From the sequence record CP053388.1: 64,000 nucleotides of DNA. One strand, 5' to 3'. Positions within the stretch are counted from its first letter, which is position 1. Each line of letters begins with the position of its first letter. Positions 1 to 64,000 of this stretch are shown here, piece after piece. The stretch comes from Escherichia phage CMS-2020a. The notes below the pieces were generated by a model, which was not told the DNA's origin, ran no database searches, and saw nothing but the letters and a program-made list of their open reading frames with translations. A program made the position numbers and the translations under genes.

Positions 1-214
1 TTACAATCGGCAGATCGTCGACAAAAATAGATCTTGCGCCATTTACCAAGCCGCCAATTACACCTTCCCCAAGAAGATCGAGGATAGCGGCCATTGCACG
101 AGAATTTACGGTATCGTCGGCTTCAACCGGTGTACGGCTAGAGCTTTTGCTGCTTTTTTTACCACCCGCACCTGCAATAAACAGCGGTAACTTTTTCTTC
201 TTGAACTGTTCCAT
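1..214 (-). CDS. Tail tip central fibre protein, lambda gpJ-like (5' end only; gene continues past the window start)
   Basis: Minus-strand ATG at 214 directly downstream of the gpI-like gene; N-terminus MEQFKKKKLPLFIAGAGGKKSSKSS...DLLGEGVIGGLVNG resembles the lambda J N-terminus. Partial, so not in the ORF track. Confidence 0.5.
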   Translation of the reverse strand, partial: MEQFKKKKLPLFIAGAGGKKSSKSSSRTPVEADDTVNSRAMAAILDLLGEGVIGGLVNGARSIFVDDLPIV

Positions 215-232
215 GTTCAAAAAAATCCTTGT

Positions 233-826
233 TTACATTAGCTGGTCAATCGTGATTGAAGAACTCACAACCTGTGAGCCAACCAGAATTTCCTCGCCAT
301 AGATAAGTTGTACTGGGTTGCCCTGGTTTTCTGTATTTTGAGGGCCGTCGAAATAATAAGAGTTCGAGTTATCTGCCTGTCTCACACTTTCGTTAGTGGC
401 TTGCGGCGATATGATTTGTGATATGCCGCCCATCATCAGTGACAAACCGAGAGGTGCTAAAGCAGGCATCACTACCGCCGATACAACCAACAAAGCGGCC
501 CCTACTACCGTCTGAAACCACCCAAAAGCAGATCCACCGCTTCCTCGCGGAACAGGTGTAATGCGGATTTTGGCAATGTTGTCAGACTGCCCCATCATCT
601 GATATTCACTTTCGTCAACAGACCACTTGTGGCCCTGTTTATTGGTGATCTGGATGTGGTAACGGTCATAGGTTTTGATATTGCGCTTCATCCATGCTTT
701 AAACCCAGGCTTGTTGGCCTCAATTAAATCCAGAGCCTGTTTTGTATTGCGCACCTTTAGATGCCAGTGGCGGCCAAAATGTTTGGCCATAGGGCCGCCA
801 AGCTGCACATGAACTAACTCAGACAC
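233..826 (-). CDS. Tail assembly protein, lambda gpI-like
   Basis: 197 aa, hydrophobic C-terminal half, sits between the K-like and J-like genes in lambda M-L-K-I-J order. Confidence 0.55.
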   Translation of the reverse strand: MSELVHVQLGGPMAKHFGRHWHLKVRNTKQALDLIEANKPGFKAWMKRNIKTYDRYHIQITNKQGHKWSVDESEYQMMGQSDNIAKIRITPVPRGSGGSAFGWFQTVVGAALLVVSAVVMPALAPLGLSLMMGGISQIISPQATNESVRQADNSNSYYFDGPQNTENQGNPVQLIYGEEILVGSQVVSSSITIDQLM

Positions 827-1638
827 GTCTCATCTCCCTTGAGCAAGTCTCTGTGACGCAAGTGATGCGTCGTATGTTTCTGATACATTCCGCCGTAATA
901 AGCACGACAACTAAGGCGGTCGATCTGGTGATGAAGAATCATTCCATCGCCGATATAAACCGCGCAGTGGTCAGGCATTTTCCCGTATTGGATAAAGAAG
1001 ATGTCCCCACGTTGAGGCTCTGTTCCGGGAGCAAGACGCACCAATCCCTCGTTACGGTAGTTCTGATCGAGAATGTCGTTATCGCCGGTGTACCACGATG
1101 GAATATGCAGGTGTGCGTTCGGGTTTAGTTCGACGTTAAACTCACGCTTCAAATAGTCCCGACACAACATCCAGCAATCGAATACGCCAAATACATACGG
1201 TCTGCCCAGGTATGGCATTTCGAAACCATCAGGTGTGATCACATTCATCTCGCTAAAATGGAAAGGGGCATCTCCCTCAACATTCTTGCGAATAGCCAGA
1301 ATCATCCACGGAACTTCCGTCGCTTCGCAGCCTGCACGATCGGCATCAGATGCTTCTGCTGATTCATCAGTATGTGAATGCCAGATTGCGATAACATCAC
1401 CCGCATCCTCTGCCGCCATAATGTCGTCAACGTGCATTACAAAAGTGTTCTGCGGGTTCTCCGAAACATTCCGCGCTTCCATAAAGCGATATTTGTCGCC
1501 ATTAGTTCTAACCAGAAAGCCACACGCTTCATTAGGGTAGCGATTTATGGCGCAGAGATAGATTTGCTGCATAACGTCAGAGCCAAGCTCAGGGATTGCT
1601 TTATTACCCATACCGCGTAGCTCCAATAAATCCGCCAA
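814..1638 (-). CDS. Tail assembly protein, lambda gpK-like (JAB/MPN metalloprotease plus NlpC/P60 domain)
   Basis: JAMM-like motif (IAIWHSHTDE...SDAD) followed by an NlpC/P60-like Cys/His region (GVFDCWMLCRDY...HCAVYIG); position after the L-like gene. Confidence 0.75.
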   Translation of the reverse strand: MADLLELRGMGNKAIPELGSDVMQQIYLCAINRYPNEACGFLVRTNGDKYRFMEARNVSENPQNTFVMHVDDIMAAEDAGDVIAIWHSHTDESAEASDADRAGCEATEVPWMILAIRKNVEGDAPFHFSEMNVITPDGFEMPYLGRPYVFGVFDCWMLCRDYLKREFNVELNPNAHLHIPSWYTGDNDILDQNYRNEGLVRLAPGTEPQRGDIFFIQYGKMPDHCAVYIGDGMILHHQIDRLSCRAYYGGMYQKHTTHHLRHRDLLKGDETCLS

Positions 1639-2335
1639 AATGGATCACACCGTCGGCAAAATAATTCCGACGCGCATTACAGGCGTCATAACGTTTTGTG
1701 CAGTAATCCGCACCAGACATAGACGTCTGCTGGTTATTTTTGTCGAAATATGGACCGGTATAGCCGCATTCTGGCCCTCGGTATTTCCACGGGCAGGTGT
1801 TTTTAATGATCTGACGATACGGCAGTTGCACCCCCATCAAATCGAACACACTAGACAATTCAAACTCGACAACCTGATGAGTTTCGAGAGTTTTCTGTTC
1901 GATAAACCACATTTCATCCGGGAAATGTTGGTTTGGATCTGCTGTTGGGTTGCCGTCTTTAAAATTAACGGCATCGAGGAAGCGAGCCAGCGTCATCTTG
2001 CGAATAATGCGGCAGCCAACAAGATCGTCGTTTGCCTGAACTTCCGCAGAGACAGTTCCGGCAAAGTTCGATACCTGAATTTTTGGACGTGGCAACGTTC
2101 CCTGGCCAGTTTTGTCAAAGCCTGATGCTTTGATTGGCCACGGCTCGTATGTCACTCCTTGCCAGACGACCGGTTGCATCAGTTCGTTTGTTCCGGCGTG
2201 GAAGAATAACTTCCCCCCTGAAGTTGTGTTCGACATATCCAGTACGAACAACTCAATGAGTGCAGAGGGAGATAAGCTCTGAATATCAGCTTTAATTCCC
2301 ATTGTTTCATCCTTGAAATAAGTAGGCGCTAACAT
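1604..2335 (-). CDS. Minor tail protein, lambda gpL-like
   Basis: 243 aa with a C-terminal cysteine cluster (CPWKYRGPECGYTG...C...C) as in the gpL Fe-S region; order M-L-K. Confidence 0.7.
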   Translation of the reverse strand: MLAPTYFKDETMGIKADIQSLSPSALIELFVLDMSNTTSGGKLFFHAGTNELMQPVVWQGVTYEPWPIKASGFDKTGQGTLPRPKIQVSNFAGTVSAEVQANDDLVGCRIIRKMTLARFLDAVNFKDGNPTADPNQHFPDEMWFIEQKTLETHQVVEFELSSVFDLMGVQLPYRQIIKNTCPWKYRGPECGYTGPYFDKNNQQTSMSGADYCTKRYDACNARRNYFADGVIHFGGFIGATRYG

Positions 2336-2384
2336 CCTGTCAGCGCCACAATGATAGTAAATTAGTACTTACTTATCCAGATAC

Positions 2385-2720
2385 TTAAGCCTCAAATACT
2401 TGTCTGAATGTAGCAGTTAAGACACAGTACCCCTGATATCGCTTGACCGTATGACTGTCACATACAACTACAATCCGTTTTCCTCTTGGATTAACCCAAT
2501 AGAACGACTCAACGCCTGCTCGCTCAGTCAGGAAGTCATCGATTGCATTAATTTCGTTGTATGATCTGGTAAAGGTTAACGACCATTCTTCTTTAATACG
2601 ATTAAGACCTTGAGCCTGTCTCTGCTCGTAGTCATCACCAAAATTAAGTACCGTTACATTCGGTTTTACGCTCTTTTCAGATTCGTAATCTGGATACCAA
2701 TTAAACGTTTGTCTTTCCAT
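2385..2720 (-). CDS. Minor tail protein, lambda gpM-like
   Basis: 111 aa ORF immediately downstream of the tape measure gene; size and position match gpM. Confidence 0.6.
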   Translation of the reverse strand: MERQTFNWYPDYESEKSVKPNVTVLNFGDDYEQRQAQGLNRIKEEWSLTFTRSYNEINAIDDFLTERAGVESFYWVNPRGKRIVVVCDSHTVKRYQGYCVLTATFRQVFEA

Positions 2721-2762
2721 CTCACATCCTTGTGAGACTGCCCCGGTCGGGGCAGTCGATAG

Positions 2763-5700
2763 TTAGTTACGTTGAGTGTTTGGGTTGAGTGATCCGCCAG
2801 GGCGTTTCTCTTGAGCGATAGTCTCAAGCGCGATTGCTTTCATCCGTTGAGCGGCATTGTTCCATATGCTTTCTGTATCGCCGGATTCAGTTGTGCTACC
2901 GTCACTATGGACGTTGATCTCAATTGATACCGGAGAAAGAACATTTCCTCCTCCACTCATACCATCGGTACTGAGCGTTACAGGGATTGTTCGACCATCA
3001 GGCAATGGAACATACGCCTCATTCATATCGCCTTCCCCAAACAACGCCAATTGAGGTGAGTTGGCGATACCGCCTTTCTGGTATGCCCGGAGCGGGATCA
3101 CGCCGTCTTTTCCGAATATGCCACCATTTGCAAACTTCGGAATTGCAGGAATACCATTCGTGCCATCGGCAGCAGAACTGGTCAGATTGTTGAACCCGGA
3201 AGTTGAGCCAGAAGAACCGGACATCAATCCATCGAATCCACCACCAGCCCATACTGAAACCAAACCAGATGCAACTGTCGCGCCGAAATTCAACCACTTA
3301 TTACCAGAGCCGGAAGCATTAGCTCCAAGCATTGCAAACGCGGCAGACAGAGCGCCGGTAACAGAGCTGAGGTTCTGCATCGAGAAGATGGAGTCCTTCA
3401 CTGCTTTTGTCTCAGCATCTTTGGCTTCGGTGCTATCAAATAGCCCCGATACCCAGCTACCAATCGCATTTGTTGCTGTGCCAATTGCGCTGGTGGTCTG
3501 CTGTGTTGTTTGCCCCAATCCAGTTACCGAACTGGACGTCTCCTTCGTGGCTTCTCCTACCGACTTGTCGCCATTAACAGTGTTGCCCATTCGTACACCT
3601 TGATTGGCAACGGCAGAAGCAACTCCAGTGAGCAAATTGCCACTCTGTGAACTACCAGCTGCGGTGGTTCCCATCCCCAACATGTTCATTAGAGGCAGCG
3701 TGATTTGCGACTTCACGACCATATTGGTGATATCTTTCAAAATGGACTGAGATAGGCTGGAGAAGCTCATCTTCCCGTTAATAACGAAATCAGTCAGGAC
3801 ATCAGTTAAGCCACTAAACAAATCAGTCCAGGTGCTTTCGATCTGCTCTGCCAAGTTTTCGTATTCCAGTGCCAACTTCTGCGTCGCAGTCCCCGTCTCT
3901 TTAATAAGCGCGGTATTGCCAGCAGCAATCAGTTGATTGATTTTCTTTGTATAAAGCGCCACAACTTTAGGATCAGACGCCTTATCACGAAGTTCTATCA
4001 ACGCTTTGAGATTGCGGTTGTAGGTGTCTTCGAAATCAGCAACTTTCTCTTCGCGAGACGGCGTATAGCCAGCACTAATAATGGAATCCGCCTCCGGTGC
4101 CCAAGTGGAGATCATCTGCTCAACATTGCGGCGATTAAACATCTCGCGATATTCAGGTGTCGCATTTTTGAGGTCTTCAAGACGTTTTTTCGCCTTGTCG
4201 ATCATCTCTTGAGTGATGAACTCGTTAGGTACCGCATTAGCCAAATCTGTCAGCGATTTCGTTGTATCGCGAAGAGACTGATCAAACGATACCGTAGCCT
4301 TAGAGCTTTCACCCATTTGCCCCATAAGCTGATCAGCTTTGTCCAGAGCCTTCTGGTATCCGGCTGCCAGTTTCTGTTGCGCTGCCTGTTCCTTCTTGGC
4401 CGCACGCTGCGAGGCGTTAGCTGATCGTTGGGCTGCTTTCTCGGCAGCTGCTGCATCCTGTTCACGAGCTTTAGTAAGTGCGGCAATGGCTGCGGCACGC
4501 TCTTCATCGCTCATTTTCTCCAGAGAGCTGGCACTGGATGCTTTCTGCAAATTAAGCTGCGTCTTGAGTTGTTTAGGCCCAATAATCGGCTTACCTTCGA
4601 AGTCCATCATCGGAGTGCCGTCAGGCAAAGTACGCTGATAAGTCGCAGAATCCATCTGGTTTCGCATATATTGCGCCAACGCCTTCTGAGCAGCTTTATC
4701 AGTTGTACCTAACCCAAGAACAGTCCCCTGGTTTGACATTACGCCCTTACCAGTTTTGGCCGCGTTATCTCTCTCGAACTCTGCCTGAGTCAGCTCCTGA
4801 GCAACGGCTTCCAAATGCTCCTGATAACCACGAATACTGCCTTGCAGTTTCTGGATCTGCTCGGTATTTCCATCCTTTTTGGCTTTTTCAAGCTGATCAT
4901 TAAGAGTCGCAATTTGCTTCTCGGTCGCATTCTTACGAGAAGAAAGTGAATCAACCAGTTTTTGCGCAGGCTCCAGATAGCTTTTGTTTACCGTTTCACG
5001 TAACGGTGCCAATAGCTTGTTCTTTTCGTCATCTGAAAGTGAACCGTCATCATTGATTTTCTGGATCTTATCCAGAGCCTCTTGCCGGGCTTTCACGAAT
5101 GTTGCCGCGAAAATCTGGTTTTCCGCTCGAATTTTCTCAATCTGAGATTCGGCAGCCTCTTTAGCCAAACGCTTTGCTACAGCGCCGTCACCAAGAGCTA
5201 TCGTGCCGGTTATCTTTTGATACTCCTCCTGATTTTTTTTCAGGCGTGCTTCGATGTCAGCCTTCGACTCTTTGTGAGTAATAACACCGGCAGAGTTAGA
5301 TACGTAATTAACACCCTCACCAGTTTTTAATGCTCGTTGATCAGCAAGAATCTGCTTTTCGAGCTTTTCTGCGCGGTCGGCCATTTGTGCACGTTTGGCC
5401 GCTGTCATCGCTTCTGGTATTTTCCTAATCTCGTCAACGACCTTTGAAGTTTCGCTGCGGAGCATGGTCATGTACGTGATTAGGCCAGCAACAGCTACAG
5501 TGGCAACTGTAAATGCTGCCCCTATAGGGTTTGCTGCAATGAACGCCGTTAATCCAGCAAAAGCGCCTTTAAGCCCCGTAATCGCCCCACGGATGGCGAA
5601 AATAAGAGAGGGGATCGGAGCCAGCCCCATACGTGCCGCACGATTGAATCGAGTTACTGCTGTAGCGCCGAGGTTAAATGGAGTCTGTATGGCGGTCGCC

Positions 5701-7352
5701 ATCGTGGCAAAGGTGCTAACCATCTGGCTCCCAGCGCCAACTACCCCCATGATCCCTGCTCGCATCAGTTTGAACGCAACCATCGCGGCCACGACCTTAC
5801 CGAGATTAATTACCAGCTCTTGGTTCTTTGCTAACCATTGAGCAAGCTGACGCAACCCATCGATTGCCGTTGTTAACCCCGAACCTAAAGAATTGGCAAA
5901 CGAAATCCCTTCGGCGCTATTCATGATTGAAGCCAGTTCTTTCATCCCCTTCGATAGAGAATCCAGATATCCGGCCTGACCAACCCGATCAGCAAATAAC
6001 GTGAATGACGTCTGAAGTTGCGCCAGCGCACCTGTGTAGGTTTGCATCATGTCTTTCGCTGCGTTCTCATTCTCCGCACGCAGACCAACAAACATCAGAG
6101 ACAACGCCTGTTTTGCCTCAACCGTACCGCTGGCAACGGCTTTAGTCAGTTCCCCCATAGTGATGCCTGCGGCGTCTGCCATTGCCTGCATCGCGTTAGG
6201 AACGGCTTCACCTAATTGCTGACGTAGCTCTTCCATTGACACGACGCCCTTACCGGACATCTGCTGAACGGCCACAGCCGCACGTTTCAACAGCTCACTA
6301 TCACCACCAAAACGAGCAACGGAGTCCACCAGCGCCTTCAGAGAGCCATCGGTTGGATCTAAGCCAGCAGAACGAAACTTCACGAAGGAATCTGTTAACG
6401 CCTGCATCGCGAACGGCGCATTTTGAGCCATGTCTACGATGTACTTCATGTCATCGGCGGCAGCCTGGCCAGGGTTAGACTTCTCCTTATTCAACCCACG
6501 AAGCATCACCCGCATACGTTCCATTTCGGCCGCAGCTTCAACAATAGGCTTCTGCCATCCAAACATGATGTCAGTAACCGTTCTGGCTGCATCTCCGATC
6601 TCGCCAAGCAGGAAAATGTTGCCACGAAGGCCAGAGAACATACCTCCTTCGTTACTTTTACCGCTATGGCCAGAGCCGCTACGCCGCCCGCTGCCACCAT
6701 CGCCACTTCCAGATGTACGAACGCGTACCGGCTTGCTAATCAGTTGCTGACGTCCGATAACTTCGTCCATCTGCTCACGAACCTTTTTCAGTCCCTCGGC
6801 AGCCTGACTCGTTGTGACACCCCAATTACTGAGTCGCTTCGTCGTGGTATTAAGGCGCGTATTCATGCCACTCACGGACGCAGAGGCTTCTTTGACCTCC
6901 GTACCAAAGCGGCTTGCGCTTTTGCTTGCATAGGTCGCCCAATCAGAGAAATCATTTAGCTCTGATTGCACTTTACGTAATGACGCGGTGAGTTTATCTA
7001 CTGAAGAAGTTGTCGTATCGACGCGCTCAATCAGGGCTTTAAGACCAGAATTGAGGCTGGTGATGTTGCCACGCATTTTACGCGTAGCATCTGAAGCAAG
7101 CTCAAAACCGGCAGCTACATCCTGTAGTTTATCTGCCGTAGAATCGAGCTTGCTTTCCAGAACGCCAATGATACGGGCGACCGAACCCAAAGAGCGTTCA
7201 AAGGTTTGGATTTTTTGAGCAGGCTTTGTTACCTGCTCACCAAATCGAGTAAGCAGTTTCCCCGCACGATCGATTGACGCTGTAAACTGTTTGTCTTCCA
7301 GCGACAGGATAAACTCTACGTTTTGTGACATTCCCTTGTCATCCTCTGCCAA
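2763..7352 (-). CDS. Tail tape measure protein
   Basis: 1529 aa, long helical and coiled-coil regions, Gly-rich C-terminal segment, hydrophobic mid-region; follows the chaperone pair. Confidence 0.85.
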   Translation of the reverse strand: MAEDDKGMSQNVEFILSLEDKQFTASIDRAGKLLTRFGEQVTKPAQKIQTFERSLGSVARIIGVLESKLDSTADKLQDVAAGFELASDATRKMRGNITSLNSGLKALIERVDTTTSSVDKLTASLRKVQSELNDFSDWATYASKSASRFGTEVKEASASVSGMNTRLNTTTKRLSNWGVTTSQAAEGLKKVREQMDEVIGRQQLISKPVRVRTSGSGDGGSGRRSGSGHSGKSNEGGMFSGLRGNIFLLGEIGDAARTVTDIMFGWQKPIVEAAAEMERMRVMLRGLNKEKSNPGQAAADDMKYIVDMAQNAPFAMQALTDSFVKFRSAGLDPTDGSLKALVDSVARFGGDSELLKRAAVAVQQMSGKGVVSMEELRQQLGEAVPNAMQAMADAAGITMGELTKAVASGTVEAKQALSLMFVGLRAENENAAKDMMQTYTGALAQLQTSFTLFADRVGQAGYLDSLSKGMKELASIMNSAEGISFANSLGSGLTTAIDGLRQLAQWLAKNQELVINLGKVVAAMVAFKLMRAGIMGVVGAGSQMVSTFATMATAIQTPFNLGATAVTRFNRAARMGLAPIPSLIFAIRGAITGLKGAFAGLTAFIAANPIGAAFTVATVAVAGLITYMTMLRSETSKVVDEIRKIPEAMTAAKRAQMADRAEKLEKQILADQRALKTGEGVNYVSNSAGVITHKESKADIEARLKKNQEEYQKITGTIALGDGAVAKRLAKEAAESQIEKIRAENQIFAATFVKARQEALDKIQKINDDGSLSDDEKNKLLAPLRETVNKSYLEPAQKLVDSLSSRKNATEKQIATLNDQLEKAKKDGNTEQIQKLQGSIRGYQEHLEAVAQELTQAEFERDNAAKTGKGVMSNQGTVLGLGTTDKAAQKALAQYMRNQMDSATYQRTLPDGTPMMDFEGKPIIGPKQLKTQLNLQKASSASSLEKMSDEERAAAIAALTKAREQDAAAAEKAAQRSANASQRAAKKEQAAQQKLAAGYQKALDKADQLMGQMGESSKATVSFDQSLRDTTKSLTDLANAVPNEFITQEMIDKAKKRLEDLKNATPEYREMFNRRNVEQMISTWAPEADSIISAGYTPSREEKVADFEDTYNRNLKALIELRDKASDPKVVALYTKKINQLIAAGNTALIKETGTATQKLALEYENLAEQIESTWTDLFSGLTDVLTDFVINGKMSFSSLSQSILKDITNMVVKSQITLPLMNMLGMGTTAAGSSQSGNLLTGVASAVANQGVRMGNTVNGDKSVGEATKETSSSVTGLGQTTQQTTSAIGTATNAIGSWVSGLFDSTEAKDAETKAVKDSIFSMQNLSSVTGALSAAFAMLGANASGSGNKWLNFGATVASGLVSVWAGGGFDGLMSGSSGSTSGFNNLTSSAADGTNGIPAIPKFANGGIFGKDGVIPLRAYQKGGIANSPQLALFGEGDMNEAYVPLPDGRTIPVTLSTDGMSGGGNVLSPVSIEINVHSDGSTTESGDTESIWNNAAQRMKAIALETIAQEKRPGGSLNPNTQRN

Positions 7353-7608
7353 ATATTTGCATCAGTTGCTCTTTGGCGTCAGGGTCTGCCTTATCCTGGC
7401 TTGGATCGTAGACTTTATCTGTTACGACTGGTCTTCCAATCCTGAGTTGCAAACCCTCCATGAACGCCTTCACAGCCTCGCCATCCGCCTGGGACGCACG
7501 AGCGACTTGTAAGTTGCGGACATCCTCTTCCGCACGCAGACGGTCTATATTGCGACTGAGCATCCAGAACATCGTGAGAGGAACGTTCAGTAGCTCTAAT
7601 GGCGACAC
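7339..7608 (-). CDS. Tail assembly chaperone, T-like segment (probable -1 frameshift extension of the G-like ORF)
   Basis: ORF starts with GTG; its frame stays open upstream to about 7725, overlapping the 3' end of the G-like ORF in the -1 frame. Confidence 0.45.
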   Translation of the reverse strand: MSPLELLNVPLTMFWMLSRNIDRLRAEEDVRNLQVARASQADGEAVKAFMEGLQLRIGRPVVTDKVYDPSQDKADPDAKEQLMQIFGRG

Positions 7609-7688
7609 GGCGTAGTGAGCAACTACACGACTGAAATAGAATCCGAGATCTATTGAGACGGTCCTTGTCCCGGATTCATCGCGGGAAA

Positions 7689-8006
7689 TTACTTTGCCCC
7701 TTCGCCAGCCGCTTTTTCGTTTTCTTCATCAATCACTTCCATAGCGAAGGTGAAGATCTGCTGGAGTTGCGGAACAGTCAGTTTTTCAAGAACTTCGTCA
7801 GGTACTGAAGGGATAACCTTACGAACCAGATCTGCATAAGCTGTCACTTGCTCAACAGGAGACATGTTCATGAGATCTTTGCCTTCCATCTGCTTGATGG
7901 AAACGAACAGACCTACCGTCATTTCAACGATGGGATATTCCTGACCGCCAAATTTGATGCTTTTCTTCGGAGGCAGAATGGAATCGAGATCGAGTAATTT
8001 GGTCAT
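7689..8006 (-). CDS. Tail assembly chaperone, lambda gpG-like
   Basis: 105 aa acidic protein between the tail tube and tape measure genes. Confidence 0.6.
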   Translation of the reverse strand: MTKLLDLDSILPPKKSIKFGGQEYPIVEMTVGLFVSIKQMEGKDLMNMSPVEQVTAYADLVRKVIPSVPDEVLEKLTVPQLQQIFTFAMEVIDEENEKAAGEGAK

Positions 8007-8061
8007 TGGTTAAAATCCTTTTAAAAGAGAGGCCCATCCTGAGCCTCTGCTTAATTACTGA

Positions 8062-8844
8062 TTAATCTGCGGGGTTAATCGTTACTGACTTAGTTGCCTT
8101 CTTACCACCGCTATTGCTGGTGAAGGAGATATTTGTAGAACCCTGCGCCACACCACGTACCAGACCCGTTTGATCTACCGTGGCCTTTTTCTGGTCTTCG
8201 GATTCCCAAACACCGGTTTTGTCTGCGGCATCAGCTGGAGTAATTTCGACTGTCAGTTGCACAGTCTCCCCTGCTTTTACAGTTGGAGATTCCTGTTTGA
8301 TCGACACGGTTTTTACCGGTTTAGGACCGCTCATTTTGCCCAGAACGCCTTCATCATCCGGGTATGCGCTGAACTGAACAGAGAACACACGAACATCATC
8401 AGACTGGTAGGTCATAGTGAAGTTGCCCGCGGTTGCCGCTTTCGGGATGGTCAACACATAGTCGGTGGTGTCCTGCGGAGTCAGAACCAGCTCCTTCGCC
8501 ACATCAATCAGGTTAACGCCCTGTGCAGATGTGATCGTGACAGAGCTGTCATCTTCGCTCAGAGTAGAACCAGGCATCAGGTCAACCATGTTTTGGAGTA
8601 CAGACTCAGCCAGAGGCGCGGTGATGGTAATGTTGCGCCCCTGAACTAATTCGGAAATTACGGTCTGCCCCAACTGATCGACGGTGACTTTCAGCGTTTC
8701 AGTGGCTACTTCAACCTGAACACCACCTTTGGTGTAACCCAAATCCACACCACCAAACGACACCTTACAGGCACCAAGTTTGATGTTTTTTACATGGGTA
8801 TTAGACATTGATGGAAAACTCCTTTTTCCGTTAATTCTACGCAT
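8062..8844 (-). CDS. Major tail tube protein, lambda gpV-like, with C-terminal Ig-like (Big_2) domain
   Basis: 260 aa; C-terminal about 80 aa show the Big_2 pattern (VKAGETVQLTVEITPADA...ATVDQTGLVRGVAQGSTNISF); palindromic motif upstream at 8868-8885. Confidence 0.75.
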   Translation of the reverse strand: MRRINGKRSFPSMSNTHVKNIKLGACKVSFGGVDLGYTKGGVQVEVATETLKVTVDQLGQTVISELVQGRNITITAPLAESVLQNMVDLMPGSTLSEDDSSVTITSAQGVNLIDVAKELVLTPQDTTDYVLTIPKAATAGNFTMTYQSDDVRVFSVQFSAYPDDEGVLGKMSGPKPVKTVSIKQESPTVKAGETVQLTVEITPADAADKTGVWESEDQKKATVDQTGLVRGVAQGSTNISFTSNSGGKKATKSVTINPAD

Positions 8845-8882
8845 TCATTGCGCTAATAGTAAGTATATACTTACCAATTGAG

Positions 8883-9239
8883 TTAATTCAATAAATAGCC
8901 AGCAAATTCAACAGGAATGCCTGCTTCTATTAATGCCCCATCATTTTTGGGATAAATGATTGGCATCGCCATCGGTCGTACAAGTCGAAAATAAACACCA
9001 CCAGATTCCGTTTCCTCTACTGGAAACATCTCAATGATTTTATTGGCTTTCTCAACCGTCGTAGTAATTGACGAACCACGCACAATGATTGTGAATGATT
9101 CGTGATAAAAGCCCTGTAGCTCATGATCGATGCTGATACCGGTATTTGGGTTAATAAGCAGGACGCCAGATTTCACATTGGCAGGCAAGTAGTGACAGAA
9201 AATGTCAGTCCCGACCGTGCCAATCTTTGCCTTCTGCAT
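8883..9239 (-). CDS. Tail terminator protein, gpU-like (start adjusted to internal ATG at 9239)
   Basis: Track ORF 8883-9389 overlaps the upstream gene by 122 nt; the internal Met (MQKAKIGTVG...) at 9239 removes the overlap. Position just before the tail tube gene. Confidence 0.45.
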   Translation of the reverse strand: MQKAKIGTVGTDIFCHYLPANVKSGVLLINPNTGISIDHELQGFYHESFTIIVRGSSITTTVEKANKIIEMFPVEETESGGVYFRLVRPMAMPIIYPKNDGALIEAGIPVEFAGYLLN

Positions 9240-9267
9240 CAAACTTGCAAACGCTTCAATAAACACA

Positions 9268-9741
9268 TTAACCTCTCGTAAATCCGGCTTTTCTGGCAGC
9301 CTCAAGAATCGCTTCTGAGAACTGCTTCTCGCTAATTTCCACCGCTCTTTCCAGAAAGTGTGGCCCAACACGGGGTTTAACACCGGCAATTGGTGGGTTT
9401 GTCACGTTCTTCATTCGAGAAAGATAACCGAGTCGGTATTTACCCAGCTCCATGTACTTAGCATAGTCACCGACTTCTACGCCCGGATGCCCCTGACGTG
9501 GTTTTGCTCCAGACACAGAAAGCTCAATGCGCAGCCCTGAATAACCTTCTTTAATCACCCTGGCAAAGATGGCTGTCTCCAGAGATCCGGTTTCCAGCGG
9601 GGCCATTGCACGGCTGAGGCGCTCAACCAAACGCGCCAGCTTTTCCATGTCCCGAATAAGATATCGCTTAAATGCTTTCTGGCTGTTGTTGAGTCTATTC
9701 CCCGCACGTTTGAACTGATGCGCATCGTATTTCAGACCCAT
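9268..9741 (-). CDS. Head-tail connector or tail completion protein (putative)
   Basis: 157 aa ORF in the connector block between capsid and tail tube genes; function by position only. Confidence 0.4.
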   Translation of the reverse strand: MGLKYDAHQFKRAGNRLNNSQKAFKRYLIRDMEKLARLVERLSRAMAPLETGSLETAIFARVIKEGYSGLRIELSVSGAKPRQGHPGVEVGDYAKYMELGKYRLGYLSRMKNVTNPPIAGVKPRVGPHFLERAVEISEKQFSEAILEAARKAGFTRG

Positions 9742-10172
9742 ATATTCGCCCCTACTTCAAGATGCCCAGGTCTTCCTCGTAGCCCCCAGCGGCGATGAAC
9801 ACTGGACGCCTTTAATTTTTGACCTTCAAGGATCAGTACATCATCAAGTTGTACAGCCGCTTCTAAAGGGACTACTAACACAGCATCAAACAGCTCCAGA
9901 CTCGCCTTACCACGACTACCAGAGCTATCAGCACGAACTGACGATTTCTCATTACTCTGTTCGAACTTAACCACGCCGACATTCGTCTTCCTGACGAATT
10001 GTAATTGCGCCTCACCGTAAACGTTCTTTGCGCCAAAGCGGTAGATCGCAATTTCTGTTTGCCATGAAATATTCATGCTCTCTCCCTGTTGTTGTCGGTC
10101 GCTCTCATTACTGGCCAAAAACCCTTTCGACCAAAAGTAAATAATGCGACTGGCGTTACGCACGGCGAACAA
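9732..10172 (-). CDS. Head-tail joining protein (putative)
   Basis: 146 aa, coupled to neighbours in the connector block. Confidence 0.4.
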   Translation of the reverse strand: MFAVRNASRIIYFWSKGFLASNESDRQQQGESMNISWQTEIAIYRFGAKNVYGEAQLQFVRKTNVGVVKFEQSNEKSSVRADSSGSRGKASLELFDAVLVVPLEAAVQLDDVLILEGQKLKASSVHRRWGLRGRPGHLEVGANIWV

Positions 10173-10989
10173 TCATACGGTTGTTGATGTAACTGACCAG
10201 CAAGCGCCAGGTACTACGAGCCACATGCACGTTTGCAGCTTTACCGGTACGGTACATGTTGGTTGTTTCACCGATGGACTCTGACAAAATGCCATCCTCT
10301 CGTGCTGCGGCTACATCATTGCCATTTGCGATCTCACACGCTTCGTTGACAACGGCAAGCATCAACGCTTCTTTGAAGTAGTCAGGGAACTCTTCAAACT
10401 TCTCCTGCGTCATCTTTTCCCAATCGACTAAATCATGCCGGTACGCTCCATCTGCTCCCCACGGAATGTCATACACATTCAGCATATTTTGAGGGCGATC
10501 GTATCGGTCAAAGTCGATACGTAGAATTTTGCGGATTGAGAACGGTAAAGTTTTAATTCGTCTGGTAGCCTCAATGAGACGCTTGCGCATTAAGCCTTCA
10601 CCATCCGACAGCAAAGTGTCCCCATTCAGCATATCGATCGCCTGCATTTGAGCATCAGCGACAGTTGCAAACGACTGTTCTGGTATCGACAGTTCAAAAC
10701 TATTCAGCAGAACATACATTTGCCGCTCTTCATGCGTCAGACCCGATGCAACAGCCTTCACAATGACGTACCGCAGATCTCGCTCTTTCTCAGAGAGCTG
10801 GTTATATTCAGCCGACACGACAACCGGAATCGACATTTGACCGCTGGTAATTTCTAGCGGCTCGCCATCAACGAGAATAGCCCCGGTGCTGTCCTTTACT
10901 GTGTAGGTAGCAGATTCGATATCCAGCACGTTGAAGGCAAATGAAAGAGAAACAGCTTCACCGCTACGATACGAGTCGATCTGCGCCAT
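10156..10989 (-). CDS. Structural protein of unknown function
   Basis: 277 aa ORF coupled (ATGA overlap at 10989) to the upstream gene in the head module. Confidence 0.4.
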   Translation of the reverse strand: MAQIDSYRSGEAVSLSFAFNVLDIESATYTVKDSTGAILVDGEPLEITSGQMSIPVVVSAEYNQLSEKERDLRYVIVKAVASGLTHEERQMYVLLNSFELSIPEQSFATVADAQMQAIDMLNGDTLLSDGEGLMRKRLIEATRRIKTLPFSIRKILRIDFDRYDRPQNMLNVYDIPWGADGAYRHDLVDWEKMTQEKFEEFPDYFKEALMLAVVNEACEIANGNDVAAAREDGILSESIGETTNMYRTGKAANVHVARSTWRLLVSYINNRMIVRRA

Positions 10990-11423
10990 TACTCACCGCC
11001 TTGTGCTTTCAGGATGCCTTCAATCATCTCGACAATTCCTTTCGCTTTGACACCAACCTGATTACCAATAACTCGTAGACCGGCAATACCTTCGTTGTCT
11101 GCAATGGACTCCAGCTCTTCTCGTGTGAAAGCCTGGATCTGTTTGGCCGGTTCATCTGGTGTTCCACGTTTCATTGGCACAATGTCAGGCGCTGCTGGCT
11201 CGGTAATCAGGTCTGCTGTCAATTCACCACGATCACTGTATGCGGCAGACGGAGAAACATTTTTGCCCTCTACTGTTGACGCTCGCATTGAAGCACAAAT
11301 CCTCTGCTGATCGATAAAAGGCAACTCCGCTACGGATACCCCGTTCTCGAACTGAACGCCGCACAGCATTCCCGAATAACCGGAAAATTGCGGTTCTAAT
11401 AAAACAATTTTTGCTGGTTTCAT
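10989..11423 (-). CDS. Structural protein of unknown function (possible head-tail adaptor)
   Basis: 144 aa ORF downstream of the Ig-like protein gene. Confidence 0.4.
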   Translation of the reverse strand: MKPAKIVLLEPQFSGYSGMLCGVQFENGVSVAELPFIDQQRICASMRASTVEGKNVSPSAAYSDRGELTADLITEPAAPDIVPMKRGTPDEPAKQIQAFTREELESIADNEGIAGLRVIGNQVGVKAKGIVEMIEGILKAQGGE

Positions 11424-11467
11424 AACGCTTTCTCTCCTCTTGGGCGGCTTTCGCCGCCCAATGTCGG

Positions 11468-12388
11468 TTATTCCTGTGCGGCAGTGACCTCTACGGTCGC
11501 TGTCGCTTTGTGGCTACCATCTTGGGTAGTAACCTCGATTGTGGCAGTACCAGCCGCAACACCAGTTACAACACCGGTTTCGCTGTCCACCGTTGCAAAC
11601 TCGGTATTTTTAGATTCCCAAGTAACGGTTTTATTTGTGGCTCCTGCCGGCTCGACATTTGCGGTCAGCTGAACAGTTTTGTTTGCCTCAACGGTTGTGC
11701 TATTTGGGTCGATTCCGACGCCGGTAACAGCCACAACAGGCGCAGTTACTTCCACCGTTGCAGTTGCCTTTTTGCTGCCATCTTGGGAAACGATCTCAAT
11801 CGTCGCAGTGCCAACTTCTACACCAGTAACGTTCCCGCTCTGGTCTACCGTTGCCTTGTCTTCATTTTTGGAAGACCAGGTAACTGCCTTATTCGTCGCA
11901 TTTGACGGCTGAACATTCGCTTTCAGACTGACTGATTTCCCTTTCTCAACAGAGGTTGAGTCTGGCGTTACCGTTACGGATTTAACGGCTACCGGATTTA
12001 CGGTGACTTCCACTGACGCGGAAAGCTGGGTTTCCTGATCAGTTGCGGTAATTTTCACTTTGCCTGGGGCTACGCCAGTTACTAATCCAGTGCCGTTAAC
12101 GGTTGCAATTTGATCATTGGCTGACTTCCAGGTAAATGAACTGGCACTCTTACCCATACTAATACCTGCACTAAGTTGAACAGTTTTCCCAACCAAAACT
12201 GATGGTGAAGCCGGAGTTATGTTTACGGATTGGGAGAAGGGAACCGCCTGCAAACAAGCAGATAGCTGACTTTGTTGCCGCTCGGTTAAAGGTTCATCGG
12301 AGATAGAATTGGTAAATCCGGCGCGGCACATATGCCCCGTAAAATCCGAAAATGCCTCTTCCGTAATCTTCATCTTTTGTTCTGGCAT
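11468..12388 (-). CDS. Ig-like (Big_2) tandem-repeat protein, putative capsid decoration protein
   Basis: Three tandem about 90-aa repeats with the Big_2 pattern (KTVQLTANVEPAGATNKTVTWESKN...ATVD..G.VTGV..GTATI); directly downstream of the capsid gene. Confidence 0.65.
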   Translation of the reverse strand: MPEQKMKITEEAFSDFTGHMCRAGFTNSISDEPLTERQQSQLSACLQAVPFSQSVNITPASPSVLVGKTVQLSAGISMGKSASSFTWKSANDQIATVNGTGLVTGVAPGKVKITATDQETQLSASVEVTVNPVAVKSVTVTPDSTSVEKGKSVSLKANVQPSNATNKAVTWSSKNEDKATVDQSGNVTGVEVGTATIEIVSQDGSKKATATVEVTAPVVAVTGVGIDPNSTTVEANKTVQLTANVEPAGATNKTVTWESKNTEFATVDSETGVVTGVAAGTATIEVTTQDGSHKATATVEVTAAQE

Positions 12389-12461
12389 TTCTTGCTCCTA
12401 CAAAAAGGGTGGGCGTATAGCCCACCCTTAAACATAGATAATTACTTATCTACAACACTGA

Positions 12462-13337
12462 TTAAATTTTTACATTGGTCAGTGCAGCGATAGCCTTATC
12501 GTGCTTATTCGCCAGAGAGCAGTACCACTTCACACGGGTACGTACTGCGTCTTTGTTCTGTACAGTACCAATGTTTTCAACAACGATACCTGCGTTGTCG
12601 CCGCCATACAGACCAGTAACGCCGTTCTCTTCTGACAGATGCAGGCAGTAGATGCTTGCTTTGCCAGCATCGGTCGGAATGAAGTCGTTTACGATAAACG
12701 GAACGCCGTTATGGCACAGCATCGGACGACCGAAGTTCTCCATCATGATTTCAGACGGACCTACGTTTACTGTACGCAGCAGCGCACGGTAAGCACGCAG
12801 GTGCTCTGAACGCATCATGATGCAGTCAGCACCAAGATCTTTCACCGCATCGACCAGTTCGTCGAACATGGAGAAAGTCATAGATGCACCGGCGATATCG
12901 ATCTTCTGATCTGCGTGCATCAGGCGTGGAATGCCGTCAAACGCCTTGTTGTTAGTGGTGGAGTCGCCAACAATCAGATTGCGACGGAAGGCACGAGCCA
13001 GACCTTTGACTTTCTGACGAACCTGGATAGCCAGCTGGTTGTTGGTATCAGCCATAGTGGTAGCCAGGAATTTGTCGACGTCAACGTCGCCAGCCAGAAT
13101 GCGCAGCTTCGCAACTTTCTCTTCGAAGGTTGCTGCACCTTCGGTGATGGTGTCGTTCACATCAATGAAAGTAGCTTCGCTCAGCGTTTTTTCACGGTTG
13201 TACAGATATGCCTTTGAATTAATTTTCATAAAAGGCAGGATGGCAAACAGGTCATCGCGATCGATGATAGTTTCGATCACACCCTGTTCAAGTTCGTTGT
13301 TAGACAGCTTTTCAGCTTCTTCACGCAGTAATGGCAT
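12462..13337 (-). CDS. Major capsid protein (putative)
   Basis: 291 aa ORF after the scaffold-like gene and before the decoration-like gene; assigned by gene order and size, no motif recognised. Confidence 0.55.
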   Translation of the reverse strand: MPLLREEAEKLSNNELEQGVIETIIDRDDLFAILPFMKINSKAYLYNREKTLSEATFIDVNDTITEGAATFEEKVAKLRILAGDVDVDKFLATTMADTNNQLAIQVRQKVKGLARAFRRNLIVGDSTTNNKAFDGIPRLMHADQKIDIAGASMTFSMFDELVDAVKDLGADCIMMRSEHLRAYRALLRTVNVGPSEIMMENFGRPMLCHNGVPFIVNDFIPTDAGKASIYCLHLSEENGVTGLYGGDNAGIVVENIGTVQNKDAVRTRVKWYCSLANKHDKAIAALTNVKI

Positions 13338-13362
13338 CTATCAATTCCCTTTGATTTAGATG

Positions 13363-14250
13363 TTACTTAAGTCCAATTTTCCCCAGACCGGAGGCCAACT
13401 TATCCATAGTCGACTTGTTCTTCGGTTGGGATATTGTGTAGGTCGATTTGGAATGTGAGCCTACACCCTGCTTGGCTTCGCTACGCATCAATGCGTCAGC
13501 TTCCGGATCTGCCCGCACAATGCGTTCAATCGCGGATTCAAACGGCAACGGCTTACCTTCACCGTCAACCAGAACAGCTCGTTCTTTATGACCTGCCGGT
13601 TTGTCATAACCCACTACGCTACCGTCTTCACCCACTTCAAAATGAGAACCGTAGATCACGCGGGCTTTTGCCGGGGTCATCAGAACTTTGTCACGTAGGA
13701 AGAGAGAGTTACTGAAGGAAGCGCCCACGGTCATCTCGACTAATTGAGATTTCAGTGATGCGTTTTCACTTTCCAGTGCTGTATAACGTTCGTCACGCTG
13801 TGCCAGCTCTGCCTGGTGTGCTTCGATCATCTGTTTTTTAACAGCATCGAACTCACCACGACGCTCCAGTTCAGCTTGCTCCGCCTCACGACGTGCATTT
13901 TCTGCGGCCTGTTCAGCTTCTAAAAGCTGGCGAGCACGCGCCGGGTCGATATCACCGTACTGAGCAAGCTGATCGGCCAATGTGCGCTCTTTCTCTTTGC
14001 GCTTCATGTTCTCCTTCAGCAGTTCAGCACCAGCTTTCTTGGTTTTACGAAGTTCGGCCAGTAACTCTTCCTGAGTCATGCCAGCGTATTCGTCATCGCC
14101 CTTCGGCTGCTCTTTTTGTTCACCCTGTTTGTCAGGATCTTGTGTGCTCTGCTCATTATCAGCAGCTACACCGCCAGCGCCTCCACGCTCATGCGCTTCA
14201 GCGACATCCATCAGACCACGACGGGCCAAAAGCATTTGCCACAGATTCAT
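13363..14250 (-). CDS. Scaffolding protein (putative)
   Basis: 295 aa, highly charged with a long E/A/R/Q-rich coiled-coil region; sits between portal and capsid genes. Confidence 0.5.
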   Translation of the reverse strand: MNLWQMLLARRGLMDVAEAHERGGAGGVAADNEQSTQDPDKQGEQKEQPKGDDEYAGMTQEELLAELRKTKKAGAELLKENMKRKEKERTLADQLAQYGDIDPARARQLLEAEQAAENARREAEQAELERRGEFDAVKKQMIEAHQAELAQRDERYTALESENASLKSQLVEMTVGASFSNSLFLRDKVLMTPAKARVIYGSHFEVGEDGSVVGYDKPAGHKERAVLVDGEGKPLPFESAIERIVRADPEADALMRSEAKQGVGSHSKSTYTISQPKNKSTMDKLASGLGKIGLK

Positions 14251-14271
14251 AAAAATTCCTTTTGTTACTTA

Positions 14272-15846
14272 TCACTCGTTCTCTTGAGTAGATGAGTCCC
14301 CATTCCCTCGGGGTTGATCTTGCCCGCTTTCTTGGGCTGCACCACGATAATAAGTAAGTACTGACTTATTTTCAAGGGTATTTAGATCATTTTTTGGAGG
14401 AAAATTCAAGAGATCTTTATCAAATTCCTTTTTCATCGCCTCAGTAATGTTCGGGAAAATCTTCTCAATAAGCATTTCCATCTGGTGACGACGTACAGAG
14501 TCCGGTGCCTGAAGTAATGACAGTTTCTCGGCAACAGAAAATTCATCAGTAAGGCCACGAATATCGAAACTTTCTGGATACGCAATTAAAGAGTGGTCTT
14601 CGTCCAGATCTGCCCCCATCCATTTCGCAACCAGTAGCATGATTTGGCGTTCAGCCCTTTCCAGACGCTCTGCTTTTGTGACAAGCAAGCTATTTACACG
14701 CTGGAAGTCATACATTTTTGCGGCACCAGATGAATTATCGATTCCCTGTGCGTTGTCCTGCTTCGTTCGCTCACCAGCTACACCAACTGAATGGTAGATT
14801 TCGTTAATCACCGTCTTAATCGTAGTGATGATCATCTGAGCTTGTTTCGGGTCTGGTGACAGATAAAACGGCTGGTTTCCACCTTCAGAATCGTAGGTGA
14901 AGACTCGCTTTGTGCCCATTTCAAGCACTTTAGTGTGGTTTTCATCACCAGGTAAAAGCGACTGTACCGGTATAGCCAACTGGCTAAATGTCTGATCCTG
15001 AATAATGGCATCAAGGTTTGACAGATAGTTTGCAACCGCACGATCAAGATAAGCGATATCATCGATCAACGATGGGCTGAAATACGGTGATTCACTTTCT
15101 CCAATACAATCAACAGGAAACACAGGAACTACGCCGAGATTATGCTCACCGCTATCCTCTAAAATAACTTTTGCCTGACGGCGACCTGCTCCACCAGCGC
15201 CCTTCTTCACTTCCTCACGGAACAGATACCACTCGTTTTGTGTCCACAGACGATAACGTTGGTATTCCTGACCTGTAGAAGTAAAAGGATCTGCGTCATC
15301 ACGAGCGACTTCCACAATTAACGCCCACAACATATTCCCGTCGTCGTCCCATGCCACATCCAGCATTTGCTGAGGTGAAATCCAGTAGGCGTAGGCGCGA
15401 GCATCTTTCTTTTTCTCGTCAGCTACTGACTCAACATCACCACTCATCGTGCTATCGACAACAACCCATATGCGACCGTAAATAGACGACTGCAAATCAA
15501 TAGCGGCCATAAATGAGTCAATAGAGGCATTCTGGCGAGTCGCACGTTTCCAGAAATTGCGGATCTGCTCTGGTGCCTCTTCGATATTTCTATGAATGTC
15601 TTCTTTAAAGAGATATTTGTTGATGAGGTTTACCACCTCACGAGTGTGGTTGAAGCGATAAGCACGTTCAACTCGCTCCTTAAACTCCTGATCTCCCTCT
15701 TTAAAGTAACGAAAGATATTGTCTGTAAACCAACCACGCCCGCCAGCGTAAGTGCTGGCGAGGAAGTCCCAATGTTCTTTTTTCTTTTCGTATTCCGGGT
15801 GGCGTCGCGCCACCAGATCCTTAATTTGTTTGTCGTTCAATTCCAT
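14272..15846 (-). CDS. Portal protein
   Basis: 524 aa ORF immediately downstream of the terminase large subunit; size and position typical. Confidence 0.7.
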   Translation of the reverse strand: MELNDKQIKDLVARRHPEYEKKKEHWDFLASTYAGGRGWFTDNIFRYFKEGDQEFKERVERAYRFNHTREVVNLINKYLFKEDIHRNIEEAPEQIRNFWKRATRQNASIDSFMAAIDLQSSIYGRIWVVVDSTMSGDVESVADEKKKDARAYAYWISPQQMLDVAWDDDGNMLWALIVEVARDDADPFTSTGQEYQRYRLWTQNEWYLFREEVKKGAGGAGRRQAKVILEDSGEHNLGVVPVFPVDCIGESESPYFSPSLIDDIAYLDRAVANYLSNLDAIIQDQTFSQLAIPVQSLLPGDENHTKVLEMGTKRVFTYDSEGGNQPFYLSPDPKQAQMIITTIKTVINEIYHSVGVAGERTKQDNAQGIDNSSGAAKMYDFQRVNSLLVTKAERLERAERQIMLLVAKWMGADLDEDHSLIAYPESFDIRGLTDEFSVAEKLSLLQAPDSVRRHQMEMLIEKIFPNITEAMKKEFDKDLLNFPPKNDLNTLENKSVLTYYRGAAQESGQDQPRGNGDSSTQENE

Positions 15847-15872
15847 TTGAATAACCTTAGATAACTACTTAC

Positions 15873-17129
15873 CTATCGAGAACCACCAAGAATAACACGG
15901 TTTTTGACTGGATACCTACGATGTACTGGATAGCCCAATGCGTCTGCACTATGCTCAATGCCACCTGTCTTATCCATATCTCGTGTTCCAGGCTTGTAGA
16001 TGACTTTTTCCAGTGAATCAATCAAATGCTTGCACTTCGGATCGATATACAGCCGGATATCTCCAGATGCGGACATCAGCATTCGGTTAACAGCATTAAC
16101 ACGATCCGCAATTGGCGGGTGCTTTTTCGAATAATCGACACGTAAGAATCCCTTCTCTTTGAATATGTCTACGTCAGACTCCCCACGAGCATGTTGGCGA
16201 TAAGCACCTGCCGGATCTGGAAATACCGTTACCTGTGATTTCCAGCGCCAGAAGCGTCTCTCAAGCTCATCACAAACTTCTGCCGTGTTAGAGGAAAAGA
16301 GCACCAATTCATCAATTGCCCATAGCTCACCATTTGGCTGAGGTTGCAAAATTACTGAAGACATCGGGTCAATGTTGAAGTCCTGCCCTACCCATATAGG
16401 CAACCGAGGGTTGAACTGAAGCGGTTTTACATGCACGTTACGATCGAACGGGTAGTAAACGCGCCCGGACATGTTCTCAAAGCTGGCCAGGTACTCCTGA
16501 GCGAACGATTTGGGGTCCATATCGTTCTTAGCAGCTTCAATTTCCGCCGTAGGTACAAACGGAGAATCGGCAGTTACAAACTGCCAGCTCTTCCACTGTC
16601 CCTTTCTTTGCAGCTCTACGTTCTGGCCTATCGTCCACAGTTTGTGAAATTCCGAGAAGCCTTTTGGCGTACCAATGATCAGTGCACCGCCGCGTGTCGA
16701 TGAAAGAGTAGGTCGTAACACCTTGTACCAGGTGTCAGCCTTCATATCCTGAAATTCATCAAGCACTACAAAATGCAACGCTACGCCGCGCAGAGTGTCA
16801 GGCTTATCAGCACCTTTGAGGGCGATCTCCGAACCGTTCTTCAACACGATTGTCATCGTGGTGTCGTTCTTTTTCCTAACCCACTTACGAGGCAGAACTT
16901 CCTGTAGATCGTCCCACAAAATCTGGCGAGCCATCTGGTAAGTAGGAGCGACATACCAGACCCTTTGCTTTTTTTCCTTTGCCGCCGCACGAATAATAGT
17001 GGAGATCGACAACCGGGATTTTCCCCAGCGTCGACCAGCACAAACAACTTTAAATCGATGCGGAGACTGGAAGACTTTCATCTGTCCAGAATGCAGTTGC
17101 ACAAGACTGAGCGAGGACGGGATTGCCAT
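15873..17129 (-). CDS. Terminase large subunit
   Basis: Walker A (VVCAGRRWGKS) and Walker B (HFVVLDEFQD) in the N-terminal ATPase, acidic residues in the C-terminal half; ATGA overlap with the upstream small subunit. Confidence 0.85.
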   Translation of the reverse strand: MAIPSSLSLVQLHSGQMKVFQSPHRFKVVCAGRRWGKSRLSISTIIRAAAKEKKQRVWYVAPTYQMARQILWDDLQEVLPRKWVRKKNDTTMTIVLKNGSEIALKGADKPDTLRGVALHFVVLDEFQDMKADTWYKVLRPTLSSTRGGALIIGTPKGFSEFHKLWTIGQNVELQRKGQWKSWQFVTADSPFVPTAEIEAAKNDMDPKSFAQEYLASFENMSGRVYYPFDRNVHVKPLQFNPRLPIWVGQDFNIDPMSSVILQPQPNGELWAIDELVLFSSNTAEVCDELERRFWRWKSQVTVFPDPAGAYRQHARGESDVDIFKEKGFLRVDYSKKHPPIADRVNAVNRMLMSASGDIRLYIDPKCKHLIDSLEKVIYKPGTRDMDKTGGIEHSADALGYPVHRRYPVKNRVILGGSR

Positions 17130-17761
17130 TATTCGTCCTCCCCTTCACTTCCATCATCTGTCGCATCAAATTCGCTTAGAGCTTCTTCTTCCAACGTCTC
17201 AAGCAATTCGTCATCGATGATTTCAGGCTCGTCGTCTTCCTGACGTAATTTCGCCACCTGGGAAGGCGTAAGCTCACCAAATACCAGGTTCGGAATTTCT
17301 TCCTCGTCATTTTCCGCATGATCCATGCCCAATGCTTTGGACGAAACTTCAAAGCATTTTGCAAGGGTATTACTGGCTCTCTGTAAGCTCTTGAGAGAAT
17401 CCTCAATCGCCCCTAAAGGCTTACCCTCACGTTTGGCCGTAGTGACTTCGACCATCACCATCTGCCCCAACGCATACGCCCAGCCGTCATAACGTGTACG
17501 ACGTTCTTCTATCTTTTCCGCACGGGCTTTAGCGCGAAGCTCTGCGTCAGATTTAAGAGACTCACGAACCATCTTCCCAACAGAGTCCGCGCCTTTCTCT
17601 AATCCTCGCTTTTTGAAATGTCTGGAGAGTGTTTCACGACGAATGCCGTACTCTTCCTCCAGCTTTGAGAGTGTATATTCGCCTGACGTCCATTTGGCTT
17701 CAGCTTCGGCCCACTCCGCTGGTGTCAGGCGAGTTTTTACCTCGTCTTTTTCGACCGTCAT
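17129..17761 (-). CDS. Terminase small subunit (putative)
   Basis: 210 aa, N-terminal HTH-like segment (YTLSKLEEEYGIRRETLSRHFKKRG), very acidic C-terminus, coupled to the large subunit. Confidence 0.6.
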   Translation of the reverse strand: MTVEKDEVKTRLTPAEWAEAEAKWTSGEYTLSKLEEEYGIRRETLSRHFKKRGLEKGADSVGKMVRESLKSDAELRAKARAEKIEERRTRYDGWAYALGQMVMVEVTTAKREGKPLGAIEDSLKSLQRASNTLAKCFEVSSKALGMDHAENDEEEIPNLVFGELTPSQVAKLRQEDDEPEIIDDELLETLEEEALSEFDATDDGSEGEDE

Positions 17762-17867
17762 AGATCCCTCTAAAACACACAGAGCGCGTCCATGCGCTCT
17801 AAAACAACTTGTTTACTGCATCTGCTAACCAACTTGTTTTCTGGGGTGTTTAATTAGGTCTGGCATG

Positions 17868-17922
17868 TCTTACGAAGCCTGCTTCCGTATATATTTAATA
17901 AGTTACTTATTATTTATATATA
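17868..17922. promoter_or_regulatory. Imperfect 55-bp palindrome, copy 1 (probable bidirectional terminator or regulator site)
   Basis: cctgcttccgtatatat...atatatacagaagcagg with an AT-rich centre; near-identical copy at 47953-48020. Confidence 0.5.
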
Positions 17923-17956
17923 CAGAAGCAGGTCTTTAAATAAGCTCCCAGACCGA

Positions 17957-18223
17957 TTACATCACCAGTAACTTCGCTTTGGCTCGACCTAAAGTAGTTA
18001 ACCCAAGAGTTCGGCGGTGATAGCGATTGTCACTGCGTTGGCGCGTATGCCCTTTCTCCACCAGCCCCTTTTTTATCAGAGCGCGAATTGAGAACTGGAT
18101 ACTTTGCTTGGTTGTCTTGTACGGCAAAACTTCAAGCAATTCGTCCAGGTCAAGTAGATGACCTCGCTCATAACCGAGATTGAGCGTTTTGATGATGTCC
18201 TTTTGTTTATCGGTTAACGTCAT
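17957..18223 (-). CDS. Small DNA-binding protein (winged-HTH-like), hypothetical
   Basis: 88 aa basic ORF, last gene of the ParB/ATPase operon. Confidence 0.4.
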   Translation of the reverse strand: MTLTDKQKDIIKTLNLGYERGHLLDLDELLEVLPYKTTKQSIQFSIRALIKKGLVEKGHTRQRSDNRYHRRTLGLTTLGRAKAKLLVM

Positions 18224-18232
18224 GGCAAATCC

Positions 18233-19132
18233 TTATGCCGGTAAAGCAATTTCTAACGGTTTATCCAAAGGTTGTTTGTCGAATGCCAGCAGTGGCAGCG
18301 TGTCAGGCAGTCGACGACCAAAGTCAGGGTTTCGATACACACCATACAACGGAGACGTAAAGCTCAGGTTGTGAATGTCCTTGAGCAGCTTCACAATGCT
18401 GGCCTCGTCCACCAGACTGTCGGCAATGTCCTGAATCGTCGTGCCACGATTCCGCCCAGCTTTTGCCAGGGAACTGTTCTTGTGGTAGTCCGCCACCAGA
18501 TCACGCAGTGCACGGCGACGACGAGACTCGCTCATAGCGAACAACTCTTTGACGATCGCCTCGTTATCACCCGGGTCGGAGCGGAAATGGCGCTGGAACA
18601 CACGCAGTGCACTTTCATAGCTCTTCGGTCGCTCAGGGCGGATGAACTTAAACCCTGCTTTCATGGCGAAGGGATTGTATTTGCTCATCGATGACTGGAT
18701 CTCAATGATTGGCCGGTCATGCATCCTGCTAACCAGGTTAATCATTCGATAAGAGACGCCTACGCCACGGTACTGAGTATCCACAACTGAGCGGCTGATC
18801 ACCGCAAAGTTGTTATTCACGTACCGGCCCCAGTACTGGTTAGCCACGGTGGTATTGGTAGTTGGTTTCAACTTAGGAAACATGCGATGGCGAGGTGCCA
18901 GCAGAAGTTTCGGGTAAGCCATAACCACGACGCCCACCAGACGGTCATCCAGTTCGCAGCGATAGTATGTTGGCGCGAAAGGTTTGCCGTCTGTTTTGTA
19001 GTGAAGCGATTTAAGAGCGTGCCAGTCCTCTACAGTTCCCTTTGTGACAGTCATTCGCTCCAGAAAGTCCAGATGACGCGGAAACTCTTCAGGGCGGTAG
19101 CGTTTGATGATGATATCTGCCATCTCGATCAC
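18233..19132 (-). CDS. Hypothetical protein with GNAT-like acetyltransferase motif
   Basis: 299 aa; segment RSVVDTQYRGVGVSYRMINLV resembles GNAT motif A; weak assignment. Confidence 0.35.
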   Translation of the reverse strand: MIEMADIIIKRYRPEEFPRHLDFLERMTVTKGTVEDWHALKSLHYKTDGKPFAPTYYRCELDDRLVGVVVMAYPKLLLAPRHRMFPKLKPTTNTTVANQYWGRYVNNNFAVISRSVVDTQYRGVGVSYRMINLVSRMHDRPIIEIQSSMSKYNPFAMKAGFKFIRPERPKSYESALRVFQRHFRSDPGDNEAIVKELFAMSESRRRRALRDLVADYHKNSSLAKAGRNRGTTIQDIADSLVDEASIVKLLKDIHNLSFTSPLYGVYRNPDFGRRLPDTLPLLAFDKQPLDKPLEIALPA

Positions 19133-19383
19133 CTGCGCTCGATATTGGCATTGATGAAATCCAGGCGAAGAGACTCCATCGCCCCTACCATGACATACGG
19201 GCGCCCGCCGTTATGCCAGCAATCAAGAACACTGCCGTCGTTGTTGATCATCAACAGCGCCAGGCTCTGGCTTTTTCCTTCTCTGGCGTGCTGAAGTGCT
19301 TCTTCCAGCAGGCGGATGACTTCCACGTTGTTGTTATCAGTCTCTTTCGATGGCTTCAGCTCTACGATCTTCAAATCAGGCAT
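19129..19383 (-). CDS. Hypothetical protein
   Basis: 84 aa ORF translationally coupled on both sides. Confidence 0.4.
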   Translation of the reverse strand: MPDLKIVELKPSKETDNNNVEVIRLLEEALQHAREGKSQSLALLMINNDGSVLDCWHNGGRPYVMVGAMESLRLDFINANIERR

Positions 19384-20014
19384 ATTCCACCTTCACGCGT
19401 TCTTTGTAGTGCTTGGTGATCTGCATATCCGGGCGCAGCGCGTTCTTCAGGTCTTCGTGAGTCGTCGCCACCATTACCGTCGCACCAACCTTTCGAGCGG
19501 CACGCTGGAGGTTAGATGCCACAACCTGAGCGGTTACACGGTCGAGAACAGCGCCGAACTCGTCAGCAGCCCACACTTTAGCGCCTGACTCAATCAGTTT
19601 GGCAATCTTGAGACGATATTTCTGACCGTCTGACATTTCAGAAGGCTTGCGAACAAACAGATATGCATCGTTCAGACCAGCCATAGATAACAACCCAAGC
19701 GCATCACTGGTAGTTTTGCCCAGTTGGTCAATGACGTTAACCTCATTATCGAAGGTAAAATCATCGATGGAGGCCACAGATAGCCCTTCATCCTTCATCT
19801 GGTGTTGCAGCTCGCGCAGCACAACGGATTTGCCGGAACCGGATTGGCCGGTAATGTACACCACATCGCCCTGCTTCACTTCCAGCTCCAGATTGTCGTA
19901 AAGCGTCCACTCTTTTTCGTCCAGGCCAAGCCCGAACGACTCAGCGATTTCCAACGTGCGCGTGGTTTTATTTACGCGTGTCTGAAACGATACGTTGATG
20001 ATGTATTTGCTCAT
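19376..20014 (-). CDS. Minimal ABC-type ATPase
   Basis: Walker A GQSGSGKS, signature-like SDGQKYRLKIA, Walker B VWAADEFG, H-loop ATTHE within 212 aa. Confidence 0.65.
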   Translation of the reverse strand: MSKYIINVSFQTRVNKTTRTLEIAESFGLGLDEKEWTLYDNLELEVKQGDVVYITGQSGSGKSVVLRELQHQMKDEGLSVASIDDFTFDNEVNVIDQLGKTTSDALGLLSMAGLNDAYLFVRKPSEMSDGQKYRLKIAKLIESGAKVWAADEFGAVLDRVTAQVVASNLQRAARKVGATVMVATTHEDLKNALRPDMQITKHYKERVKVEYA

Positions 20015-20679
20015 GCAGCCATCTCCCCGGAAGAGATCTTCTCCGCATATGCCACAAATGCGTCTACCCCGCTTTCTCCCGTCATTTCTTCCATGTGGGC
20101 AAGCAAATCACCAACAACAATGGCAGAGCCAGCAGGGAGCGTTTTAAAGCCCAATACGTCGACAACACGTACTTCTTCCGCTGCAACTTCACGACTGATC
20201 TCGGTGTGTTCATCCTTCTGTCGTTTAGTTTCTTCGCCAAGATCGATAACTAGCGAGTCGGTGTCCATTTCTTCTGTCATACTGCCAACGAGAACATTCA
20301 ACTCACGCTCTTCAAAGCCGAAAACCTCGATATCGTCCAGAACAAGCGACTCAAGCTCTTTCTGTAGCTTAATTGCATCGTAATCAATGCTGGCAAGTCG
20401 GTTATCTTCAAGGCGCTTCGCACGAACCTCGTCATCACTGAGATCATCGCGAACAATAACCGGTACGCGCTCAAGTCCAGCAAAAATTGCAGCCTCACGG
20501 CGGCCGTGGCCAGTAATAATTACGTCGTTCTTATCGACCGTAATTGGCTGGTCAAATCCGCGCTTTTTAATGGCTGCGGCTAGATCTCGGATCTGCTGTT
20601 CATCATGCTTTTTGGCATTCATCTCATAGGGAATAAGATCTGCCGGGTCGCGATATACGATTTCAAACTTTTTGGTCAT
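20011..20679 (-). CDS. ParB-like N-terminal domain protein (paralog 2; start adjusted to Met at 20679)
   Basis: ParB/Srx motif ITGHGRREAA; 1-nt overlap with the upstream ParB-like gene and 4-nt overlap with the ATPase gene. Confidence 0.65.
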   Translation of the reverse strand: MTKKFEIVYRDPADLIPYEMNAKKHDEQQIRDLAAAIKKRGFDQPITVDKNDVIITGHGRREAAIFAGLERVPVIVRDDLSDDEVRAKRLEDNRLASIDYDAIKLQKELESLVLDDIEVFGFEERELNVLVGSMTEEMDTDSLVIDLGEETKRQKDEHTEISREVAAEEVRVVDVLGFKTLPAGSAIVVGDLLAHMEEMTGESGVDAFVAYAEKISSGEMAA

Positions 20680-21377
20680 TACATACGCTCCTTGTAGTAG
20701 TCGACCAGCCATACCAGAGCCTCACCAGCGTTCTCCATTTCATTACCGGTGTTAATAGCCTGCTCTTTGATGATGTTTTTTATGGTTTCTGCAACACGAT
20801 CTGACGCATCGAAAGTTACTTTGAAGCGCATGGTCTGATGTTCCGCACCCACACGTTCGGTTTTCTCTCGTTTGTCGGTATCGACAGGCTCATCACTACC
20901 ACGAGACAACGCCTCCAGTGCTTCAAGGTCGATTGCCGCCTCTTTTGCTAAAACCATCGAGATTTCGTCGTCATACGGGGCGATTTCAGACAGTTGATAG
21001 TCAAGTTCTGACTGAATTTCTTCAATGAAGCGTTGCAATGCGATTTGGTCGTCTTCACCGTATCGCTCGTTGTCCACCAGTGACATCTGTTTAGCTACGA
21101 CATCGCTAATTTTGCCCACAGAAAGCACCGGAACCGTTGAAATTCCTTGCTCAATAGCAGCACGCCAGCGATGTTCGCCGCCGAGGATTTCAAAAAATCC
21201 ATCTTCAAGTTCACGAGCCAAAATTGGCTTAAAAAAGCCCAATTTTTCGATAGAACCTTTCAGTTTTTCAAAATTCTGCGCACCAACCGAATTGGTGTTC
21301 CAGGTATTCGGGCGAAGGTTGGCAACATCAACCTGCAAAATCGTGATTTTTACATCCATTTTATTGCTACAATCCAC
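20679..21377 (-). CDS. ParB-like N-terminal domain protein (paralog 1)
   Basis: Classical ParB box ILGGEHRWRAA; first gene of the operon, divergent from the helicase gene. Confidence 0.7.
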   Translation of the reverse strand: MDCSNKMDVKITILQVDVANLRPNTWNTNSVGAQNFEKLKGSIEKLGFFKPILARELEDGFFEILGGEHRWRAAIEQGISTVPVLSVGKISDVVAKQMSLVDNERYGEDDQIALQRFIEEIQSELDYQLSEIAPYDDEISMVLAKEAAIDLEALEALSRGSDEPVDTDKREKTERVGAEHQTMRFKVTFDASDRVAETIKNIIKEQAINTGNEMENAGEALVWLVDYYKERM

Positions 21378-21392
21378 TAAGTAATCACTTAC
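21367..21392. promoter_or_regulatory. Palindromic motif B in the divergent promoter region
   Basis: actaagtaatcacttacttat between the divergent ParB-like and helicase genes. Confidence 0.45.
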
Positions 21393-21441
21393 TTATTATA
21401 ATAGCCAAATAACATACAAAAGGCACTAAGGAAAGAGGTTT

Positions 21442-23001
21442 ATGACTGTTCGGATTGTATCTAACGCAGTAAATGCGCTTATTTCTGGCGCAGATGACAA
21501 GGTAAAGCAACTGGTGCAGCAAATGTTGAGCTACGAAGTCGAGACTGGCGACTGGAAGGGCACAAGCACGATGTTCAACTGGAGTAAAAACTCGTTCCCT
21601 GCTGGCTTTGCCAAGCCTGTAGCGGCGAACTTGAACAAGGCGGGCATCAAATGTGTTCATATCCGCAAAGACAAAGCCCCGGCGCTTGGTAAACCAAATC
21701 CGGCGGTTAACCCATTCCCATACAATCCTGATTATGCGTATCAGGATCAGACTGTGGAAACACTGGTTCGAGAGGGAATGATGATTGCGCAGATCGCTAC
21801 TGGTGGCGGGAAATCTAACGTTGCCTGCAAAGCAGCTGCACGTATCGGTCGAATGACATTATTTTTAACAACTCGCTCTGTTCTGATGTTTCAAATGGCC
21901 GAAAACTTCCAGAGATCCATCGACTACCGCGCCGAAAATGGCGAACCGTGGTTAAAGGGCCAAAAGGTTGGAGTCATTGGCTCGGGTGAGTTCCAGGTAT
22001 CACGACATATCAACGTCGCTACAGTTCAAACTCTGGCAAGTTTCCTTGAAGAACCACCACGCGATGCAACACCAGATAAAAAGAGCTACCATCTCAAACG
22101 TCGGGAGTTGGTGAAACGCTTCCTTTCAAGTGTGTCTCTGCTTATTCTGGAAGAAGCGCATGAGTCTTCAGGCTCTAATTTCTATGACATTGCCAGATTA
22201 TGTGTGAACGCAGACTATCGTCTGGCGCTTACAGCCACGCCGTTCATGAAGGATTCGACGGAAGCCAACATGCGCCTGATGGCGGTGGCCGGGCGAATTG
22301 AAATTAAAGTCACAGAAAAGTACCTGATTGATCGAGGCATTCTGGCAAAGCCGTACTTCCTTTATCATAAAGTTGCCTACAAGCCAGACGAGGCCAGAAT
22401 CAAGGCCGAACTTGCCAACAAACACCTCAATTTTAGAGTTGGTATGAGCACCGCCTACCAAAAGGCTTATCAGTTGGGGATCGTGTATAATTTGGGACGT
22501 AACGAGGCCATAGTGCGCGAGGCATTGCTTTATAAGCAACATTCACTCAACTGCATGACTCTGGTTCGTCTTAAACGCCACGGGCAAATCCTGATGGAGA
22601 TGATGAAGGAGTCAGGTCTTAAAGTTGATTTCATCTATGGGGAATCTAACCAGACGACAAGGCAAGCAAAGCTGAATAGTTTAGCGTCTGGTGAAATAGA
22701 TGTTTTAATAGGCTCGACTATTCTGGATGTTGGTGTTGATGTGCCAAGCGTTGGTGCGGTCATTCTTGCTGGTGGTGGGAAAGCAGAAGTTGAAATGAGA
22801 CAGCGTGTCGGTCGTGGCTTACGAGCCAAAAAAAATCAGGCAAACGTGTGTTTTATCACTGATTTCATTGACATTAGCAACAAATACCTGTTGTCTCACT
22901 CTTATGAGCGAAAACACATCATCGACACCACACCTGGCTTTGCAGAAGGTGTATTGCCTATTGATGGAGCATTCGATTTTGGAGTTCTGAAACGAGATTA
23001 G
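21442..23001 (+). CDS. SF2 DNA helicase (DEAD/DEAH-box type)
   Basis: Motif I ATGGGKSNV, motif II LILEEAHE, motif III LTATP, motif VI QRVGRGLR. Confidence 0.8.
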   Translation: MTVRIVSNAVNALISGADDKVKQLVQQMLSYEVETGDWKGTSTMFNWSKNSFPAGFAKPVAANLNKAGIKCVHIRKDKAPALGKPNPAVNPFPYNPDYAYQDQTVETLVREGMMIAQIATGGGKSNVACKAAARIGRMTLFLTTRSVLMFQMAENFQRSIDYRAENGEPWLKGQKVGVIGSGEFQVSRHINVATVQTLASFLEEPPRDATPDKKSYHLKRRELVKRFLSSVSLLILEEAHESSGSNFYDIARLCVNADYRLALTATPFMKDSTEANMRLMAVAGRIEIKVTEKYLIDRGILAKPYFLYHKVAYKPDEARIKAELANKHLNFRVGMSTAYQKAYQLGIVYNLGRNEAIVREALLYKQHSLNCMTLVRLKRHGQILMEMMKESGLKVDFIYGESNQTTRQAKLNSLASGEIDVLIGSTILDVGVDVPSVGAVILAGGGKAEVEMRQRVGRGLRAKKNQANVCFITDFIDISNKYLLSHSYERKHIIDTTPGFAEGVLPIDGAFDFGVLKRD

Positions 23002-23003
23002 TT

Positions 23004-23282
23004 ATGAGTGAAAAGAAAACAACTTACTGTCAGGTAGCATTGTCTGATAAGGCCAATGACAAACTTGGAAAGTTTCAAGTGAAACTAAAAGAAAAAAATA
23101 TCAAAATGTCTAAGGCTGAAGTCATAAATACCATTCTGGAACAATTGACAATGGCCGACTTTGACAAGGTTATATCTTCTGTCGGGGCTTCCGCTAAGAC
23201 TCGTGAGAAAATCATGCGTATCTATGAGAACTCTAATATGACAAAGGAAGATCTCGAAACGCTATTAAGCAGATTAAAATAA
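23004..23282 (+). CDS. Hypothetical protein
   Basis: 92 aa ORF starting 3 nt after the helicase stop. Confidence 0.45.
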   Translation: MSEKKTTYCQVALSDKANDKLGKFQVKLKEKNIKMSKAEVINTILEQLTMADFDKVISSVGASAKTREKIMRIYENSNMTKEDLETLLSRLK

Positions 23283-23350
23283 TCACGCTATCAATTAGGG
23301 AGACAAAGATGAAGTCTCCCATACTGTTCACTTTCTGTTCTAAAACTATC

Positions 23351-23773
23351 ATGAAATACTCGCTTCTCCCTCTACTAACGTTACCAGTGTTGATGCTTAC
23401 CGCGTGCCAATCACGCCCAATATCAATCCATGACGCCAAACCAGCACCGCAGGCCAAAGTGTTCAAGTATCAAAGCGCAGCGCCAGCTACGTTGGTGGTA
23501 ATGAGAGACACAGGTTTTGTAGGAGCTGGATGTGATGCTTCCATTTTCATCAACGGCGAAACTGTCGCAAAACTGGCTACAGGCGAAAAAGCGACTTTCC
23601 ATTTAAATGCCGGAGTATTAATTGTGGGTGCATCTCTTGAAGGTGCAGGTTTATGTGCTCTAAACCCCGCTCGTCAAGAGCGAGAAACGACTCTGAAGAA
23701 TGGAGACACAAAAGCGTTCAGGGTGTTCACCAGCAATTCTGGTGACATCGACATTCTGCCAACAACTCTGTGA
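23351..23773 (+). CDS. Putative lipoprotein (start adjusted to MKYSLLPLLTLPVLMLTAC)
   Basis: Signal peptide with lipobox L-T-A-C; track ORF begins 14 codons earlier. Confidence 0.55.
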   Translation: MKYSLLPLLTLPVLMLTACQSRPISIHDAKPAPQAKVFKYQSAAPATLVVMRDTGFVGAGCDASIFINGETVAKLATGEKATFHLNAGVLIVGASLEGAGLCALNPARQERETTLKNGDTKAFRVFTSNSGDIDILPTTL

Positions 23774-23777
23774 TGAC

Positions 23778-24302
23778 ATGACAACCAAAGATATTACCTA
23801 CGGTATCCAAGCTGAACTCTGGCCGCGAGATTACACTAACGTTGAAAAACTACTGATGTTCTGGCGCAGAGAACAAATTCCTGTAAGGGTCACTCTCGAA
23901 GATGGCCAGGCGTTTTGCATGTACGTTTATGGCCTCATGCCATCTCGTAACAAAGTTGACCTTTGCCCAGCCCCTTTTGACAAAGAAAATCGTATAAGGC
24001 TCCCACTTGAACGCATTAGTACAATTGAATCAGGTGTGGTTGACAGTATCGCTCACGATTTCAAAGGTCGACTAACAGTTCACCCTGATTATGTCGATAA
24101 TCGGCCATCACGCCGCGATTTTTTTGCAATTTGCAACCAAGCCTACAAAGCAAACAAATCTATAAGGGTGTACATGGCGGATGGCCGTGAAATTGAGGGG
24201 GTGTCAGCAGGTGCAGATGCTTGTCAGGTTACACTACGTGTCGAGAACGGTAGAAAAATAGTTGTTTTGTTCGATTGGGTTGAACGAATTTTGCCTTTTT
24301 GA
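23778..24302 (+). CDS. Hypothetical protein (start adjusted to MTTKDITYG)
   Basis: Track ORF 23700-24302 overlaps the lipoprotein gene; in-frame ATG at 23778 follows the lipoprotein stop. Confidence 0.45.
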   Translation: MTTKDITYGIQAELWPRDYTNVEKLLMFWRREQIPVRVTLEDGQAFCMYVYGLMPSRNKVDLCPAPFDKENRIRLPLERISTIESGVVDSIAHDFKGRLTVHPDYVDNRPSRRDFFAICNQAYKANKSIRVYMADGREIEGVSAGADACQVTLRVENGRKIVVLFDWVERILPF

Positions 24303-24305
24303 GTT

Positions 24306-24614
24306 ATGAAATCGATATTGTTACCACCATTATTTTTACTTTGCTCAGTTGCAGCAAATGCAATGGACTATAAGCCTGTCATTCAGTCGCTGATGAATGA
24401 CGTGTGCTCAACGTCTCAGAATGTATCAGTTTGCATGTATCAATTTTCGGCAGCCGTAAAAGCAGGAAAAGCGATAGGCGAGAATGTGGAACTGTGTAAG
24501 AAAGTGGCAAATGAAGAACGGGCAATGTTGGATTGCGAATCTAGCGAGTCATCGGCACAGTTCGTTGATGCGCTATTTGACACCAATCGTAAGGCTGTAG
24601 AGTCTGTTCAATAA
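24306..24614 (+). CDS. Small secreted, cysteine-containing protein
   Basis: N-terminal signal peptide MKSILLPPLFLLCSVAANA with A-x-A cleavage motif; 102 aa. Confidence 0.5.
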   Translation: MKSILLPPLFLLCSVAANAMDYKPVIQSLMNDVCSTSQNVSVCMYQFSAAVKAGKAIGENVELCKKVANEERAMLDCESSESSAQFVDALFDTNRKAVESVQ

Positions 24615-24626
24615 ATCTATAAGGTT

Positions 24627-24657
24627 AATAACCGGCTAAGTCCGGTTATTATTTTTC
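24627..24657 (+). terminator. Rho-independent terminator
   Basis: Hairpin aaccggctaagtccggtt followed by attattttt. Confidence 0.6.
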
Positions 24658-24805
24658 ACATCACTTCTTTATATCTACAAATCAAATAACCTAAATATAT
24701 ATAAGGTCTAAAGCCGCAATCGATTATTTATTTAGGGAACACCTTCGACGATCTCGCTTTTATTTCTAGGACTTTCATCCCTGCAAAAAATTTTAAAAAA
24801 AACAC

Positions 24806-24833
24806 TTGCAATCTTTTTTCGTATATCGATAAT
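24806..24833 (+). promoter_or_regulatory. Sigma70-like promoter of the moron operon
   Basis: TTGCAA, 16-17 bp spacer, GATAAT, preceded by an A/T-rich UP-like tract; about 65 nt upstream of the ATG at 24899. Confidence 0.5.
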
Positions 24834-24898
24834 TGAACTCGTCGAAAGCGAAGACGCTAACGACAATAAATTTTAAATTTACATAAGGAAAAATCATC

Positions 24899-25549
24899 AT
24901 GGCTAACATTATCATTTCTAAAAAATCCATCGTTGAAGCTGCTTCCATTGTATCCGATGAACTGCGCGAAAAAGCAGATCTGGCAACTCAAACATACAAC
25001 GAACATTATAAAAATGGTACGCACACTAAAGCAGACAAAGCAAATATGCAAGCTGCGACCACTAAACTAGCTTACTTCATCAACAACGTTGTAAACGCTG
25101 TAGAAGACGAAAAATTGTGCTCTGTTTTCTACTATGCGATTAAAGCAAGCAAACAAGCGCCAGAAGTATTTTTTCGTGATGCAATGACTAATAGTTATTC
25201 TCTGGAAAAACTGGTTTATCTGGTTAAATCAATTAAATCTGGTAAATGCATTTATTCCATCGCTGATATGTCTGGATCTCGTGTATTCGCTTTAATCGAT
25301 ATGATTAACGACGAGATCGACACGTTCACCAATGGCGCTGTTTTCGATTTAATGAATGAAGCTAAAAAAGCGTGTGAAATTAAATTGGACGCTGGCTATA
25401 CTCAAGCCAACCAGTTGATCAATCTTTGCGAACGTCTCGGACTTGTTGAAAAAGTCAAAGGAGCTGGGAGCGCCAAAGCTGGTACACAGCAATATCGCTT
25501 TATCAAGAATGATTTCTACAATTATTTAGCTGATGCTTTTAAAGCGTAA
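24899..25549 (+). CDS. Moron protein 1, unknown function
   Basis: 216 aa ORF with strong RBS (aagga) in an AT-rich segment; no motif recognised. Confidence 0.6.
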   Translation: MANIIISKKSIVEAASIVSDELREKADLATQTYNEHYKNGTHTKADKANMQAATTKLAYFINNVVNAVEDEKLCSVFYYAIKASKQAPEVFFRDAMTNSYSLEKLVYLVKSIKSGKCIYSIADMSGSRVFALIDMINDEIDTFTNGAVFDLMNEAKKACEIKLDAGYTQANQLINLCERLGLVEKVKGAGSAKAGTQQYRFIKNDFYNYLADAFKA

Positions 25550-25597
25550 TTAATGGAATCAAGCGCCCACAATGGGCGCTTTAAAGGAGCTTTAAAG

Positions 25598-25801
25598 ATG
25601 GTCAGCTATGACAAGATCCGCGCAGAATATCGCGCAAATTATCGCGCTTATAAACTGGAATTAATCGACGATTTGATCGCGCAACGCGACCAATTAAATT
25701 TTACGTTTTCTGATTTGCTTAACAGCAAGCGAGATTGCAAGCGCAAACGTGAATACTTACGCTTAAGCGCATTAATCGGAAAACTTCAAAATTCTATTTA
25801 A
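25598..25801 (+). CDS. Moron protein 2, small basic protein of unknown function
   Basis: 67 aa from ATG at 25598 with RBS aaggag; the track ORF begins earlier at 25553. Confidence 0.45.
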   Translation: MVSYDKIRAEYRANYRAYKLELIDDLIAQRDQLNFTFSDLLNSKRDCKRKREYLRLSALIGKLQNSI

Positions 25802-25822
25802 TTTTTTTTAAGGAGCTTAATC

Positions 25823-26053
25823 ATGTTTGTTCTTATCGCTGGCGTTAACGTCCATAATGAATATTATGTTAATCGCATCGCTGGGATCGCTGGTTACGCT
25901 GGGCGCGTAGTCGAGCTTATAGACGAAACGACGCGCAAAATTGACTTATTGAGCGACCAGGAGCGAAAAAAAGCAGACGTGAACGACGCTGATATATTTT
26001 TAATGTTAAAAGCGTTCGTAGAAATGGGATTTAAAATCAGTTTACACAAATAA
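25823..26053 (+). CDS. Moron protein 3, small protein of unknown function
   Basis: 76 aa with RBS aaggag 7 nt upstream. Confidence 0.5.
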   Translation: MFVLIAGVNVHNEYYVNRIAGIAGYAGRVVELIDETTRKIDLLSDQERKKADVNDADIFLMLKAFVEMGFKISLHK

Positions 26054-26056
26054 AAT

Positions 26057-26084
26057 CGAGCGCCCACTATGGGCGCTTTTTTCG
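26057..26084 (+). terminator. Rho-independent terminator
   Basis: Hairpin agcgcccactatgggcgct followed by tttttt. Confidence 0.65.
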
Positions 26085-26103
26085 TTTCCAATACACCTAC
26101 CAT

Positions 26104-26129
26104 AACGCGCCAATGATGGCGCGTTTTTA
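26104..26129 (+). terminator. Second stacked rho-independent terminator
   Basis: Hairpin acgcgccaatgatggcgcgt followed by ttttat. Confidence 0.55.
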
Positions 26130-26540
26130 TTGTCTTTAACTCACTCCAACAACATAAAAATAAGCGCCAAAATAACGCCATAGACGCGCTTTTATATCCT
26201 TACCAGTACATGCCCATTACTTAACACATTAACGCGCTTAAAACGCGTTATATTGCGCTATAGAGTATGGTTAATCATTGGCTTTTAGTCTTGCTATGTG
26301 ATCCGCGCTTATTTGTCGGTGCGGATCGGTATTTTGTTTTGTTCTGTATCCGCTCGCGTATTATGTGCGCGTGATTTTTCACTTAATCACACCACTTAAT
26401 CACGTATGTGATTATGCTACGAAAGAAATCTGGATGTCTCAGGTGACGAAAGTCATCATAATTTTCCCCGCTCACCTGTCCGACAACCGCTGGTTGGATT
26501 CCACCAGCTTCCCGATGTTTTTTCTACACAAAGGCGAATG

Positions 26541-26623
26541 CAGCCGTTTCCCGAAAAAATCCTGGCCGTTCCCCCGTCGGCTCATGAATACGTTCCTCGC
26601 CGCTTCTGAAAATTTCCCTGCGG
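26541..26623. repeat. Iteron-like array, type 1, cluster 1
   Basis: agccgtttcccgaaaaa, ggccgttcccccgtcgg, acgttcctcgccgc, cgcttctgaaaatttccctgcgg at about 22 bp spacing. Confidence 0.5.
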
Positions 26624-26669
26624 CAGCTGGTGGCTATAGAGAAAGGGCCGTTTCTGGCCCTCTTCTCAG

Positions 26670-27152
26670 TTACACGCCATCAAGGATGTGGATGCGGTTG
26701 CTTGCGTATACATTCAGCATAAAGTTAGCGCAAAACAGTTTCCATGTATCAACGCCAGCGGTATACGTAATGTTTTTGCATTTAATCGCATTGTTGGCGA
26801 TCCGCATCCCCTGCGATACTGCTTCATCGTCGGAAAATTTGAACGACGATTGAGTTTTAATCCAGACAGAAATCTGCGTAGCGAACTCAATCAGCTTGGA
26901 CTGGCAGAATCGCCCGGAGCGCACCGGAAAGACGAACGTTCCGAATCCAGAATTTACCACATATGCTTTCTCAAATACCCTCGAGTAACGACGATTGCCA
27001 ATGATGTCGCGTGCAATAATGCATTTTTCTTGTGCTGACAGTTCTACCGTCTCATTGTCGCGCCATGCACCAAGTACTCGTTTTTCAATGTCAGAGAACG
27101 TTACAGCGATATTGCCATGTGCGGGTGCGTTTACAGTAGCGATAAAATTCAT
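26670..27152 (-). CDS. Hypothetical protein
   Basis: 160 aa with RBS (aagga) before ATG at 27152 and motif A at 27174-27187; preferred over the overlapping plus-strand ORF. Confidence 0.5.
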   Translation of the reverse strand: MNFIATVNAPAHGNIAVTFSDIEKRVLGAWRDNETVELSAQEKCIIARDIIGNRRYSRVFEKAYVVNSGFGTFVFPVRSGRFCQSKLIEFATQISVWIKTQSSFKFSDDEAVSQGMRIANNAIKCKNITYTAGVDTWKLFCANFMLNVYASNRIHILDGV

Positions 27153-27356
27153 GATTAATTCCTTATCGTAAATAACAAATTGTTTTCTTGTTGGTGTTAA
27201 TTATCGTTGTACGAATAAGGCGTCAAAGTGGAAAGTTGCGGTAGCCGGACGGGAACAGGTGGGTTTGTCGGTTGCCTGGAGGTAAGAGGTTGGTGTTTTT
27301 AGCCTGCGGGAAACAAGATGGTCATTTAAGGCCACCAATGCTGATGGCCTTAATAA

Positions 27357-27500
27357 TTATCGCACGATTACGCTAAGGATCTTTTCCTCAACTGATTTGT
27401 TGTTGCGACTAAACTGCCTTGCGTATCTGATGACAGAAGAGGCGTTTTGCTTTCTGACCATCTCGGCTCTTTCCTTCAGGCGTTTCTTGAAATCGCCCAT
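27357..27500 (-). CDS. Small basic protein (47 aa), hypothetical
   Basis: MGDFKKRLKERAEMVRKQNASSV...; ATG 2 nt after the stop of the upstream gene; below the ORF-track length cutoff. Confidence 0.3.
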   Translation of the reverse strand: MGDFKKRLKERAEMVRKQNASSVIRYARQFSRNNKSVEEKILSVIVR

Positions 27501-27502
27501 AT

Positions 27503-27877
27503 TTACCACCAGGCGCAGAAGGTCAGTCTGTTATTGTGAAAGTCGTGGTTCTTAATCAGATCTTCCACAAGCTCTTTCAACTGCCCCACATCATGCCAGT
27601 AACCTTCATCGTACTCCTGACTGCCGAAGAAAAAACCTTCCCGGGTAGGCAAGTACTCTTCGCAATTACTTTCGTTTATGTGCATCAAATGAGCCTTCAG
27701 AAAACAAATGTCATTCATCGTTAATTCTAAAAGCTCACAATTTTCGACTTCACCTACGTTGCGCTCCATCCACCCAACGAGCGCATTGAACTTACGGAAG
27801 TAAGCAACCTGCTTTCTGGATGCCTCGTTATTCAGATCGTTTTTAGGCTGTGTCTCGATATAGATATCAAGTCCCAT
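27503..27877 (-). CDS. Hypothetical protein (start adjusted to MGLDIYIE)
   Basis: RBS (aagga) before ATG at 27877; motif A at 27934-27947 upstream. Confidence 0.5.
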   Translation of the reverse strand: MGLDIYIETQPKNDLNNEASRKQVAYFRKFNALVGWMERNVGEVENCELLELTMNDICFLKAHLMHINESNCEEYLPTREGFFFGSQEYDEGYWHDVGQLKELVEDLIKNHDFHNNRLTFCAWW

Positions 27878-27994
27878 GATGGTTTCCTTATTAAGTTGCT
27901 TCAGTGAAATCATTTTCACAAATCAGATAAGGCAGAAAACAAATTGTTATCGGGCTTAATAAAATGGCGCGGTTTACGCGCCATTTAAAGAGGA

Positions 27995-28390
27995 TTAAGC
28001 GAATACGCTTTCAGGGATTAAGGTGTCGGCAGGAATGCCAGAGGTAATGCGCAGGCCGTACTGACCAATCCAGGTAGTGTTGGTATTCAGGTTGGAGGCG
28101 AATACGGTGTTAACCATATTCATCATGGTTTCAAACACCTCTTCATCAACCTGGCGGAAGTAGTTCTCGATTTTCAGCAGCAGCGGGTCAGTTGCATCGA
28201 GAATGGACTGGTATTGAGTCGCGTACTCGCCGTCGGAGGCATCACCTTTACGCACGATCGTACTGGCCTGGACTTCGGCACCAGTTTCGGTGTTGTACGT
28301 AACAACGGTGATTTTTGCCACATTCTTACCTTCGGCGGTTTCAGAGGCATAGTAAACATCAACTGTCAGTTTTTCGCGTTTAACGGTCAT
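27995..28390 (-). CDS. Hypothetical protein (start adjusted to MTVKREKL)
   Basis: RBS GGAGAG before ATG at 28390; palindromic motif B at 28430-28452 upstream. Confidence 0.5.
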   Translation of the reverse strand: MTVKREKLTVDVYYASETAEGKNVAKITVVTYNTETGAEVQASTIVRKGDASDGEYATQYQSILDATDPLLLKIENYFRQVDEEVFETMMNMVNTVFASNLNTNTTWIGQYGLRITSGIPADTLIPESVFA

Positions 28391-28455
28391 TTCACTCTCC
28401 GTAGTGTTTTGGTTATTTTTATATTCTATGATAGTAAGTATGTACTTACAATACA

Positions 28456-28484
28456 AAAAAGCCCCGTAAGGATGGCGGGGCTGT
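28456..28484 (-). terminator. Rho-independent terminator
   Basis: Minus strand reads hairpin gccccgccatccttacggggc followed by ttttttg. Confidence 0.6.
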
Positions 28485-28516
28485 CGTACTGTCGACTAAT
28501 TGCCACTTGCACATTA

Positions 28517-28828
28517 TCAGGCTATTGCCATCACTGATGCTCTCTGAATCTCTTGCTGGGCCACGCGGTTAACTTCCATCAAAGCCAGTTCGAGCTGATG
28601 TTCCGGCCACATTCTTTGAAATGCCACCCAGCCTTTTCCACGCTGGCGACGAACATTCATTACATAACGAGTAAAGGTGTTTTTATCGAAAGACACCGCT
28701 GTTTCACGGAACAGACGAATAGAGGTTCCATTGGCAACGATGTCCAGCAAAGTTAATTGAGCAACCAGCGCAGGCTTCTCTTTTCTCTTCTGGTCTTTGT
28801 CCAGACCAAGAACCAATGATTTTTTCAT
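28517..28828 (-). CDS. Hypothetical protein (start adjusted to MKKSLVLGL)
   Basis: RBS GGAG 7 nt before ATG at 28828; motif A at 28840-28854 immediately upstream. Confidence 0.5.
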   Translation of the reverse strand: MKKSLVLGLDKDQKRKEKPALVAQLTLLDIVANGTSIRLFRETAVSFDKNTFTRYVMNVRRQRGKGWVAFQRMWPEHQLELALMEVNRVAQQEIQRASVMAIA

Positions 28829-28981
28829 TACAACTCCGTAAACAACTTGTTTTCTCAATGGCGTAAATAATACCAGTAAGAAAACGGCTACAAAGCATAT
28901 TGATCAGGTGCATGAGCGATATGCAGGTTCTTCCCTGCGGCTATAGAGAAATTAAGCCAGCATTGCTGGCTTTGGTTGGGG

Positions 28982-29311
28982 TTACTCGAATACTTCAAGA
29001 AACTCCTGAACGTCCCAATGCTGGACGAGGTGAAGATAGACCTTAGAAATCACGTCATTTTCGCTATCGCATGTGAAGTAGTACTTCTGGCTGCGGTTGT
29101 ATGTGTCCACACAAAATTCGCTCATATCCATAAAGTCAGCATCTTCACCCAGGTCGCTGATCATCAAAGCAGGTGCGTCATCACGAGTCATCAGTTCCAG
29201 CACCCATCTTGAATTGATCAGAGTGGAAGACCAACCTTCTAACTCATAAAACTGATCAAACTCTTTTTGAGTTAATTTCTTGATTTGGTTGATGTCGATA
29301 TTTGTAAACAT
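28982..29311 (-). CDS. Acidic hypothetical protein (start adjusted to second Met)
   Basis: RBS aagga before ATG at 29311; motif A variant at 29324-29338. Confidence 0.5.
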   Translation of the reverse strand: MFTNIDINQIKKLTQKEFDQFYELEGWSSTLINSRWVLELMTRDDAPALMISDLGEDADFMDMSEFCVDTYNRSQKYYFTCDSENDVISKVYLHLVQHWDVQEFLEVFE

Positions 29312-29671
29312 AAAGCAATCCTTAAACATGTTGTTTTCTTGATGGTGTTATTATCGCAATAACACACAGGCGGAAAAGGATTTTATTCCGGTGAATGTGG
29401 TTTTGGCAGTGAGTTTTCAGGTTCAGTACCGAGTACACTTTTTACATTATTCTGATTTAGTGGCCGAAAGTGGCTGGTGGCAGAGTAATCCTCTCCCCAA
29501 AAACCTACTGAAATCGATTGTGCCCCGTTGGCTGTCTGGCACAATTACGCTGTAGCTGGGCATTCAGAGGGAATCCAGCGGTAAGCAAGTCCGCCTACGT
29601 GAGCGCCTCTCTTCTTCCCGCACATTACAGGTGGGTAGCCGCAACTCTCCCTCTCGCTATACCGGTACGCC

Positions 29672-29806
29672 ACCGTTCCTGAACCGGCATCGAGCCTTCT
29701 CCCGAAATCCACACAGGCAACTCGACCGTTTCTCTGAAAACCTCCAGCCGTTCCCCGAAGGCAACCCAGCCGTTTCTGTAGCGGGATGCAGCCTTTTCCC
29801 TGTATG
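29672..29806. repeat. Iteron-like array, type 1, cluster 2
   Basis: Six copies of (A/G)(G/A)CC(G/T)TT(T/C)(C/T)C: accgttcctgaacc, agccttctcccgaaatcc, gaccgtttctctgaaaacc, agccgttccccgaagg, agccgtttctgtagcgg, agccttttccctgtatgg at about 21-22 bp spacing. Confidence 0.5.
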
Positions 29807-30131
29807 GACCGAAGGCTGACCGTAGGGGTGTTACGGGGGGATAAAATCAGGAGTTGAATAAATACGAAAAAGGAGGCGACACCTCTCCTTCCCTCCCCAC
29901 TTATACATACCTGGCTTCTTCGCTATACATGTTGTGTTTTCTTCGTGTTTTATCTGTCTCAACCTCTCTATAGGCGTTAATGCTCACTCCTTCCAGAACG
30001 TTCTATACGGCGACTATTTCTGTTGGTGAATTGGGTGTGTTGTTTTCTCTGTCGGTGTATGTGGTTTCGTTCGTTTTGCGGTGGTTCTTCTAGGGGGTGT
30101 TCTCGTCGTTTTGGTGATTGTTCTTCTCCAT

Positions 30132-30490
30132 GTATGGAGTAATGGCAGGTGGGCGATTCCTTTCGTTGTTGTGTTTGAGTTGTTTGTCTGGAGTGCGTGA
30201 AGGGCTTTTGTAGTTATTCGTGTATTGGGTAATGGCGTTTCCCGTGATTGTTATGTTTCGTGTCTTTTGGGATTGAGAGAATCCTTGTGGTTACAGGCTT
30301 CGTTGGGGTTTCAGTGATTCTGGTGTTTCTTCGCTGTTTGGGTAATGGCCTGTCGTGGGTATCGCGCGTATGAATGTTTTCGGATTGCCTGTGAAAGTTA
30401 GGTTGGTTGTCCGGTAGCCTGGGGAGAAGAGGTGGGTCTTTTCGGTAGCCTGCCATAAAGAGGTTGGTTGTTTTTGGGAATGGCATGTGT
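30132..30490. repeat. Degenerate tandem repeats in a GT-skewed non-coding tract
   Basis: ggagtaatggcaggtggg (30132), ttgggtaatggcgtttcc (30222), ttgggtaatggcctgtcg (30338), ttgggaatggcatgtgtg (30473) about 100-130 bp apart; only short low-complexity ORFs. Confidence 0.5.
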
Positions 30491-30864
30491 GTTATTTAGT
30501 TGTTTTGTTATACCTGAAAATGAGTTGTTTATATGGTTGTGTAACGCAACGGGAGCGATTTTGAGCGTGTGTTTTTGTTGGTAGTGTGTTGGGTCGTCTG
30601 TGGTGAAAATTGGACGCTGTGGCGCTGTCTGCTGCGTAGAGTTACGGGTATAAGAAGTGATGTGTGAAAACGTCAATTTTTTAGACCAAATCGGGTGAAA
30701 GCGTTGACGTTTCGTTGATCTGTTATTTAGTTGTTTTCTTATTTGTATAAACAACCATAACCTATTGATATTTAAAGATATGATTGCAGCTATGGAAGGG
30801 GAGTAGTGGCGATCAACGGATTCTTATAGAAAAGAATCAAATTGTGACCGCCATTATCAATGTT

Positions 30865-31599
30865 TTACATAGTTTTGTTTAGCAGAGAGAGAATTTCATC
30901 ACTAATTTCACTCGCCTGTTTTATAGCCAATGCAGTTACCTCTTCTATGGTTGGTGACTGTTGATGCTCATGTTTGGTTTCAGTTATGACAATGTGTTCT
31001 TCACCTGAATTTGCGCATAGTGCCGCATTGACGATAAGGTTTGAGTAAGAATTTAGCAGAGCACTGTTGATAAACGCTTTCACGGTATTACTGTCTGCAC
31101 CAAATACATCTTTTCTGACCGCTTCAGCCTCACAGCGAACCCCTGCAGCAACATCGTGAAGAACATGTATGGCCTTGGGGCTTGTTTGTTCACAGTACTC
31201 AATCATTATTGTCGAATTGTTCTGTTCAACAAACGATCTGATGCCTGACGATTCACCCATAGCATCGAAGGCAGCGTGACCCGCACTGGTAGAGATATCT
31301 TCATAGAGTTCTTCATCGCTATCTTTTTCTTCAGGTGTCGAGGTGTCTTCATCGTCGTAATAGATATTGCCTTTAATCAGTGTTTTGGACACTTGATATA
31401 AACAATAAGAAACGAGATTTAAGCATTGGATTTTAGCTGTATTGTCCTTTGTCGCCTCGCTCTTCAGTTCTTTCGCTTCTTCAGTAAGGCTGTTGATAAG
31501 ACTTTGTATTTTTTCCAACGCGTTAGGCGCACACTCCGCGTTGTCCATAAAGAATTTATAACCAGTCCCAGGGATTTCTAAACTTTTCAACTTTTTCAT
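30865..31599 (-). CDS. Hypothetical protein
   Basis: 244 aa ORF downstream of the 99-aa gene. Confidence 0.5.
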   Translation of the reverse strand: MKKLKSLEIPGTGYKFFMDNAECAPNALEKIQSLINSLTEEAKELKSEATKDNTAKIQCLNLVSYCLYQVSKTLIKGNIYYDDEDTSTPEEKDSDEELYEDISTSAGHAAFDAMGESSGIRSFVEQNNSTIMIEYCEQTSPKAIHVLHDVAAGVRCEAEAVRKDVFGADSNTVKAFINSALLNSYSNLIVNAALCANSGEEHIVITETKHEHQQSPTIEEVTALAIKQASEISDEILSLLNKTM

Positions 31600-31644
31600 T
31601 TCTTTGATAATCCTAAAAACAAACTACCAATGCTTTAATATCTG

Positions 31645-31944
31645 TTACCAGTTCCAGCACTCAAGCCCTTCAACGACTGGTGCTCCACAATCAAAATGTA
31701 CAGAGTCAAAGCCTACATCAAGTACTTTCTGAATGTTAGCAATCGCGCCTTCGGATATACCATATCGACGCAAGTCGTCTTTCCAGACATCATCCTGTAA
31801 CCCGGCGTGAACAATACAACCGCCATCAATTTGTGAAACCCAATCCAGCTCATTGCTTGCGATCATGAATCGGCGAGCATCTTCCTCTGATGTATGAGAT
31901 GAACTGATCAATGCCACCTGGTAGGCTTGGGTAATGTTCAACAT
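31645..31944 (-). CDS. Hypothetical protein
   Basis: 99 aa; two copies of motif A upstream (31957-31972 and 32007-32022). Confidence 0.5.
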   Translation of the reverse strand: MLNITQAYQVALISSSHTSEEDARRFMIASNELDWVSQIDGGCIVHAGLQDDVWKDDLRRYGISEGAIANIQKVLDVGFDSVHFDCGAPVVEGLECWNW

Positions 31945-31956
31945 TTCAACTACTCC

Positions 31957-32022
31957 AAAACAAGTTGTTTTCTTATGTGGCTTATTATCTCAATCAACAA
32001 AAGGTAGAAAACAAATTGTTTT
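31957..32022. promoter_or_regulatory. Tandem motif A sites (AACAAGTTGTTTTC type)
   Basis: aaaacaagttgttttc and gaaaacaaattgtttt upstream of the 31944 start; same motif upstream of at least ten other genes. Confidence 0.5.
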
Positions 32023-32053
32023 AGGGCTTGTGTAAATCAGGAGGGATTGTGTC

Positions 32054-32083
32054 TATATGAAAATGCCCGGCGTGTTGCCGGGC
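32054..32083 (-). terminator. metG rho-independent terminator
   Basis: Minus strand hairpin gcccggcaacacgccgggc followed by attttcatata. Confidence 0.7.
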
Positions 32084-32105
32084 ATTGTGAAAAATGGTTG
32101 TTTAG

Positions 32106-34139
32106 TTACTTAACTTGGTGGCCTGGTTTAGCACCAGCATCCGGGCTTAACAGGAAGATATCTTTTCCGCCAGGGCCAGCAGCCATCACCATGCCTTCGG
32201 AGATACCGAAGCGCATTTTACGCGGTGCCAGGTTAGCCACCATAATGGTGTGACGACCAATCAGTGCCTGTGGATCTGGATAAGCGGAACGAATGCCTGA
32301 GAAGACATTACGTTTTTCTCCGCCGAGATCCAGTGTCAGGCGCAGCAGTTTGTCAGAACCTTCGACAAACTCCGCGTTTTCAATCAGCGCCACACGCAGG
32401 TCAACTTTGGCGAAGTCGTCAAAGGTGATGGTTTCCTGAATCGGGGCGTCAGCCAGTGGGCCAGTTACCGGTGCAGCTGTGGCTTTCACTTCTTCTTTGG
32501 ATGCTTCCACCAGTGCTTCCACCTGTTTCATATCGATACGGTTATACAGTGCCTTGAACGGATTCACTTTATGGCCCAGCAGCGGTTGCTGGATACCATC
32601 CCAGGTCAGTTCTGTATTCAGGAATGCTTCTGCACGTTCAGTCAGTTTCGGCAGTACCGGTTTCAGGTACGTCATCAGCACGCGGAACAGGTTAATGCCC
32701 ATAGAGCAAATCGCCTGCAGATCGGCATCGCGTCCTTCCTGCTTCGCCACCACCCACGGAGCCTGTTCATCAACATAGCGGTTAGCCAGGTCAGCCAGTG
32801 CCATGATTTCACGGATAGCTTTGCCAAATTCGCGGCTTTCCCATGCTTCGCCAATCACTTCAGCGGCATCAGTAAAGGTTTTGTACAGTTGCGGGTCAGC
32901 CAGTTCGCTTGCCAGCACGCCGTCAAAACGCTTGTTGATAAAGCCTGCATTACGGGAGGCCAGGTTAACCACTTTGTTCACGATATCGGCATTCACGCGC
33001 TGAACGAAATCTTCCAGGTTGAGATCGATATCATCAATGCGCGAAGAGAGTTTCGCAGTGTAGTAGTAACGCAGGCTGTCGGCGTCAAAATGATTCAGCC
33101 AGGTGCTGGCTTTAATAAAGGTGCCGCGAGACTTGGACATCTTCGCACCGTTCACCGTCACATAGCCATGAACAAACAGGTTGGTCGGCTTGCGGAAGTT
33201 GCTGCCTTCTAGCATGGCAGGCCAGAACAGGCTGTGGAAGTAAACGATATCTTTGCCGATGAAGTGGTACAGCTCGGCGGTGGAGTCTTTCTTCCAGTAT
33301 TCGTCGAAGCTGGTAGTGTCGCCGCGTTTGTCGCACAGATTCTTGAAGGAACCCATGTAGCCAATCGGCGCGTCCAGCCAGACGTAGAAGTATTTGCCCG
33401 GTGCGTTCGGAATTTCAAAACCGAAGTAAGGTGCGTCACGGGAGATATCCCACTGTTGCAGGCCAGATTCAAACCACTCCTGCATTTTGTTTGCCACCTG
33501 CTCCTGCAACGCACCGCTGCGGGTCCATGCCTGCAACATTTCGCTGAAAGAAGGCAGATCAAAGAAGAAGTGTTCGGAATCACGCATTACCGGTGTAGCG
33601 CCAGAAACTACCGATTTCGGCTCGATCAGTTCCGTCGGGCTGTATGTCGCGCCGCAGACTTCACAGTTATCGCCGTATTGATCCGGCGCTTTACATTTCG
33701 GGCATGTGCCTTTTACAAAACGGTCCGGCAGGAACATGCCTTTTTCCGGGTCGTACAGCTGAGAGATGGTGCGGTTTTTAATAAAACCGTTCTCTTTCAG
33801 GCGAGTGTAGATAAGCTCGGACAACTGACGGTTCTCTTCGCTGTGCGTCGAGTGATAGTTGTCATAGCTGATGTTAAAGCCTGCGAAATCAGTCTGATGT
33901 TCCTGACTCATTTCGCCAATCATCTGCTCCGGTGTGATACCAAGCTGCTGTGCTTTCAGCATGATCGGCGTACCGTGGGCATCGTCGGCACAGATGAAAT
34001 TAACCTCGTGGCCGCGCATTCGCTGGTAACGAACCCAGACATCAGCCTGGATGTGCTCCAGCATATGGCCGAGGTGGATTGAGCCGTTAGCGTACGGCAG
34101 CGCGCACGTCACCAGAATTTTCTTCGCGACTTGGGTCAT
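32106..34139 (-). CDS. metG: Methionyl-tRNA synthetase
   Basis: 677 aa from [29 protein letters not shown] (HIGH motif) through KMSKS to the C-terminal dimerisation/tRNA-binding domain; matches E. coli MetG nearly residue for residue from memory. The track ORF (to 34268) adds a spurious 43-aa extension. Confidence 0.95.
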
Positions 34140-34296
34140 AGTAGGCATTACTTCTTTGTAGTGAAAAGGGGCTTGATAGTAACAAAATGGCCTTATGTCT
34201 GCCATGTGATAACAGCATTTCTCATAAATGATTAAATGTCGTAGCTGGAGTACACTACAAGGCGACAATTGCGCAAATTAAAATAAAGGAGACGGG

Positions 34297-35397
34297 ATGA
34301 GCGAGTCCAAATCGCCGGATGCCCTGAGAGCAATGGTAGCCGGTACGCTGGCTAATTTTCAGCACCCAACCCTGAAACACAACCTGACTACGCTTAAAGC
34401 GTTACACCATGTTGCGTTGATGGATGACACACTGCATGTCGAACTAATCATGCCTTTCGTGTGGAATAAGCCTTTTGAAGACCTGAAAGAGCAATGTAGT
34501 GGTGATCTGCTCCGTATCACTGGCGCAAAGGCTATTGACTGGAAGCTGTCGTACAACATTGCCACGCTTAAGCGTGTCAAAAACCAACCAGGCATTAATG
34601 GCGTTAAGAACATTATCGCCGTCAGCTCAGGCAAGGGCGGCGTGGGTAAATCCTCCACGGCGGTAAACCTGGCACTGGCGTTGGCTGCTGAAGGTGCGAA
34701 AGTTGGTATTTTGGATGCCGATATCTATGGTCCATCAATTCCAACCATGCTGGGCGCGGAAAACCAACGTCCAACCTCACCTGACGGTACTCACATGGCA
34801 CCTATCATGTCTCATGGCCTGGCAACCAACTCTATTGGTTATCTGGTCACCGACGACAATGCAATGGTGTGGCGTGGACCGATGGCCAGCAAGGCGCTGA
34901 TGCAGATGTTGCAGGAAACATTGTGGCCTGATCTGGACTATCTTGTTCTCGATATGCCGCCGGGCACTGGTGATATTCAGTTGACGCTGGCGCAGAACAT
35001 TCCTGTAACTGGTGCTGTTGTGGTAACTACGCCGCAAGACATCGCGCTGATCGATGCGAAGAAAGGCATTGTGATGTTCGAAAAAGTCGAAGTGCCGGTA
35101 CTGGGTATCGTTGAAAACATGAGTGTGCATATTTGCAGTAACTGCGGTCATCACGAGCCAATTTTTGGCACCGGTGGCGCACAGAAACTGGCCGAGAAAT
35201 ACAACACGCAGTTGTTAGGCCAAATGCCACTTCATATCTCTCTTCGTGAAGATCTGGATAACGGAACACCAACCGTTATTAGTCGTCCAGATAGCGAATT
35301 TACAGCTATTTATCGTGACCTCGCAGATCGCGTTGCCGCCCAAATGTATTGGCAAGGTGAAGTAATACCTGGCGAAATCGCATTCCGCGCAGTGTGA
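34297..35397 (+). CDS. apbC: Fe-S cluster carrier ATPase ApbC/Mrp
   Basis: Deviant Walker A SGKGGVGKSSTAVNLA, CxxC motif (ICSNCGHH); divergent from metG exactly as in the E. coli mrp-metG locus. Confidence 0.9.
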   Translation: MSESKSPDALRAMVAGTLANFQHPTLKHNLTTLKALHHVALMDDTLHVELIMPFVWNKPFEDLKEQCSGDLLRITGAKAIDWKLSYNIATLKRVKNQPGINGVKNIIAVSSGKGGVGKSSTAVNLALALAAEGAKVGILDADIYGPSIPTMLGAENQRPTSPDGTHMAPIMSHGLATNSIGYLVTDDNAMVWRGPMASKALMQMLQETLWPDLDYLVLDMPPGTGDIQLTLAQNIPVTGAVVVTTPQDIALIDAKKGIVMFEKVEVPVLGIVENMSVHICSNCGHHEPIFGTGGAQKLAEKYNTQLLGQMPLHISLREDLDNGTPTVISRPDSEFTAIYRDLADRVAAQMYWQGEVIPGEIAFRAV

Positions 35398-35423
35398 TAA
35401 AAAGGCGGTGCATTGCACCGCCT
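35395..35423 (-). terminator. Terminator hairpin between apbC and the UmuD'-like gene
   Basis: Palindrome aggcggtgcattgcaccgcct; minus-strand reading is followed by tttttatca. Confidence 0.55.
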
Positions 35424-35434
35424 AATCAGTTCTC

Positions 35435-35824
35435 CTACATCACGGGACAATCATCAAACTCGCCACTTCTTGCGTCGTTGATAATGTGAGTGATCACACC
35501 AAACACGGCATTGCTGCCCGTGCATCCATCGTCATCCTTTGGCAATGCTTCCTTCTTACCGGTTCTTAAATCCTCCAGATGCTGACGTGGGTACTTCCGG
35601 TATCTTTTTACGCGATATTCCCCATCCAGAGCGCATACAAGCAGAGAACCATCAACCGGGGTAAGTGAGGAATCGACCACCAGCAATGCACCCTGTAATA
35701 TTCCCTCACGATGATGACTATCAGCTGCCCTCATGAAGTAGGTCGCTGAAGGATGTCTAATTATCTGCTGATCAAGAGAAATACGGCTCTCAACATAATC
35801 CGCCGCAGGAGAAGGGAAGCCCAT
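35435..35824 (-). CDS. umuD: UmuD'-like protein (pre-truncated UmuD analog, P1 HumD-like)
   Basis: Starts MGFPSPAADYVE, i.e. at the Gly after the UmuD Cys-Gly cleavage site; Ser and Lys of the catalytic dyad conserved in alignment; LexA box immediately upstream. Confidence 0.8.
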   Translation of the reverse strand: MGFPSPAADYVESRISLDQQIIRHPSATYFMRAADSHHREGILQGALLVVDSSLTPVDGSLLVCALDGEYRVKRYRKYPRQHLEDLRTGKKEALPKDDDGCTGSNAVFGVITHIINDARSGEFDDCPVM

Positions 35825-35840
35825 AATACTCGCCTCTTAA

Positions 35841-35860
35841 TACTGTATACACATACAGTA
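35841..35860. promoter_or_regulatory. LexA (SOS) box
   Basis: TACTGTATACACATACAGTA = CTGT-N8-ACAG palindrome, 17 bp upstream of the UmuD'-like start codon. Confidence 0.8.
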
Positions 35861-36180
35861 TATATTGAAGCTATATATTTTTGAACTCTATCTCTTAAAA
35901 AAGATGTTAATAAGATGCTAACTATTGAAAGGCATAAATATATACAATTCAAACAAACGTTATTTTTAACAAATTTTTTCTTCCCATTGACTTTTTCGAA
36001 CGCCTTGTCCGGTCTAAAGTGCGCAGAAGTCACTTTTTCCTTCCTGAGTTATCCACAGGCTTATGCACTTGCATGAAAAATCTATTCACACTATCTTAAT
36101 TCGCAAGACACTGATGTTGCAGTATTGAGGGTATGTTGGGTTAAAAATAGACATTAAAAAGCCCAGTTGACTAGGCTGGG

Positions 36181-36212
36181 CTTTTTAAAAGGAAACAGAG
36201 TTTGCGGCTCTG
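36181..36212 (+). terminator. Rho-independent terminator (plus orientation) in the AT-rich non-coding region
   Basis: Hairpin agcccagttgactaggctgggct followed by ttttt. Confidence 0.5.
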
Positions 36213-36582
36213 TTCCTGAGCCATAAGTATCTGGCGACTGAGCTAAGATTAACCGAATGTACTGGATTCATCAAGAAACGTTGAGTGGTCATACTAGGTA
36301 ATAATGACCATTTACTAAACATCGTTGTTCTCAAAGAAGATTTAAGTCCAGGTTTTTGGTGACTCTAAAACCTTACCTTAACTCGAAATCGTGCCGTAAG
36401 TATCTGGCGACTACAGATATTGCAACTGCAAAGGCAAGCTCAAAGGTATTTGCAGCTAGGTGCGATAAAACTAAGTGAGGCCTATAGTGCTTAACTTACT
36501 TTTCAAAATCGTGCCGCCTATGTTCGCAATCATCGAAGCGATCATTGAGTACGTCAACCAGCGCCCATAATGCTAGTTGTTA

Positions 36583-36612
36583 CCGGCCCCATCCAAATGG
36601 GGCCATTTTATT
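36583..36612 (+). terminator. Rho-independent terminator (plus orientation)
   Basis: Hairpin ggccccatccaaatggggcc followed by attttatt. Confidence 0.45.
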
Positions 36613-36619
36613 GTATTGA

Positions 36620-37252
36620 CTACATACTTTCTGATCTAATTGAGTTGTTCACTGCTCTGGCAATCTTCTCCCGCAATTGCTGCGCTCCGTGGTACTGAAC
36701 CGCAATATCCCGCAACTCGTTCACCAGTTCTCTAATCTGGTGATCTTTAAGCTCATTATTTGGGTGATGGGTAACAACTCTGGTTAATTCACCCTTGTCT
36801 TTTGCTCTTACGTATGCAGCTCTTGTGCATTCGACCCATGTATTACCGCCTACATTAACTTCGTAGATTAGGCTGGACTTATCTGTCAATTCGGAACAAA
36901 TACGGGCCGTGGTCTGGCAACTAGAGCATTCGCAGTTATCGCGGAAACCGTGATCTACCGGTCGAGAAAGAGGTTTAACTTTTTCATCCAACTTCATCAC
37001 AGCATCGTGATAAGCGTTCCAGCCGTCATCTTTACCAAGTTGATAAATCTCTGAAGGCTCCATGTAGTCTATATCGCAACCTTCTTCATCCGATCTATCT
37101 GGTCGCTTCCCTGGTAATCGCTCATAAAAACGTTTTCTGTCTCGACGTTCGGCTCTCAGAGCTAACGCAAGAAGTTGCTCAAGCGAGGTATTTGCACCAG
37201 CAATAATTTCATTGAGAATATCTTCTGTGAGATCTTTCGCTACCGTGCTCAT
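36620..37252 (-). CDS. Hypothetical protein
   Basis: 210 aa ORF coupled to the upstream gene. Confidence 0.5.
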   Translation of the reverse strand: MSTVAKDLTEDILNEIIAGANTSLEQLLALALRAERRDRKRFYERLPGKRPDRSDEEGCDIDYMEPSEIYQLGKDDGWNAYHDAVMKLDEKVKPLSRPVDHGFRDNCECSSCQTTARICSELTDKSSLIYEVNVGGNTWVECTRAAYVRAKDKGELTRVVTHHPNNELKDHQIRELVNELRDIAVQYHGAQQLREKIARAVNNSIRSESM

Positions 37253-37632
37253 TTATCTCTCTCAGTATGTTGCGATGGCGTAAATTTGACGACATCAAAT
37301 ATTTTGGATGGCATCAACTTTATCCGCGAGCTTAGTTCGGCTCTTCTCTGTAATGCGGTTAATAATGTTTTCGTTCTGACGCCTTCGTGTATCCTCATCC
37401 CTGGCACAAGAACTACATCGCAGGGGAGATGCTCAGGTGACAAATCATTTTGGGCATCGCTAATCAGTCGTGTAATCTCTCTTTCAAGCCGACCGCCTAG
37501 CTCTGTTTTAGTGCAATGTTCTGACCAATCGCCAGCCTCAAGCAGCGCGAGAATGCTTAAAATATCGTCCAATAGAACGGTAGTATTATCGACTTCCTTC
37601 TGAAACTCACCGGCTACTGATTTATGCATCAT
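37249..37632 (-). CDS. Hypothetical protein
   Basis: 127 aa ORF, ATGA-type overlaps on both sides. Confidence 0.5.
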   Translation of the reverse strand: MMHKSVAGEFQKEVDNTTVLLDDILSILALLEAGDWSEHCTKTELGGRLEREITRLISDAQNDLSPEHLPCDVVLVPGMRIHEGVRTKTLLTALQRRAELSSRIKLMPSKIFDVVKFTPSQHTERDK

Positions 37633-38282
37633 TCGTCATCCTCATCCGAGTCATCCTCATCACAGGATGAGAGTAGTGGGTTAGTCATTCGCCCTACTTG
37701 AGTGGCGTAGCCACGCCGACAGAGATTGCGCAGCACACTGTATATTTCGAACATCTCGGTTCGTTCATCGCCAACATCAAGCTCAGATGCTATAGCGTGG
37801 CATTCAGTCGCGAGAGCCGATATTTTCTGAAATAACTCTGCATTATTCACTGTTCGACTCCTGCGGCGTTCTGGTAGTGACATCCAGTGTGTGACATTGC
37901 TAATCAGACCATATTCATTAGTTTGAGGATGGTTGCCGTTAGCGTCTCCGTATTTAAGACTCTCCATAAAGCCATAATGCCTATCACCATTAACGCTCAC
38001 AAAGCCGTAATAAGCAGGTATAACGCCGATCTCACACGTAACCAGTAAAGGAAAACTAGTTCTCCAATTTAGCTCGCCAATTACAGGCATTCGCTCACTA
38101 CAGCTTATCCAACCATCCTTAGATGCGGCTGTATTGGCATAGGCCTTACGGTGCTTCTGTAGCTCTGCTGCAATCGCTCTCACGACTTCAACTGGTGCTC
38201 TTGCAGCAAACTCAATGTTGGTGATCAGCTCATTAAGATATTTCTCGCTTGGGTAGCATTTCTTATTGTTAACGGTGGTCAT
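37629..38282 (-). CDS. Hypothetical phage protein (possible DUF551-like)
   Basis: 217 aa with WISCSERMP ... WMSLPE segments and an acidic tail; family assignment from memory only. Confidence 0.4.
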   Translation of the reverse strand: MTTVNNKKCYPSEKYLNELITNIEFAARAPVEVVRAIAAELQKHRKAYANTAASKDGWISCSERMPVIGELNWRTSFPLLVTCEIGVIPAYYGFVSVNGDRHYGFMESLKYGDANGNHPQTNEYGLISNVTHWMSLPERRRSRTVNNAELFQKISALATECHAIASELDVGDERTEMFEIYSVLRNLCRRGYATQVGRMTNPLLSSCDEDDSDEDDE

Positions 38283-38467
38283 TAGGCAGCTCTCTCAACA
38301 ACAAGCAATTCGTCGTAGTCATAATCAGTTTCGGAACCATCCGTACCGAACAGAGTCACTTTGTCATTTTCCATCCAAAAAGATTTAACCGCACATTGTT
38401 GACCTTTAGATGTTATGAGCACATCACCAGGGATTACGTCTTCAGCGCGAACCTCTAGTGTTCTCAT
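38282..38467 (-). CDS. Small hypothetical protein
   Basis: 61 aa ORF coupled between neighbours. Confidence 0.35.
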   Translation of the reverse strand: MRTLEVRAEDVIPGDVLITSKGQQCAVKSFWMENDKVTLFGTDGSETDYDYDELLVVERAA

Positions 38468-38994
38468 CGTGCTGCCCCCTCTTTGGTGAAAATGCCTGCT
38501 GCAATGCTGTTTATGATGCTGTCAGTGCATGGAGTAGAAAGCTGGGCATCTCCAGCAATTTTCATGACCTCAACATCCGCATATCGAATACCGAGGTGTA
38601 TCAGACCGGCTATACCTGACTTAAGTCGAACATTTTCCATAAACAGATCTTTTTCCCGCTGTTTAGCGCCTTCCAACTCCATCGACAATTTTTCCAACTG
38701 CTCTTTATGCTTCTTGTATTCCTGATACGCGTGCCAAGACTGACCTTTGCGCACACTATCAGTGATATCAGCAACCTGCTCTGGTGTTAGCGTGGTCAGT
38801 GGCTGTGCTGGAAAAATCATCACTTGCCCGGCATCCCAATCAAAACCCGCCTGAATTGACTGAACCTCAACTGATGGTGTTGAACCGATGCGACCAGGCG
38901 AATGAACAACGATCGTTACATCCATATCGCGACGATGGCTGTGGTTGTTGGACAAAATACGATTCACCAACTCAGAAAATTTGGATAATTTCAT
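38464..38994 (-). CDS. Hypothetical protein (start adjusted to [10 protein letters not shown])
   Basis: Internal Met at 38994 gives an ATGA overlap with the upstream gene; the track ORF extends to 39123. Confidence 0.45.
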
Positions 38995-39314
38995 GCTGAT
39001 CTCTCTTTCTCTCCCCGGATAATTCTGTTGCACACATCCACACACTCGTCGCAGATGAAAACGGCGTCCCCAGCAATTAACTTTTTGACGGCGTACTGGG
39101 ATTTGTTGCAGAAGCTGCAACAAAGTGTTCGCCTGACTGATAAGGATGGAGCGCCAGATGTCAGCCGCTCCATATCGTTCTTGCGACGCAATATCACACG
39201 GCTGAACTCAACCAGTTTCTCCGGGGATATCTCCTCCTCCGTAGCGAGCGTCTCTAGTCGTTCGAGTATGTTGAAGGCTTTTTCTTGGGTAATAGCAGAG
39301 TGCGATGTGGTCAT
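38991..39314 (-). CDS. ClpX N-terminal zinc-binding-domain-like protein
   Basis: C-terminal [38 protein letters not shown] closely matches the E. coli ClpX C4 zinc-finger region ([37 protein letters not shown]); no AAA+ domain follows. Confidence 0.7.
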
Positions 39315-39712
39315 TTTCTTTCACCTTCAATGTTCGTGGCGCTGGCACGATTGTCCTTGCGAAGAAGAGCGGCTATGCGCTTACTTCCATCCGAGATAAC
39401 GCCCTCGTAATACTCACGCTGCTCGTTGAGTTTTGATTTTGCCAACTCCAGTTGTTTTGTTAGTTCCGCAATACGGCAAACATCGTTGATACGCGTTTCC
39501 TCTAATGCGTTGATCTCATCCAGTAGTGCCAGCACGGTTTCTGGTCCGGCCAGAAATTTGAAGGCGTTGAGGGCATCAATATCAACACCGCTATCTTTAA
39601 GTTCCTGTTCGCATATCAGATCATCATCAACTGGCAACATTAACAGGCGTTCCATTGCCGGAATTGCACGCTCTGCCGCCTCACGCAGTGCCTGATAGTC
39701 AATCTTGCTCAC
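39311..39712 (-). CDS. Hypothetical protein
   Basis: 133 aa, coupled. Confidence 0.45.
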
Positions 39713-40209
39713 TGGATGACTCCTTTACGAAGCTGTTCAGCAATACTTACGCATATCTCTGCGCCTCTAATCAGCCCCGGAACGTTCTTGTTTGGCCCAA
39801 CTTCACCATCAACAAAATCAATCATCGCGTTACGAGCCATATCCACGCCCTGCGCACGTACTTCAGCCAGAAAAGCATCGGTGGCTGGAGTCTCCGTCAA
39901 TTCGCTAACCCAATTATCTCCGTGTTCCTCGGCACACATCGCATCGAATGCTCGCTCAGATTCTTTCAGGGCTGCATTCTCCGCCGCTAATGCGTCTCTT
40001 TGCGCCAGCAACTTCTCAATTTCGGCAGCCATGTAGTAACCAACCATAGCGAAGACGGCAAAAGAGTTATCTGCCTCATCAGGCGACACTGAGGCCATTA
40101 GCAGGCCATCGTAAAAATCGTGACTCCCATTGGTGATCGCCACCGCATAGGAGTCGTGGTTCTCGCGCTTGTGAATGAGAACTACGGGATTTTCGATTTT
40201 GTTACTCAT
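39709..40209 (-). CDS. Hypothetical protein
   Basis: 166 aa; motif A variant at 40282-40296 upstream. Confidence 0.5.
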   Translation of the reverse strand: MSNKIENPVVLIHKRENHDSYAVAITNGSHDFYDGLLMASVSPDEADNSFAVFAMVGYYMAAEIEKLLAQRDALAAENAALKESERAFDAMCAEEHGDNWVSELTETPATDAFLAEVRAQGVDMARNAMIDFVDGEVGPNKNVPGLIRGAEICVSIAEQLRKGVIQ

Positions 40210-40347
40210 GTGTTTTTCTCTTCTTTGCTGTTACATAAGCACTACCAAGTGCTGGTTTATTTTCACAAATAAGAAAAGGTAGAAAACAATTTATTTAAGG
40301 CCACAACTTATGGCCTTTATTTATTCATGCCGAAGGATTTGTAGCGT

Positions 40348-40728
40348 CTAATTGCCGGATAAAATGGGGTGAGGTGCTTGCCAGTAGGCTCCACCGTTCC
40401 ATGTGAACCCCATGCGAATAAGAGTGTTTATTGCGGCTTTGGTAGCCTCCGATTCGACACTGGCTTTTCGAAACTCTTGAACCTCTTTCGCCAACTTGTA
40501 TGTAATTGTGCAGGGGACGATTGCAGCCCAGCCTTTCTCATGACTGTTAATGACCATCTGGATGTGACCATCCAGAATAGGTTGATTAGGCATGTTATTG
40601 AAAATGTCTGCCTGTTTTTGAATGTGAAGAAAAAGCCTTGCCAGCTCCATTTGCTCACTCCGAGACAAGGGATTATCAAGAGGGCTTTTTGCAAAAGCGG
40701 CTACACGCTGTGCGTCAATGCCAAACAT
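40348..40728 (-). CDS. Hypothetical protein
   Basis: 126 aa ORF. Confidence 0.45.
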   Translation of the reverse strand: MFGIDAQRVAAFAKSPLDNPLSRSEQMELARLFLHIQKQADIFNNMPNQPILDGHIQMVINSHEKGWAAIVPCTITYKLAKEVQEFRKASVESEATKAAINTLIRMGFTWNGGAYWQAPHPILSGN

Positions 40729-41432
40729 CAGCGCACCTCACCATCTTTATGGCTGGAGTTAACTTCCGCCATTAAATGTCTGACGTAATCGACAAGAGAG
40801 CCACCTGGTGGAATCTGGCATTCCTCGACTAACTGGAAGTAGATATCCGCAGCATTACGTGTATTGCTACCCGCACATATTCTTTCTTCCCGAAGTGCAT
40901 GAAGCTCGTTGATCAAACGGTCACACTCTCCGTTACGCTGATCCACAACGGCCTCAAGCTCTGCGACGCGTTCACCTGGCGTCTTACCTTCTTTGCGTTG
41001 GATGGTAACGACGAAATCGCCAATTTCCGGGACGTTGTAATCCAGCTCAAGGTAGTTTTTGGCACCGCTGCGGACGAACTCACCCGCGAACATGGTAGCG
41101 AACATCGCAGAGGCCACTTCGCCGTTGAAAAGTGACTCCAGATCTAACGGAGTACCGGCAGCAAGAGCCTCTTTTGCTGTATCCATTGCATCCATGAACC
41201 GATCAAACTCATTGGCGCGCTTTTCCAGGTTTTTCCATTGCTCGCTCCAACGTTTGGCAACGAAGTCTATGAATGTTTTCGCGGATTCATCAAAATTCCC
41301 CTCAAACTTAACGATGCCTTTATCAATAATGATCTGGCCTACCGCATCCTCTGCATAACCTTTCAATGTAAACTTGAAAGGAAAATCGGAATGGCCTGTG
41401 ACGTTAAAATGCTCTAACTGGAGGTTGCTCAT
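40728..41432 (-). CDS. Hypothetical protein
   Basis: 234 aa; motif B at 41475-41495 upstream. Confidence 0.5.
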   Translation of the reverse strand: MSNLQLEHFNVTGHSDFPFKFTLKGYAEDAVGQIIIDKGIVKFEGNFDESAKTFIDFVAKRWSEQWKNLEKRANEFDRFMDAMDTAKEALAAGTPLDLESLFNGEVASAMFATMFAGEFVRSGAKNYLELDYNVPEIGDFVVTIQRKEGKTPGERVAELEAVVDQRNGECDRLINELHALREERICAGSNTRNAADIYFQLVEECQIPPGGSLVDYVRHLMAEVNSSHKDGEVR

Positions 41433-41492
41433 GTGTTTTCTCTTATCGTTTAGTTACTACATTCTTACATAAACTAAGTAAGTATTTACCTA

Positions 41493-43178
41493 TCATTTAA
41501 CGCGTTTGAAAACGTATACGCTGACTGTGATCCCTGTGTCTTCAAACTCGTTGGTAAACGACTTCCCTCTGGCATAAACGTAATTATCCATCGTCATCCA
41601 GTCCAGTATTGGCGCAGTGCCCGGCAATACTGCTACAAGACGCCCGCCGACTTTCAGATGCCCCAGCGCAGCCAGCGTGTGCTCTCTATGACGACCAAGC
41701 GAGTACGGCGGGTTCATAACGATTTTGTCGAACTGATAACCTACGTTGTCCTCAGACCACTTTATGAAGTCGCAGCAAATCGTGTTCGTATACCCTTTTC
41801 CGCGCAGGATATCAGCGAAGAGAGGTGCGATTTCTATGCAGGTAACATCTTCCAGATCGGCGTTGATATAGGCCAGAAGATCCCCACGTCCGGCTTGAGG
41901 CTCCAGCAGCTTCTCACCAGACTTCAATTCAGTGGCTCTGGCAACGTACTCAGCAATCAAGCGTGGGGTAGGGTAGAACTGGTGTGATTTTGTATCCGGT
42001 ATTAATCCGGTAGCCACAATCGTATTTAGCGTATGGCCGATCTCATACGGGAACTGCCAGTGTTTTTTCTCCTGCACGCCGCCAATGAAGCTCAGTGTGC
42101 GCTCAAGCTCTTCCACCTGCGACTTCTGGAGAGCTGAATCAGAGAAGTACCATACGCCTTTGTCTTTGCTCAATCGCCCGTCACGAAGCGCAGTGCGAAC
42201 CGGCACGGAGATCGTCTTCTGGATTAACCCGAACTGCTTTGGTGCCCGTGTTTTTGGCGCAGTTCGGCATGGCGCGGGGATTGCAGCAGGCATACTGTAA
42301 GCCAGCACCTCATTCAACTTCCAGGCCACGTCAGGATGTATTTCAAAGTGAACGTTGCCGTTCTTGAACATCTTCACGCGCATCAGATTTCCATCGACGT
42401 TCATCCAGTCACCGGTCTGGCAGTCGTTTGCTCGATACGCAGCTGATAGCACCTCAGCAGTGCGGTTGATGGTAATAAATTCTTTGTGCGCGAAGAAATG
42501 AAGCAAGACACGCAGATCGTCGATGTAGTCCTCTTTGCGATAGTTCACGCTAACGCTGTCCCGCCAGAAATCAGAAATGCAGTCAGCGATTATCAGACGC
42601 TCGCTGAAACCGTTTGTCTTATTTGTCTTGTGCGCAGGACTCAGCGCCTTAAACAAGCCATACACGCGCTCAGAGAGATATTTGTGCCTGTCATTCAGCA
42701 AATTAAGCATCGTGGGTATGACCGTTTCTGCTTTGAACTCCGGTACACCAACGAACTCTTTAACCTTCATCTGGTAGCCGGTTCTGTCAGTTTTGATGAC
42801 TTCCTGTTTGCCCTCTATAAACTGCTCGCGCCACTCATCTCGACGGGAAGCTGGCATGATCAGCAAAACGTTAGTCATGTCCGTGACCTTCCTCCAGTAC
42901 TCGGCCCAAATATTCTGTTTCACCCATTCCAGATCGACTTTATCCAACCAACCTCGATTTAAACGCGAGCGATCTTCATCTGGTCGATGGTTTAGTCTCA
43001 GCAGGCGATTAATCATGTTGTGGCGTTCGTCGCCATAAACGAAGTCGTGTACCTGATACATGAAGGCGATCTCTTTCTCGCACTCGGCCACAATTTCGTG
43101 GATGACGTTCATTTCCTGCCGATAGTCGATAGCAGTGTTTGAGTTGGCATCGTCGATGATGGAAAGGGCTGTATTCAT
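41493..43178 (-). CDS. Large protein with C-terminal N6-adenine (or N4-cytosine) methyltransferase domain
   Basis: FYPTPRLIAEY, motif I-like LEPQAGRGDLL, then motif IV IVMNPPYS within the last about 180 aa; N-terminal about 380 aa of unknown function. Confidence 0.55.
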   Translation of the reverse strand: MNTALSIIDDANSNTAIDYRQEMNVIHEIVAECEKEIAFMYQVHDFVYGDERHNMINRLLRLNHRPDEDRSRLNRGWLDKVDLEWVKQNIWAEYWRKVTDMTNVLLIMPASRRDEWREQFIEGKQEVIKTDRTGYQMKVKEFVGVPEFKAETVIPTMLNLLNDRHKYLSERVYGLFKALSPAHKTNKTNGFSERLIIADCISDFWRDSVSVNYRKEDYIDDLRVLLHFFAHKEFITINRTAEVLSAAYRANDCQTGDWMNVDGNLMRVKMFKNGNVHFEIHPDVAWKLNEVLAYSMPAAIPAPCRTAPKTRAPKQFGLIQKTISVPVRTALRDGRLSKDKGVWYFSDSALQKSQVEELERTLSFIGGVQEKKHWQFPYEIGHTLNTIVATGLIPDTKSHQFYPTPRLIAEYVARATELKSGEKLLEPQAGRGDLLAYINADLEDVTCIEIAPLFADILRGKGYTNTICCDFIKWSEDNVGYQFDKIVMNPPYSLGRHREHTLAALGHLKVGGRLVAVLPGTAPILDWMTMDNYVYARGKSFTNEFEDTGITVSVYVFKRVK

Positions 43179-43281
43179 AATTGCACCATTAAGAAGTGAT
43201 TTGTTTAATGGTGCAATTATTTCAAAAATGAAAAGGTACTAAATAGAAATAAACAGGCAATCGTTCAAATAAAGGCATTGG

Positions 43282-43953
43282 CTAATCATACTTGGAGGTA
43301 TTTATCACCAGAATTTTGTTTGTATAAATCTTCTTAATATCCCATGTGACATTACCGGAATACCATTGACCGTTATATACTTGGTTTCCAGTTGCACCTG
43401 TCATTGTTACATAGACAGGTCTGTCGTAATCGGTTCGTCTATAGTTATATACCCCAACCATAGCAGGCATTACCGCACATGGATACCCCATATCTATTGT
43501 AAATTGAGGGTCAGAAATAGTGATAAGTTTCGCATCAAGGGGCATCATCTCACCGTGATACACCATTGCGCCTGCGCTGTTATACATGGCAATGCCATAG
43601 CCAGAATGTGGTAACACCATATCAGAAAAAGCATAAACTGTTATTGTTCCGGGGCTACCATTTACCTGATGCAATCTGAGAGCATTGTATCCGTTACTAT
43701 GCTCATGAATAAACATCATGTTCGCCTTATTACTGCTTTTTATGAAGAAAAAGCATGATTTGTTTGATGGGATTGATGTTTGAAAAACAGAACCTTTAGA
43801 TGTAGACATTGTCCCTTTATTAATCAGATTTTGCGGAGTAAATTCTGGACTCATCCACAAACTTCCATCTGATTGAGTAATTGACATCCCGAACATAATT
43901 ATCCCCAGTATGTGTATATGTAAGAACCAAGCCCCGTATATAAATTTGACCAA
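43282..43953 (-). CDS. Beta-rich N/Y/G/T-rich protein, AT-rich gene (possible C-terminal part of a split gene)
   Basis: 223 aa ORF overlapping the 3' end of ORF 43899-44180 in another frame; AT-rich DNA. Confidence 0.4.
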   Translation of the reverse strand: MVKFIYGAWFLHIHILGIIMFGMSITQSDGSLWMSPEFTPQNLINKGTMSTSKGSVFQTSIPSNKSCFFFIKSSNKANMMFIHEHSNGYNALRLHQVNGSPGTITVYAFSDMVLPHSGYGIAMYNSAGAMVYHGEMMPLDAKLITISDPQFTIDMGYPCAVMPAMVGVYNYRRTDYDRPVYVTMTGATGNQVYNGQWYSGNVTWDIKKIYTNKILVINTSKYD

Positions 43954-44180
43954 CTAACCGTATTTCCATTAATAGTAACTGTTGGAACAGGTAAATTAAT
44001 GTAGTTGTCGTTGTTAAGAGGCATCAATGACCACACGGCATGTAGCGATTTACCCGGTGGCGGATTGGAGTACGTCTTAGAGCCTGATGACGCAGTAAAT
44101 CGATCAAGAAAAAAAATAGGAGTAAGGAAGCCAGTAACGTTAATTCCTTTATTGTTGTAAATCCCTGTACCGTATGACAT
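43899..44180 (-). CDS. N/Y/G/T-rich protein, possible N-terminal part of a split or frameshifted gene
   Basis: 93 aa ORF of similar composition overlapping the next ORF. Confidence 0.35.
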   Translation of the reverse strand: MSYGTGIYNNKGINVTGFLTPIFFLDRFTASSGSKTYSNPPPGKSLHAVWSLMPLNNDNYINLPVPTVTINGNTVSWSNLYTGLGSYIYTYWG

Positions 44181-44234
44181 TTTTCACCCTTGTTTTTATC
44201 AACACAATATGGCCGATCATGCGGCCATATCAGA

Positions 44235-44804
44235 TCAATTAGAGCTTTGAAAGACTTTGTGTGGTTGTGTTGCGAGGTTATGTCGATGGCTTAACTCACG
44301 CATCATGTCTTCAAGCCGACTCTTTGTGTCGTCGAGTTGGTCGGCCATTGCTCCCAAAAGCTGACGAACGGCCATCGGATCATCGCTGTTTAGTGATGGC
44401 ATTTTATAACCCGCCTGAGAAGACATAAGATTGAACGCAGACATCAACATCGTTAGAGAGGATTTAAGCCCAGCAATTTCACGATCTTTGCTGGCAATAA
44501 TCGCCTCACTCTTGTTAGTGTCATCAGTTCGTTGAGTCTCGCTCACCATATCCAAAGTCGCCTGCAACTTATCAGCGCGCTCTTTTTCAGCAAGATAATG
44601 AACACCGAAATGATGTGCTAAAGCTACAACCTGAGTTGGCTCTTCAAAGGTGGACTCAAAATTAAGTGCTGTAACCACTCTCTCAAATATGGAAACGTCT
44701 TCTATTCCTCGAAGAATGGCTAACATTTTGACCAGTTCATTAGCATCCATTTCTTCGAATAAGGCGTTTTGTTCATCAGCTATCGCTTTGCATTTCTTGC
44801 ACAT
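44235..44804 (-). CDS. Hypothetical protein
   Basis: 189 aa; motif A at 44823-44837 upstream. Confidence 0.5.
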   Translation of the reverse strand: MCKKCKAIADEQNALFEEMDANELVKMLAILRGIEDVSIFERVVTALNFESTFEEPTQVVALAHHFGVHYLAEKERADKLQATLDMVSETQRTDDTNKSEAIIASKDREIAGLKSSLTMLMSAFNLMSSQAGYKMPSLNSDDPMAVRQLLGAMADQLDDTKSRLEDMMRELSHRHNLATQPHKVFQSSN

Positions 44805-44943
44805 GTGTTTTTCCTAATGCTTAAACAAGTTGTTTTCTTATTGGCTTTATTGTGATGTGGCATAAAAGGGGAGCAAGCTAAACGTAAAGGTGCAAACTCT
44901 CTATTTCGGTCAACGAAACACAAGGGCCATTTGGCCCTTGTCA

Positions 44944-45102
44944 TTAACACGTTGCTTTACGGACTAGCGGATAAGCGAAGTAGATCGCCAGACCAATGAG
45001 GACGCCATCAGAAATGACAGACATCATCTTTCCCGTAAAATCCACCAACACCGCCATCACCAGAAGAGCAATGACGATCACAAGCCGGAATCTCTCAAGC
45101 AT
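44944..45102 (-). CDS. Small hydrophobic membrane protein (52 aa)
   Basis: MLERFRLVIVIALLVMAVLVDF...; ATG overlaps the stop of the upstream gene; below the track cutoff. Confidence 0.35.
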   Translation of the reverse strand: MLERFRLVIVIALLVMAVLVDFTGKMMSVISDGVLIGLAIYFAYPLVRKATC

Positions 45103-45527
45103 TAGAGATAAGCATCCAGTGACAACTGAAGCGCCTGGGCGATCTTTTTCAGTGCCTGCTCTTCTTGTTCACCAATGCCGTCCTGATCGGCAATATCAAG
45201 GCACAGACACAGAACATCGACCGCCTCTGGAGTACCCGCAATATCAGACAGCTCACGAATAGCCTGTGCATTAGCAGAACGAGGGGACGCTTCGTAACGA
45301 GCACGGATATTGGCGCTCATTTGGGCAATTTCACCAGCAAACGGAGAAAACGCAGGCAGAGCTGCAATTGTCTTCTCAAGAATGGCAATTTCTTTTGCGT
45401 CACATGTGCCGTCGGCATAGGAGATCATGTACGCGCCCCACACGGTGGCCTCAACCGCATCACGGTTCTCCATTTTTTTGACTTCGATAACAGCTTTACG
45501 AGTTTTCTTTTTGAAGAAACCTAACAT
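45102..45527 (-). CDS. TerB-like protein (tentative)
   Basis: 141 aa with composition reminiscent of the tellurite-resistance TerB fold; motif A at 45551-45566 upstream. Weak. Confidence 0.35.
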   Translation of the reverse strand: MLGFFKKKTRKAVIEVKKMENRDAVEATVWGAYMISYADGTCDAKEIAILEKTIAALPAFSPFAGEIAQMSANIRARYEASPRSANAQAIRELSDIAGTPEAVDVLCLCLDIADQDGIGEQEEQALKKIAQALQLSLDAYL

Positions 45528-45620
45528 GTGCTTTCCTTTTATTATTTGTCAAAACAAGTTGTTTTCTAATTACATAAATTGCTTACGCAGAGATGGTCAA
45601 TGCATATGCACTAACAGCCG

Positions 45621-45809
45621 TCAGAAATAACCAAGTACCGAACCAACTGGAAAAACAAAAATCCCAACAACACGAGCCAAGGTCATACCAGCCTGAAACT
45701 GGAGATCGCCAGAGCAAACAAGTTTTATAATGTTCGATACCCAACCGGCGGCCATGAGGGCAAGAATTGCCAGCCAAATTTTTCCAAAGTGATTTGAAAA
45801 CCAGTTCAT
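45621..45809 (-). CDS. Small membrane protein (holin-like, tentative)
   Basis: 62 aa with two hydrophobic segments (IWLAILALMAAGWV, VVGIFVFPVGSVLGYF). Confidence 0.4.
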   Translation of the reverse strand: MNWFSNHFGKIWLAILALMAAGWVSNIIKLVCSGDLQFQAGMTLARVVGIFVFPVGSVLGYF

Positions 45810-45818
45810 ACAACCGCC

Positions 45819-46313
45819 TTAGTCACAGCATGATCCTGAGTAACTGGATGAACTTGAGGTATCGCATCCACCGTCATCCCATCCAGAGTGACAGGACGCT
45901 CTACTGGAGTGGTGGTAATTGTCGTCGACGAAGGTGTGGTGGTGGATGAATCCGGCATCAAAAGGCTCTGACCGGCTGGAACGGCTACCGTCGCCAGTGA
46001 AACTATAATGAGAACGTAGGCCATTGGTTTCAGCCTCTTTCTTTGAAAATTTTCCATTCGAACTGTCCTTGTTGTTTTTCTCCTTCACTAAAGGCCGTGC
46101 ATTTTTCGCTTCGCGTGAAGAACCAGAGGCAACAATCGCCCCCACGTTCGCAACAACTGACGCTTGATTATCTAAACGTTCATTCAGCAACCGAACGGTA
46201 GTCTCTAGTTCTTCAAGGCGTGACATAACACGACCGCTAAATAATTCGGCCAAAATTTGACGTAAAGAACGAGGGCGTTTAGTTACAGAAGTGAAATAGG
46301 TTTGACGTGCCAT
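45819..46313 (-). CDS. Hypothetical protein (reading frame uncertain)
   Basis: 164 aa ORF whose C-terminal low-complexity tail overlaps an 83-aa ORF (45806-46057) with an N-terminal hydrophobic anchor in another frame. Confidence 0.35.
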   Translation of the reverse strand: MARQTYFTSVTKRPRSLRQILAELFSGRVMSRLEELETTVRLLNERLDNQASVVANVGAIVASGSSREAKNARPLVKEKNNKDSSNGKFSKKEAETNGLRSHYSFTGDGSRSSRSEPFDAGFIHHHTFVDDNYHHSSRASCHSGWDDGGCDTSSSSSYSGSCCD

Positions 46314-46461
46314 GTGGACTCCATCCAGTGTCAGAAAGAGTTGCGGCTGGCGATTGCCAGCCGCCTTTCTCGTTCCATCCTGGAACTGTGTCTTACCGAC
46401 ACATTGTCATCCTGACGCCGATAAGATACATGATTTAAAATGATAGGTAAACACTTACTTA

Positions 46462-47052
46462 CTATTTATTATAAACAAAACCAATATCTTTCTTGTGAGG
46501 CATATCTGCTGCTGAAAAAGCTGCGATCTTCGCGAGTCGATCACATATTTCATTTTCACGATGCCCGGCGTGACCTTTAACCCACTTCCAGCGAACATTA
46601 TGTCGACTTGCGGCCTCATCCAGACGCTTCCACAGATCAACATTCTTTACCGGTTTTTTGTCAGAAGTCATCCATCCATTGCGTTTCCACCATTTCATCC
46701 ACTGTGTCATGCCGTTTTTCAGATACTGGCTATCAGAGTGCAAAATAACGTTGCATGGATATTTCAAACGCTCCAGCCCGATAAGTGCCCCCATCATCTC
46801 CATGCGGTTATTGGTGGTGCTATGAAAACCATCTGAGAACTCGCGTTCCTCTCCACGATACTGAAGAACGATACCGTAACCGCCCGGGCCACCCGGATTT
46901 TTAAGGCAAGAGCCATCACTGAAGATTTTCACGGTTTTAAGCTGGGGATTGAACTCTACGACAGGCGTTGTGGGATTGGTGCGGGGAGAATTTTTGTTTT
47001 TGGCTTTTTTGCGAGTTTTCGCTTGCGATCGGGCTGGTGTCTTCGTCGTCAT
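46462..47052 (-). CDS. rnhA: Ribonuclease HI (start adjusted to MTTKTPARS)
   Basis: Strong match to E. coli RnhA ([75 protein letters not shown]) with a basic N-terminal extension. Confidence 0.9.
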
Positions 47053-47136
47053 ATAAACTCCTGAATCAAGCGCCGCGCCGATTTTTCCTCGCGCGTGCGC
47101 ACACGCGTGCGTGTTAATAATTATTAAAATAAACAA

Positions 47137-47635
47137 ATTACTTCCCAGAACAGGTTTTTATAAACCTGAACTGAACGAACGAAGTGAGTGAAGTTCACCT
47201 CGAACGAAGTGAGAGGTTGTCTTTTCAGGTAATACTCTCCCAGGGAGGTGAGTATAAAAATCTCTCACCAACCTGGTCGTTTCATAACCTGAAAAGTTAT
47301 GGTCTAAGTCTACTGCCAGCTTAGACTTGGGAAGTTATGGATGACAGCACCCCAGAACCGAGATCTTCCCACACTTTATGAAGGGGAGTACTGGATTCAA
47401 CCTCTCGAAACACCCCAGACTCGACAATCATAAAGTGACCCTTGTCTCTGCTCACTTTGGTTCCCCCTTCCCCGACACCTAAACGGCACCAGTTCTACGC
47501 TGGTAGTGAGCTTTTTTTAAACCTGACGCCAGTGACGCTTACCCCCACCCATCAGGTCGAGTCTCCAGTCTACGACTGGAAACTATCAGATCTTAGCACT
47601 TACAATTCACTTTATGAATAGTTTGTACTTATCTA
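47137..47635. other. About 500-bp non-coding region with several stem-loops and short direct repeats
   Basis: Direct repeat cgaacgaagtgag (x2), hairpin caggtttttataaacctg, long-range inverted repeat cttttcaggt...acctgaaaag; no ORF of 60 aa or more with an RBS. Confidence 0.4.
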
Positions 47636-47866
47636 TCATTGTGATTGATTATTTTCTCTACCATGTAGTTGAACATTCAAGGCAAACACCTCATTGATCA
47701 ACTCACCTAAAAGCTGTTCAACAAGTTCGCGATGCTCGCCAAGATGCAAGCACTTAATTGCCCATTCGTACAAGTTGAAAGCCTGCTCACGATCTTTCAT
47801 CATTTCACGAGCCTGGGCCAGAAAATCGCTCTCTACGAGCGCAACGACATTAGTCGGGTATGACAT
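47636..47866 (-). CDS. Hypothetical protein (start adjusted to MSYPTNVV)
   Basis: RBS AAGGAAA before ATG at 47866. Confidence 0.45.
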   Translation of the reverse strand: MSYPTNVVALVESDFLAQAREMMKDREQAFNLYEWAIKCLHLGEHRELVEQLLGELINEVFALNVQLHGRENNQSQ

Positions 47867-47952
47867 GTTGGTTTCCTTAAAGTGGTTCATAAAATCGATT
47901 TTAAAGCGTCTGGGAAGGGGTTCTAGTGGATTCTGTAGTGATGTTCAGGTCT

Positions 47953-48020
47953 GGAGTCTCTGATACAAAGCTGCCTGCTTCCGTATATTAATAATTAATA
48001 TGTAGTTATTTATATATACA
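47953..48020. promoter_or_regulatory. Imperfect palindrome, copy 2
   Basis: gcctgcttccgtatatt...atatatacagaagcaggc; near-identical arms to the 17868-17922 copy. Confidence 0.5.
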
Positions 48021-48051
48021 GAAGCAGGCTAATTACAGACGCCAGAACAAA

Positions 48052-48645
48052 CTAAGCAGCCTTCTTTGATGGTCTTTTTTTCCTGATCACATTCGCAGGA
48101 TCATACCCTCCCAGACTTTTCATGACGTCCAAAGGGATCTTGCTTATAGAGTGCCCAGCGTCCTGACAGAATCCTCGAAAAACAACGAGCATACTGCCAC
48201 CTGGGTTGATGTTTACTTCTACCTGACCCAGATTTACGTCAGGCTCGACAAACGCTACGCGGCCACCAGACAGAATAATCGTCTCATTCGCACACTCTGT
48301 TGCACGCTCATACCACTTTGTATCTAGGGATTGAGGAATTAGCATCACTGTTGTAACTCCACGAGCCTGCTCACGTATAGCCGCATCAATCCAGGGGGAG
48401 ATTTTGGAGTAGGGTGGATTGAGGAAGGCAATTGTACCTGGCTGTCCCCATTCAGATTTCAAAGCATCACGCTCAACGCCTATGAAATTAGGCAGCTTTG
48501 CATTGTCCTTGTTGCAGGCAACGTCAACATCAAATGTCACTCCAAGATAACGTTGAATGGCAGAAAACAGCCAGTCAGGTGTTCTCCAGAGGTCACGAAG
48601 AGAGTTGTCGCGCTTTCGCTGTTTGATTTTTTCGGCTGCAATCAT
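48052..48645 (-). CDS. dam: Phage-type DNA N6-adenine methyltransferase
   Basis: WRTPDWLF and FLNPPYS motifs in a 197-aa protein typical of small phage Dam-family enzymes; motif B at 48655-48677 upstream. Target sequence not determinable. Confidence 0.8.
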   Translation of the reverse strand: MIAAEKIKQRKRDNSLRDLWRTPDWLFSAIQRYLGVTFDVDVACNKDNAKLPNFIGVERDALKSEWGQPGTIAFLNPPYSKISPWIDAAIREQARGVTTVMLIPQSLDTKWYERATECANETIILSGGRVAFVEPDVNLGQVEVNINPGGSMLVVFRGFCQDAGHSISKIPLDVMKSLGGYDPANVIRKKRPSKKAA

Positions 48646-48708
48646 CTTCTTTCTCGATAGGTAAGTATATACCTATTTTTGCATTTGATTTTATGTCTGG
48701 CAATCAAA

Positions 48709-48757
48709 TAAAACGCGCCAGAAATGCAAACGAGAAGCTCTCTGGCGCGTTTTTGTG
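48709..48757. terminator. Hairpin terminator (bidirectional)
   Basis: aaacgcgccagaa...ctctggcgcgttttt. Confidence 0.5.
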
Positions 48758-48828
48758 GTGCTGGGTATGTGATTGGCTTACCCAGTACTATAAAGCTCTC
48801 TATGGGCTTTATTTTAAGTAGGGGAACG

Positions 48829-49638
48829 TCATCCAATAGTGTACTCCGCGACAAACTTCTTAACGATCGGTGATTCTTCGTTCAATGTTAGATTTCCACC
48901 GTCTCTAACGGCAATTCCTGTCGCTGGAAATACAGCCATCATTTGCCCAGCCTGAGTTGACGCAGTATTAAGCGGATACGGTTTTTCTGGATTGCTCATT
49001 AAAGCAATCTTAATACTATTACTTGTAGCCTTCTTTTCTGTGAGAAGGTGTCTCATGGAAATTACCGTGTAAACACTAATATCTGGACCTCCGCTAAACC
49101 AATTAAGAAGGTTTAATATCTTATCCTTTGCTTTGACAGGCGCGTTATCGTAAGCGTCTAAGAAAATATCTTTTTCTAAGCCCGCTTTATTGAAAAACGA
49201 ATCATCTTTATCACTTAAAGTAAAACGAGGACCTCTTGCAGTACGCGCTTTTTTATTTGTATTGCTATCATTTGACTGTTGAACTTTTAATTCATCATTA
49301 ACCTCAACACACTCTTCAACCTCAATAAATCCCAATTGTTCTGGCTCGTTTTCGGCAGCTTCAACACTTTCAGCGTTAATTACGTTTATAGGCTCATGCG
49401 CTAACTCCAACTCATTTAAAGCAGAGCTGAAATCACCTGCTTTTTCTTCATTGAACAGTTCTTCGGCAACATCATCAGAACTCATGGCTACGCCAGCATC
49501 TAGGCCGAGCAGCAGATCGTCAATATCATCAGTATTTTCAACCTGTGCAGCTTTTTTTACTGGTTCATCAAGTGATTGCAACATGGCTGTCAGCTCGTCC
49601 AGATCAGCATTTGTCATTACATTTTCAACCGAACTCAT
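48829..49638 (-). CDS. Acidic hypothetical protein
   Basis: 269 aa, very acidic N-terminal 120 aa. Confidence 0.5.
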   Translation of the reverse strand: MSSVENVMTNADLDELTAMLQSLDEPVKKAAQVENTDDIDDLLLGLDAGVAMSSDDVAEELFNEEKAGDFSSALNELELAHEPINVINAESVEAAENEPEQLGFIEVEECVEVNDELKVQQSNDSNTNKKARTARGPRFTLSDKDDSFFNKAGLEKDIFLDAYDNAPVKAKDKILNLLNWFSGGPDISVYTVISMRHLLTEKKATSNSIKIALMSNPEKPYPLNTASTQAGQMMAVFPATGIAVRDGGNLTLNEESPIVKKFVAEYTIG

Positions 49639-49796
49639 GTAAGTCTCCTTCTGTTTGGTTACATTTGCGTTTCGATGGCTGCATTTTGACTAAACCTATC
49701 AGGCGGAAAAGTATTAAATACAGGCAGGAAATGATTGAAAGGCGACTGTTCTTTAAAAAAAAGCCTACTTTAAACTTTTTAAAGTAGGCTTTTGTT

Positions 49797-50354
49797 TTAC
49801 ACAATTTCAGAGGGTAATTTAAAAAATCCGTACTTATTACGTGCCTTAAAGAAGCATTGCATCATTAAGTTTGTGTCATATAAGGCACTATGTGCTTTGG
49901 CATGATCGTATATAAAGCCAAGAGAGAAGGCCAACTCTTCAAGGCGGGGACGTTTACCGTCTTCTGTGGCCCACAATCCCGATAACATAGTATCTATAAC
50001 AGGAACTTCTGGCAGTCTTACTCCATACCCTGAAAACTCGTGTCGAATAAATGGTATATCAAATGCTTCGCCGTTATGAGCAACCCACACACTACATGCC
50101 CCCATATAAGCGCCAATTTCGCTGGCATGATTTGACAACAAAGGTTCAGCTGCGAGCTGTTCCAATGAAATGCCATGAACGGCTTGAGCTTTCGGATCTA
50201 TGTTTCTGCGAGGGTTAAAACGCATCTCCAGACTATCAATATGTCTCTGTGTCTCCAGTTCATAGCGGGTAATTGCGATTTCAATAATTTTATGACCAGC
50301 AAGGAAATCCAGTCCCGTAGACTCGATATCGATGCCTGCAACAATCGTTGTCAT
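49797..50354 (-). CDS. DnaQ-like 3'-5' exonuclease (DEDDh family)
   Basis: Exo I GIDIESTGL, Exo II HNGEAFDIPF, Exo III HSALYDTN. Confidence 0.85.
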   Translation of the reverse strand: MTTIVAGIDIESTGLDFLAGHKIIEIAITRYELETQRHIDSLEMRFNPRRNIDPKAQAVHGISLEQLAAEPLLSNHASEIGAYMGACSVWVAHNGEAFDIPFIRHEFSGYGVRLPEVPVIDTMLSGLWATEDGKRPRLEELAFSLGFIYDHAKAHSALYDTNLMMQCFFKARNKYGFFKLPSEIV

Positions 50355-50363
50355 CAGAACTCC

Positions 50364-50783
50364 TTACAACTTCTTAGCGCCCTTAAGTAGTGCGCTACGT
50401 ACAAATTGAGCCGCTTTTTTCAAAGTTTCTTCACTGGTTTCACAGACAATCGGATCTTTCCACTTACCTGACACAGTGTTGAGAATATTGATTTGGTTGC
50501 TATCCAGACAAACAGAGATATAAAGCACCGTGCCACCAGCCAGCATCAAATGCATAGGAAACAGAGGCTTTTTACTGCCTTCACTGAACTGAGACATGGC
50601 GATGTTAATGGCTTCACCCACTTGTGTACCAACAAGCCCCTGCGCAGTTTCGAATATGGCACGAATAGCCAGACGAGCCTCTCGATCGCTCATAAGCGAC
50701 CGGGAATGTTCGTCCGCTACACGAATCAAAGCCTCTGTTGTTTTCCGATCCAGTTCATCTTCAAGCAACATTTCACTAAACAT
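50364..50783 (-). CDS. Hypothetical protein
   Basis: 139 aa ORF. Confidence 0.45.
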   Translation of the reverse strand: MFSEMLLEDELDRKTTEALIRVADEHSRSLMSDREARLAIRAIFETAQGLVGTQVGEAINIAMSQFSEGSKKPLFPMHLMLAGGTVLYISVCLDSNQINILNTVSGKWKDPIVCETSEETLKKAAQFVRSALLKGAKKL

Positions 50784-50844
50784 TTTTTATCCTTAACCCA
50801 TTTTGAGAGTTTTATTGTCGCAATGTCGAAGAGGCGAACAATTT

Positions 50845-51489
50845 CTAATGAACGGTCACTCGGCCACAGAACCGGTTTTCTATCTTTTCTACAGCGTTAT
50901 CTAGCATTCTCATCACTGATCTGGCTCTTGCTTCAACCGTGCGATATCGGTTGGAAACGACGAAGGTTTGCAGATCTCCCCTTTGCGGATGCAGGTGAAT
51001 TTTTGTCAGTTCCCCGCACATCAACGCATCAATACGAGCGACATACAGACGGTCTAATGATGCTCGTTGTGATCGCAAGTAATCTCGCTCTGAGAGAGCG
51101 ACTCCCGGGCGTAAGCCAGCAATGGCGTTAAAGTTTGAAATAGCAGTTTTGTGGCAAAACTTTTCGATATCGAGGGCTAACTCAATACACCGATCTTCAT
51201 TTGTATGGCCGACCAAATCCAACGTGTAGGCCATAACATCAGCAGGTGTGCGATCGATAACAAAGCCTTCAACACCACGCGTAAGTAGCTCTATATGCTT
51301 TGCTATTTCCATTTGAATCTGAAGCCGCTCATATAGAGGCATAGAATCACCTACTCGAACACCGAGGCGGCTCATCAAACTTCCGACACCAGCATCCACG
51401 TAAGGGATTCCGTAATGTTTGTCGATATATTTAGCCAGGGTTGTTTTCCCACTGCCCTGAGCACCAGTGATCCCAATCCGGTAATCCAT
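50845..51489 (-). CDS. P-loop nucleotide kinase, putative dNMP kinase
   Basis: Walker A GAQGSGKTT at the N-terminus; placed in the nucleotide-metabolism cluster; substrate inferred. Confidence 0.55.
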   Translation of the reverse strand: MDYRIGITGAQGSGKTTLAKYIDKHYGIPYVDAGVGSLMSRLGVRVGDSMPLYERLQIQMEIAKHIELLTRGVEGFVIDRTPADVMAYTLDLVGHTNEDRCIELALDIEKFCHKTAISNFNAIAGLRPGVALSERDYLRSQRASLDRLYVARIDALMCGELTKIHLHPQRGDLQTFVVSNRYRTVEARARSVMRMLDNAVEKIENRFCGRVTVH

Positions 51490-51965
51490 TACGACCTTCT
51501 GTATACGATCTGCGAAAAGCCAGGCTCTTCCTCGCTGGCTCGTTGGGTATAAGCTGTTTCAACAGGCACAAAGCCTAAATTACGCATCATGCTTGCCGGG
51601 AAGAATGCATCGGCGTTTGGCACATCAACGCCGATGTGGGAGAGCCAAATCTCTTCAACATGCGGCATGAATAGCGAGTAAATTTGTTCCCCGCCAATCA
51701 CCCACACAGGCTCTGGTAATCGCAACACATCATCCACACCAGCAGGGTAGAATCCATTTGGTACAAAGCCATGAGAGCGCGTCAAAACGAGGTTATGACG
51801 CTCTGGAAGAGGGCGTTTGAGACTTTCCATCGTTTTACGCCCCATAACGACAGTGGCGTTTTTGGTGAGTCTCTTAAATAGCTTCAGATCGGTAGAACAA
51901 CGCCAGGGCAGTTCGTTCGCTATGCCGATCTCATAGTTACGGCCAACAGCAGCTATCATCTTCAT
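51489..51965 (-). CDS. folA: Dihydrofolate reductase
   Basis: MIAAVGRNYEIG...LPW, VVMGRKTMESL, VWVIGGEQIY motifs; 158 aa. Confidence 0.9.
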   Translation of the reverse strand: MKMIAAVGRNYEIGIANELPWRCSTDLKLFKRLTKNATVVMGRKTMESLKRPLPERHNLVLTRSHGFVPNGFYPAGVDDVLRLPEPVWVIGGEQIYSLFMPHVEEIWLSHIGVDVPNADAFFPASMMRNLGFVPVETAYTQRASEEEPGFSQIVYRRS

Positions 51966-52375
51966 TTGCTCACCTCATAGATGACCGGTCTATGATGAGA
52001 GTCAGCTAAAGCGGCACGGAGTCGAGGATCGTGCACCAGCGCAGCGATAAGCAGATCGCCTTTATGCTCCGCTAATGTGCGCTTAATATGCTTCTCATAA
52101 CTGGTGCCATTCGGTACTAGATGAAGCCAGTCATAATCAACACCAAAATCTTTCAGCCATCGTTTAGTGGGCGCTTCAAGAGTTTCAGAGCGGCTACTGA
52201 TAAGCACCACTTCAGCCCCTGAGCGAGCAAAACCACGCAACATACGGCTGGTGGGGAAAATGAGTTCATCACCGGCAATGAATTGGCCTGCATCCGAGTC
52301 AGATACAGATTTACGATGGCTGGTATTTGCCAGCACACCTTCAATTTCGCATAAGACATACATACCTCTTGCCAT
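51962..52375 (-). CDS. Hypothetical protein (start adjusted to MARGMYVL)
   Basis: Internal ATG at 52375 lies just after the thymidylate synthase stop; the track ORF to 52471 would overlap by about 95 nt. Confidence 0.4.
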   Translation of the reverse strand: MARGMYVLCEIEGVLANTSHRKSVSDSDAGQFIAGDELIFPTSRMLRGFARSGAEVVLISSRSETLEAPTKRWLKDFGVDYDWLHLVPNGTSYEKHIKRTLAEHKGDLLIAALVHDPRLRAALADSHHRPVIYEVSK

Positions 52376-52376
52376 A

Positions 52377-53480
52377 TCACACCGCCACTGGAACCTTGAT
52401 CCACGGTAGAGGGGCATAGCCAAGAATAAGAATCTCGTCCCATTTGAAATCATCCAGCTCAGACCATTCATTAGGGAATATAACGACCGGATCTGAATGC
52501 TCTGGAGCCTGTCGTTGCATTAGCTCACACACACCTTCCATGTGGTTGTTGTACAAATGCACGTCAAAGCCAAAATGCACAAATGCACCGGCCATGTGAC
52601 CCGTAATCTTCGCGAGAAAATGAGTGAGAATGCCATAGCCAGCAATATTGAATGGCATACCAACAAAAGTGTCTACGCTACGCTGTACGAGGCAGGAGTT
52701 GAGGATGCGTTTGGGGATTCCAAGTGCATCCAGTTCAGTTTCAGTAACACTGCCGTCCATCTCCAGATCGTATAGCATCTTGGTGTAGATAGACTCATAA
52801 CCGAGGCGACTGTGTTGAAGACCAATGTCAGTTGCCATCGTTAAACGGGTTTCAAAATCCAGTTCACGACTCCACAAAGAGAAGACAAAGTGGCAAGGTG
52901 GCAGTTTCATATCCTCAAGCTCGCCTACGTTCCATGCGTTAAGCATGATGCGACGATCGGTAGGGTTCGTGCGCAGTGTATCGACAATACGCTGTAGCTG
53001 ATCGATTTCACGGGACAGCACTACGCGATCTTCACTGATACCCAGGTATCCCTCGACTTTGTACCCGCGTTCACGGAAAGTAGCGATCTTGCTCAGATAT
53101 TCACTATGGCTCACGATGCGGGTATCTTCCCATCGACGCCACTGCTTACCGTAAACCGGCCCCAAATCGCCATTCTCATCGGCCCATGCATCCCAAATCT
53201 TAACGCCGTTATCCTTGAGAAATTGGATGTTGCCCGTGCCTTTCAGATACCACTCAAGTTCGACAAGCAGTGGCTTAAGATTTACCGCCTTTCCAGAAAT
53301 AAGCGGCACAGTCCCACCAGTAAGCATGTAGTAAGAGGGAACGTAGCAGGTGCTTAAAGTACCAGTGCCTGTGCGATCATCAGCCTGCACGCCGCTTTTA
53401 AGCACCGTCTCAATAACTTTTGCATACGATGCGTTTGTTACCTGACCGTTCGTATGCTCACGATTCAAAAGGAGTGACAC
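52377..53480 (-). CDS. thyA: Thymidylate synthase with two insertions relative to E. coli ThyA (start adjusted to GTG at 53480)
   Basis: DRTGTGTLS, DLGPVYGKQWR, catalytic LPPCH, PFNIAGYGILTHFLA; SD GAGG before GTG 53480; motif B at 53493-53512 lies upstream of this start. Confidence 0.85.
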   Translation of the reverse strand: MSLLLNREHTNGQVTNASYAKVIETVLKSGVQADDRTGTGTLSTCYVPSYYMLTGGTVPLISGKAVNLKPLLVELEWYLKGTGNIQFLKDNGVKIWDAWADENGDLGPVYGKQWRRWEDTRIVSHSEYLSKIATFRERGYKVEGYLGISEDRVVLSREIDQLQRIVDTLRTNPTDRRIMLNAWNVGELEDMKLPPCHFVFSLWSRELDFETRLTMATDIGLQHSRLGYESIYTKMLYDLEMDGSVTETELDALGIPKRILNSCLVQRSVDTFVGMPFNIAGYGILTHFLAKITGHMAGAFVHFGFDVHLYNNHMEGVCELMQRQAPEHSDPVVIFPNEWSELDDFKWDEILILGYAPLPWIKVPVAV

Positions 53481-53651
53481 AAAAACCTCACAAAGATAAG
53501 TAACCACTTATTCATTGCGTGAGTTTACATTTATTGAGAGAACAAGACCAGACAGATAAAAAAATGGTGGCCATAGGCCACCAAAAACGAATAGTTGTTT
53601 CAGAAATTTAACGCGCCAGCGCAATATACACAGATAGATAACTACCTACAA

Positions 53652-54521
53652 TTATTTTTTGATCATTCCGTACATTGCTGAGGCTTTAGCTTGCTCAACA
53701 AAGGAGGATAAATCGACATCACTATAGGTTGGAGACTTCAGAATCTTTCCATCGGAAATTCGAAAACCGATCATCTTATCGGTGCCATCAGCATGGCGAA
53801 ATCCCAGGTCAGAAGAGTCGTATTTGCAGTTGGCCACAGCATGGCGACGCTCTTCGGCATCTGCAGGCCATAATTTTGTCATGTTGGACCGATGAATTTC
53901 GCCAACCAGCTCGACGACATTGATACCGAGAAAATCAGCCAGTCGATAAGTCATCATGCACGCCACATAGATTTTGTTCATTACACGGCGCAGTTCCTGA
54001 ATCAGCTCAGAATCCTTAACAGTCTTCTTCTCAAGTTTATCTGCCAGCTCTTCGAGCATACATGACGCCTCACGAGCTTCCTGAAATGGCATTGCCATAT
54101 CATCGAAAACAGTGTTACCAGGCACAAAAATTGTCTGCATAAAGCGATCAATGCTCTGTTCCTGCGTGTAATAAGTCATGCCGGTAGAAATACCACCTTT
54201 GATGGCGACCATCGTACCAACACCAACGTATAAAAAGTCGGCCATTGCATCCAGCAGTTGCTCAATATCCCCATTCATTGCGGCTGGAATACCTTCCACT
54301 ACAGCTTCTTCATGAATCAGGCTTGCACGGAGACGAAGCAGCTCTGGTGTCGGCATAACGCGTCTCGGATGCTGGAAGAGTTCATGAAACTGATCGACCA
54401 TCTTGTAAATACTTTCAGTGGCTACACCATGGCCTTCATGCAACTCATATGGTTCTGGCTTAAATCCAATGAGTCGATCGGTGGCAAGTTTCAGGTGGTC
54501 AGTCAGTTTGGTAAAGTTCAT
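53652..54521 (-). CDS. MazG-like nucleoside triphosphate pyrophosphohydrolase (tentative)
   Basis: 289 aa with EExxE...ExxD-like segments (LIHEEAVVE...DIEQLLDAMADFLYV), apparently duplicated; weak. Confidence 0.4.
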   Translation of the reverse strand: MNFTKLTDHLKLATDRLIGFKPEPYELHEGHGVATESIYKMVDQFHELFQHPRRVMPTPELLRLRASLIHEEAVVEGIPAAMNGDIEQLLDAMADFLYVGVGTMVAIKGGISTGMTYYTQEQSIDRFMQTIFVPGNTVFDDMAMPFQEAREASCMLEELADKLEKKTVKDSELIQELRRVMNKIYVACMMTYRLADFLGINVVELVGEIHRSNMTKLWPADAEERRHAVANCKYDSSDLGFRHADGTDKMIGFRISDGKILKSPTYSDVDLSSFVEQAKASAMYGMIKK

Positions 54522-54598
54522 GCTAGTTTTGCTCCTTCTTAATTCTTGTGATCCATTGTGGCCCAGCGTTGCCAGGCCACATAATGCTTTGTATCGGT

Positions 54599-55741
54599 TT
54601 ACAGGTCTGCAAACTGGCTTAGAGAAGCCTTATCCACGGTAGAATCGATCTGACCTACCAGATATGTGCTTTGCTCTGCCTCTTGTGGCGCAATTTGCAG
54701 TGTGTCGGTTAACAACCACTTGTTCATCCAGACCAGCGGATCAGTGGTAACTTCTGGAAATAAAGCCTTCAGGCCAAGACGATTCATAGCCAGATTGGTG
54801 CGGTATTTTACATAGGTTTTGAGAATATCCGCGTTTAAACCAATCATCGAACCGTCTTTGAAGAGATAGTCTGCCCAGTTCATTTCTTGTTCGGCGACTG
54901 ATTTCATGGTGTCGTAAATGACGTTTTCTTCATCAGCAGCAATCTCTTTCCACAATAAACCTTCGCGACCGGTACGCATGAAGCGGATCATGCGTTCAGT
55001 TCCTTCGCAATGCAGAGCTTCATCACGGGCAATAAAGCGCATAATTTTGGTGTTACCCTCAAGCAACTTCCGTTCACCAAAGGCAAACGTACATGCAAAA
55101 CTTACGTAGAAACGGATCGCCTCAAGCGCATTAATGGACACCAACGTGCGGAAAAGCTGACGATGCAAAGGGTATGGCTCCCAGCCATATTCATTTACGT
55201 ACAGACGCTCAAATTCCTTCTCACCTAACGACTGGCGCTCGCAGGTCATCCCATAAAGCCTGTCATATTCAGCAGAGATACTGATCGCTCGGTTGATGAT
55301 TTCTTCATCCGTAACAATACCGTCAAAAACAATGCTCGGATCGTCCACCATGCCACGAATAATGTGGGTGTAGCTGCGGCTATGGATAGTCTCAGAGAAA
55401 GACCACGTTTCAACCCACGTTTCCAGTTCAGGAATAGAGATAAGCGGCAACAGCGTTGCATTTGGACTACGTCCCTGAACTGAATCGAGTAACGTTTGAT
55501 AACGGAGATTGCTCAGAAAAATGTGACGTTCGTGGTCCCGCAGCTTCGTGTTGAAGTCGATACGATCGCTCGAAATATCAACTTCTTCCGGCCGCCAGAA
55601 GAAAGACAATTGACGTTCAATCAACTTTTCAAAATCACGGTATTTTTGCTGATCGTAACGTGCCACGTTGACAGATTGTCCGAGGAACATAGGCTCTTTG
55701 GTTGCATCATTAGCACCCAAACGGAACGTTGAATATGACAT
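54599..55741 (-). CDS. nrdB: Ribonucleotide reductase class Ia beta subunit
   Basis: Collinear with E. coli NrdB ([35 protein letters not shown]-terminal SQF.DL); motif A at 55773-55787. Confidence 0.95.
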
Positions 55742-55847
55742 GTGTTTTTCCTTTTTCTTTTTTGGTGTGTTTAAACAAGTTGTTATCTTATGTGTTTAAA
55801 CAAGGCTTACAAATCAAAGAGAAGGTGGGGATATCCCCCACCATATG

Positions 55848-58163
55848 TCAGATTTTGCAGGCTCCGTCGCACTCATCTTCTGGCTCGACGGCTACAGCTT
55901 GCGCCAGTGGATTCTGCGGTTCGTCGTCATCACGCTTTCCTGCACCATCTCTGGTGTTGTGGTAGTAAAGCGTTTTAACTCCCATCTTGTAGGCGAGAAG
56001 CAAATCTGACAGTAGCGTCATCATTGGGACTTTATCGCCTTCAAAGCGAGAAGGGTCATAGTTGGTATTGGCTGAAATAGCCTGGTCAAAGAACTTCTGG
56101 ATGATCGCCACCTTTGTCAGATAGCCGCGGTTGTCCGGCATATCCCACAGGTATTCATACTGTTCCTTCAGTTTTTCAAACTCAGGCACGACCATCTTAA
56201 CGATGCCGTCCTTAGAAGATTTCACCGACACCGGGCCACGAGGCGGTTCGATGCCGTTGGTGGAATTAGTGATCTGGCTGGAAGTCTCGCATGGCATTTG
56301 TGCCGTCAGTGTGGAGTTGCGAAGGCCGTATTTTGCAATACGTTCACGCAGTTCTTCCCACGGCATCTTTAACTCAAAGTTGGTTTCGCCACTTTCGTCT
56401 AATGAAGAACGGTAATGGTCGATCGGCAACTGACCAATTGCGTATTTGGTCTGCTCAAACCAGTCACACTCACCTTTTGCTTCAGCAAGTCGGCAGCTGG
56501 CATCAAGAAGGTAATACTGGATAGCTTCGAATGTTTCATGCACCAGTTTATTGCCAGCGGTATCAGAATAACGAACGCCATTCTTTGCCAGGTAATAAGC
56601 AAAGTTGGTTACACCAATTCCCAAGCTACGACGAGCTTTGGCAGGCACTTCGGCTGCCTCCATCGGATAGTCTTGATAATCCAGTAACGAATCCAGTGCA
56701 GCAACGGCATAGAACGCCACCTCTTTAAGAGACTCCAGTGAACGGATGGCTCCGAGGTTAAAAGCGGATAAAGTGCATAGCGCGATCTCACCGTTCGGGT
56801 CGTCGGTAAATGCCAGTGGACGGGTGGGTAGGGTGATCTCCATACACAGGTTTGACTGGCGGACAGGTGCAAGAGCAGGAATGAAAGCGCCATGCTCATT
56901 AATATGATCGACGTTCGCAATATACATTCGGCCCGTGGACGCTCGTTCCTGCATCAGAGATGAGAACAGCTCAATGGCAGGTACTGACTTCTTGCGAATT
57001 GAATCATCGGCTTCGTATTTATGGTACAGCTTTTCAAACAGCTCCTGGTCTGTGAAGAAGGCTTCGTACATATCAGGCACATCATGCGGGCTGAACAGAG
57101 TGATGTTCTCGCTTCTGACGAGTCGACGGTACATTAGACGGTTACTCATGACGCCGTAATCAAGATGGCGAACGCGGTTTTCATCAATACCACGGTTATT
57201 TTTCACCACCAGCAGACTTTCAACTTCAAGATGCCAGATCGGGTAAAACGCTGTTGCTGCGCCACCACGAACACCACCTTGCGAACAAGATTTAACAGCC
57301 GTCTGGAAATGCTTCAGGAATGGAATAACTCCGGTATGGGTGGCTTCACCATTGCGGATCTCGCTGCCCAGCGCACGGATACGGCCAAAACCAATACCAA
57401 TTCCAGCACGACGTGAAACGTAGTCGATAATTGCGGCTGAAGCTGCACTAATCCCTTTCAGACTATCGCCAGACTCAATCAGCACACAACTGGAGAACTG
57501 ACGGGTTGGAGTACGGACGCCGGCCATGATTGGTGTGGGCAGAGACAGTTTGAACGTACTTGTAACGTCATAGAAACCTTTGACCATCTCCATACGTGTT
57601 TTGCCAGCGCAGTCGTCTTCCCAATTCTGGAACAGACACATGCCTACCAGCATATAGATATGTTGCGGCCCCTCATGAATCTCACCAGTAACACGGTTTT
57701 GAACGAGGTATTTGCTTTGCAACTGCACCGTAGCTGCATAGCCAAAAAGATCGTCACGTTTAGGCTTAATGTAATTGCCGAGTTCTTCGATCTCTTCAAA
57801 CGAATAATGTGTCAGCAAATCCTTGTCATAAACGCCCTTGTTAACGTTCTTGACAATGTGTTGGTAGAAGTTCGGATAGTCGTAACGACCGAAGGCATCT
57901 TTGCGGATTTTAAAAATGTTCAGGCGGGCAGCCACCTGTGAGTAATTTGGTGCTTCTGGTGAGATCAAATCAGCGGCAGATTTAACCAAAGCCTCATGTA
58001 ACTGGCTGGTGGTCATCCCATCAAAAATGCTGGCCGCAGCTCCCATTGCTACAGCGGATGCGCTTACACCACGAATGCCTTCTACGCCATACATTACGAC
58101 GCGGTTATATTTTTCTTCGGATAACGGCTCTGTTTGGCCGTTACGTTTTACGATGCTTATCAT
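55848..58163 (-). CDS. nrdA: Ribonucleotide reductase class Ia alpha subunit
   Basis: 771 aa collinear with E. coli NrdA (QFSSCVLIE, SQGGVRGGAAT, NLCMEI, C-terminal CDGACKI); motif B at 58208-58233. Confidence 0.95.
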   Translation of the reverse strand: MISIVKRNGQTEPLSEEKYNRVVMYGVEGIRGVSASAVAMGAAASIFDGMTTSQLHEALVKSAADLISPEAPNYSQVAARLNIFKIRKDAFGRYDYPNFYQHIVKNVNKGVYDKDLLTHYSFEEIEELGNYIKPKRDDLFGYAATVQLQSKYLVQNRVTGEIHEGPQHIYMLVGMCLFQNWEDDCAGKTRMEMVKGFYDVTSTFKLSLPTPIMAGVRTPTRQFSSCVLIESGDSLKGISAASAAIIDYVSRRAGIGIGFGRIRALGSEIRNGEATHTGVIPFLKHFQTAVKSCSQGGVRGGAATAFYPIWHLEVESLLVVKNNRGIDENRVRHLDYGVMSNRLMYRRLVRSENITLFSPHDVPDMYEAFFTDQELFEKLYHKYEADDSIRKKSVPAIELFSSLMQERASTGRMYIANVDHINEHGAFIPALAPVRQSNLCMEITLPTRPLAFTDDPNGEIALCTLSAFNLGAIRSLESLKEVAFYAVAALDSLLDYQDYPMEAAEVPAKARRSLGIGVTNFAYYLAKNGVRYSDTAGNKLVHETFEAIQYYLLDASCRLAEAKGECDWFEQTKYAIGQLPIDHYRSSLDESGETNFELKMPWEELRERIAKYGLRNSTLTAQMPCETSSQITNSTNGIEPPRGPVSVKSSKDGIVKMVVPEFEKLKEQYEYLWDMPDNRGYLTKVAIIQKFFDQAISANTNYDPSRFEGDKVPMMTLLSDLLLAYKMGVKTLYYHNTRDGAGKRDDDEPQNPLAQAVAVEPEDECDGACKI

Positions 58164-58236
58164 GTATCACCAAATAAAGAGGGCCACTAAATATAGTGGC
58201 CCATGTTAATAGATAAGTACTTACCTATCAATGAAA

Positions 58237-58806
58237 TCAAATGAGAGACTTAAGAACATCGCGCACCTGGCGGAACTGATCTGTTTGCATACCGGTATGG
58301 ATGGCAGCCACCGCATCAGCCAAATGTTCGTTTTTGTTCACGAGAACATCCTGTCCAGATTGCTTACGACGCAGCCACGGTGCTTTAGGGTGTTTTTTCG
58401 TAGCCCACTGGATAATCTCTTCTTTCGATGTAGTAAGTTTATTGCCGACAAAATGCTTAATTTCGTTTGGAGTAACCTGGATCAATGGCTTATCCACACA
58501 CGCAAGTACACCGATACAAATACCGTAAGACGTCTGCGAACGAGAGCTTTGGCTCCCAACCGGTAGCTCACAAAAAACCATATTTGCCTTATCAATGATT
58601 GGCTTCGCAACACGCCATATTTCACTGGCTCGGCGCAGATCGTCACTGTTCACACGAACGGTCTTTTTGTTACTCCCCGCTTTAGTCTCAACAAGAGTAA
58701 GGCCGTGAATCTCAAGTTCGTCCGTCTCAAGGTCTAAAGTGCCCACAGCAAGCCCAAAGTTGCTCATTGAGGGATCAACACCAACTACGCTGATTTTTTT
58801 ACTCAT
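58237..58806 (-). CDS. RuvC-like Holliday junction resolvase (putative)
   Basis: VGVDPSMSNFGLAV N-terminal Asp motif, internal acidic residue (CELPVG), C-terminal ADAVAAIHTG as in RuvC-fold resolvases. Confidence 0.6.
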   Translation of the reverse strand: MSKKISVVGVDPSMSNFGLAVGTLDLETDELEIHGLTLVETKAGSNKKTVRVNSDDLRRASEIWRVAKPIIDKANMVFCELPVGSQSSRSQTSYGICIGVLACVDKPLIQVTPNEIKHFVGNKLTTSKEEIIQWATKKHPKAPWLRRKQSGQDVLVNKNEHLADAVAAIHTGMQTDQFRQVRDVLKSLI

Positions 58807-58815
58807 ATAGTCTCC

Positions 58816-59559
58816 TTACCATGTTCCCCATATAGGGTTTTCCAATAATCTCGCCTCCAACGAATTGGTTACTATTGCCGTTTGCAACGTTGGTTGGGGA
58901 GAGTTTGCAAAGTCTGAATACTCATTTTCCTGCGTGACACGTTTATCTACGGCATGTTTAACGCCACTTGCTATGAAATGACGCATGATGCCCAACAGCC
59001 TCCGACTGTCTGCACTATCGTTTGCTAAAACATGCGGGAGCTGAAGTTCGATTTCTACCATTTCTCCATACTTACCAACAAACTGTAGTTTGTCCGCACT
59101 GTACTTTTTATCCCTCCTTTGGATAAGGAAACCAGTAAAAGCATCACCTGGCGATGCCAAACTATCCACCCGCTTATTGGCAAGTCGAATAAGGTTCGTG
59201 AAAGCCATACAGTGATGCGCACCCATTCCCCCAAAGAACCCTTCGCTATTAATGTTAAGATCTTCATTTTCATGGGATGCAATAAACCCAGGCCCGACGT
59301 TGGGAAGATATCCCCCCTCAACAAAAGGATTAATCAGGATCGGCGCAATACATCCAGGTGGTAGTGATTTCAAACTTTGCATCAATGGCGTCTCGGATAT
59401 TAGACCAAGCAACGCGGCAAATTGTACTCCGTCAATATTGTTGCTGCCCCACAGAATACGTGGAGCCGCACCATTGGAAGTATGCCCATTGATCAGTTTT
59501 ATCGACTGCATCACTGCAAATACCTGCAAAAACTGCGAGCGGCTTAATTTAAACGACAT
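58816..59559 (-). CDS. Hypothetical protein
   Basis: 247 aa ORF between the resolvase-like and SbcC-like genes. Confidence 0.45.
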   Translation of the reverse strand: MSFKLSRSQFLQVFAVMQSIKLINGHTSNGAAPRILWGSNNIDGVQFAALLGLISETPLMQSLKSLPPGCIAPILINPFVEGGYLPNVGPGFIASHENEDLNINSEGFFGGMGAHHCMAFTNLIRLANKRVDSLASPGDAFTGFLIQRRDKKYSADKLQFVGKYGEMVEIELQLPHVLANDSADSRRLLGIMRHFIASGVKHAVDKRVTQENEYSDFANSPQPTLQTAIVTNSLEARLLENPIWGTW

Positions 59560-61465
59560 AGCTGCGCCCCTCTTTAACTTCCAGCGTAATAGTTTCCCGG
59601 AACCATGACTTCATCTCTTTATGGGAGATAATCAGCACAGTACCTCGCTCGCGAGCTTTGGACTCCAGAATACCCATGAGGCGTTCAAGACCGGCTGTAT
59701 CGAGTGCATCGTCAATTTCGTCGCCGATAAACAAATCGATGTTTTTACTCGCCCGGTTACTAACCAGATCCTGCAATGCCAAAGAACACGCAATGCGAAC
59801 CTTCCGCTTCTCACCACCAGAGAGGGTCTGGAACGACTTACTTGAACCTTTCTTCTGCACACTAATGTTGAATTTGTCGCGATACTCACCTTTTTTGGTG
59901 ACATCCATCGTCGACCACTCAGCAGTAATATTCCCGTCAGACAACGTATTGAGATACTCGGCAGTGCGTGTATTCAGGAAAGGCGTAACAGACGTCAAAA
60001 TATGAGAACGCACCCCGGCAGGAGAGTAGACCTGACGAGCTTTTTCCAATAGCAACGTTTGTTCCTGAATAGCCTTCAACTCATCTTTTAAGGACTTGAA
60101 GGTAGACTTACTGGATACCAAGTTATCTTCGTGTCTGGCGATAAGAGCAATAAACGGATTAATCTCTTTTGATATACGATCGACCTCAGTACGAGCACGA
60201 GTCACAAGAGACTCAATAGCAACAACCTCCTTCTCACGATGACGCAAAGATGAGAGTTGTTTCGTAAGCTCTTCAATCCGGGCAATGATAGCCGTTACAT
60301 CAGGTGTCGTTTTAACAAGGGCAGACTCAATGCTTAACGCTTTCTCAAGATTCGTTTTGTGTTTAGCCATTGCCTCTGCAAGTGTCTTCGCCTGACCAAT
60401 TTCCTGACGTGCTTGTTCAATGAAATTCTCCTTCACCGTTGATAGATCTTCTTCGCAGTAGGCTTTGCCACAAGTAGGGCATGGTGATCCCACTTTAGTA
60501 CCAACCTCTTCTGCTTTGGTCTTAAAATTACGCGCGCGGTTCATTGCATCAGCCTGACTATTTTCTGTAGCTTTGATGCTTGCCCGAATATCAGTTATCG
60601 CACCACGAACTTTGAGCAACTTGGCGTCATGTTCTTCTTTTGAGGCTAACTTTTTGCGCTCACTTTCGATTGCCTTCTCGGTATCACGGATCTGTTCGGG
60701 AAGAGTGCGGATCTCAAGTTCAACTTCCGTTAACTCAACTTCGGCACTGGCCAGCCCAGCCAGGGCATCGTCATAACGTTTAGAACGCTCTTGCTCCCAT
60801 GATTCAGAGGAGGCTTTCGCTGACTCAATTTCTGACTGTGTTGCCTCAATGGTCGAGATTGTCGACTCCAATTTGGTTTTAACCACATCCATACGTGCGG
60901 CAGCTGCATTAGCTCGCTCACGAGCAATAGCGTAGGCGCGTGTCAGTCTGTCAACGCCAGCGGCTTCTTCTACGATGGTTTTGAGGTTTTTGTCGGACAT
61001 TCCAGGTAAATCTGGCATAGCTTCTTGGCTCGCATAGATGGAAGCCATGAAAACCTCTTTAGATGCACCGATCAGACGCTCGACGAACTCTTGCGTCAGC
61101 GCATCTTTGCCTTTCGTCATATCGCCGTCTTCACCACGAACGATAAGCCGATTTTTGAACTCTTTGTGTTTACGGTGACGAATGATCGCATATCTCTTGC
61201 CTTCATCCTCGATGGTTACTGCAACACGACAGTTCTTTTCATGGTCGGTAGACAACACATCGTCACCCTTCACACCATGAGCTGTTTCGCCATAAAGACA
61301 CCACATCAGGCTATTCATTAGCGTTGACTTTCCAGAGCCATTACTTGATGCGGAACTATCATCACTATTAACACCCTGAATGAGCACTAAACCACGCTGA
61401 TCTAACTCGACCTCCGCGCTGGCGATAGCCATAAAATTCTCAACCTGGAGCTTTAAAAACTTCAT
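59549..61465 (-). CDS. sbcC: SbcC/Rad50-like recombination ATPase
   Basis: Walker A NGSGKST, long coiled coil with central CPTCG hook-like motif, signature LSGGEKRKV, Walker B LFIGDEIDDALD. Confidence 0.9.
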   Translation of the reverse strand: MKFLKLQVENFMAIASAEVELDQRGLVLIQGVNSDDSSASSNGSGKSTLMNSLMWCLYGETAHGVKGDDVLSTDHEKNCRVAVTIEDEGKRYAIIRHRKHKEFKNRLIVRGEDGDMTKGKDALTQEFVERLIGASKEVFMASIYASQEAMPDLPGMSDKNLKTIVEEAAGVDRLTRAYAIARERANAAAARMDVVKTKLESTISTIEATQSEIESAKASSESWEQERSKRYDDALAGLASAEVELTEVELEIRTLPEQIRDTEKAIESERKKLASKEEHDAKLLKVRGAITDIRASIKATENSQADAMNRARNFKTKAEEVGTKVGSPCPTCGKAYCEEDLSTVKENFIEQARQEIGQAKTLAEAMAKHKTNLEKALSIESALVKTTPDVTAIIARIEELTKQLSSLRHREKEVVAIESLVTRARTEVDRISKEINPFIALIARHEDNLVSSKSTFKSLKDELKAIQEQTLLLEKARQVYSPAGVRSHILTSVTPFLNTRTAEYLNTLSDGNITAEWSTMDVTKKGEYRDKFNISVQKKGSSKSFQTLSGGEKRKVRIACSLALQDLVSNRASKNIDLFIGDEIDDALDTAGLERLMGILESKARERGTVLIISHKEMKSWFRETITLEVKEGRSYVV

Positions 61466-61694
61466 ATAACACCTTTGATACCGTGTGTTAGCTTTTGACC
61501 TTCTTTCAATCTGAACTCCGTATGCGCCGGGAAGGATCTGCGCCTCAATACGCCTTTTCTGGTTAACCTTCCAAGATAAAACGCTACGGGATTTCCTTGT
61601 GGCGGGTAGGGCTTGTGAAACATCACCGTCTGGCCTCGTTCAAGTCTTTTCATCGTGATGGCAAAGTCTCGAAAGCTCCCATAACGACTTTGCC

Positions 61695-62780
61695 TCACAC
61701 AGCCTCCGAACTCTCCGCTTCGGTGAGGATTTCCTGACACAAAATATCCAACTTGCTCAGATCAAATCCGCCGTCAGTATCGTGGACAATCTTGCAATAA
61801 GCAGATACCGACTCTCCCAGGCTATCGATTTTGCTGGTTTCCGTTGTGCTTGCTGTCCCTTCCATCATTGATGACTTACGGATGAAGTTGCACACGACAC
61901 CTTTTGCACCCATTGTTTTGAGGATGTTCTGGTACTTAATGCCTTCTTCATCGTTCTCAATTACGGCGCGGAAACGCACGTAGTTGCCGCGAATTTGGTC
62001 ATCGGCAACATAATCTTCCAGGTTAATGAATTTAGGCGCACTGGTTTCGTAGTGACTGAAACTGCCGTCCGGGTTTACGATCATGTAACCAGCCAGAGAT
62101 CCAACATCTCCCCAATTTTGATGGGTCAGCGCACCGACACTGATAACTCCAGGAATGACCTCTTTGTGGTTGTGGTAATGCCCACTAAGCACGAGACGAA
62201 AGCCGATATCCTTTAACTCCTGCGCATCGATACCGACGTCAGGCATTGTTGGAATGGCTTTGTTAATGGATGTATGGATAACAACGTCATGATTATCACC
62301 TTCTACACTCTTACGTAATGCTTTCAGATCGCTGATAAGCTCCGCATGATTGTTACGCCAGCTAATCAGGTGGACAGTCACATCACCAATTTTTATTGAG
62401 TGTGGGCGTTTGCCACATACGATTACCACGCCGATAGAACTCAGCGATGCTGCTGCGTTGGCGCTATATACTGAATCGTTGGTTTCAAGATCGTGATTAC
62501 CGGCCAGCATTACTACTGTCAGATCAAGCTCGTTGATAATCCACTTGTACGTTTCAGTTACGTAATGCAAAACAGAAGGGGACACAGTTCCTCGGACGTG
62601 AAATGTATCACCGGCAACCAACATGTACTTACAACCGGCCTTCTTCATGGCGATGGCTGCTTCTTTCGTTGCTTCCAACTGTATTTCAAGTCTGGAGTTA
62701 AGCCCCTCTGCGTTCGTCGTGGAGAACGCATCCCATTTGTGGTAGTGGCAGTCAGAAATGACGCCGTATGGCAAAGTCAT
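61695..62780 (-). CDS. sbcD: SbcD/Mre11-like nuclease (calcineurin-like phosphoesterase)
   Basis: Phosphoesterase motifs LVAGDTFH, MLAGNHD, SGHYHNH; motif B at 62893-62916. Confidence 0.85.
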   Translation of the reverse strand: MTLPYGVISDCHYHKWDAFSTTNAEGLNSRLEIQLEATKEAAIAMKKAGCKYMLVAGDTFHVRGTVSPSVLHYVTETYKWIINELDLTVVMLAGNHDLETNDSVYSANAAASLSSIGVVIVCGKRPHSIKIGDVTVHLISWRNNHAELISDLKALRKSVEGDNHDVVIHTSINKAIPTMPDVGIDAQELKDIGFRLVLSGHYHNHKEVIPGVISVGALTHQNWGDVGSLAGYMIVNPDGSFSHYETSAPKFINLEDYVADDQIRGNYVRFRAVIENDEEGIKYQNILKTMGAKGVVCNFIRKSSMMEGTASTTETSKIDSLGESVSAYCKIVHDTDGGFDLSKLDILCQEILTEAESSEAV

Positions 62781-63034
62781 GTGTTTTTCCTTTGTGGTTA
62801 TTTTGATACAAATTTTAAGAGCAATGAGAAGGTAAACAACTATGCATAACGGTATGTTATGAATGAAACGAGCGCCTTAATATACAAAATTTATAAGTAA
62901 GTATATACCTATTTATTGTGGCGCAACTTTGCTTGTCTGTATGACTAAAAATAAGACAGGATCACTGTAGAACGCTATGAGAGCTATTTTGAGGAGGCGT
63001 AGATTCTATCTACGCCAATATACGATCTGGAGGG

Positions 63035-63679
63035 TTACAGCGCGTCAGTGGGCTTTTTACGCGCTGCGTTTATGCTTATGACGCCAGCTTTTGGACGTGG
63101 GTCAACAAGGTTAAGCTCTTCTTCGCTGTGGTATTCGAGGTCGAACTCACGTTTTACATGTCTGATGTAGATTGCGGTGAGCAGGCTATCTTTGGTCAGA
63201 AAGTGTCCGTAGGATTTGCGGATCACTTCTTCTACCTTCTCGATTTTCTCACCACCCATACAGAGATGATTAAACCGGCTGTGTTTCCGCAACATTTCGT
63301 CTACTGGGCCTGAGTAAACCTTGTCTACTTTCCCAAAACGGATGATTTTCCCTGTGTCTGCGGATACGAGGCAAATCAGCTTGTCTGGTGATAAACGATC
63401 TCGCCACGTCACACCTGAACGGAGTGTGTTGAAGTAGGGGGCATCCAATCCGATGATCGGTTTACGAAATGCGAGTAATGGAACGTACCTGATGCAACTG
63501 TTTAAATGAAAATTCACACCAGCCTTATCAAGTTTAATTCTGGTTTCGTAGATCGGGCACTTCGCCGCTATACCGCAGATGTCACAAAGCAACTTCTGCT
63601 TATTCAGGTTGGAATTTGATTCGATAGTGTAGGAGCCGTCTTCAAGACGACGAACCCAGCGCGTGCGTTTTAGATCCAT
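63035..63679 (-). CDS. Hypothetical protein with Cys-rich putative zinc-binding segment
   Basis: 214 aa; CDICGIAAKCPIY...C pattern; function unknown. Confidence 0.45.
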   Translation of the reverse strand: MDLKRTRWVRRLEDGSYTIESNSNLNKQKLLCDICGIAAKCPIYETRIKLDKAGVNFHLNSCIRYVPLLAFRKPIIGLDAPYFNTLRSGVTWRDRLSPDKLICLVSADTGKIIRFGKVDKVYSGPVDEMLRKHSRFNHLCMGGEKIEKVEEVIRKSYGHFLTKDSLLTAIYIRHVKREFDLEYHSEEELNLVDPRPKAGVISINAARKKPTDAL

Positions 63680-63765
63680 ATGTCATTTTTCTGTGATTGT
63701 TAGCCGAGGCAACGATAACCCACCAGGTGCGCCGAAGGTAGTAAATGCCTGTTTTAATTATTCAC

Positions 63766-63774
63766 ATATCCACA
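63766..63774. promoter_or_regulatory. DnaA box-like site
   Basis: ATATCCACA, 8 of 9 match to TTATCCACA, directly before the GATC cluster. Confidence 0.45.
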
Positions 63775-63779
63775 GGATA

Positions 63780-63838
63780 GATCCTAATAAAGAGATCCAT
63801 AGATAGATCCTTATATAGATCAAATAAGATCCCCGATC
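63780..63838. repeat. GATC cluster (six Dam sites in 59 bp) in AGATCC-type short repeats
   Basis: GATC at 63780, 63794, 63806, 63818, 63828, 63835. Confidence 0.7.
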
Positions 63839-63880
63839 GCTGTAAGCCGCGCCACGACTGGTCTAAAGTCATGTTCATGT

Positions 63881-63980
63881 ATGCTGTCAGCGGTAATTGA
63901 TAGTCTGTCAGCGGTTCACCGTATGCTGCCAACTGTTTTTGGTATTCTGTCAGCGGCAAATCAAGTATGCTGTCAGCGGT
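63881..63980. repeat. Iteron array, type 2 (TGTCAGCGG core)
   Basis: atgctgtcagcggt (63881), gtctgtcagcggt (63904), degenerate gtatgctgccaac (63921), ttctgtcagcggc (63946), atgctgtcagcggt (63967); 21-22 bp spacing; array may continue past the window end. Confidence 0.65.
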
Positions 63981-64000
63981 TGAATGACAAAGGTGTCCAC

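What the first reader, a model, noticed from the sequence alone, without database searches (positions are those of the whole stretch)
35862..36619. AT-rich 760-bp non-coding region with plus-strand terminators and short direct repeats
Between the UmuD'-like gene and the first early gene there is no convincing ORF, but there are two plus-oriented intrinsic terminators (36181-36212, 36583-36612) opposite to the minus-strand genes, and direct repeats taagtatctggcgact (36225-36240, 36398-36413) and aaatcgtgccg (36384, 36507). This suggests one or two small plus-strand RNAs, for example antisense or immunity RNAs.
Basis: seen in the sequence. Interest (0 to 1): 0.45.

Follow-up and report, generated by a model that had tools for sequence, protein, structure and literature searches.

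The report
Unannotated small-RNA-controlled toxin peptide module
The "empty" 760-bp gap on this E. coli phage-plasmid most likely holds an unannotated type I toxin-antitoxin cassette, in which a small antisense RNA controls a 27-amino-acid membrane-type peptide; it is a distant, so far undescribed cousin of the dinQ/agrB plasmid-addiction systems.

Summary
The window comes from an SSU5/Cyrano-like ~110-kb E. coli phage-plasmid. The AT-rich gap, the 16-nt direct repeat and the second terminator are real. The first "plus-strand terminator" is not one, and the gap is not ORF-free.

Comparison of 56 homologous cassettes (42 unique) from plasmids, phage-plasmids and viral contigs shows three parts:
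- **sRNA:** an ~85-nt RNA on the minus strand (36239→36155). Its promoter is conserved (TTGATG-17-TAATCT), and it has a 5' single-stranded tail, a covarying hairpin and a terminator.
- **mRNA:** a plus-strand transcript with a structured leader, an SD, a conserved 27-codon ORF (36487-36570, MLNLLFKIVPPMFAIIEAIIEYVNQRP) and the terminator at 36585-36604.
- **Pairing:** the direct repeat is the sRNA tail and its 20-24-nt target in the leader, 74 nt upstream of the start codon. The duplex is kept by compensatory and wobble-only changes.

The layout, the target-to-start distance (dinQ 75, dqlB 76), the sRNA shape and its hairpin apex resemble dinQ/agrB. However, the Rfam, NCBIfam, Pfam and BLAST membership tests all fail. 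I file it as a new divergent family of a known kind, probably a plasmid-addiction module.

No transcript or toxicity data exist. A conserved upstream block (DnaA boxes plus promoter P2, shared with P1 and P7) remains unexplained.

The parts
36155..36239 (-). Predicted antitoxin-like sRNA (~85 nt). It has a 5' single-stranded tail AGUCGCCAGAUACUUAUGGC (36239-36220), hairpin 1 (36216-36191) and a terminator hairpin plus U-run (36188-36155).
   Evidence: MFE is -34 kcal/mol, z = -5.9. RNAalifold on 23 unique homologues finds compensatory pairs in both hairpins. The covariance model R1 scores this site at 88 bits. Rfam gives only sub-threshold hits to antitoxin sRNAs: AgrB 27.6 bits against a gathering score of 40.
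36246..36274 (-). Promoter of the sRNA: -35 TTGATG (36274-36269), a 17-nt spacer, -10 TAATCT (36251-36246), then 6 nt to the +1 A at 36239.
   Evidence: 55 of 56 cassettes carry TTGA[AT]G-17-TAA[GT][CA]T at a fixed 6 nt from the AG(U/C)(C/U)GCC start, while the discriminator varies (alignment).
36154..36188 (.). Bidirectional terminator hairpin (TTAAAAAGCCCAG / CTGGGCTTTTTAA). It ends the minus-strand sRNA and could also stop plus-strand transcripts coming from P2.
   Evidence: The arms are a 13-nt perfect inverted repeat. The scan reports a terminator on the minus strand. The T5 run on the plus side can be read directly.
36393..36412 (+). Target of the sRNA tail in the mRNA leader (GCCGUAAGUAUCUGGCGACU). 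The duplex is 20 bp with one G:U, and the site ends 74 nt upstream of the start codon.
   Evidence: Direct repeat D1. Duplex energy is -38.5 kcal/mol against -16.0 +/- 2.4 for shuffles; it is the best site in 64 kb apart from the sRNA's own antisense. Across the family, 24 pairs are 96% paired, 5 pairs carry compensatory changes, and 0 of 500 shuffles reach the observed value. Of 9 differences between the two copies, 8 are wobble-compatible only in this polarity.
36348..36486 (+). Structured 5' leader of the peptide mRNA. It contains a 5' hairpin (36350-36373), a closing helix UCGUGCC (36389-36395) : GGUGCGA (36459-36465), the target hairpin GUAUCUG-GCGACUA-CAGAUAU (36400-36420), the hairpin CUGCAAA...UUUGCAG (36426-36455) and the SD GAGG (36477-36480). 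The exact 5' end is not known.
   Evidence: RNAalifold on 18 unique leaders predicts 25 pairs, 5 of them with compensatory changes, for example UUAGUC:GACUAA in L072.
36487..36570 (+). Small ORF (GTG start, 27 aa plus stop): MLNLLFKIVPPMFAIIEAIIEYVNQRP. This is the 'type B' hydrophobic peptide, the candidate toxin.
   Evidence: The GTG aligns with ATG in close relatives. There are 14 unique nucleotide variants, all open, with variable sites by codon position 12/5/23. All 56 cassettes keep at least one intact ORF. The ORF is unannotated in all 30 plasmid records listed, out of 93 that match.
36585..36610 (+). Intrinsic terminator of the peptide mRNA (GGCCCCATCCAAATGGGGCC + ATTTTATTG). It is convergent with the end of the minus-strand 210-aa gene (stop at 36620).
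   Evidence: Terminator scan. A GC-rich hairpin with a T run sits at the same position in the homologues.
36503..36516 (+). Like the leader copy (36383-36396), it can pair with GGUGCGAU (36459-36466).
   Evidence: Repeat D2. The window MFE pairs GGUGCGAU with this ORF copy. This pairing is kept only in the window clade (Val codon GTG; GTA elsewhere), so its role is uncertain.
35960..36105 (+). Conserved 'left block' that accompanies every cassette and is shared with P1 and P7. It holds a T-tract, ATTGACt, a perfect DnaA box TTATCCACA (36049-36057), a second box-like TTATGCACT (36061-36069), and promoter-like P2 (TTGCAT 36069-36074, 17 nt, TATCTT 36092-36097) pointing at the sRNA terminator. 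Its function is not resolved.
   Evidence: Alignment with P1, P7 and 20 cassettes. P2 lies at a conserved position (TTGTAC-16-TAGAAT in other clades). DnaA boxes occur in 17 of 33 unique left regions, against 6 per 128 kb of background. No conserved RNA structure is found upstream of P2.
35841..35860 (.). LexA box TACTGTATACACATACAGTA, overlapping the promoter of the humD/umuD'-like S24 peptidase gene (35435-35824, minus strand). It is context, not part of the cassette.
   Evidence: Sequence. A promoter-like site lies on the minus strand at 35885..35857. P1 annotates a LexA site at the same place next to humD. The gene is annotated as S24 family peptidase in RefSeq.

Best explanation
The right two-thirds of the gap (about 36155-36610) is a type I toxin-antitoxin-like cassette.

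**Components**
- A constitutive-looking promoter on the minus strand makes an ~85-nt sRNA. The sRNA has a free 5' tail, one hairpin and a terminator.
- The plus strand makes a small mRNA. It has a long structured leader, an SD, a 27-codon ORF for a hydrophobic peptide and its own terminator.
- The sRNA gene lies upstream of the mRNA, is transcribed divergently and does not overlap it. The complementarity therefore shows up in DNA as a direct repeat.

**Proposed mechanism**
- The sRNA tail pairs over 20-24 nt with the leader. It starts at the loop of a target hairpin and also covers the 5' strand of the helix that closes the leader domain.
- The site lies 74 nt upstream of the start codon, so repression cannot be direct masking of the SD.
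- By analogy with dinQ/agrB, pairing is inferred to refold the leader so that the ribosome-binding site closes. Alternatively it blocks a ribosome standby site. It would also create an RNase III substrate.
- On a low-copy phage-plasmid the likely role is post-segregational killing (addiction). An abortive-infection or competition role is possible.

**Shown (computationally):** the sRNA structure and promoter; the coding nature of the ORF; the leader structure; the selected intermolecular pairing and its polarity.

**Inferred:** that both RNAs are made; the mRNA 5' end; toxicity of the peptide; the mode of repression; the biological role.
For: **Origin**
- 110 of 120 matching places in E. coli records lie on plasmids, those listed being ~110 kb. 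Phage Cyrano matches at 93%.

**Spread**
- Cassettes lie in unannotated gaps of unrelated replicons: next to repA of an F-type Kosakonia plasmid, next to a RepB origin in Citrobacter, and elsewhere.
- 56 cassettes were collected.

**sRNA**
- z = -5.9; covariation in both hairpins; promoter conserved in 55 of 56.

**Pairing**
- 96% of cells are paired, 5 positions are compensatory, and 0 of 500 shuffles reach the observed value.
- Duplex energy is -38.5 kcal/mol against -16 +/- 2.4 for shuffles.
- 8 of 9 copy differences are A>G or C>T, tolerated only if copy 1 is read from the minus strand and copy 2 from the plus strand.

**ORF**
- Codon-position pattern 12/5/23; always open; GTG aligned with ATG.

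**Leader**
- Compensatory changes in the closing helix.
- The target-to-start distance is constant at 72-76 nt. It equals dinQ (75) and dqlB (76).

**Similarity to dinQ/agrB**
- Rfam AgrB hits the sRNA at 27.6 bits.
- The family model R1 finds AgrB and AgrA as its two best hits in the dinQ locus.
- The hairpin apex is 13/15 identical.

**Literature**
- The same gene layout is described for ShoB/OhsC, TisB/IstR-1, Zor/Orz and DinQ/AgrB (PMC8594479).
- The far-upstream antisense mechanism of dinQ is described in PMC5066626.
- DqlB-agrB is a proven addiction module in an unannotated gap of pOXA-48 (PMC12365149).
Against: - No transcript, toxicity or repression data exist for this locus. The Cyrano paper counted RNA-seq reads per annotated gene only and does not list this locus.
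- No good sigma-70 promoter lies just upstream of the leader in the window clade. Other clades have TTTACT-17-TTTAGT or TTGAGA-16-TTTAAA at the equivalent place. The mRNA start is therefore uncertain and could be P2.
- Thermodynamic modelling predicts no change in SD accessibility when the target is blocked, so the refolding step has no computational support.
- The peptide has two prolines and two acidic residues in its hydrophobic stretch. It matches no toxin family in Pfam, NCBIfam, PHROGs or PADLOC.
- Concerted change of two direct repeats could in principle also come from gene conversion.
Confidence: 0.72

Rival explanations
1. Same components, different wiring. The peptide mRNA starts at the conserved promoter P2 (36069-36097) and reads through the hairpin at 36154-36188. 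The sRNA gene then lies antisense inside a ~380-nt 5' UTR, as in Ldr/Rdl or Hok/Sok. The downstream repeat would be a second sRNA site on a processed form.
For: - P2 is the best-conserved promoter of the locus and is present in every cassette.
- The window clade lacks a convincing promoter just before the leader.
- In most clades the plus-side T run of the hairpin is weak (CTTTC).
- In P1 and P7 the same block and P2 precede a leader and a 45-aa hydrophobic ORF. An antisense promoter (TTGACG-17-TATAGT) lies inside that leader, and the 5' and 3' ends are complementary.
Against: - In the window clade the hairpin is a textbook terminator on the plus strand as well (GGGCTTTTT).
- The downstream target is under strong selection for pairing. 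That would be redundant if the mRNA already carried the perfect 85-nt complement.
- Several clades have decent promoters at a conserved position just upstream of the 5' hairpin.
Confidence: 0.2
2. The peptide is not a toxin. It is a small membrane protein with a physiological or phage-related role (for example modulating a transporter or superinfection), whose synthesis happens to be tuned by a neighbouring sRNA.
For: - The peptide matches no toxin family.
- It has a Pro-Pro kink and conserved acidic residues.
- Not every sRNA-controlled small hydrophobic protein is toxic (general knowledge).
Against: - The cassette moves as a unit between unrelated plasmids and sits next to replication genes, as addiction modules do.
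- It occurs as A-only, B-only and A+B versions, which is typical of toxin duplication.
- Its architecture is very close to dinQ/dqlB, whose peptides are toxic.
Confidence: 0.15
3. One reading: the gap encodes one or two non-coding plus-strand RNAs (antisense or immunity RNAs) ended by two plus-strand terminators.
For: - The 36585 terminator is plus-oriented.
- P2 together with the bidirectional hairpin could give an ~85-nt plus-strand RNA, about 36104-36188.
Against: - The '36181-36212 terminator' has no T run on the plus strand.
- The transcript ending at 36610 carries a conserved coding ORF.
- The polarity of wobble changes puts the regulator on the minus strand.
- There is no complementarity to any other site in the 64-kb window.
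Confidence: 0.07
4. The direct repeats are DNA sites, such as iterons or operators for a plasmid or phage protein, and the hairpins are incidental.
For: - The repeats change in concert between lineages, as protein-binding sites would.
- DnaA boxes and replication genes lie nearby in several elements.
Against: - Differences between the two copies are confined to A>G and C>T in one direction (8 of 9; 0 of 9 in the reverse polarity). Protein sites would not show this.
- Copy 1 always sits 6 nt downstream of a conserved -10 and directly upstream of two covarying hairpins.
- Copy 2 lies inside a covarying RNA domain.
- The cassette occurs on unrelated replicons.
Confidence: 0.03

Closest known systems
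dinQ/agrB of E. coli and the plasmid-borne dqlB/agrB (DinQ-like) type I toxin-antitoxin systems
   Same: - The sRNA gene lies upstream of the toxin mRNA, is divergent and does not overlap it. Complementarity is visible as a DNA direct repeat (PMC8594479).
- The sRNA has a 5' tail, one hairpin and a terminator.
- The hairpin apex is CAGAGCCGCAAACUC here and CAGAGCCACCAACUC in AgrB.
- The nucleotides between target and start codon number 74 here, 75 in dinQ and 76 in dqlB.
- The peptide is 27 aa with a GTG start, like DinQ. Its N-terminus MVNLL resembles the MINLL of DqlB.
- The cassette lies in unannotated gaps next to plasmid replication genes, as dqlB does on pOXA-48.
- Weak reciprocal RNA-model hits link the two families.
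   Different: - No BLAST-level similarity exists to the dinQ or dqlB loci, although that similarity defines the dql genes (PMC5066626).
- The peptides miss the NCBIfam DinQ and DqlB models.
- Rfam AgrB scores below its gathering score (27.6 against 40).
- The leader folds differently.
- The peptides carry a Pro or Pro-Pro motif.
- Many cassettes carry two paralogous ORFs (A+B) behind one sRNA target.
- There is no LexA box at the toxin promoter.
- A conserved left block with P2 and DnaA boxes is always attached.
- The hosts are SSU5-like and other phage-plasmids rather than mainly conjugative plasmids.
tisB/istR-1 and zorO/orzO (E. coli)
   Same: [quoted passage not shown] In tisB this is a standby site ~100 nt upstream (PMC5934652). 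In zorO it is the EAP region (PMC11264685).
- The peptide is a 29-aa hydrophobic molecule.
- OrzO-P gives a sub-threshold Rfam hit on a homologue (34.2 bits in L007).
   Different: - There is no sequence similarity.
- The TisB model does not match the peptides, although it detects the TisB control.
- OrzO-P stays far below its gathering score of 60.
- Those loci are chromosomal; tisB is LexA-controlled.
Ldr/Rdl and Fst/RNAII superfamily
   Same: These are small hydrophobic peptides with a conserved proline inside the hydrophobic helix and a basic C-terminus. The 'type A' peptide LKLAHPVAAIITALLGY.KDR looks like Ldr ..DLAAPILAGIITAAIV.WWRNRK (Ldr sequence recalled from memory).
   Different: - Pfam Ldr_toxin detects the Ldr control at 86 bits but none of the peptides here.
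- BLASTP finds no alignment.
[quoted passage not shown]
P1/P7 region between humD/hot and pmgV (upfM-upfO)
   Same: The left block of the gap (35826-36076) is ~79% identical to P7 and P1, including the DnaA box and P2. The block is syntenic with a humD-like gene and its LexA box.
   Different: Downstream of P2, P1 and P7 carry a different leader and a 45-aa hydrophobic ORF instead of the sRNA and 27-aa cassette. No function is published for this P1 region as far as I could find.

Membership tests
Type I toxin-antitoxin system (generic) | Small (<60 aa) hydrophobic peptide gene | tested here: met
   The ORF has 27 codons. GRAVY is about 0.86 (hand calculation). The ORF is conserved and evolves as a coding sequence. 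Definition taken from PMC2887945.
Type I toxin-antitoxin system (generic) | Antisense sRNA with selected complementarity to the toxin mRNA | tested here: met
   The duplex spans 20-24 bp, 96% paired across the family, with 5 compensatory positions and wobble-only differences in one polarity. This is computational evidence only.
Type I toxin-antitoxin system (generic) | Peptide toxic on expression; sRNA neutralises it; both RNAs expressed | not testable with these tools
   No expression or toxicity data were found.
DinQ/AgrB (dinQ, dqlA, dqlB) | Peptide matches the DinQ or DqlB protein model | tested here: not met
   NCBIfam gives no hit for any of 8 peptides at E<=10, while the DinQ control hits NF041472 at 54 bits. 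hhalign against DqlB gives 36% probability.
DinQ/AgrB (dinQ, dqlA, dqlB) | Nucleotide similarity to the dinQ 5' UTR (the criterion used to define dql genes, PMC5066626) | tested here: not met
   blastn of the cassette against 5426 E. coli genomes hits no dinQ locus. Word-7 blastn of all cassettes against the dinQ and dqlB loci finds nothing at E<=0.1. The dinQ query itself finds 2976 plasmids. No DqlA sequence was available, so DqlA was tested only indirectly.
DinQ/AgrB (dinQ, dqlA, dqlB) | sRNA reaches the Rfam AgrB (RF02891) gathering score | tested here: not met
   27.6 bits against 40. In the reverse direction, R1 scores AgrB at 17.6 bits and AgrA at 15.3 bits. These hits are weak but specific.
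DinQ/AgrB (dinQ, dqlA, dqlB) | Layout: sRNA 5' of the mRNA, non-overlapping, pairing ~75 nt upstream of the start codon | tested here: met
   74 nt in the window and 72-76 nt in the family, against 75 in dinQ and 76 in dqlB.
DinQ/AgrB (dinQ proper) and TisB/IstR-1 | LexA box at the toxin promoter | tested here: not met
   The only LexA box, at 35841-35860, belongs to the humD-like gene ~490 nt upstream of the leader. None is found between the sRNA gene and the leader in any cassette.
Zor/Orz | sRNA reaches the Rfam OrzO-P (RF02083) gathering score; ZorO-like peptide | tested here: not met
   34.2 bits against 60 in L007. In the window only 21.8 bits, on the other strand. No peptide similarity. 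ZorO itself hit no model in either library, so no protein model could be used for this test.
TisB/IstR-1 | Peptide matches the TisB models | tested here: not met
   There are no hits for the peptides here. The TisB control hits TIGR04459 and PF13939.
Ldr/Fst superfamily | Peptide matches Pfam Ldr_toxin or Fst_toxin | tested here: not met
   There are no hits. The Ldr control scores 86 bits. BLASTP finds no alignment.
Hok/Sok | Hok/Gef peptide; antisense RNA overlapped by the mRNA | tested here: not met
   There is no Pfam hit and no Rfam Sok hit. In the favoured model the sRNA does not overlap the mRNA, but the P2 read-through rival would make it overlapped.

The most novel reading that the evidence does not exclude
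The cassette may be a three-RNA system rather than a two-RNA one.

- The always-attached left block drives a third, plus-strand RNA from promoter P2 (about 36104-36188). P2 is flanked or followed by DnaA boxes.
- This RNA converges on the antitoxin sRNA and shares its terminator.
- It would act as an 'anti-antitoxin', by transcriptional interference or by pairing with the sRNA 3' hairpin.
- Release of the toxin would then be coupled to DnaA or replication status of the phage-plasmid.
- The same control block in P1 and P7 would govern a different, also unrecognised, toxin-like 45-aa peptide.
Probability: 0.1. Interest if true: 0.7.

Novelty: new member of a known kind. Interest (0 to 1): 0.45.

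Why it matters
- SSU5-like phage-plasmids occur in about 2% of complete E. coli genomes (115-119 of 5426), and their maintenance functions are only partly known. This gap would add an RNA-controlled addiction or defence module that no annotation pipeline sees. The ORF is unannotated in every plasmid record listed out of the 93 that match, and the peptide family has 3 hits among 1.84 billion representative proteins.
- The cassette would extend the dinQ/agrB kind of system to a branch too diverged for the current Rfam, NCBIfam and BLAST definitions. It also shows that the target-to-start distance of ~75 nt and the sRNA hairpin apex are the most conserved traits. That is useful for understanding how far-upstream antisense pairing shuts off translation.
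- The natural A-only, B-only and A+B versions offer a ready test set.

Tried and rejected
1. **Rfam.** No family reaches its gathering score in the window or in seven related loci. No tRNA or tmRNA is present.
2. **Ldr/Fst membership of the peptides.** Rejected by HMM with a positive control and by BLASTP.
3. **SOS control of the cassette.** LexA boxes recur to the left of the cassette in several lineages. They belong to neighbouring humD-like S24 peptidase genes on the other strand. This is synteny, not evidence of regulation.
4. **A simple structural switch.** Blocking the target does not change predicted SD accessibility in 11 homologues.
5. **The 53-aa ORF at 35915-36076 and the 40-aa and 31-aa plus-strand ORFs.** They are not conserved outside the window/P7 clade, or they are only N-terminal extensions. 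One record annotates an 81-aa hypothetical protein there.
6. **An RNA structure in the left block upstream of P2.** None is found on either strand. I also checked by eye for Xer/cer-like sites and alternative-sigma promoters there and found nothing convincing.
7. **A target for the 5' end of the putative P2 RNA.** That 5' end resembles the sRNA tail, but no second site exists in the window, so I treat the resemblance as chance.
8. **Pattern scan of genome contigs.** The pattern was too loose. Most hits were chance matches lacking the upstream repeat copy, and only 6 were true.
9. **The search for homologous proteins.** It refuses queries under 40 aa.
10. **Literature.** No paper contains the peptide or sRNA strings. 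Nothing was found on small RNAs near P1 humD. The Cyrano paper lists KacT, RelE and HicA but not this locus.
Full report
**Where the window comes from**

The 815 bases around the finding match 120 E. coli records, with 110 of the 120 matching places on plasmids (those listed are ~110 kb). They also match the phage-plasmid Cyrano (pLF82, SSU5-like) at 93%. In those records metG, apbC and an S24 peptidase gene lie to the left, exactly as in the window. The metG and apbC copies are therefore plasmid-borne, and the 'UmuD'-like gene' is the counterpart of P1 humD. A perfect LexA box (35841-35860) overlaps its promoter.

**Checking the observation**

- The gap is AT-rich: GC is 0.34-0.40, against 0.44-0.55 in the flanks.
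- The 16-mer occurs exactly twice in 64 kb, against 0.03 expected by chance. The repeat extends to 20 nt.
- The 14-nt second repeat is real.
- The hairpin at 36585-36604 with its T run is a plus-strand terminator.
The hairpin 36191-36216 has no T run after it on the plus strand.
- Next to it lies a perfectly symmetrical A5-stem-loop-stem-T5 element (36154-36188), which can terminate in both directions.

**Relatives**

A blastn search of plasmids found close copies and also 68-82% identical fragments in unannotated gaps of unrelated replicons. These include a conjugative F-type Kosakonia plasmid next to repA, and Citrobacter and Enterobacter plasmids, one of them next to a RepB origin with iterons. 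A pattern taken from the conserved leader retrieved 47 further loci from viral contigs and 6 from genomes. Chance matches were removed by requiring the upstream repeat copy. This gave 56 cassettes, 42 of them unique.

**The minus-strand sRNA**

In every cassette, repeat copy 1 sits 6 nt downstream of a conserved promoter on the minus strand. The promoter is TTGA[AT]G, exactly 17 nt, then TAA[GT][CA]T, and it is present in 55 of 56 cassettes. In the window it is TTGATG 36274-36269 and TAATCT 36251-36246.

The transcript would start AGUCGCC... at 36239. It consists of a ~22-nt unpaired tail, hairpin 1 and the terminator hairpin, ending near 36155.
- The window RNA folds at -34 kcal/mol, z = -5.9.
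- Both hairpins show compensatory changes across 23 unique sequences.
- A covariance model of the family scores the window copy at 88 bits.

**The plus-strand mRNA and its ORF**

Downstream of copy 2, all cassettes have a conserved hairpin (CUGCAAA...UUUGCAG), an SD, one or two small ORFs and a terminator. Two paralogous peptide types exist:
- Type A, for example MALLLLFLKLAHPVAAIITALLGYLKDR.
- Type B, for example MVNLLFKIVPPMFAIIKAIIEYVNQRP.

Cassettes carry B alone (the window and Cyrano), A alone, or A followed by B.

The window ORF (36487-36570) starts with GTG where close relatives have ATG. It has a GAGG SD 6 nt upstream. Among 14 unique type B sequences, variable sites fall 12/5/23 on codon positions 1/2/3, and the frame is never broken. 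It is a real coding gene.

The ORF is unannotated in the 30 plasmid records listed, out of 93 that match. The peptide is nearly absent from protein collections, with 3 hits in 1.84 billion representatives and unnamed entries only.

**The repeat is an RNA:RNA duplex**

The sRNA tail is complementary to copy 2 over 20 bp in the window and up to 24 bp elsewhere.
- Over 11 distinct pairs of sequences, 96% of cells pair.
- Five positions change on both sides: UC>CU with GA>AG, A>G with U>C, and two A/U swaps in the window clade.
- No shuffle of 500 reaches the observed values, and sliding the register destroys pairing.
- The hybrid is -38.5 kcal/mol, against -16.0 +/- 2.4 for shuffled mRNA. Nothing else in the 64-kb window comes close, apart from the sRNA's own antisense.

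The differences between the two DNA copies are decisive for polarity. They are A>G or C>T in 8 of 9 cases. These give U:G or G:U pairs only if copy 1 is transcribed from the minus strand and copy 2 from the plus strand. None would be tolerated in the opposite arrangement. This argues against protein-binding repeats or mere gene conversion.

**The leader**

RNAalifold on 18 unique leaders gives the following:
- a closing helix, UCGUGCC 36389-36395 with GGUGCGA 36459-36465, with full covariation in L072 (UUAGUC:GACUAA);
- a target hairpin whose loop, GCGACUA, presents the nucleotides that meet the first bases of the sRNA;
- the invariant CUGCAAA hairpin.

A 5' hairpin (36350-36373) covaries too.

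The sRNA footprint covers the loop and the 5' arm of the target hairpin. In most clades it also covers the 5' strand of the closing helix.

The target ends 72-76 nt before the first start codon in all cassettes. Direct masking of the SD is therefore excluded.

**What it resembles**

Rfam gives only sub-threshold hits, all to antitoxin sRNAs: AgrB at 27.6 bits against 40, and OrzO-P at 34.2 bits against 60 in a homologue.

I fetched the dinQ-agrAB locus of MG1655 and a dqlB locus of an IncX4 plasmid. They have the same plan:
- the sRNA gene lies upstream and divergent;
- a direct repeat marks the sRNA tail and the leader target;
- the target ends 75 nt (dinQ) or 76 nt (dqlB) before the start codon, against 74 nt here;
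- DinQ is 27 aa with a GTG start.

Further points of similarity:
- The apex of hairpin 1 is CAGAGCCGCAAACUC here and CAGAGCCACCAACUC in AgrB.
- With filters off, my family model picks AgrB and AgrA as its two best hits in the dinQ locus. Both are full length and on the right strand (17.6 and 15.3 bits).
- DqlB (MINLLIIVL...) aligns weakly with type B (hhalign 36% probability).

Every formal membership test fails:
- There is no blastn similarity to the dinQ or dql loci. That similarity is what defines dql genes (PMC5066626).
- There is no hit to NCBIfam DinQ, DqlB or TisB, or to Pfam Ldr, TisB or other models. The DinQ, TisB and Ldr controls score 54-86 bits.

I therefore call it a new, divergent family of the dinQ/agrB kind, not a member of that family.

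**How it probably works**

For dinQ, AgrB binding far upstream sequesters 'sequence 2'. This lets the SD hairpin close and creates an RNase III site (PMC5066626). For tisB, IstR-1 blocks a standby site ~100 nt upstream (PMC5934652). DqlB-agrB on pOXA-48 is an experimentally proven addiction module that also hid in an unannotated gap next to repA (PMC12365149).

By analogy, the sRNA here would open the closing helix and free GGUGCGA, which lies 12 nt before the SD. [quoted passage not shown] That gives the second repeat a possible role.

Two points weaken this. The pairing is not conserved outside the window clade (GTA instead of GTG). Thermodynamic modelling shows no change in SD accessibility when the target is blocked. 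The repression step is therefore inferred, not shown.

**What remains open**

1. *Where the mRNA starts.* Several clades have a reasonable promoter just before the 5' hairpin. The window clade does not.
2. *What the left block does.* Roughly 35960-36105 accompanies every cassette and is shared with P1 and P7 (79% identity over 35826-36076).
   - It holds a perfect DnaA box (36049-36057) and a second box-like site.
   - It holds a well-conserved promoter, P2 (36069-36097), which points at the sRNA terminator.
   - DnaA boxes are strongly enriched there in several lineages.
   - No RNA structure is conserved upstream of P2.
   - P2 could make a short convergent RNA (about 36104-36188), or it could be the true toxin promoter.
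3. *The P1 parallel.* In P1 and P7 the same block precedes a different leader and a 45-aa hydrophobic ORF. That leader has an internal antisense promoter and complementary 5' and 3' ends. This favours the idea that P2 drives toxin-type mRNAs.
4. *Missing experiments.* No expression or toxicity data exist.

**Verdict**

The best explanation is an unannotated type I toxin-antitoxin-like cassette of a new family related in design to dinQ/agrB, and perhaps related by descent. I put confidence at about 0.7 for the module and lower for the addiction role. It is of moderate interest: the kind is known, but the family and its conserved control block are undescribed.

Noticed in passing
L002 (phage P1, NC_005856.1) locus 2886-3023 plus strand = record 85995-86129 minus strand; also P7 (L003 3017-3154) and SJ46: P1-like phages carry a conserved 45-aa hydrophobic ORF (MTAFFQFLSAFLDAPVISQILAIILIIVLILLLRSVKNGIMHWLT), unannotated in P1 and P7. 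It lies downstream of the same left block and P2 promoter, antisense to 'upfM'. A strong antisense promoter (TTGACG-17-TATAGT, annotated PupfN) sits inside its leader, and 15-nt and 12-nt complementarities link the 5' and 3' ends, as in hok mRNA. This looks like an unrecognised type I toxin-antitoxin candidate in P1. The ORF is found in 13 phage records and matches no Pfam, PHROG or PADLOC family.
   Followed up: partly
window 35960-36105, and the equivalent block in all cassette loci: A ~150-nt non-coding block travels with the cassette and is shared with P1 and P7. It contains a T-tract, ATTGACAT, AGGCCTTA, DnaA boxes, and promoter P2 aimed at the sRNA terminator. Its function is unknown, and no conserved RNA structure lies upstream of P2.
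   Followed up: partly
window 32106-35397: The phage-plasmid carries full-length copies of metG (methionyl-tRNA synthetase) and apbC/mrp next to the humD-like gene. Cyrano and the RefSeq plasmids have the same arrangement. These are housekeeping-type genes on a phage-plasmid.
   Followed up: no
L007, L012, L014 (and P1): 600-1400 nt left of the cassette: A humD/umuD'-like S24 peptidase gene (MGFPSPA.DYAE...) with a perfect LexA box recurs to the left of the cassette in several otherwise different elements. The humD ... left block ... cassette order is therefore an old synteny among phage-plasmids.
   Followed up: partly
L011, L022 and relatives (viral contigs), first ORF of A+B cassettes: In this lineage the start codon of the type A ORF reads ATA instead of ATG, while type B stays intact. 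This suggests loss of one of the two paralogous peptides.
   Followed up: no
L082 (JAEWTL010000044.1, labelled 'Bacillota bacterium' MAG): This contig carries a cassette and flank nearly identical to the E. coli phage-plasmid version. It is probably a mis-binned enterobacterial phage-plasmid contig in a Bacillota MAG.
   Followed up: no
E. coli chromosomes (e.g. NZ_CP042588.1 1469516-1469984; 10 places in all): Ten of the E. coli matches lie on chromosomes rather than plasmids. They may be integrated copies of the phage-plasmid or assembly joins. I did not examine them.
   Followed up: no
window 36099-36111: The predicted 5' end of a P2 transcript (AUUCGCAAGACAC) resembles the sRNA tail (AGUCGCCAGAUAC), and together with the shared terminator it gives a weak hit of the sRNA model on the plus strand (13.8 bits). 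No complementary second site exists in the window, so this is probably chance.
   Followed up: yes

Follow-up and report, generated by a model that had tools for sequence, protein, structure and literature searches.

Two unrelated adenine methyltransferases of an SSU5/pHCM2-type phage-plasmid, a conserved DUF4942 module and a putative role in self-protective DNA methylation

The locus considered here raises the question of what two unrelated N6-adenine methyltransferases, a small one of the phage Dam family and a large one with an extensive N-terminal module, may do for the element that carries them. The window, meaning the whole 64-kb stretch of DNA that was analysed (CP053388.1), is an E. 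coli phage-plasmid of the SSU5/pHCM2 type that shares 98% identity with phage Cyrano and 99% with plasmids of E. coli; phage-plasmids of the SSU5 type spread resistance genes among Enterobacterales. The two open reading frames of 561 and 197 aa that a first-pass annotation had placed on the (-) strand were recovered at exactly the same positions (Table 1). Orphan methyltransferases are commonplace on temperate phages and plasmids, and both genes are already annotated in Cyrano, in SSU5 and in hundreds of plasmid records, so that the observation of two methyltransferases is in itself of low novelty. Of greater interest is the DUF4942 module of the large protein, 395 aa that are without a solved structural relative yet conserved like an active site. 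The specificity of the large enzyme would bear on the whole family and on the crossing of restriction barriers by SSU5-type elements.

Table 1. Features of the two methyltransferase genes and of the origin-like region, in window coordinates.
Feature	Position	Strand	Remarks
Large methyltransferase gene	41493..43178, stop codon included	(-)	561 aa, DUF4942 + methyltransferase; ORF list
C-terminal class-I SAM methyltransferase domain	41496..41993	(-)	aa 396-561, about 165 aa
Motif IV NPPY, large protein	41703-41714	(-)	aa 489-492
Motif I EPQAGRGD	41880-41906	(-)	LEPQAGRGD, aa 425-433
Whole N-terminal module	41994..43178	(-)	aa 1-395
DUF4942 core	42294..42761	(-)	aa 140-295; Pfam PF13708
16-bp hairpin, mRNA leader of large gene	43177..43220	(-)	folding + covariation
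Small phage Dam-family gene	48052..48645	(-)	197 aa N6-adenine methyltransferase; PF05869
NPPY, small protein	48409-48420	(-)	aa 76-79
Origin-like region	63766..63980	.	sequence, repeat families, cluster statistics
DnaA-box-like ATATCCACA	63766-63774		in origin-like region
Six GATC in AGATCC-type repeats	63780-63838		AT-rich heptamer repeats
Iterons TATGCTGTCAGCGG	63879-63980		in origin-like region

The large protein matches phrog_6263 'DNA methyltransferase' from end to end (E 7e-300), is 99-100% identical to E. coli plasmid proteins annotated 'DUF4942 domain-containing protein', and has counterparts in phage Cyrano (CYRAN_90) and SSU5 (SSU5_095). In its C-terminal domain, aligned to the motifs of TaqI, motif X is found as FYPTP at aa 401-405 and is followed by motifs I and IV, which is the TaqI-like (gamma) order, the motifs being near-invariant across the family; the first-pass reading of motif I followed by NPPY holds. 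The domain was modelled with a class-I SAM-dependent Rossmann-like fold, the last beta strand of which (E551-559) ends two residues before the end of the 561-aa chain, and a C-terminal target-recognition domain is absent, the extra 395 aa lying N-terminal instead. This N-terminal module consists of a helical N-terminus, the alpha/beta core of DUF4942 and two small alpha/beta sub-domains (aa ~320-390). It had been described beforehand as an uncharacterised domain, which stands insofar as no function has been assigned to it, but not insofar as it belongs to a Pfam family: PF13708 matches at 74 bits (cut-off 25), and all 24 relatives compared match it too (24/24). Across 160 representatives the DUF4942 core equals the catalytic core in conservation, which speaks against its being a simple, variable specificity domain, while the flanks at aa 1-122 and 301-395 vary more. 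A specificity domain would rarely be so conserved in a family in which many specificities are expected. The near-invariant polar residues of the core are R164, S180, H183, T185, N186, D221, R223, D262, H277 and N289; a flexible loop carries H183, T185 and N186, and adjacent strands carry D262, E279 and H281.

Proteins that combine DUF4942 with a methyltransferase form a very large family of ~720 clusters (50% identity) at E < 1e-30, the 520-560 aa architecture being common to at least 150 representative clusters, and occur in phage-plasmids, lambdoid prophages and IncHI2 plasmids. Distant full-length homologues (30-38% identity) lie in the early/replication regions of lambdoid prophages, beside orphan DNA methyltransferases of PF01555 and PF00145, or on IncHI2 plasmids next to a PF02086 Dam. 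Ten distant representatives were all metagenomic; the label was 'phospholipid N-methyltransferase' for one of them and 'hypothetical protein' for another. When IMG/VR was scanned with the N-terminal profile for other architectures, all 80 returned loci were close phage-plasmid relatives. The searched literature (DUF4942, SSU5 and pHCM2) yielded neither a published function for any member of the DUF4942 family nor methylome, methylation or biochemical data for either enzyme; DUF4942 is named in four papers, a single time in each.

The assignment of the small protein to the phage Dam family, proposed on first inspection, is borne out by both curated cut-offs (Pfam Dam PF05869, 131.8 bits vs 28.1, E 2.5e-38; NCBIfam TIGR01712 phage_N6A_met, 113.9 vs the equivalog cut-off of 97.05) and by the presence of NPPY; phrog_111 is matched in addition. 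Its resemblance to orf32 of VT2-Sakai (39% identity, E 2e-31), itself a PF05869 protein and presumably M.EcoVT2Dam, is the basis on which GATC is assigned as its target, although this identity is too distant to prove specificity. M.EcoVT2Dam is GATC-specific as reported (PMC6602927), and the small enzyme, judged by this relationship, most likely methylates GATC as well. That the two methyltransferases are unrelated, as had been suggested, also proved correct, in that they belong to different families and have NPPY motif IV alone in common, a pairwise BLASTP comparison giving nothing significant (E 0.37, around NPPY only).

Both genes are syntenic core genes of the SSU5/pHCM2-type group (Cyrano, SSU5 and Klebsiella pJN2-26) and lie in the DNA-metabolism gene block. 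In addition, among the matches of each protein are Xenorhabdus and Providencia clusters in which the longest contig is equally long for the two proteins, ~84-107 kb, which fits both genes residing on the same elements. The immediate neighbours of both genes are Ead/Ea22-like genes, membrane 'moron' genes and small genes of no assigned role; in the ORF list and in profile searches of these neighbours no nuclease or restriction-enzyme gene lies beside either methyltransferase, which supports the view that both are orphans. Further, the leader of the large gene folds into a hairpin (MFE -21.1 kcal/mol, z -4.7) that contains a perfect 12-bp inverted repeat (43181-43192 / 43205-43216), and the 3' arm of which spans a GGTG Shine-Dalgarno-like element and the AU of the start codon. 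In a comparison of 22 distinct leaders, 74% of cells form a pair, a share that drops to 30-49% with the partner slid, and five hairpin pairs are altered on both sides; in the SSU5 and Klebsiella lineages the stem is weak or absent. By sequestering the ribosome-binding site, this hairpin probably holds translation of the large enzyme low. A promoter/terminator scan of 41-50 kb found promoter-like sites to be no more numerous than in shuffled sequence.

Towards the end of the window, the GATC cluster noticed in the first-pass annotation is real: six sites in 59 bp form the densest group of the window, for which P is about 0.003 if its 292 GATC sites are placed uniformly. The window as a whole shows no avoidance of GATC (292 sites vs 258 +/- 16 expected). 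The 'DNA replication protein' gene of phage PhiR41_1 begins one base past the window end, and the locus has the anatomy of a P1-oriR-type origin, with a DnaA-box-like site, GATC heptamers and iterons immediately upstream of a rep gene. P1 oriR, the system to which it is compared, is made up of DnaA boxes, GATC heptamers, iterons and repA, and both its replication and the cleavage of P1 DNA at pac depend on GATC methylation.

Taken as a whole, these observations allow a joint explanation that appears fairly probable, by which both proteins are orphan N6-adenine DNA methyltransferases that protect the element, the Dam type acting also on the origin. Self-protective DNA methylation is the best-supported of the putative roles for both. 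This explanation proposes that the two enzymes together would methylate the DNA of the element in advance, such that it could survive restriction when the phage enters a new host, and that the Dam-type enzyme may also maintain methylation at the GATC heptamers of the P1-oriR-like origin. The N-terminal module of the large enzyme would most likely supply DNA binding and target selection for a catalytic domain that is itself minimal. Against this explanation speak the high conservation of the DUF4942 core, the Dam of the host, by which GATC is methylated already, and the lack of GATC avoidance in the window.

It is conceivable that the large protein acts on RNA (as an rRNA/tRNA m6A or m2G enzyme) or on protein (HemK-like), and METTL5, an rRNA m6A enzyme, is indeed the top fold match of its catalytic domain. 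However, the model of the domain can also be superposed on DNA adenine methyltransferases, among which TaqI and CamA come closest in identity (25%, against 14-20% for RNA enzymes), and the NCBIfam RNA methyltransferase models fall far under their cut-off (15.7 vs 171), the rRNA/tRNA m6A family model (METTL5, KsgA/Erm) likewise not being passed. The stronger profile matches are to DNA models, namely MADS mad2 (E 5e-15, confined to the catalytic domain), MTase_II (E 2.8e-10) and the phrog DNA methyltransferase families, and in phage replication modules homologues repeatedly have other DNA methyltransferases as neighbours, so that a substrate other than DNA is improbable. Pfam N6_Mtase PF02384 stays under its cut-off on the large protein (13.7 bits vs 20.4), and in 20 of 24 relatives it is sub-threshold to weak (best E 7.9e-6). 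Alternatively, DUF4942 may not be a target-recognition domain but may add a function of its own, as an enzymatic site or as a guide of the methyltransferase to a DNA structure or a host partner, for instance single-stranded or replicating DNA. The conservation of its core at the level of the catalytic core, with about ten near-invariant polar residues, and the lack of similarity between the N-terminal module and any target-recognition domain or other fold among solved structures are consistent with this, and the variable flanks could hold whatever specificity exists. Orphan enzymes of mobile elements such as M.EcoGIX do act non-specifically or on single strands (PMC7736820). Such a reading, which would make DUF4942 proteins a distinct broad-specificity methyltransferase class of mobile elements, is nevertheless rather unlikely. 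The related proposal that DUF4942 plus methyltransferase forms a distinct, widespread class in which a conserved module of unsolved fold replaces the variable specificity domain is tentative, and also unlikely. If it were true, DUF4942 would either bring the enzyme to its place of action, which could be a DNA structure, single-stranded or replicating DNA, or a host partner, or provide a second catalytic activity; the outcome either way would be broad, motif-poor protective methylation.

A further possibility is that both enzymes are mainly epigenetic regulators of the element, acting on origin firing, on the use of packaging sites or on lysis-lysogeny in the manner of P1 Dam/Dmt. The GATC cluster in AT-rich heptamers beside a DnaA-box-like site, iterons and a rep gene points in this direction, as do the dependence of P1 oriR and pac on GATC methylation and the fact that both genes belong to the conserved core rather than to the variable accessory complement. 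However, the Dam of Enterobacterales hosts would already methylate GATC, as E. coli Dam does, and a second GATC enzyme is therefore not obviously needed for origin function. In addition, no second clustered motif that would fit the large enzyme was identified, and the distant homologues come from prophages and plasmids that are unrelated and replicate by different systems, which points to a function not tied to any single replicon. A mainly regulatory role is thus possible but somewhat unlikely. It overlaps with the explanation by self-protective methylation, and both can hold.

Compared with known systems, the large protein is a full member of the Pfam DUF4942 (PF13708) / PHROG 6263 family with no distinguishing feature. 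In M.TaqI and CamA, gamma-order N6-adenine DNA methyltransferases (EC 2.1.1.72), a target-recognition domain follows C-terminally, whereas the large protein ends with its Rossmann fold and has the 395-aa DUF4942 module first. A Type IIG/IIL fused restriction-modification enzyme (MmeI/Eco57I-like) was also considered and rejected, the layout of nuclease, gamma methyltransferase and C-terminal specificity domain not being found. M.EcoGIX and M.BceJIII, single-strand-specific plasmid methyltransferases of the beta class with DPPY (PMC7736820), resemble the large enzyme in being orphan and borne on mobile elements, and M.EcoGIX-type enzymes are described as silent or weakly expressed and as anti-restriction factors at entry (PMC7736820). 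Membership of the M.EcoGIX family was rejected because of the gamma order, NPPY and the DUF4942 module of the large protein. A 187-aa stand-alone 'class I SAM-dependent methyltransferase' from the leading region of IncF plasmids, the gene of which is placed between an antirestriction gene and ssb/psiB, is 33% identical to the catalytic domain (E 1e-15; NPPF/NPPY) but, unlike the large protein, lacks the DUF4942 module. That its DUF3560 neighbour might correspond to the N-terminal module, encoded as a separate protein, was considered and rejected (hhalign probability 0.4%). Relative to M.EcoVT2Dam and PF05869, the small protein has a basic C-terminal tail 20-30 aa longer. Finally, the methyltransferase of P1, Dmt, is a different, fused enzyme, and the origin-like region resembles P1 oriR in the order of its elements upstream of the rep gene and in carrying GATC five to six times within AGATCC-type repeats.

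The two open reading frames, of 561 and 197 residues, lie exactly where the first-pass annotation had put them, and very probably both encode orphan DNA adenine methyltransferases. Its description of the pair as two unrelated N6-adenine methyltransferases is fair at the family level, as nothing significant is shared beyond NPPY (BLASTP E 0.37 between the proteins), although both still fall within the class-I SAM-dependent superfamily. Pfam assigns the small protein to Dam (PF05869, E 2.5e-38); it also scores above the cut-off of the NCBIfam equivalog TIGR01712 and is matched at ~30% by Dam genes of T1-like phages. It shares 39% identity (E 2e-31) with VT2-Sakai orf32, a PF05869 member in the nin region of VT2-Sakai, which we take to be M.EcoVT2Dam. 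As a GATC target has been reported for M.EcoVT2Dam of VT2-Sa (PMC6602927), the identity to orf32 makes GATC the most parsimonious predicted target of the small enzyme. The large protein is matched by Pfam DUF4942 (PF13708) at residues 140-295 (E 1.7e-20) and from end to end by PHROG 6263, “DNA methyltransferase”. Its residues ~396-561 carry, in sequence, FYPTP, LEPQAGRGD, a CIEI strand, CDF and NPPY, a series that aligns to motifs X to IV of M.TaqI, and the chain stops with the Rossmann fold, so that a C-terminal specificity domain is lacking. Pfam N6_Mtase is matched by 20 of 24 relatives, yet stays below threshold for the large protein itself. PADLOC returned mad2 (E 5e-15) along with models of Type II methyltransferases, the best at E 2.8e-10, and these profile matches favour a DNA methyltransferase; mad2 is the MADS methyltransferase, deletion of which abolishes m6A in DNA (bioRxiv 10.1101/2023.03.30.534895).

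Features of the window and of comparison sequences
Feature	Sequence	Position	Strand	Remark
Large methyltransferase gene	window	41493-43178	-	561 aa
Small methyltransferase gene	window	48052-48645	-	197 aa
Leader hairpin, 16 bp	window	43177-43220	- (mRNA sense)	MFE -21.1 kcal/mol, z -4.7
GATC-free stretch	window	43068-44102		1,034 bp
Genes within/overlapping GATC-free stretch	window	43282-43953, 43899-44180	-	
DNA-metabolism block	window	44944-50354 and onward	-	
TerB/TciA-like gene	window	45102-45527	-	in block
RNase HI with N-terminal extension	window	46462-47136	-	in block
DnaQ-like 3'-5' exonuclease	window	49797-50354	-	in block
Origin-like region	window	63766-63980		
DnaA-box-like ATATCCACA	window			in origin-like region, before GATC cluster
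GATC cluster	window	63780-63838		six sites in 59 bp
Iterons TATGCTGTCAGCGG	window			in origin-like region, after cluster; at least five, spaced 21-23 bp
N-terminal-only match	OW969859.1	126526-126705		hypothetical or unannotated
N-terminal-only match	NZ_CP132647.1	104861-105040		hypothetical or unannotated
N-terminal-only match	CP063014.1	63729-63857		hypothetical or unannotated
DUF3560 protein (453 aa), then directly 187-aa minimal methyltransferase	L006 (NZ_CP145670.1)	4506-6477		IncFIA/FIC plasmid
Further orphan methyltransferase	L002	9749-10936		beside distant DUF4942 enzyme
Further orphan methyltransferases	L004	4948-6207, 10221-12320		beside distant DUF4942 enzyme
Further orphan methyltransferase	L007	3351-4163		beside distant DUF4942 enzyme

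A separate model of residues 1-395 of the large protein, its N-terminal module, is confident (pLDDT 83, pTM 0.72). It comprises a helical N-terminus, the alpha/beta core to which DUF4942 corresponds, and a pair of small alpha/beta units preceding the catalytic domain. For this part, which the first-pass annotation had left unassigned and proposed for HHpred, the family profile gave no significant match against all PDB sequences, Pfam gave DUF4942 alone even at E <= 10, and a BFVD search gave a few uncharacterised phage proteins and no others. Across 160 aligned representatives (150 from an exhaustive search plus ten earlier homologues; median 32% identity to the query), the mean top-residue frequency is 0.56 in the DUF4942 core (residues 146-300) versus 0.57 in the catalytic core, the flanks (residues 1-122 and 301-395) are more variable at 0.37-0.40, and R164, S180, H183, T185, N186, D221, R223, D262, H277 and N289 are near-invariant polar residues. 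A specificity domain free to diverge would not show this pattern. A core as conserved as the catalytic one between more variable flanks may reflect one mode of DNA recognition common to the family and tuned by those flanks; a role of DUF4942 other than DNA recognition fits the same pattern likewise. The first 43-62 residues alone are matched (65-68% identity) on otherwise unrelated Klebsiella plasmids, and PHROGs 16000 and 25525 cover only the N-terminal 60-157 residues; such matches may be remnants of the gene, or else an N-terminal segment that moves independently.

The exhaustive profile search, over 1.84 billion representatives, placed 720 proteins under E 1e-30. Of these, the 150 best are all end-to-end matches of 494-701 aa, which argues that the union of DUF4942 with a methyltransferase is fixed and widespread. 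Full-length homologues at ~30% identity adjoin a PF02086 Dam gene on IncHI2 plasmids, those at 33-38% in the early/replication regions of lambdoid prophages (cI, cro-like, O/P-like, Erf) adjoin other orphan methyltransferases (PF01555 and PF00145), and a further homologue on a large contig adjoins another Dam. One or two more orphan methyltransferases (PF01555, PF00145, PF02086) share the element with the distant DUF4942 enzymes of three comparison loci, and from this repeated co-carriage multi-methyltransferase sets seem typical for carriers of the family. In an IncF leading region, a 187-aa stand-alone methyltransferase shares 33% identity with the catalytic domain alone; with its DUF3560 neighbour it is flanked by an antirestriction gene and ssb/psiB, and the two may correspond, as separate genes, to the combination of a targeting module with a methyltransferase, but DUF3560 and DUF4942 are not related. 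On grounds of context, it is chiefly this repeated association with other DNA methyltransferases and anti-restriction genes that argues for DNA as the substrate of the large enzyme and for a protective role.

Over 10 kb around both genes, identity is 98.2% to Escherichia phage Cyrano, 95.9% to PhiR41_1, 95.8% to CMS-2020a, 83% (51% coverage) to Salmonella phage SSU5, and up to 99.3% to E. coli plasmids of ~107-112 kb, mostly non-mobilizable; these identities mark the window as an SSU5/pHCM2-type phage-plasmid. Related records annotate the large gene as “DUF4942 domain-containing protein” or “DNA methyltransferase” and the small gene as “phage N-6-adenine-methyltransferase”. The two genes keep their relative positions in Cyrano, SSU5 and Klebsiella pJN2-26, and Xenorhabdus and Providencia clusters are matched by both proteins (large 45-49%, small 58-65% identity), with the longest carrier sequence, ~84-107 kb, equal for both. 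They are core genes of the phage-plasmid group, not morons. Searches of the neighbours by ORF, Pfam, PHROG and PADLOC found no nuclease beside either gene. The genes lie inside a long same-strand DNA-metabolism block, which in Cyrano extends just beyond to take in DHFR, ThyX and polynucleotide kinase. The GATC-free stretch, immediately upstream of the large gene, spans a moron annotated as “membrane associated protein” (phrog_425). This segment has 78-80% identity to JenP1, JenP2 and BRET, which are unrelated E. coli phages, and is missing from SSU5, a distribution that suggests an insert gained by horizontal transfer.

In the leader hairpin, leader sequence pairs with a Shine-Dalgarno-like GGTG and with the first two start-codon bases of the large gene. 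In a comparison of 22 distinct leaders from related loci, pairing holds in 74% of cells versus 30-49% with slid partners, and five pairs are changed on both sides (e.g., TTGCACC/GGTGCAA versus TTACACC/GGTGTAA). As the structure derives from one of the compared sequences, and the SSU5 and Klebsiella lineages have a weak stem or none, support for a conserved structure is moderate; the hairpin suggests restrained translation of the large methyltransferase.

The GATC cluster stands where the first-pass annotation placed it, its sites within AGATCC-type heptamers in AT-rich DNA. No other 60-bp stretch of the window holds more than three GATC, and when sites are placed uniformly, 0.26% of trials produce a cluster of this kind. 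Rather than being avoided, GATC is in slight excess over the window as a whole, with 292 sites where 258 +/- 16 are expected. The origin-like region continues past the window end, and in the near-identical PhiR41_1 a “DNA replication protein” (rep) gene starts at the base after base 64000. The order of DnaA-box-like site, GATC heptamers, iterons and rep gene is that of P1 oriR, and this layout makes methylation-sensitive origin control a reasonable idea.

We consider a composite account somewhat the likelier. Its identities, motifs, folds, gene order and origin layout are shown directly; the substrate of the large enzyme, both specificities and the role in biology are inferred. The small Dam-type enzyme would methylate GATC, and the large enzyme would bind DNA through its N-terminal module and make m6A with its minimal catalytic domain; by modifying the element's DNA, both would let phage progeny or an incoming plasmid evade restriction on reaching a new host. 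In addition, the Dam-type enzyme would keep the origin repeats methylated, a job that the Dam of an E. coli host would itself do. Proteins 99-100% identical stand in public databases under the same names, so the pair is already known; the remaining interest lies in the uncharacterised, fold-orphan and highly conserved DUF4942 module. Among known systems, an M.EcoGIX-type identity for the large enzyme is ruled out, that type being of the beta class with DPPY, as is a Type IIG fusion, since no nuclease is detectable. The large enzyme resembles TaqI-type enzymes in its catalytic half but differs from them at the C-terminus, and it belongs fully to the DUF4942/PHROG 6263 family. Within the phage Dam family, the small enzyme is unremarkable.

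Follow-up and report, generated by a model that had tools for sequence, protein, structure and literature searches.

The window analysed here, 64,000 nt of record CP053388.1 (Escherichia phage CMS-2020a), is an SSU5/Cyrano-like phage-plasmid; the region shares 99.5% identity with around 60 non-mobilizable IncFIB plasmids of E. coli (105-125 kb) and 98.8% with Escherichia phage Cyrano, an SSU5-like phage-plasmid from strain LF82. A mechanical ORF list gave two minus-strand reading frames between 43282 and 44180, one of 93 aa with an ATG start (43899..44180) and one of 223 aa with a TTG start (43282..43953), which lie in different frames and overlap by 55 nt. The earlier note on this DNA had described the same overlapping pair, and had called the DNA AT-rich relative to its neighbors and the products beta-rich, with a similar and unusual composition. 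These descriptions were borne out, apart from the overlap itself, which is an artefact (see later). GC content is 0.36-0.40 over 43200-44200, compared to 0.45-0.53 in the methyltransferase gene on one flank and 0.45-0.46 on the other, and the residues N, S, G, T and Y together make up 53% of the ORF1 product and 40% of that of ORF2. Both products were predicted by AlphaFold2 to be all-beta, ORF1 as a beta-sandwich (pLDDT 82) and ORF2 with a pLDDT of 80. The features of the locus are:

44207..44230, no strand: perfect 9-bp inverted repeat, ATATGGCCG n6 CGGCCATAT, in the interval between ORF1 and the 189-aa gene upstream of it
44185..44191, minus strand: ORF1 ribosome-binding site AAGGGTG, 4-6 nt 5' of the ATG at 44180, conserved in the alignment of relatives
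44180-43899, minus strand: ORF1, putative small subunit, 93 aa, 282 nt, MSYGTGIYNNKG...YTYWG
43897..43953, minus strand: mechanical extension of the 223-aa ORF, from TTG 43953 to the codon preceding the predicted true ATG, outside the coding frame
43894..43907, minus strand: putative translational-coupling junction TGG GGA TAA tt ATG
43906-43902, minus strand: Shine-Dalgarno sequence GGGGA for ORF2, within the final two codons of ORF1
43901-43899, minus strand: ORF1 stop codon TAA
43898-43897, minus strand: 2-nt spacer (TT) between the ORF1 stop and the ORF2 ATG
43896-43282, minus strand: ORF2, putative large subunit, 204 aa, 615 nt, MFGMSITQSDGSLWMSPEFTP...NTSKYD, with start ATG 43896-43894 (MFGMS...)
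43177..43220, no strand: perfect 16-bp inverted repeat with a 12-nt loop, downstream of ORF2 and overlapping the DUF4942 methyltransferase gene at its start codon

Comparison with relatives indicates that the true start of ORF2 is the conserved ATG at 43896, and not the TTG at 43953, which lies 19 codons 5' of it. In the relatives, the ORF2 frame is open for 11-27 codons upstream of the ATG with no conserved start there, and the Stx phage has no such extension. When read in the ORF1 frame, the stretch 43897..43953 is the conserved C-terminus of ORF1, WSNLYTGLGSYIYTYWG. The apparent 55-nt overlap is thus an artefact of the ORF-listing rule, which takes the first start following a stop.

On the minus strand the junction reads ...TAC TGG GGA TAA tt ATG TTC GGG ATG TCA..., and it is kept, with a spacer length of 1, 2 or 5 nt, in the plasmid, Cyrano, JenP1, Bas04, Bas06 and Stx-phage relatives. 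As judged from these signals, this is a classic case of two translationally coupled genes. A sigma-70-like promoter was not found between the upstream gene and ORF1, so that the pair is probably co-transcribed with the genes upstream. The 9-bp inverted repeat lies at the upstream edge of the AT-rich cassette, and is kept in the plasmid and phage-plasmid relatives and not in JenP1. On the other side, the match to SSU5 at the cassette flank covers only 43100-43192 of the window and ends inside the 16-bp inverted repeat, indicating that this repeat marks the downstream edge of an inserted cassette.

The earlier note had taken the two frames to encode a single protein, as a frameshifted pseudogene, a sequencing error or a recoded gene. 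Recoding would here mean programmed -1 frameshifting to give a product of about 300 aa. Such a reading has some attractions: the ORF2 frame is open for 19 codons 5' of its ATG, overlapping ORF1; a slippery-like heptamer, A_AAT_TTA, is present in the ORF1 frame at 43947-43941; and single-chain relatives of around 315 aa exist. However, the 223-aa ORF is produced by the TTG extension, each gene has its own start and ribosome-binding site, and all annotated relatives have two genes here (282 and 615 nt). The full-length homologues are 93-94 aa (ORF1) and 203-216 aa (ORF2), an identical (100%) 204-aa protein heads a cluster of 679 members, and none of the 40 homologue clusters found within this subfamily is a fusion. 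An ORF1 stop and an ORF2 ATG were present in all 11 loci compared, and the Shine-Dalgarno sequence is likewise conserved, with a spacing between stop and start of 2 nt in the window, the plasmid, Cyrano, JenP1 and Bas04, 5 nt in PhiR41_1 and the Stx phage, 1 nt in Bas06 and Bas07, 0 nt in Bas05 and -1 nt in SSU5 (TAATG). As these values cover all three frame relations, the frame relationship between ORF1 and ORF2 is not conserved. A search of the relatives for the hallmarks of programmed -1 frameshifting (a conserved slippery heptamer and a fixed frame relation) found neither, and a programmed shift at A_AAT_TTA was rejected, since JenP1 has TCG AAC TTA in place of the heptamer and the frame relation varies. 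A slip at this site would also replace the highly conserved ORF1 C-terminus, LYTGLGSYIYTYWG.

Each gene is also under purifying selection in its own frame, with dN/dS values (Nei-Gojobori) of 0.06-0.12 per gene (0.08-0.12 for ORF1), including 0.08 and 0.10 in the comparison with the phage-plasmid PhiR41_1, and with substitutions in both genes concentrated at third codon positions. The pair occurs in 150 of 5,426 complete E. coli genomes, annotated as two CDS, with 151 of 153 copies on plasmids, and the finding of the same sequence in about 150 independent genomes speaks against an error. The sequence comparisons therefore describe two intact, separate minus-strand genes under strong purifying selection (dN/dS ~0.1). 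The two-ORF state is a conserved functional state and not a lesion, and the frameshift reading, to which we give almost no credence, is effectively refuted already.

Both proteins belong to known phage families. ORF1 residues 1-93 aligned to positions 1-92 of the 100-position profile of PHROG 557 (E 6e-29), and ORF2 residues 1-204 to positions 3-224 of the 224 in PHROG 425 (E 2e-72), both being full-length matches. Homologues of ORF2 were detected by tblastn in 325 phage records, and include the Nonagvirus phages JenP1, JenP2 and BRET (83% identity), short-tailed Stx phages (61%), T1-like Drexlerviridae (around 40%), SSU5 itself and Pectobacterium phages. In all of the phage loci examined the pair adjoins J-like or tail fiber genes; the close homologues of the short-tailed Stx phages (61% identity) adjoin lom. 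Outside phage-plasmids, the closest phage homologues are gp21-gp22 of JenP1, JenP2 and BRET, annotated as 'membrane associated protein' and 'outer membrane protein'. The JenP1 pair shares 83% (ORF2) and 76% (ORF1) protein identity and an identical junction with the pair described here and likewise comes without a lipoprotein, but it is located directly after gpJ, on the opposite strand and inside the tail module.

A hypervariable locus of small siphoviruses has been proposed to encode the terminal receptor-binding protein (RBP) together with cognate exclusion proteins (Maffei et al. 2021, PMC8594841), and a 2026 preprint likewise ascribes receptor specificity to it (bioRxiv 10.64898/2026.04.02.716166). 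In Bas04, Bas06 and JK16 this locus is convergent with J, and encodes an 89-aa lipoprotein (LTGC lipobox), an ORF1-like protein of 91-92 aa and an ORF2-like protein of 204 aa. ORF1 is 50-54% identical to bas04_0024 and bas06_0025, and ORF2 is 39-42% identical, over 204-205 aligned residues, to bas04_0023, bas06_0024 and the JK16 protein; tunus and WaterSpirit carry ORF2 homologues of about 40% identity. These five, which are the homologue-bearing phages with receptor data, are all BtuB-dependent (PMC8594841 S5 table; phage table of bioRxiv 10.64898/2026.04.02.716166), and each appears among the ORF2 matches, at around 40% identity. ORF2 also lies within the BtuB family as delimited in the preprint (>30% identity, >99% coverage; bioRxiv 10.64898/2026.04.02.716166). 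Gene order and junction (stop, 1-2-nt spacer, ATG, and a GGGG Shine-Dalgarno sequence in the W-G codons) are the same in the BtuB-type loci of Drexlerviridae and at 43282-44180. They differ in position, the BtuB-type loci being directly downstream of gpJ whereas the pair described here is some 60 kb away, in the accessory region of a temperate phage-plasmid. A counterpart of the 89-aa lipoprotein, the presumed exclusion factor of Bas04, Bas06 and JK16, was sought in 43179-44234 and not found.

The congeneric, FhuA-dependent phages Bas05 and Bas07 have proteins of 101-103 aa and 197-223 aa, along with a 75-aa Cor-like lipoprotein. This FhuA-type pair, which is also found in SSU5 (SSU5_023/024/025), has the same layout of a small and a medium gene with stop/start coupling, but it is only about 26-30% identical, is accompanied by a Cor-like lipoprotein and lies on the same strand as J. 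By hhalign, ORF1 matched the small FhuA-type proteins at 96.6% (E 5e-10) and residues 1-148 of ORF2 matched the larger ones at 99.2% (E 2e-19), with homology ending near residue 148. The profile alignments show the supposedly 'unrelated' BtuB-type and FhuA-type families to be homologous. In the literature, pairs of both types are assigned as RBPs on the strength of genotype-phenotype correlation and AF3 models.

A comparable division of labor is seen in phage T5, where pb5 is a separately encoded, monomeric RBP that attaches non-covalently to the tip of the central fiber, binds a TonB-dependent transporter and has a cognate exclusion lipoprotein, Llp. T5 pb5 (oad) is a single protein of about 640 aa, and no sequence or fold match between it and the pair was found.

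An exhaustive search with an ORF2-family profile returned 114 relatives, ten of which are 307-325 aa in length, with the ORF2-like part beginning at residue ~95-115. In hhalign comparisons with this fused family of about 315 aa, the match was to positions 3-80 for the ORF1 family (94.8%, E 4.8e-8) and to positions 101-310 for the ORF2 family (99.5%, E 3e-22), and the two alignments are collinear. In IMG/VR, a J-like tail-tip gene on the same strand ends within a few bases of the start of the fused gene at 80 of 80 loci, and most of the ten junctions inspected have overlapping stop and start codons (TAATG). Collinearity, together with the J-adjacent position of the fused gene at all 80 loci, indicates that the pair is a split form of a protein that is canonically encoded right after gpJ. 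ORF1 would then be the N-terminal domain, and ORF2 the remainder, of siphovirus proteins that elsewhere are single chains of ~300-325 aa. The suggestion that the two ORFs are parts of one protein therefore survives in a different form: the two products do belong together, as the outcome of an old gene split and not of a frameshift lesion. The fused-family members tested gave no matches to Pfam.

The best fold match to the AF2 model of ORF2 was the RBP of Oekolampad (Bas18) bound to LptDE (PDB 9rpt; PMC12685063). This protein, bas18_0025 (321 aa), adjoins J, has a small upstream ORF, and belongs to Pfam family DUF6453 (PF20051), which is the only Pfam family that ORF2 touches (residues 77-138, 15.4 bits, E 0.012, below the gathering threshold of 25 bits). 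An hhalign comparison of the ORF2-family and DUF6453 alignments gave 13.5% (E 0.002), and none of the comparisons in which the Oekolampad RBP, either singly or within a 15-sequence DUF6453 profile, was set against the ORF1, ORF2 and fused families was significant, the best being 13.5% over a 39-residue motif. As sequence homology is not established, the putative link between ORF2 and DUF6453 would be one of fold only. The Oekolampad RBP is likewise encoded downstream of J and is similar in size (321 aa compared to 297 aa for ORF1 plus ORF2), but it is a single chain, has LptD as receptor, and pairs with a different type of J tip. For ORF1, only generic beta-sandwich matches to the model were obtained. 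Foldseek searches of BFVD matched only uncharacterised phage proteins of 200-330 aa, and there were no matches to PDB chains (sequence searches with both proteins, the ORF2 profile and the fused-family profile), NCBIfam or PADLOC.

RefSeq names ORF2 a C39-family cysteine peptidase domain protein (WP_000467662.1), a product name that is found on several 2025-26 records, and ORF2 does have invariant Cys and His residues (C48, H114 and C140). There is no match to Peptidase_C39 in Pfam up to E 10 or in NCBIfam, the all-beta AF2 model is unlike the papain-like C39 fold, and neither C48 nor C140 is conserved among relatives of the fused and FhuA types. The name was rejected, for want of a profile match and because of the all-beta model, and the chance that ORF2 is such a peptidase is minute.

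The genomic setting of the pair is unusual. In Cyrano, which is 98.8-99.5% identical at this locus, the tail module runs from tape measure through M, L, K and I to J (1,575 aa), followed by a large P1 S-like fiber gene and then holin, and no RBP gene was found after J. Cyrano J lies at 17.7-22.4 kb and the pair (CYRAN_88/89) at 81.9-82.8 kb, about 60 kb apart, and this displacement from the tail genes is an unusual trait of the pair. Only the initial 71 codons of J fall inside the window (2-214). At 43282-44180 the pair is flanked by a gene for a 189-aa hypothetical protein and the DUF4942 methyltransferase gene, and lies among DNA-metabolism and accessory genes in the same orientation. SSU5 has no pair at the corresponding position, but carries a distant pair and a Cor-like gene after its fiber genes; a tblastn search detected neither a second copy of the pair nor a Cor-like gene elsewhere in the window.

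In a sister E. coli phage-plasmid, a DUF6453 RBP gene starts 3 nt after J. The J proteins of Cyrano and the sister element are 70% identical over about 1,300 aa and differ in their last ~45 residues. The last 90 residues of the sister J align end-to-end with the J tip of Bas18 (DUF6453-type), while the tip of Cyrano J aligns end-to-end (44-47% identity) with the tips found in phages that have the split pair, and also with those of fused-type phages. The best case for regarding the pair as the terminal adhesin of the element, despite its position, comes from this co-variation of J tip and RBP type together with the absence of another RBP gene.

The earlier note had also likened the composition of the products to that of receptor-binding or exclusion proteins. 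The receptor-binding half of that comparison is supported by the homology to RBP loci, the fused relatives located after gpJ and the J-tip match; the exclusion half is not. A cassette for lysogenic conversion or superinfection exclusion, working at the host envelope to keep out incoming phages or to change the cell surface, would fit the PHROG names and category and what databases call the proteins ('outer membrane protein'; 'membrane associated protein, moron'), the location of an AT-rich cassette away from the tail module, at a site where SSU5 has nothing, and the proximity of the pair to lom or cor in other phages. Neither protein, however, was found to have a signal peptide, lipobox or transmembrane segment (maximum 19-residue Kyte-Doolittle means of 0.94 for ORF1 and 1.10 for ORF2, with polar N-termini), and in T1-like loci it is a separate lipoprotein (Cor-like or Rtp45-like), absent here, that fits such a role (PMC12685063). 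The fused relatives are coupled to gpJ by overlapping stop and start codons at the junctions inspected, and PADLOC returned no matches. Thirteen Cyrano genes are expressed in the lysogen, and neither gene of the pair is among them (PMC9928086), which would not be expected of an exclusion function and, like the lack of export signals in either protein, is consistent with a structural role in the lytic cycle. An exclusion function is accordingly considered improbable.

The cassette may also be of RBP type and yet not be used as an adhesin, being a recent passenger kept by chance or by selection in the donor, a tail-fiber assembly factor, or an alternative host-range module for some hosts. The distance from the tail genes would suit this, and so would the long J (1,575 aa) and large P1 S-like fiber of Cyrano, which show that other adhesins exist, as well as the 76-83% protein identity to the pair in JenP1, a lytic phage, which points to acquisition by horizontal transfer. 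Such a history sits poorly with the dN/dS of about 0.1 between two phage-plasmid lineages that have the pair at the same position, with its conservation in ~150 genomes, and with a Cyrano J tip of the type that partners such RBPs in an element with no other RBP gene. We regard this possibility as unlikely.

The most probable interpretation is that the pair is a split, two-piece tail-tip receptor-binding protein of an E. coli phage-plasmid of the SSU5/Cyrano type, and we consider this likely. As a 'receptor-binding' pair it would belong to a known class of RBP locus, and what sets it apart is its displaced position and the split/fused relationship. During lytic growth, stop/start coupling would cause both proteins to be made in a fixed proportion; ORF1 and ORF2 may then bind each other and attach to the J-like central fiber at its C-terminal tip, after which ORF2 would bind an outer membrane protein of the host as terminal receptor and so commit the virion to DNA ejection. 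We only infer that the pair is incorporated into virions, that ORF1 serves as the docking domain and which receptor is bound. Several observations count against an adhesin: structural genes do not typically lie ~60 kb from the tail module, T1-like pairs come with an exclusion lipoprotein that is missing here, the homologues in short-tailed Stx phages adjoin lom, PHROG files ORF2 under 'moron', and the sequence comparisons do not establish homology to the family of the solved RBP (Pfam E 0.012, hhalign 13.5%).

The lead candidate for the receptor is the TonB-dependent transporter BtuB. ORF2 is ~50-60% identical to the Bas04 and Bas06 proteins in its N-terminal and central parts, and about 22% identical over residues ~146-195, which probably make up the receptor-specific part of the protein. 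With such low identity to BtuB-type proteins in this part, the receptor may differ from BtuB, which is best viewed as a leading guess, somewhat short of an even chance, and not as a conclusion. The literature searched contained no receptor data for Cyrano, PhiR41_1, JenP1 or SSU5-like phage-plasmids.

A broader and more tentative idea is that the small 'accessory' proteins of siphovirus RBP loci represent an N-terminal domain for docking to J that became separated from the rest of the chain in a single, ancient family of RBP folds. This family would comprise the BtuB-type, FhuA-type and ~315-aa fused proteins and possibly the DUF6453/LptD-type, would have been split at the same domain boundary in several lineages, and would be represented in Cyrano-like elements by the pair, as an unlinked, sole terminal adhesin. 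We hold this to be possible, with the balance somewhat against it. If true, exchange of a 1-kb cassette at any genomic position could alter host range and leave the tail genes as they are.

SSU5-like phage-plasmids are common in E. coli (~3% of complete genomes) and can carry resistance genes, and their terminal-receptor genes are needed to predict or test host range. The collinearity with fused relatives provides a testable structural model, with ORF1 for docking and ORF2 as the receptor domain. For annotation, the analysis corrects misleading names ('outer membrane protein', 'membrane associated protein' and 'C39 peptidase') and a recurrent start-codon error. If the pair is indeed the adhesin, RBP genes need not adjoin gpJ, and receptor prediction based on that locus would miss genes of this kind.

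The window opens within the first 71 codons of a J-like central tail fibre gene, and the remaining tail module lies outside it. The AT-rich cassette that carries the coupled pair ORF1 (93 aa) and ORF2 (204 aa), a proposed split tail-tip receptor-binding protein (RBP), is flanked by two perfect inverted repeats, which could be hairpin terminators, operators or insertion scars, and the pair sits between two backbone genes. SSU5_095 (for the methyltransferase gene) and SSU5_094 (for the 189-aa gene) are the same-position counterparts of these two genes in the related phage-plasmid SSU5, the equivalence of SSU5_094 being one of position and similar size only.

Features around the gene pair in the window
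2-214, minus strand: J-like central tail fibre gene, first 71 codons; 98.6% identical to J of the near-identical phage-plasmid Cyrano
41493-43178, minus strand: 561-aa DUF4942 + N6-methyltransferase protein (PHROG 6263); flanking backbone gene
43177-43220: perfect inverted repeat with arms of 16 bp; includes the start codon of the methyltransferase gene, and SSU5 homology ends here
44207-44230: perfect inverted repeat with arms of 9 bp, in the spacer that separates ORF1 from the 189-aa gene upstream of it
44235-44804, minus strand: 189-aa protein (PHROG 5508); flanking backbone gene

ORF2 (43282-43896) corresponds to WP_000467662.1, recently named 'cysteine peptidase family C39 domain-containing protein' in RefSeq; this name is without Pfam or NCBIfam profile support, and the predicted fold is all-beta. 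The short motif (Y/F)G-x-x-(I/M)-(Y/T)-(N/Q)-x-x-G-x-x-(V/W) is found at the N-termini of both ORF1 (43899-44180) and ORF2 and again at residues 100-112 of ORF2, and motifs resembling it occur at the N-terminus and near residue 215 of DUF6453 proteins, the Pfam family of Oekolampad-type RBPs. This recurrence hints at repeated domains, each led by a beta-hairpin.

A pair 61-63% identical to that of the window is present in about 100 records of short-tailed Stx-converting phages, where it lies directly 3' of a tail fibre gene and is followed by lom. The receptor of these phages is BamA. One example is the following:

4717-5618 (Stx2a phage WGPS9, locus segment): gene pair, 61-63% identical to the window pair

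The proteins of FhuA-type and BtuB-type RBP loci have been called unrelated families (bioRxiv 10.64898/2026.04.02.716166). Profile comparison of the FhuA-type (Bas05, Bas07) with the BtuB-type (Bas04, Bas06) gave 96.6% and 99.2%, and by this measure the two types of pair are homologous; in the larger protein the homology ends at about residue 148.

In Shigella phage JK16 an unannotated ORF1-like gene (about 3708-3986 of the extracted locus) fills a 280-nt 'gap' bounded by a lipoprotein gene and a 204-aa gene. In the SSU5 locus (4001-4043) SSU5_024 probably begins 42 nt earlier than annotated, at an ATG overlapping the SSU5_023 stop (TAATG; product MYGSKIVRSDGKVWMSPS...). The Pectobacterium phage Taid carries a further pair:

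3715-4654 (Taid, locus segment): gene pair related to ORF1 and ORF2

Its ORF1-like gene (94 aa, unannotated) starts in overlap with the J stop as ATGA and ends at about 3999, overlapping the conserved start of the larger gene (MSFGIQIY, at about 3996). The annotated start of the Taid 'membrane-associated protein' (3944, MEHTK...) is an in-frame ATG upstream of this conserved start, and is the same start-extension artefact as at ORF2 of the window. The Taid locus shows that the split form also exists for the family with the C-terminus of the fused type, the single-chain relatives of the pair.
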